This document shows positions 1 through 13,730 of a stretch of DNA of 13,730 nt, piece after piece. The stretch covers positions 1 through 13,730 of the forward strand of contig JBHLLP010000065.1 of the NCBI GenBank assembly GCA_048885525.1, in the 5' to 3' direction. Source of the stretch: Candidatus Hermodarchaeota archaeon. GTDB taxonomy: Archaea > Asgardarchaeota > Lokiarchaeia > Sigyniarchaeales > SOKP01. The notes below the pieces were generated by a model. The model saw only the letters and a list, made by a program, of their open reading frames with translations, ran no database searches and had not been told where the DNA came from. The translations under genes and the position numbers were made by a program. The first letter of the stretch is position 1; each line of letters begins with the position of its first letter.

Positions 1-17
1 AATCTCAATATATCCTT

Positions 18-2264
18 ATGATTAATTGGATTATAATGATATTTTATGAGCTATATGCTTTAGGGTATCTAAATCTCGAACAGATTTTTATAACAAATTT
101 AGTATTATTGGTGATTTTTCGGGGAATATACGTTGCAACCTATTATTTCAATTACTATAAGGATCGAAATAAAGAGTTAGAAGAGGGCATAAAACTCTTT
201 ACTAAGAAAGAGATAATATATTTTAGTATTAAACAAATCTCTATTGTACTTTTTGGGATGCTATACTATCCCATAACGATCTTCATTTGCTTTTATTCGC
301 TACTAGTGAGTTCTAACTTTGGAAAACAAATTGGAGATACCCTTCGCTTAAAACCAGTGATATTTTTGGTAAAACTTATTAACGTCTTTGCTCCACTAAT
401 CGGTATTTTTTGGTTTCTCTTAATTGAAGTAAATTATTATTCAATCGCAGCAATTGGAATTAGTTTACTAGCTTATTTCCATTATGGCTTGAAAAATTCT
501 TCTCTAACACTTTCCAAATTAATAGAAAAGTATGATAGACGTTATTTAAATAAATTTCCGAAAATAGTTCAAATTGTATTGATGTTCCTCTTAATCGCTA
601 CACCCACAACAATATTATCTGTATCTGCTGCTTATACACTTCCAGAGAAATCTACTTATATGGTTGAAATGAGGGATGGTGTAAGACTAGCTACAGATCT
701 TTATCTTGCTCCTGGTTCATTTGGTTCACCTAGACCAGTGATTTTGATTAGAACTCCCTATGGTAAAAATGGAATGGAAATTTATAGAACTTTTTACTCG
801 ACGCAAGATTACCACTTAGTTATGCAAGATTTAAGAGGAACTCACGATTCTGAGGGAGGTGACAAATTCTTAATATTCTCTAAATCATATCAAGATGGTG
901 TTGACACTATTAATTGGATTTTAGATCAAAGCTGGTGTAATGGTAAAATAGCAAGTGCTGGAGCTTCTGCTCTTTGTATCAATCAATATTTTTATGCAGG
1001 AATGAACCCTGAAGGATTAGTAGCACAACAATTATGGTTTGGTACTCCAGAACTATTTGATCATGCGATATATCAGGGATCTTATCATAAATCCTTAGTG
1101 GAAACTTGGATTGAAGGTGTTGCTCCACAAAACTTTGAACATCATATGAATACAATTTTTAGTCTATTTCCTAAAAATGAAGTCTTGTATAACTCCACAT
1201 CCTTATCAATACCTATTGGACCAACTTTTTCCAATGTCAGTGTCGCTGGAATTCATATTGGAGGCTTTTATGATCATTTTTTACAGGGTACCATTGATGG
1301 TTATATCGGATACGATGATTATGGTGCTTCTAGTGCACGTGGTAAACAAAGACTTATAATGGGACCTTGGACTCATGTTAACCTATTTGGTTCAACTCAA
1401 CAAGGGGAATTAACATATCCTTCAAATTCGATTGGATTTGATTTAGCATTTAGCTGGGAACAAGAAGTTTTTGATTACGCGCTTTTGGGCAAACCTACAG
1501 ATTGGGACGGAGCTAGAGTTGCCTATTATCTTATGGGTGATGTAGATACTCCTTCTGATGATTGGAATTATTGGAGATATGCCTATGATTGGCCACTTGA
1601 CCATGTTGATGATAAGTGGTATTTCACTTCTTCGGGGAGTTTGATAAATGACTCTCTTCTACTGACCACCAATAAGAACTTCACATATCTATATGATCCT
1701 CGGGATCCAGTACCAAATAGGGGTGGTCAAAATGAACCTTTTGATATTGAAGGACCTTATGATCAAAGACCTGTTGAAAATAGAGCTGATGTATTAATTT
1801 TCGAAACTCCAGAGTTGACTGATGCTGTTGAAATCGTTGGACGAATTTGGGGCAATTTATTTGTTACATCAAACTGTACGGACACAGATTTCACAGTAAA
1901 ATTAAGTGATGTATATCCAGACGGTCGTTCTATGTTAATAACAGACGGATCGCTAACTAGTCGATCAAGATATAACTATACAACAGATGTATTTATGACG
2001 GGAGATCAAAAAGATGTTTATGAATTATTAGTTGACTGCTGGTCTACTGCATATGTATTTGCTCCAGGACATAGAATACGTGTAGCGATATCAAGTTCGA
2101 ATTATGCTCGCTTTGCAGCAAACCCAAATACAGGAGTGCCATTAGCAACTAATTATTTAAAATACAATATTGCTAACAATACACTTCTTACAGGACCGGA
2201 TTATCCTTCATGTATAATTTTACCACGATTAGTTAATATGAGTGCAACGCATGTGTCTTATTAG
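18..2264 (+). CDS. Membrane-anchored CocE/NonD-family (peptidase S15-like) alpha/beta serine hydrolase with about 6 N-terminal TM helices; probably 5'-truncated
   Basis: Motifs MRDGVRLATDLY, RTPYGK (oxyanion Tyr), QDLRG..DSEG, GKIASAGASAL (Ser nucleophile), GGFYD (Asp), GPWTH (His), YDPRDPVP, DTDFTVKLSDVYPDG and FAPGHRIRVAISSSN (C-terminal PepX_C-like domain). The first ~205 aa are hydrophobic helices. The frame is open upstream to the window edge (TCT CAA TAT ATC CTT ATG). Confidence 0.9.
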   Translation: MINWIIMIFYELYALGYLNLEQIFITNLVLLVIFRGIYVATYYFNYYKDRNKELEEGIKLFTKKEIIYFSIKQISIVLFGMLYYPITIFICFYSLLVSSNFGKQIGDTLRLKPVIFLVKLINVFAPLIGIFWFLLIEVNYYSIAAIGISLLAYFHYGLKNSSLTLSKLIEKYDRRYLNKFPKIVQIVLMFLLIATPTTILSVSAAYTLPEKSTYMVEMRDGVRLATDLYLAPGSFGSPRPVILIRTPYGKNGMEIYRTFYSTQDYHLVMQDLRGTHDSEGGDKFLIFSKSYQDGVDTINWILDQSWCNGKIASAGASALCINQYFYAGMNPEGLVAQQLWFGTPELFDHAIYQGSYHKSLVETWIEGVAPQNFEHHMNTIFSLFPKNEVLYNSTSLSIPIGPTFSNVSVAGIHIGGFYDHFLQGTIDGYIGYDDYGASSARGKQRLIMGPWTHVNLFGSTQQGELTYPSNSIGFDLAFSWEQEVFDYALLGKPTDWDGARVAYYLMGDVDTPSDDWNYWRYAYDWPLDHVDDKWYFTSSGSLINDSLLLTTNKNFTYLYDPRDPVPNRGGQNEPFDIEGPYDQRPVENRADVLIFETPELTDAVEIVGRIWGNLFVTSNCTDTDFTVKLSDVYPDGRSMLITDGSLTSRSRYNYTTDVFMTGDQKDVYELLVDCWSTAYVFAPGHRIRVAISSSNYARFAANPNTGVPLATNYLKYNIANNTLLTGPDYPSCIILPRLVNMSATHVSY

Positions 2265-2276
2265 TAAAATATATTA

Positions 2277-2292
2277 TTTTTTTCTTTTTCTT
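2277..2292 (+). terminator. T-tract, putative archaeal terminator of the hydrolase gene
   Basis: tttttttctttttctt starting 12 nt after the TAG at 2264. Confidence 0.5.
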
Positions 2293-2349
2293 AATAAAAC
2301 TGGGAAATTTTATTTCTAATACAATTACCGAATAGAACTATAAAAAATG

Positions 2350-2376
2350 TAAAAATAAAAAAAAAAATGAAAAAAA
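2350..2376 (-). terminator. T-tract (A-tract on +), putative terminator of the CPBP-PadR-HAAS operon
   Basis: Long A runs (aaaaataaaaaaaaaaatgaaaaaaa) just downstream of the minus-strand stop at 2385; convergent with the + strand T-tract. Confidence 0.5.
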
Positions 2377-2384
2377 TTATTAAT

Positions 2385-3440
2385 TTATTTCAAAAATTTG
2401 TATTTTTCAGCCTTATAAATTCTATAGAAGTCTTCAATTGTAGTTAATATTATTATAGCTATAATTAAACCAGCAACTCCTCTAAAAATAGCATAGAATT
2501 CCGGAGCAATTCCTATATTTATAAGAGTGTCTCCAGGTTCGTTAACAACTAATATTGGAAATATTTCTGGTCGCATCATCATTAAAATAACTACTGATAT
2601 TGATGCGAATTTTATACCTATTGTAATTCCATGAATAATCTGATGAGTAAAGAATTGCCTATTTCCTATTAATCCTCTGCTTAAATCTAAGATCCCTTCA
2701 ACCAAAATGAATAGACCTGCGAATTGTAGGTATAGTAGAAATTCGGCATCAATCAAACTTCTTACAGCGGGAATTGGTAGCACTATGAAAAAAATTCCTA
2801 CAATTATTGCGATAACACCACCAATAATAACTCCAATTGGTTTAATATAGGGTTTTACCGGTCGTTTCTTTATTTCTGAAATTGGAATTCCTTGTTCCCG
2901 TGCGAATTCAAGTTGCTGTTTTTCTTTCTCTCGCAATTTCTTAGATTTAAAATCTTCAGGAAAATAACCCTCCATCGATAATGCTACAAAAATTATAGTG
3001 ATTATCGCAAAGGTTGAAAGACATCCAATTTGTATTCCCTGAATTAAGTTTCCAAATAAATGCCAAAAATCAACATTTCCAAAAATAAAATCTACAATTT
3101 GCGAAATAATAGTAATACCAATAACAATAGCAAACACAATTCCTAGCACTTTGAGATAAGATGGCCACATTTCTTGGCTGATATAGACTTTTGGGGTTCC
3201 TCTTCGTTTATATTCCTTCGCAATGCTTTGTGGGCTCCCCATATGAGAAATTGCCATTTGAACAGTTTTTACTGTAGGTTGCCCTGTTTCAGATAATTCT
3301 TGTGCCTTACTCTTAATGTGTTCTTCAAGTTCAGCCAAAATCTCCTTATGTTCTTTTTTATCTTTTAACCATTCAGGTAATTTCGATTTTACATCTTTCA
3401 GATATTCTTTTATTAGATTATTCATTTCTTTTTCACTCAT
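2385..3440 (-). CDS. HAAS-like (HTH-associated alpha-helical signalling / DUF1700-like) N-terminal domain plus about 6-TM membrane protein
   Basis: N-terminus LIKEYLKDVKSKLP...EILAELEEHI...AISHMGSPQSIAKEY follows the YL..L...E...E...HI...G.P..IA..Y HAAS pattern; six hydrophobic segments follow. Its start overlaps the PadR stop by 8 nt (ATGAGTGA). Confidence 0.8.
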   Translation of the reverse strand: MSEKEMNNLIKEYLKDVKSKLPEWLKDKKEHKEILAELEEHIKSKAQELSETGQPTVKTVQMAISHMGSPQSIAKEYKRRGTPKVYISQEMWPSYLKVLGIVFAIVIGITIISQIVDFIFGNVDFWHLFGNLIQGIQIGCLSTFAIITIIFVALSMEGYFPEDFKSKKLREKEKQQLEFAREQGIPISEIKKRPVKPYIKPIGVIIGGVIAIIVGIFFIVLPIPAVRSLIDAEFLLYLQFAGLFILVEGILDLSRGLIGNRQFFTHQIIHGITIGIKFASISVVILMMMRPEIFPILVVNEPGDTLINIGIAPEFYAIFRGVAGLIIAIIILTTIEDFYRIYKAEKYKFLK

Positions 3441-3975
3441 TTCTTAAACCTCTTTCTTTTAATTCTTTTTCTATATTATTTCCACATACATCACAAAACC
3501 GAAGTTCTAAATTTGAAAGTTCGATTTTGTTAGCACACATTGGACAAAATAAATATTTTTCAGATTTTAAGTTAATGTTTATATCAAATAAAGGTGCGAT
3601 AGCTTCAGACAATTTACTATAAAAGCCAGCAAGATGGTTAAAAACTTTCTTCCCATATTCAGTAACTCTATAAAATTTCCTCCTTCTGCCTGACTCTTCT
3701 CTTTCTGATTTTATAATATTATCTTCTTCTAACTTTCTCAATATTGGATATAGTGTTCCTTCTTCTATAACTAACATTTCATTTGTTTGATCTGTTAAAT
3801 CTTTCAAAATCTTATACCCATGTGAACCTTCTTTACCTGCTTGAATAATTATAGATAATATGCAAAGTGAACTTATACCTCTATTAATCTCAGTTTCTTG
3901 TTTTTCAACAAAATCTCTGAATTCTTGGGAAGCTATTAAAGCCTTCGAATCCAATTCTCTTACACGTTTTATCAT
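3433..3975 (-). CDS. PadR-family winged-helix transcription regulator with C-terminal zinc ribbon
   Basis: RGISSLCILSII...HGYKILKDL...IEEGTLYPILRKLEEDNII...RRRKFYRVTEYGK is the PadR signature; C-terminal CPMC-x14-CDVCG; GGAG SD-like motif upstream of the ATG. Confidence 0.93.
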   Translation of the reverse strand: MIKRVRELDSKALIASQEFRDFVEKQETEINRGISSLCILSIIIQAGKEGSHGYKILKDLTDQTNEMLVIEEGTLYPILRKLEEDNIIKSEREESGRRRKFYRVTEYGKKVFNHLAGFYSKLSEAIAPLFDININLKSEKYLFCPMCANKIELSNLELRFCDVCGNNIEKELKERGLRNE

Positions 3976-4002
3976 ATTTTCAACTCCATATTAATTTTAA
4001 TT

Positions 4003-4905
4003 TTATTTAGAATTACTTGTATTTTGTCTATATAAAGAACTTTCAGGCTGAATTGATATTTCCTGTTGTTTAAAAGTACTACCTTCCTTTTTTTTTCTCC
4101 ATTCGAGGGTTCTCAATGTAAGGATACCAATAAGAAACATCAGAAGAACAAATAGATTTTTTGATTGATAAATAAAATTATATGATACAATGATCGAGCT
4201 ATGAGTAAACATCGCACTTAGCAGATTTTTATTTGATAAATTATAGAAAGAATCAATGATAAAAGAATGACTCAACATTAGCAAATATGAGTAAAGAGAG
4301 ACTTCGAGTCCATTCGCAATATTAATTGGTTGATGCCATAACCACCAATAAGTTCCTAAAAATAAACTACCTATCTCTCTCCCAAATATTCTTTGTAATT
4401 TACCTAATCCATATCCCCGCCAACATGGTTCTTCAAAAAGGGGACTTGAAAGTAAACTAGCAAAAAACAACAATGGAATTAGTCCTATTAAACCATAACT
4501 ATATAATTCTAAAGCTCCTGTTTTTAGAATATTTAGTTGGGTTTCATTACCAATAAAAAAATTAACTATATTACCTGAAATAGTTAATAATGGTATTGTT
4601 AATGCTGCTGGAAATAACCAAATTGTCTTTTCTCCTTTTATTCGAATACTATCAAATATTTCTTTTGCTCCTAATGCACCCCTTAATATTTTATTTAGAA
4701 TAAATAGTGTAATCAACGGTCCAAGTGCTCCAATAGTCTGTCCTACAATGATAGGAATTTTAAATTGAATAATGTTTAATTGATCTAATGCCATAGGAAT
4801 CCATATTAACCAACTAAAAATAATTGCTATTAAAAAGAAAATCAAAGCCTGATATCTTTCAATAAATGTTTTCATGGTTACAACCTTCAATTCTTTATTT
4901 TTCAA
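4003..4905 (-). CDS. CPBP/Abi (CAAX protease type II, Rce1-like) intramembrane glutamic protease
   Basis: Multi-TM protein with FEEPCWRGY (EExxxR), WWLWH (FxxxH-like) and AMFTH motifs. The ORF-track start is TTG at 4905; an alternative ATG lies at 4875. Confidence 0.88.
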   Translation of the reverse strand: MKNKELKVVTMKTFIERYQALIFFLIAIIFSWLIWIPMALDQLNIIQFKIPIIVGQTIGALGPLITLFILNKILRGALGAKEIFDSIRIKGEKTIWLFPAALTIPLLTISGNIVNFFIGNETQLNILKTGALELYSYGLIGLIPLLFFASLLSSPLFEEPCWRGYGLGKLQRIFGREIGSLFLGTYWWLWHQPINIANGLEVSLYSYLLMLSHSFIIDSFYNLSNKNLLSAMFTHSSIIVSYNFIYQSKNLFVLLMFLIGILTLRTLEWRKKKEGSTFKQQEISIQPESSLYRQNTSNSK

Positions 4906-4931
4906 GATTTATTAAAATATATTATTCTACG

Positions 4932-4954
4932 AATACTATATTACATATAGTATT
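4932..4954. promoter_or_regulatory. Perfect inverted repeat AATACTATAT-tac-ATATAGTATT, putative PadR operator
   Basis: 10-bp arms with a 3-bp spacer in the divergent intergenic region upstream of the PadR-containing operon. Confidence 0.7.
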
Positions 4955-4968
4955 TAAACTTTACTATT
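4951..4968 (-). promoter_or_regulatory. Archaeal TATA box (TTTAAATA at 4958-4951) with purine-rich BRE-like upstream sequence, for the CPBP-PadR-HAAS operon
   Basis: The minus strand reads ...tagtaaagTTTAAATActatatg..., about 46 nt upstream of the TTG start at 4905; the box overlaps the palindrome arm. Confidence 0.55.
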
Positions 4969-5060
4969 CACTTCAAGGTAAAACTTTTTAAAACTTCAAA
5001 TTTTCACCAATTTTTACTAATTAAAACTATATGTTTTAGAAATAGAATTTAAGTATATAT

Positions 5061-6569
5061 ATGCTTCAAAAAAAATCACCAGTTATCATTGGAGCTGTTC
5101 AGGTTACTCAACAAAAAGATGTGGATAAACCTCTTGATCCGCTTAATTTAGTTGCTAAAGCATGCAAAAATGCCTTTAATATATCTGGAGCAGATAATTT
5201 GCGAGATATAATTGATACCATATATATGTCAACTATTTCAAGTTGGATTTATGAGGATACTTCAAAAATCCTTAGTAATCTTCTTGGAATAAAACCAACT
5301 CAGACTTATACCGCTCCAATTAGTGGTAATACACCTCAATTATTAGTTAATAAAGCTGCTAAAGCTATTTCTTTAGGTGAAAGTAAAGCTATACTGATTG
5401 CTGGAGGAGAGGCTTCTTATTCCAGATATTGTGCTAATAAAGGTAAAATTATCTTAGATTGGCCAAAACCACCATCAGGAGCAGTTAATAAAGCTCGAAA
5501 AGCAATTATTTTTTATTTAAGCGAGTTTGAAAAAAGTTATAAACTTACTAATCCTACGTATGTCTATGCTTTAATTGAAACTGCATTAAGAGCTGCTTCT
5601 GGCAGAAGTTTGAAAGAGCACTTAGATTATATAGGTAAGAGATATGAACGTTTCTCTAGTATTGCTTCCGAAAATCCTTATGCTTGGATACGAAATAAGT
5701 TAAATGCCGAAGAAATTATTACACCTAGCTATAATAATCGTATAGTTTGTCACCCATACACAAAACACATGGTTGCAAACCTTTATGTAGATCAAGCAGC
5801 GGTATTACTCATAACAAATGAAAATATTGCCCAAAAACTTGGTATTGACCGAAAATTATGGGTTTATCCAATGGGAGGTGCTGATTTACATAATATTTTT
5901 TATATAACTCAACGTCCTCAGCTTTATGATTCACCCGCAATTAGAGAAGCTTCACAACTCGCATTAAAGCAAGCAGGTCTAAAATTAGAAGATATTGATG
6001 TTTTTGATCTATATAGTTGTTTTCCTTGTATGGTTGAAATTGCCAGGAAAGAAATAGGAATTCCCAAGGATGATCCACGAGATTTAACAATAACTGGAGG
6101 ACTTTCATTTTTTGGAGGACCTTTTAGTAGTTACTCAATGCATTCAATTGTAACAGCAGTTAATCTTATTCAAAAAAACCCATCAATGAAGATAATGATC
6201 CTAGCAAATGGAGGATATAATACATCAGAATCAGTTGGGATATATGGAAATACCCCTCCAGTTACAGATTGGAAAGATAAAAAATATGATGAAATACAAC
6301 AAAAAATCAATGCTAAAACTCTACCAGAACCAGTCAAAAAAGCAAATGGAGATCTTACAATTGAAGCTTATACGATTATTTATGATAGAAAGGGTTCACC
6401 AGAACTAGGTATAATAATAGGTCAGTTAGAGAGTGGGGAACGTACTTTTGCCTTTATCTCATCAGATTCAAAAACTCTTTTAAACCTAGAAAAAGAAGAA
6501 CTTGTAGGAAAAACCTTTTTAGTTAAATATAACAAGGAAACAAAACAAAATGATTTAATTACTGAGTAG
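5061..6569 (+). CDS. Thiolase-like protein (TLP1-type acetyl-CoA acetyltransferase homologue) with C-terminal additional domain
   Basis: PVIIGAVQ, GNTPQLLVNKAA, LIAGGEA, AxxNPYAW, PYTKHMVAN..VDQAA, DLYSCFP, TGGLSFFGGP..SYSMH and C-terminal TIEAYTIIYDRKGSPELGIIIGQL match the mycobacterial/proteobacterial TLP1 group. Confidence 0.85.
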   Translation: MLQKKSPVIIGAVQVTQQKDVDKPLDPLNLVAKACKNAFNISGADNLRDIIDTIYMSTISSWIYEDTSKILSNLLGIKPTQTYTAPISGNTPQLLVNKAAKAISLGESKAILIAGGEASYSRYCANKGKIILDWPKPPSGAVNKARKAIIFYLSEFEKSYKLTNPTYVYALIETALRAASGRSLKEHLDYIGKRYERFSSIASENPYAWIRNKLNAEEIITPSYNNRIVCHPYTKHMVANLYVDQAAVLLITNENIAQKLGIDRKLWVYPMGGADLHNIFYITQRPQLYDSPAIREASQLALKQAGLKLEDIDVFDLYSCFPCMVEIARKEIGIPKDDPRDLTITGGLSFFGGPFSSYSMHSIVTAVNLIQKNPSMKIMILANGGYNTSESVGIYGNTPPVTDWKDKKYDEIQQKINAKTLPEPVKKANGDLTIEAYTIIYDRKGSPELGIIIGQLESGERTFAFISSDSKTLLNLEKEELVGKTFLVKYNKETKQNDLITE

Positions 6570-6830
6570 TAGTTTTTATTAATTTGTTACTATTATAAAA
6601 CACTTATTTTAGAATTTCTTTATAAATTAATATATTTTTTCCTAATTCACACATCTTTAATAATAATACAATCAAAATTATTAAAATAAACAAGATCAAA
6701 ATAATTAAATAGCAGTAATTTAATTTTATATTTAAGGAGACGGGTTAAGAATAAATTGATTTCAGTTTCCGTGAAGAATAAATTTTTTATTTATGAAATG
6801 TTAATAATTTAATAATAAGGGTATTATAAT

Positions 6831-7610
6831 ATGGGCCAAAAAAGTTCATACAAGGAATTAATTGATCCAATTATCATAAAAATGAAAAAAAATAGTAAAC
6901 TCATATATGATACTCTCACAAAACCTAAAATTGTCAAGATTTCAATTTATGTTAGTCTAATAACATTTTTACCAGGATTAATTTTAGGATTAATCATTGC
7001 AATAAATTTTGGGCCTCTTGAGTATAGTCTTTGGTATAATTGGATAAGTGATTTAGGATCTCTCATATATACCCCTGCTCCCTTCATTTTAGACATAACA
7101 TGTATATTAAGTGCAATCTTTATTATCCCTTTAATCTTGAACTTAAGTCGATTATACAGTTCACATCAAAATATCAAATTAGATAATTCAAAAAAGGAGC
7201 ATTATACCATCTTATTTAGAAGAATATTTGGCTATATAGGAGTGGTTTGTCTTTTTGTTGGTGTTATTGGCATGTTTTTTGTTGGAGTATTTAGTTTAGA
7301 TCGATCTCCGTTTGATTTACATTATTATTTCTCTACATCCGCATTTGGAGGATTCGCATTCGGGGCTTTTTTTACAGGTTTAGCAATAGTATTAAGGAAA
7401 AGAATATTCCCTAAAGTTGTTGGTTATTTTATGATATTTGGTCCATCTACGGCCTCTATAATATTTTTAATAGCCCCAGCACCACTAACAAGACAGTTTC
7501 TTGAGTGGATACTCATGTTTAGCTCACTCTCGTGGTATTACGTTGTCGTTTTTATTACTTTACAAAAGTTAAATTCGCTTCTCTTTTTCAATCCTAATTT
7601 TAAATGGTAG
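6831..7610 (+). CDS. DUF998 / Frag1-DRAM-Sfk1-like 6-TM membrane protein
   Basis: YSLWYNWISDLGS motif after TM1, GVFS....DLH, terminal FLEW and six hydrophobic helices. Confidence 0.72.
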   Translation: MGQKSSYKELIDPIIIKMKKNSKLIYDTLTKPKIVKISIYVSLITFLPGLILGLIIAINFGPLEYSLWYNWISDLGSLIYTPAPFILDITCILSAIFIIPLILNLSRLYSSHQNIKLDNSKKEHYTILFRRIFGYIGVVCLFVGVIGMFFVGVFSLDRSPFDLHYYFSTSAFGGFAFGAFFTGLAIVLRKRIFPKVVGYFMIFGPSTASIIFLIAPAPLTRQFLEWILMFSSLSWYYVVVFITLQKLNSLLFFNPNFKW

Positions 7611-7647
7611 TCCATTTACTGATTGAAAAATGGACTCCCTTATTTTT
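7609..7647 (+). terminator. Hairpin (AGTCCATTT-N10-AAATGGACT) followed by a short T-run; putative terminator
   Basis: 9-bp perfect inverted repeat at 7609-7617/7628-7636, starting in the stop codon and followed by cccttattttt. Confidence 0.4.
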
Positions 7648-7721
7648 AATAAACACCCAGAATTTAAAATAATTAAAACTATAATTATTAATCTTTTAAT
7701 TTAAATATTAGAGGATTTAAA

Positions 7722-9014
7722 ATGAGCTATTCTGAGCATGAAATGGTAAATAATTATTTAATTCAGGTACATAAAAAATTTCCTGAATGGTTAAAACTAA
7801 AAAAAGAAGAAGCTGATAAAATTTTAAACGATTTAGAAAATCAAATTCTAGATGAAGCAAGAAATATCGCTAATGGGAGAGATCCATCTGATATTGATAT
7901 ACAACAAGCTTTAATACAAATTGGTACTCCAGAAAGTATTGCTAAGTTATATAAGCGTCGAGGTACACCAAAACTATATATAACAGAAGAGTTATTCGAT
8001 TTTTATATTAGATCGATGCTTTTATTCTTCTTAATTGTTATTGGTATCAACCTTATTGTCTCAATTTTTAAGTTTATTTTTCAACCGTTAAAATGGGCAT
8101 TAACTCTAGGAGAAATGTTTTCAGGGATGTGGATTGGATGCTTGATTACAGCTCTTGTAATAACCGTAATATTTGTGTATTTTTCTATGGAAGGGTTTTT
8201 ACCTGAGGATTTTGGTGTCATTCCCTCACGATTGGCTTTATTATTCCCTTTTCATATATCTGAAAAAGGAATACAAGAAACTCGAGAGTATACAAAAGCT
8301 AAATTAGAAGAAGCAAAACAAAAAACAAAGGAAATTATTACACAAGCACGATATCGTACAAGAGAAAAATTAGCTGAAATTAAAGCAGTTACTCAAGAAA
8401 AATTAGCAGTTGCACAATTACATAGAGAACAAAAGTTATTAGAAGCGAAAATGCGTAGAGAAGAAAAATTAGAAAGAGCTAAGCAACGTATAGAGGAAAG
8501 AAAAGAAGTAGCTAAAATGAAAAGAGAATTGAAAAAAAAGCAGGTAGTTTCAATAGGAGAATTAATTTTTGGTACTATCGCAGGATTAATCTTCGGATTA
8601 TTTATAATAATACAACCTTTTGCTGAAATTCCAGGACTCTTTGATCCAAAATTTCTAGCTTGGTTGAAAATCTTTGGATTGTTAATATTATTTAGTGGTT
8701 TAATCAACTTTATTCGATTAATTATTGGAGTTAGAAATCATACGGGGCAACAAGTGATGTTGGTACTAGAAGCTCTCTATTCATTAGTTTATATTCCAAT
8801 CTTTTTAATTCTCTTAAATAATCCTGAGATCTTTCCAATTTCTTTATTTTCAGGGGGAACAATCACTGTAATTCCACATGATACCAATAATATAACTTAC
8901 ATTATTTATTTCTGGGTAATAATTGGAGGAATACTTATTGGGACTCTCGGTAGTATTATAGGGAATTTCTATAAAGTAAGTAAACTTCAAAAATTAAAAA
9001 CAGATTTCTACTAA
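7722..9014 (+). CDS. Second HAAS-like 6-TM membrane protein, paralogue of 2385..3440, with an inserted 11-mer helical repeat loop
   Basis: Shares PEWLK, G(S/T)P.SIAK.YKRRGTPK.YI..E, IGCL, SMEG(Y/F).PEDF and PEIFPI with the 351-aa protein; GAGGA SD-like motif upstream. Confidence 0.82.
   Translation: MSYSEHEMVNNYLIQVHKKFPEWLKLKKEEADKILNDLENQILDEARNIANGRDPSDIDIQQALIQIGTPESIAKLYKRRGTPKLYITEELFDFYIRSMLLFFLIVIGINLIVSIFKFIFQPLKWALTLGEMFSGMWIGCLITALVITVIFVYFSMEGFLPEDFGVIPSRLALLFPFHISEKGIQETREYTKAKLEEAKQKTKEIITQARYRTREKLAEIKAVTQEKLAVAQLHREQKLLEAKMRREEKLERAKQRIEERKEVAKMKRELKKKQVVSIGELIFGTIAGLIFGLFIIIQPFAEIPGLFDPKFLAWLKIFGLLILFSGLINFIRLIIGVRNHTGQQVMLVLEALYSLVYIPIFLILLNNPEIFPISLFSGGTITVIPHDTNNITYIIYFWVIIGGILIGTLGSIIGNFYKVSKLQKLKTDFY
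8280..8543 (+). repeat. Eight degenerate tandem 33-bp / 11-aa repeats within the CDS
   Basis: TREYTKAKLEE/AKQKTKEIITQ/ARYRTREKLAE/IKAVTQEKLAV/AQLHREQKLLE/AKMRREEKLER/AKQRIEERKEV/AKMKRELKKKQ; the DNA word gaaaaattag recurs at multiples of 33 nt. Confidence 0.8.
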
Positions 9015-9042
9015 AAACTTTAAATATTAAGCATAAACCTTA

Positions 9043-9060
9043 TTTTTTTTTCTATTTTTT
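9043..9060 (+). terminator. T-tract terminator after the second HAAS gene
   Basis: tttttttttctatttttt about 30 nt after the stop codon. Confidence 0.5.
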
Positions 9061-9113
9061 AAAATCCTGTGTTTAAAAGATTTAACTAAACATAATTAAT
9101 AATTATAATAAAT

Positions 9114-9938
9114 ATGGATTTATCTAAGAATTTAAACCTTAAACTTAAAGAGCTTAAATCGTTTTTAGATGGAAAAAAGGTTATTGTAGCTTTTTCTGGA
9201 GGCGTAGACAGCTCTCTTCTAGCGTATCTATCCAAAAAGTATGCCAAAGATACGTTACTAATAACTGAACGTTCAATTCTTTATCCTGAGGAAGAAGTTA
9301 AAGAAGCATCTAAATTTGCTAATAAACATGGCATAGAACATAAAATTATTAAACGCGATCCTTTAAAAAACAAGGAATTCCAATGTAATCCCTCAAATAG
9401 ATGCTATATCTGTAAAATGGGGTTATATAATGATATAATTGAAATTAAAAATTCAAAAAATTTTGATCTTATATTAGATGGTTCGAATATTGATGATCTT
9501 TCTGATTATAGACCTGGAATGCAAGCTCTGAAAGAATTACAAATATCTACTCCATATATAGATTTTAATATTGATAAAACTGAGATAAGACAAATTTGCA
9601 AATACTATAATTTAGATATTCAAGCTAAACCATCAATGGCATGCTTTTCTTCTCGGATACCTTATGGACAAATTATCAATGAAGAAAAACTATTTATGAT
9701 TAGAGAAGCAGAACGATTCTTAAAAAATACTTTCAACCTAAAACAATTGAGGGTTCGATTACATGAAAATAATTTAGGACGAATTGAATTTTTGGAAAGC
9801 GATCTCCCAAAAGTATTAACTGAAGAAAATATGAAGATCATCAGAAATGCCCTAAAAAAAATTGGATTTATTTATGTTACAGTAGATCTAGCAGGATTTC
9901 GCTCAGGTTCTATGAATGAGGTTCTCAATTTAGATTAA
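9114..9938 (+). CDS. larE: LarE-family ATP-dependent (PP-loop) sulfur transferase
   Basis: AFSGGVDSS PP-loop, NRCYICK, DGSN.DD..DYRPG..A, KPSMACFSSRIPYG, LRVR.H, VTVDLAGFRSGSMNE. Confidence 0.92.
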   Translation: MDLSKNLNLKLKELKSFLDGKKVIVAFSGGVDSSLLAYLSKKYAKDTLLITERSILYPEEEVKEASKFANKHGIEHKIIKRDPLKNKEFQCNPSNRCYICKMGLYNDIIEIKNSKNFDLILDGSNIDDLSDYRPGMQALKELQISTPYIDFNIDKTEIRQICKYYNLDIQAKPSMACFSSRIPYGQIINEEKLFMIREAERFLKNTFNLKQLRVRLHENNLGRIEFLESDLPKVLTEENMKIIRNALKKIGFIYVTVDLAGFRSGSMNEVLNLD

Positions 9939-9953
9939 TCTTTAGCTGCATTT

Positions 9954-11339
9954 TTAACTTTTTATATATTTTATTACTCTATTTCGTTTCATTATCGCAT
10001 TAGCTGCGGCAATTTCTAATTTTTTTTCCATCTCTTCTTTGGATTCTGGTACTTCTTCTCCTATTTCTTGTTTTATTTTAGTGTAAGCCGATTCCCGAAA
10101 TCTAGGTAAAACATTTTCTTGTTCATCTTTAGCAAAGACTATTTTAATTTGATTAGAATCATCAACATATCCAATTTCAGAACACTTTATATCATTTTCT
10201 CGCAAATCTAAAATTATTTTATTTGATACATCTTCAGTACAATAAATTAATAAAGAGTCTAAAGAAACTCCTAAATAATCAACATTTACTTTTTCGAGTA
10301 ATTCAAGAACAATCGGATTTACCAGTTTTCTTACCTCTTGTTCAAAAATAGTTGCACCACATTTAGCTTCATAATTAATCTCATAGAGATCTCCTCTAAG
10401 TCCTCCATTCGTCACATCACACATTGCATGGATATCATTTACGTACTTAGAATTTAAAATAACTTTGCAAGCTTCAAGGAATTTAATATTCATTGTTTCT
10501 TTAACAACATAGTGGTTTCCTGAATATATCGCAGTTGTTGTTATAGTGCCTCCACCAGCACCCTCTGTCATTAAGATTTTATCCCCAACATTAATATTCC
10601 CCCTTGCTAAAATTCGATTACAAACACCAATTGCACTAACACCACCAACTAAACGGTTTCCAATAACCATATCCCCCCCTATACGAAGAGTTGAACCCGC
10701 AGTAATTGGGACTTTCGCTAATTCTGATATTGCAGAAATTCCTGCCATAAAATCAAATAACTTTCCTACATCTGCATCATCACCTAAATGTGCATCAATC
10801 ATAATCGAAATAGGCTTTGCTCCTTTAACATATAGATCTCTGAGGCAAGCTCGGGTTACATGAAATCCACATATGAATGGAAAATCGCTTAGTCGAGAAT
10901 GGATCCCCTCCATTTTCGATACAATAATCAATTCATTCTCATCAAGTTGAATTTCTTGTAGATCTTGTAATCGTACCGCTCCTGCATCATCTAAAGAGGT
11001 AGGTGCCAAATAGGCTTTATACTCAGTTTCTGATAATTCTGCTATTAGTTTATGGACAAAGAAATCTCCACTTCCTCTACATCCAACACCTTGCTGACCT
11101 ACCGACACATTAGCCCTATTTAGATCTAAAATCTCTTTAATGAAAGGATGAGTTACTTTATTTATATCACTTTTATGACATTCTTCTAAAATTGCTTTAG
11201 CATACTTTCTAGCTAAATTATCATCTATTTCTTTAAAATCATGATATTCATGAACCAATCTTTCAAGAATTTGTTGATCAGAATATCCCTTTCGTATTAA
11301 ATTCCTAGTTAATCCTTCTAAATCGCTCAAATTGCTCAA
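9954..11339 (-). CDS. AIR synthase-related (PurM/HypE-fold) archaeal protein, MJ0640-like, function unknown
   Basis: DLEG start, GVGCRGSGDFFVH, LDDAG, EGIHSRLSDFPF..GFHVTRA.LRDLYVKGAKP, GDKILMTEGAGGGT, HAMCDVTNGGLRGD. TTG start at 11339; the TTG at 11330 is better spaced from the GAAGGA SD-like motif. Confidence 0.82.
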   Translation of the reverse strand: MSNLSDLEGLTRNLIRKGYSDQQILERLVHEYHDFKEIDDNLARKYAKAILEECHKSDINKVTHPFIKEILDLNRANVSVGQQGVGCRGSGDFFVHKLIAELSETEYKAYLAPTSLDDAGAVRLQDLQEIQLDENELIIVSKMEGIHSRLSDFPFICGFHVTRACLRDLYVKGAKPISIMIDAHLGDDADVGKLFDFMAGISAISELAKVPITAGSTLRIGGDMVIGNRLVGGVSAIGVCNRILARGNINVGDKILMTEGAGGGTITTTAIYSGNHYVVKETMNIKFLEACKVILNSKYVNDIHAMCDVTNGGLRGDLYEINYEAKCGATIFEQEVRKLVNPIVLELLEKVNVDYLGVSLDSLLIYCTEDVSNKIILDLRENDIKCSEIGYVDDSNQIKIVFAKDEQENVLPRFRESAYTKIKQEIGEEVPESKEEMEKKLEIAAANAIMKRNRVIKYIKS

Positions 11340-11445
11340 ATCCTTCTAAATCATAAAAAGCTATGAATAAAAGTATATAATACATTTAAATTATTTTGAA
11401 AATTCTTATTTATAGTTTAGACTACTCTAGATAGAAAAGATAAAC

Positions 11446-12456
11446 ATGACTTCTTTAAGAATAACAACTCCCTGTCGCATTCATCTTTCTTTAATAGACG
11501 AGAATGGATACACTGGTAGAGTGGATGGTGGTATTGGACTTATGTTAGACCGTCCGAACGTTGTATTCGAAGCCTCCAACAGTGCTAAAGAATTTAAAAT
11601 TGAAGCTCATAGATATTATCGAGAATCAATCGAGGTCATCAATGAAATAGCTTCAAAGGTTTTCAAAAGGCATAATATAAGTAATAAAAATTTTCACTTC
11701 AATCTTAAAAGATATTTCCCCTCACATGTGGGATTGGGCTCGAAAACTCAATTATCTTTAGCTATAGCTACAGCAATAACAAAATTGAAGAATATTAATC
11801 ATTTAACTCACAAAGATTTAACTAAATTAGTAGAAAGAGGAGGCACTTCTGGAATCGGGTGGAGAGGTTTTGAAACAGGAGGTTTTATTTTAGATGGTGG
11901 ACATGATTTTGGGAAAGGGAAAGAAAAGGAAACCTTTTTACCATCATCCGCTTCAACTTCAGCTAATCCTGCATTGACAATTTTTAGATATAATATTCCT
12001 GAAAATTGGAGATTCGTATTGGTTATTCCTAATGTGAAGAAAGGAGCATATGGAGATGAAGAAGTTAGTGTTTTTCAAAATTATGCCCCAATCCCTAGAA
12101 ATGAAGTAAATGAAGTATCTCACCAAATAATAATGAAGATTATTCCAGGAATTATAAAAAATGAATTAAAATGCTTTGGAGAAGGATTAAAAAGAATTCA
12201 GGGTATTGGTTTTAAAAAAATAGAAATCGAGTTACAACACGAAGTAGTTAAAGATCTTTTAAAATTTTTTGATCAATATGGATTGAAGGCATATGGTATG
12301 TCATCTTTTGGGCCCAGTGTTATTGGAATTGTAGAATCTGACTCAGAAGCAGAAATTTTATTGAGAGAAGTCCAAAAGAATCAAAAAAATGGTGGAGGAC
12401 ATATCTATATATGTAAACCAAATAATAAAGGAGCTAAAATAGAATATATAGATTGA
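11446..12456 (+). CDS. mptG: Beta-ribofuranosylaminobenzene 5'-phosphate (beta-RFAP) synthase, GHMP-kinase fold, methanopterin biosynthesis
   Basis: TPCRIHLSLID..G..GRVDGGIG, PSHVGLGSKTQLSLA, RGGTSGIG..GFE.GGFILDGGH, FLPSSAS, GFKKIE, GMSSFGP. Confidence 0.92.
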   Translation: MTSLRITTPCRIHLSLIDENGYTGRVDGGIGLMLDRPNVVFEASNSAKEFKIEAHRYYRESIEVINEIASKVFKRHNISNKNFHFNLKRYFPSHVGLGSKTQLSLAIATAITKLKNINHLTHKDLTKLVERGGTSGIGWRGFETGGFILDGGHDFGKGKEKETFLPSSASTSANPALTIFRYNIPENWRFVLVIPNVKKGAYGDEEVSVFQNYAPIPRNEVNEVSHQIIMKIIPGIIKNELKCFGEGLKRIQGIGFKKIEIELQHEVVKDLLKFFDQYGLKAYGMSSFGPSVIGIVESDSEAEILLREVQKNQKNGGGHIYICKPNNKGAKIEYID

Positions 12457-12462
12457 TAATAA

Positions 12463-12849
12463 ATGCCTAAGTCTAACGAAAAAATCTACTTTTCACCTGA
12501 TATAAGTGAAAGAGAAAGAGCTTGTTTTGAGACTGGTATCAAATTAGGAGCTCTTTATCATATACTCTGTGGTATTCCAATAACTTCAGACGAGAAAATT
12601 ATTAATTCTATTGAAAAAGGTATTGAAGCAGCAATTTCTTGCCAACCTTATGTAAAATCAATAAGAATTATATTAGATAAAGACAAGATTACCAAGAATA
12701 AATCTACAGAATTCGATTATGATGAAATATCCGGGAAAATTATTCGTGCTGAATTAACTTTAAAATATGAAGCTGTTGAAGTTATCGCAAAAATTGACTG
12801 GATTGAAGATTTACAATATCCTCTAATGTATATTGAAAAAATTCAATAG
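12463..12849 (+). CDS. mptD: Archaeal 7,8-dihydroneopterin aldolase (DUF381/MJ0408 family)
   Basis: SERERACFETGIKLGALYH, IE.AI..QPYV and C-terminal EDLQYPLMYI are family signatures; it lies 6 nt downstream of mptG. Confidence 0.88.
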   Translation: MPKSNEKIYFSPDISERERACFETGIKLGALYHILCGIPITSDEKIINSIEKGIEAAISCQPYVKSIRIILDKDKITKNKSTEFDYDEISGKIIRAELTLKYEAVEVIAKIDWIEDLQYPLMYIEKIQ

Positions 12850-12924
12850 ATAAGACTTCCTTAAACTAGAAAAAATAATTTTATTGATAAACATATTCAA
12901 ATATGATCTTAAGAGGATAAAATA

Positions 12925-13176
12925 ATGAAGACAAAAAATATAAGTATCAATATTAAAAAAGGTGAGAAAATCCCTTATAAAGAGACATATATAACATTTT
13001 ATAAACATAAAAATAAAATAAAAATTGATCAAAAATTTATTGAACAAACAAAAAACCAATCAATTACCTTAAACTTAGAAGAATCTGAAAGGTTAATAAA
13101 TTTACTCACTTTTTTTGTATTTAATGGGAAATTTAAGCCATATAAAGGAAAAATGCTGAAGTTTAAAAAATGTTAA
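12925..13176 (+). CDS. Small basic hypothetical protein (83 aa)
   Basis: ATG preceded by GAGGA; fills the gap between mptD and DUF447 and overlaps the convergent gene's stop (TTAA). No family recognised with confidence. Confidence 0.5.
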   Translation: MKTKNISINIKKGEKIPYKETYITFYKHKNKIKIDQKFIEQTKNQSITLNLEESERLINLLTFFVFNGKFKPYKGKMLKFKKC

Positions 13177-13730
13177 TCCAATAAACAACTAATATATTTA
13201 TCAATTAGGTAAATTGTTTTGAGTGCTTTTTTATTTTTTCCAAATCTTTCAATATTCTCTTTATAATCCTCAATTTTTTTATGAATCTTAGAAAACTGTT
13301 GCTGATTTTGATTTTCTTTAGCAATTTTTAAACGAGTTGTCAATATTATTGCTTCTAGCGCTAAATTCTCTGCCCTATTAAATAATTTATGAGTCTCTCG
13401 AAGTTTCTCATTAAATATAACGTCTAATTTAAATACTGGTACCATAATTTCTCCTAAATCATTCTTTTTAGTTTTTTGAAATTCATGGGAAACTTCCCCT
13501 ATTAATATTCCCCATGATTTTTTTATATACGGTACATCCATGGCACGAGATTCTATATATTTAAAATCATAATATTTTGAGGGAATCTCCGTCAAACCAA
13601 TAGTAGATTCTGGTTCTTTTAAGGCAGCTAGAGCATACAAATATATATCATCGACGAAATTAATCGCAATTGTATTATATTCCTTCAAATTTTTATAAGT
13701 TATAGTGCTGTAGAAAGGAGATATTTGTAT
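13173..13730 (-). CDS. DUF447-family protein (FMN-binding split-barrel-like N-domain plus helical C-domain), 5' end beyond the window
   Basis: The frame stays open past the ORF-track start 13688 to the edge (IQISPFYSTITYKNLKEYNTIAINFVDD); T..NL......INFVDD and FNRAENLALEAIILTTRL match DUF447; context next to mptG/mptD fits. Confidence 0.75.
   Translation of the reverse strand: MQISPFYSTITYKNLKEYNTIAINFVDDIYLYALAALKEPESTIGLTEIPSKYYDFKYIESRAMDVPYIKKSWGILIGEVSHEFQKTKKNDLGEIMVPVFKLDVIFNEKLRETHKLFNRAENLALEAIILTTRLKIAKENQNQQQFSKIHKKIEDYKENIERFGKNKKALKTIYLIDKYISCLLD

Follow-up and report, generated by a model that had tools for sequence, protein, structure and literature searches.

A candidate autoregulated PadR-HAAS membrane switch with an optional CPBP protease gene in Asgard archaea

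The stretch of DNA analysed here (hereafter the window; 13,730 nucleotides) carries three minus-strand open reading frames encoding, in order of transcription, a CPBP-family protein (4003-4905), a PadR-family repressor (3433-3975) and a membrane protein with a HAAS domain and six transmembrane (TM) helices (HAAS-6TM, 2385-3440). The CPBP and padR genes are separated by 27 nt (3976-4002), and padR overlaps the HAAS-6TM gene by 8 nt (3433-3440). Upstream, on the same strand, lie a BRE-like purine run and TATA box (AGTAAAG-TTTAAATA, 4951-4965), which by the general archaeal consensus would form the promoter; the TATA-like element itself (TTTAAATA at 4958-4951) is conserved among relatives. A GGAG ribosome-binding site of padR (3984-3987, minus strand) is retained downstream of the CPBP gene, and an oligo-T tract 3′ of the HAAS-6TM stop codon (2341-2376, minus strand) is a putative terminator. 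A scan of the kind used for sigma-70 promoters and hairpin terminators, which is ill-suited to archaea, gave chance-level hits only. The co-oriented genes, gap, overlap, TATA box and T-tract listed in a preliminary description of this DNA are all present, and the layout of the genes suggests that the three are co-transcribed.

The repressor (180 aa) is a winged-helix protein of the PadR subfamily 2 type (Pfam PadR, E 4e-20). The motifs of that subfamily (YGYE-like, EGTLYPxLxRLE and GxRKYY) are present as HGYK, EGTLYPILRKLE and RRRKFY, and a Foldseek search returned 4EJO, 1XMA and LmrR as top matches, the LmrR-type proteins being the closest solved folds. However, subfamily 2 proteins typically have a length near 110 aa and one C-terminal helix, whereas this one has an additional N-terminal extension and a C-terminal four-cysteine ribbon (CPMC...CDVC). 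The zinc-ribbon residues C144, C147, C161 and C164 (codons within 3484-3546, minus strand) are invariant in 77 orthologues; the ribbon is absent from the bacterial and short archaeal partner PadRs examined.

The HAAS-6TM protein (351 aa, minus strand) consists of a cytoplasmic HAAS domain (Pfam HAAS at residues 12-76; E 1e-8, 35.9 bits against a cut-off of 27) followed by TM helices at residues 98-116, 138-156, 202-220, 229-247, 268-286 and 317-335. The positive-inside rule predicts an N-in/C-in topology, with short outer loops of approximately 8-30 aa. When modeled, the HAAS domain forms three helices with a GxP kink in which G68 and P70 are invariant, and the linker preceding TM1 is strongly conserved. 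Foldseek gave no match to the HAAS-6TM protein at E 0.001, VIA-align returned generic helical bundles only, and a PDB sequence search with the HAAS part found no relative; the Atlas matches, all under 0.9, are to Bacillota clusters without names.

The optional first gene (minus strand) encodes a CPBP (Rce1-like) intramembrane glutamic protease with an open reading frame of 300 aa (Pfam Rce1-like/CPBP E 7e-7, over the cut-off). Its true start is probably the ATG at 4875, which would give 290 aa: in alignments the TTG at 4905 is matched by untranslated leader sequence in relatives that have no CPBP gene, and the public gene call is likewise 290 aa. In CPBP and Rce1-like glutamic proteases motif 4 normally reads HxxxN/D. 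The window's protein carries EEPCWR, WWLWHQP and HSSII. Motif 1 (EExxxR) and motif 2 (FxxxH type) are found in all orthologues as EEPCWR and WWLWH, and the EE pair and both His residues are kept throughout the CPBP clade, but the Asn/Asp of motif 4 is replaced across the clade by a hydrophobic or small residue. CPBP paralogues in the same genome retain this Asn. The closest solved relative, MmRce1 (PDB 4CAD), is a weak match (E 0.044), as is the NCBIfam MmRce1 family (E 2.5e-4, far below the family cut-off), and differs from the window's protein at the motif-4 Asn/Asp. Values of dN/dS between 0.13 and 0.34 against eight orthologues indicate purifying selection. CPBP genes are numerous, with 13 in the genome of the window and 7-22 others in every genome tested.

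The core of this locus is the two-gene pair of zinc-ribbon PadR and six-TM HAAS protein, and the CPBP gene does not belong to it. Among 150 distinct zinc-ribbon PadRs collected, 148 had sufficient flanking sequence, and a HAAS gene lies directly downstream in 147 of these. The pair is found across the Lokiarchaeia and also in Heimdallarchaeota and Hodarchaeales; two cultured organisms, Promethearchaeum syntrophicum (QEE17330-17331) and Ca. Lokiarchaeum ossiferum, also have it, and the closest relatives of the window's PadR (86-93% identity) come from Promethearchaeota (Lokiarchaeia) assemblies. PadRs without the ribbon pair with the same type of sensor: in further Asgard families HAAS proteins accompany shorter PadRs, and bacterial homologues are also paired (e.g., in Anaerolineaceae). 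The surroundings of the pair are frequently rearranged among relatives. The pair is an archaeal variant of the known HAAS-PadR dyad, a kind of system on which experimental work is thin. In the HAAS-PadR-like wHTH dyads of Ravi et al. (2024, mSystems, PMC11237479), a stand-alone PadR gene likewise accompanies a membrane protein in which an N-terminal three-helix HAAS domain with GxP is fused to an uncharacterised 6TM domain; signaling was proposed to proceed via the GxP groove, and 6TM fusions are among the forms listed. The present system differs in being archaeal, in its TATA-overlapping operator, in the N-terminal extension and four-cysteine ribbon of its PadR, and in its optional CPBP.

A palindromic operator, AATACTAT-N7-ATAGTATT (4932-4954, minus strand), overlaps the TATA box, and a third, degenerate half-site (4919-4926, minus strand) is situated near the expected transcription start. 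The sequence of the palindrome differs from the ATGT/ACAT motif of PadR subfamily 2 (PMC3506622). In a weight-matrix scan of the window's own genome the palindrome is the sole strong copy (27.8 bits), and throughout the class there is about one operator per genome, well above a reversed-pattern control. A wider regulon was considered and rejected, as the second-best site in the genome (C16:56690, 18.6 bits) scores only at the level of shuffled sequence. With a single operator per genome the regulon would be close to the operon itself, similar to the small regulons of LltR and LstR in Listeria (PMC6624303). The position of the operator, together with the analogy to these two repressors, suggests that PadR binds it and represses its own promoter. 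The LltR-Lmo0600(DUF1700)-Lmo0601 and LstR-Lmo0421 systems (Hauf et al., 2019; PMC6624303) are also PadR operons with a HAAS/DUF1700 gene downstream, but have other membrane domains and no CPBP; autorepression was demonstrated experimentally there and is putative for the window's PadR.

The operator also indicates how the CPBP gene is connected to the pair. It precedes padR in 113 of 137 CPBP-less loci (> 14 bits), while every CPBP locus has it ahead of the CPBP gene, and nine out of ten have none before padR; one locus (L099) has two operators, one before each gene. In alignments a shared promoter and leader lead to padR in one set of genomes and to CPBP in another. The CPBP gene is thus placed after the promoter with its operator and ahead of the ribosome-binding site of padR, and would therefore be co-regulated with the pair.

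How might a membrane protein with a cytoplasmic HAAS domain act on such a repressor? Modeling of the PadR dimer with HAAS, suggested in the preliminary description, was carried out with two PadR and two HAAS (residues 1-92) chains and three controls. The complex scored 0.64 and the best control 0.01. Of 80 solved complexes 58 attain this mark, as do 2 of 110 mismatched pairs; these counts are only roughly valid here. Contacts agreed between runs by at least 92% and partner pLDDT was at least 79. On the PadR side the predicted contacts (residues 52-57, 71-84 and 97-100) coincide with the three motifs through which subfamily 2 members bind DNA (PMC3506622). On the HAAS domain (residues 12-81; 3198-3407, minus strand) they map to the acidic helix 33-45, the HMGS groove and residues 72-81, and involve E33, E37, E40, H41, HMGS 66-69, I73, E76 and Y77. 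Searches by sequence and by fold returned no solved HAAS relative, so recall of a known complex by the model is less likely. The model suggests that the HAAS domain sits on the PadR recognition helix and could thus serve as a membrane-tethered anti-repressor. No HAAS-PadR interface is given by Ravi et al. (PMC11237479) and none was found in literature searches, whereas the model places HAAS on the helix that would read the DNA.

A natural comparison is provided by an orphan HAAS-6TM paralogue in the same window (7722-9014, plus strand), which has neither PadR nor operator and in which the predicted contact residues H41, E76 and E33 are replaced. Across 129 paired HAAS domains H41 is conserved in 98% and E76 in 90%, compared to 12% each in 33 mostly orphan paralogues, a comparison in which a few rows are mis-sorted. 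In the orphans H41 is mainly replaced by Gln and E76 by Ile or Leu, and the structural motifs GxP, RGTPK and SMEG-PEDF are kept; some positions outside the interface (W43, E48 and P93) have changed too. The orphans probably descend from one duplication in one lineage, and the loss of contact residues therefore counts as a single natural experiment, i.e., one supporting observation.

HAAS-PadR pairs are widespread and had previously been proposed only from gene neighborhoods. The most useful outcome is the predicted anti-repressor interface, with a small soluble domain that would block the PadR recognition helix; its contact residues are specified, and the window itself supplies a paralogue that has lost them. 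We know of few transcription circuits in Asgard archaea, and here a regulator and its operator are conserved across several Asgard classes, cultured species included. The protease is secondary and optional, and would gain far more importance only if cleavage were shown.

A dedicated three-part module, in which the CPBP protease cleaves the HAAS sensor to switch PadR, had been proposed for this locus. The complex model and the pairing in 147 of 148 loci favor the PadR-HAAS binding that this proposal contained, but the dedicated module fails in the neighborhood survey that the preliminary description named as its first check, in which this CPBP is missing from most PadR-HAAS loci. Among 161 genomes of the class PadR was found in 114 and CPBP in seven (61-74% identity to the query, or the query itself), a frequency of about 6% that is rough given incomplete and related genomes. 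CPBP was present in 0 of 60 further class-wide PadR loci and 0 of 36 loci from other Asgard families, and is absent in the window's nearest relatives (L095 and L051). Broken CPBP genes may be under-counted, the profile having missed a fragment in P. syntrophicum. A motif scan of all PadR loci revealed no other full-length CPBP subfamily, and a literature search for PadR together with CPBP returned no match. In one locus (L132) padR is preceded by a gene for an AN1-finger 6TM protein, a candidate for another protease in this position; it was rejected because a TATA/operator-like stretch separates it from padR and it matches no protease family.

Where it does occur, the CPBP gene keeps to its place. 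Each of the 10 close orthologues whose context is known lies ahead of padR, and the same slot is occupied in at least two genera by orthologues that are 54-80% identical and were not seen elsewhere in these genomes. Four CPBP-bearing rows require four changes on the PadR+HAAS tree, and the synonymous distances of CPBP and padR mostly agree (exceptions L098 and L099); these distances suggest repeated loss plus some transfer. In Hodarchaeales, homologues with 45-47% identity lie downstream of a different pair, made up of a 126-aa ribbonless PadR and a HAAS-6TM protein only 23% identical to that of the window. There, too, only a minority has the linkage, 2 out of 12 genomes that could be decided. 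Further members of the wider CPBP clade are solitary or form CPBP tandems, and in the tree the two linked branches need not be sisters. Single adjacencies can arise by chance in genomes that each hold 7-22 CPBP genes, but that two branches of one small clade are linked to such pairs suggests selection for co-regulation. Present in only about 6% of the operons, the gene is more likely an accessory under shared control than the element that sets off the switch. A direct action on the sensor would explain the recurrence of the clade at a second, distant PadR-HAAS pair as readily as an output role would.

Taken as a whole, the locus is best read as an autoregulated PadR-HAAS switch with HAAS as anti-repressor and CPBP as optional output cargo, an interpretation that we consider moderately probable. 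A PadR dimer on the palindrome over its own TATA box would repress the operon, as the operator position and the Listeria LltR and LstR repressors suggest. HAAS is predicted to clasp the PadR recognition helix, such that PadR could hold either DNA or HAAS and never both. A membrane signal received at the TM bundle may alter the amount of HAAS free to capture PadR, and capture would derepress the operon and with it any cargo. In CPBP loci the protease would be expressed whenever the switch is on, and the switch would work without it; its most likely role is as an output against membrane stress, e.g., clearing or neutralizing membrane peptides. The sign of this proposal is opposite to that in the eLife lipocone paper (PMC12419801), where the signal releases PadR from HAAS. 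Most PadR-HAAS systems lack this protease, so on this reading cleavage could not be the general trigger, and under anti-repressor logic destruction of the sensor would switch the operon off.

Cleavage could still be an optional step, in which CPBP, where present, cuts HAAS-6TM near TM1. The product may be a soluble HAAS that strips PadR off DNA (an amplifier), or the anti-repressor may simply be destroyed (a reset). We regard this as unlikely, and give no better chance to the related idea that a dedicated CPBP clade was recruited twice to Asgard PadR-HAAS operons for its ability to cut the anti-repressor; were it true, cleavage would constitute an optional regulated-proteolysis step acting on an archaeal repressor. 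Consistent with it are the intact catalytic motifs 1 and 2 and motif-4 His under purifying selection, the location of 10 out of 10 close orthologues of known context within the operon, the related clade behind the second pair in Hodarchaeales and the conserved linker ahead of TM1; in other genomes one of the 7-22 CPBP genes might act in trans. Against it, CPBP was not found in 107 of 114 PadR-bearing genomes, the closest relatives included, no member of the clade has the motif-4 Asn/Asp, identity between the two host sensors is only 23%, and other CPBPs of the wider clade are solitary or in tandem.

The obvious precedent is PrsW-RsiW-SigW of Bacillus, in which a CPBP-related protease likewise goes together with a membrane-anchored transcription-factor inhibitor. 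That inhibitor, RsiW, is an anti-sigma factor that crosses the membrane once and carries an outer domain, and its loss activates transcription. Here, in contrast, a repressor is targeted, and the polytopic sensor has six TM helices, short outer loops and no extracytoplasmic site-1 domain of the RsiW kind. The protease belongs to the Rce1-like group and is lacking in about 94% of the genomes that carry the pair. In a PrsW-type system it would be expected to accompany its substrate system regularly, whereas this CPBP does so in 7 of 114 genomes; other CPBP paralogues may act in trans.

Alternatively, CPBP could tune the 6TM sensor without catalysis, by binding to it within the membrane, much as Abx1 and CflP do with CovS, the group B Streptococcus histidine kinase (PMC3578759, PMC13692083). 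These are also CPBP-family accessories of a membrane sensor and patchy between strains: Abx1 works without catalytic E/H residues (PMC3578759), CflP is non-catalytic, and abx1 is often disrupted (PMC13692083). The degenerate motif 4 and repeated linkage to PadR-HAAS pairs would suit such a part. However, binding to CovS was shown, whereas contact between CPBP and this sensor is purely putative and drawn by analogy, and the EE pair and both His residues are retained throughout the clade. We judge this quite unlikely.

A one-component arrangement would dispense with HAAS control altogether: PadR itself would sense a small molecule, metal or redox state via its dimer pocket or zinc ribbon, leaving HAAS-6TM and CPBP as plain outputs. 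The LmrR-type PadRs, its closest solved folds, are ligand sensors and Lmo0600 was described as effector of the lltR operon (both PMC6624303), and the ribbon cysteines are invariant. The controlled PadR-HAAS complex model, the loss of predicted contact residues in orphan HAAS and the use of the same sensor type by ribbonless PadRs all speak against it, as does bcPadR1, whose DNA binding in vitro did not respond to its own inducer (PMC3506622), and it appears very unlikely. Finally, that CPBP is a chance insertion hitch-hiking on the promoter with no functional tie is highly improbable. CPBP genes do abound, with 13 in this genome, and rearrangement near the pair is frequent, but the gene occupies the same slot across at least two genera at 54-80% identity under purifying selection, was not seen elsewhere in these genomes, and is linked to a second PadR-HAAS pair in Hodarchaeales.

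At one homologous locus, L099, CPBP (the Rce1-like intramembrane protease) and padR have separate operators, the palindrome predicted as the PadR site (L099:612 and L099:1692, respectively). The CPBP encoded here is close to that of the window and the PadR is distant (58%), a combination that points to acquisition of the CPBP cassette by transfer. Immediately 3' of the HAAS gene, and on the same strand, is a gene for a gelsolin-repeat protein (L099:3499-4452). In Hodarchaeales, an operon on a single strand encodes an ABC ATPase, an ABC-2 permease, a short PadR, a HAAS-6TM protein and CPBP (L265:740-4870 and L266:731-4903), an arrangement that fits a membrane-defence output set. P. syntrophicum carries a CPBP remnant (L181:3595-3771; G038:C1 about 2930091-2930261), a 58-aa frame (Pfam E 1.4e-9) from a broken gene whose subfamily differs from that of the window's CPBP. 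The remnant ends ~145 bp upstream of the PadR-HAAS operator and is beyond reach of its control; its proximity to the pair reflects either chance or a third linkage.

In genome G006, the HAAS gene of the CPBP-bearing copy is shortened to 151 aa (L053:6536-6991) and two further padR copies occur elsewhere on the chromosome, reflecting either true duplication or an assembly artefact. Second PadR-HAAS pairs at L187, L188 and L189 lie under this same type of operator, and their membrane proteins (650-700 aa) contain the HAAS-TM unit in tandem repeat. At another locus (L163:3769-8331), a tandem array of three HAAS genes lies downstream of two PadR genes, both of which have an operator of their own. 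A further Asgard type (L257, L258, L260, L262, L264) has the order 6-8TM gene, short PadR, HAAS protein, the last only ~150 aa. At L069, L072, L077, L078 and L079, ATT occupies the expected padR ATG start, directly after a GGAG site. The Asgard operator was also matched, at 17 bits, immediately 5' of padR at a bacterial PadR-HAAS locus (L192:2610-2632).

The window also encodes an orphan HAAS-6TM paralogue (7722-9014, + strand) with a long K/E-rich cytoplasmic insert, which is kept close by in many relatives. No operator was found at this gene, and its product has substitutions at the predicted PadR-contact residues; it may have a different partner, or the paired sensor may be its target. Genes for PP-loop (LarE-like), AIR-synthase/ThiL-fold, beta-RFAP synthase and dihydroneopterin aldolase proteins (9114-12849) constitute conserved surroundings of the PadR-HAAS pair within the family. 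The gene at 18-2264 (+ strand) encodes an S15/PepX-type peptidase that has a membrane region at its N-terminus; at many same-genus loci such a gene is convergent with the PadR-HAAS operon.
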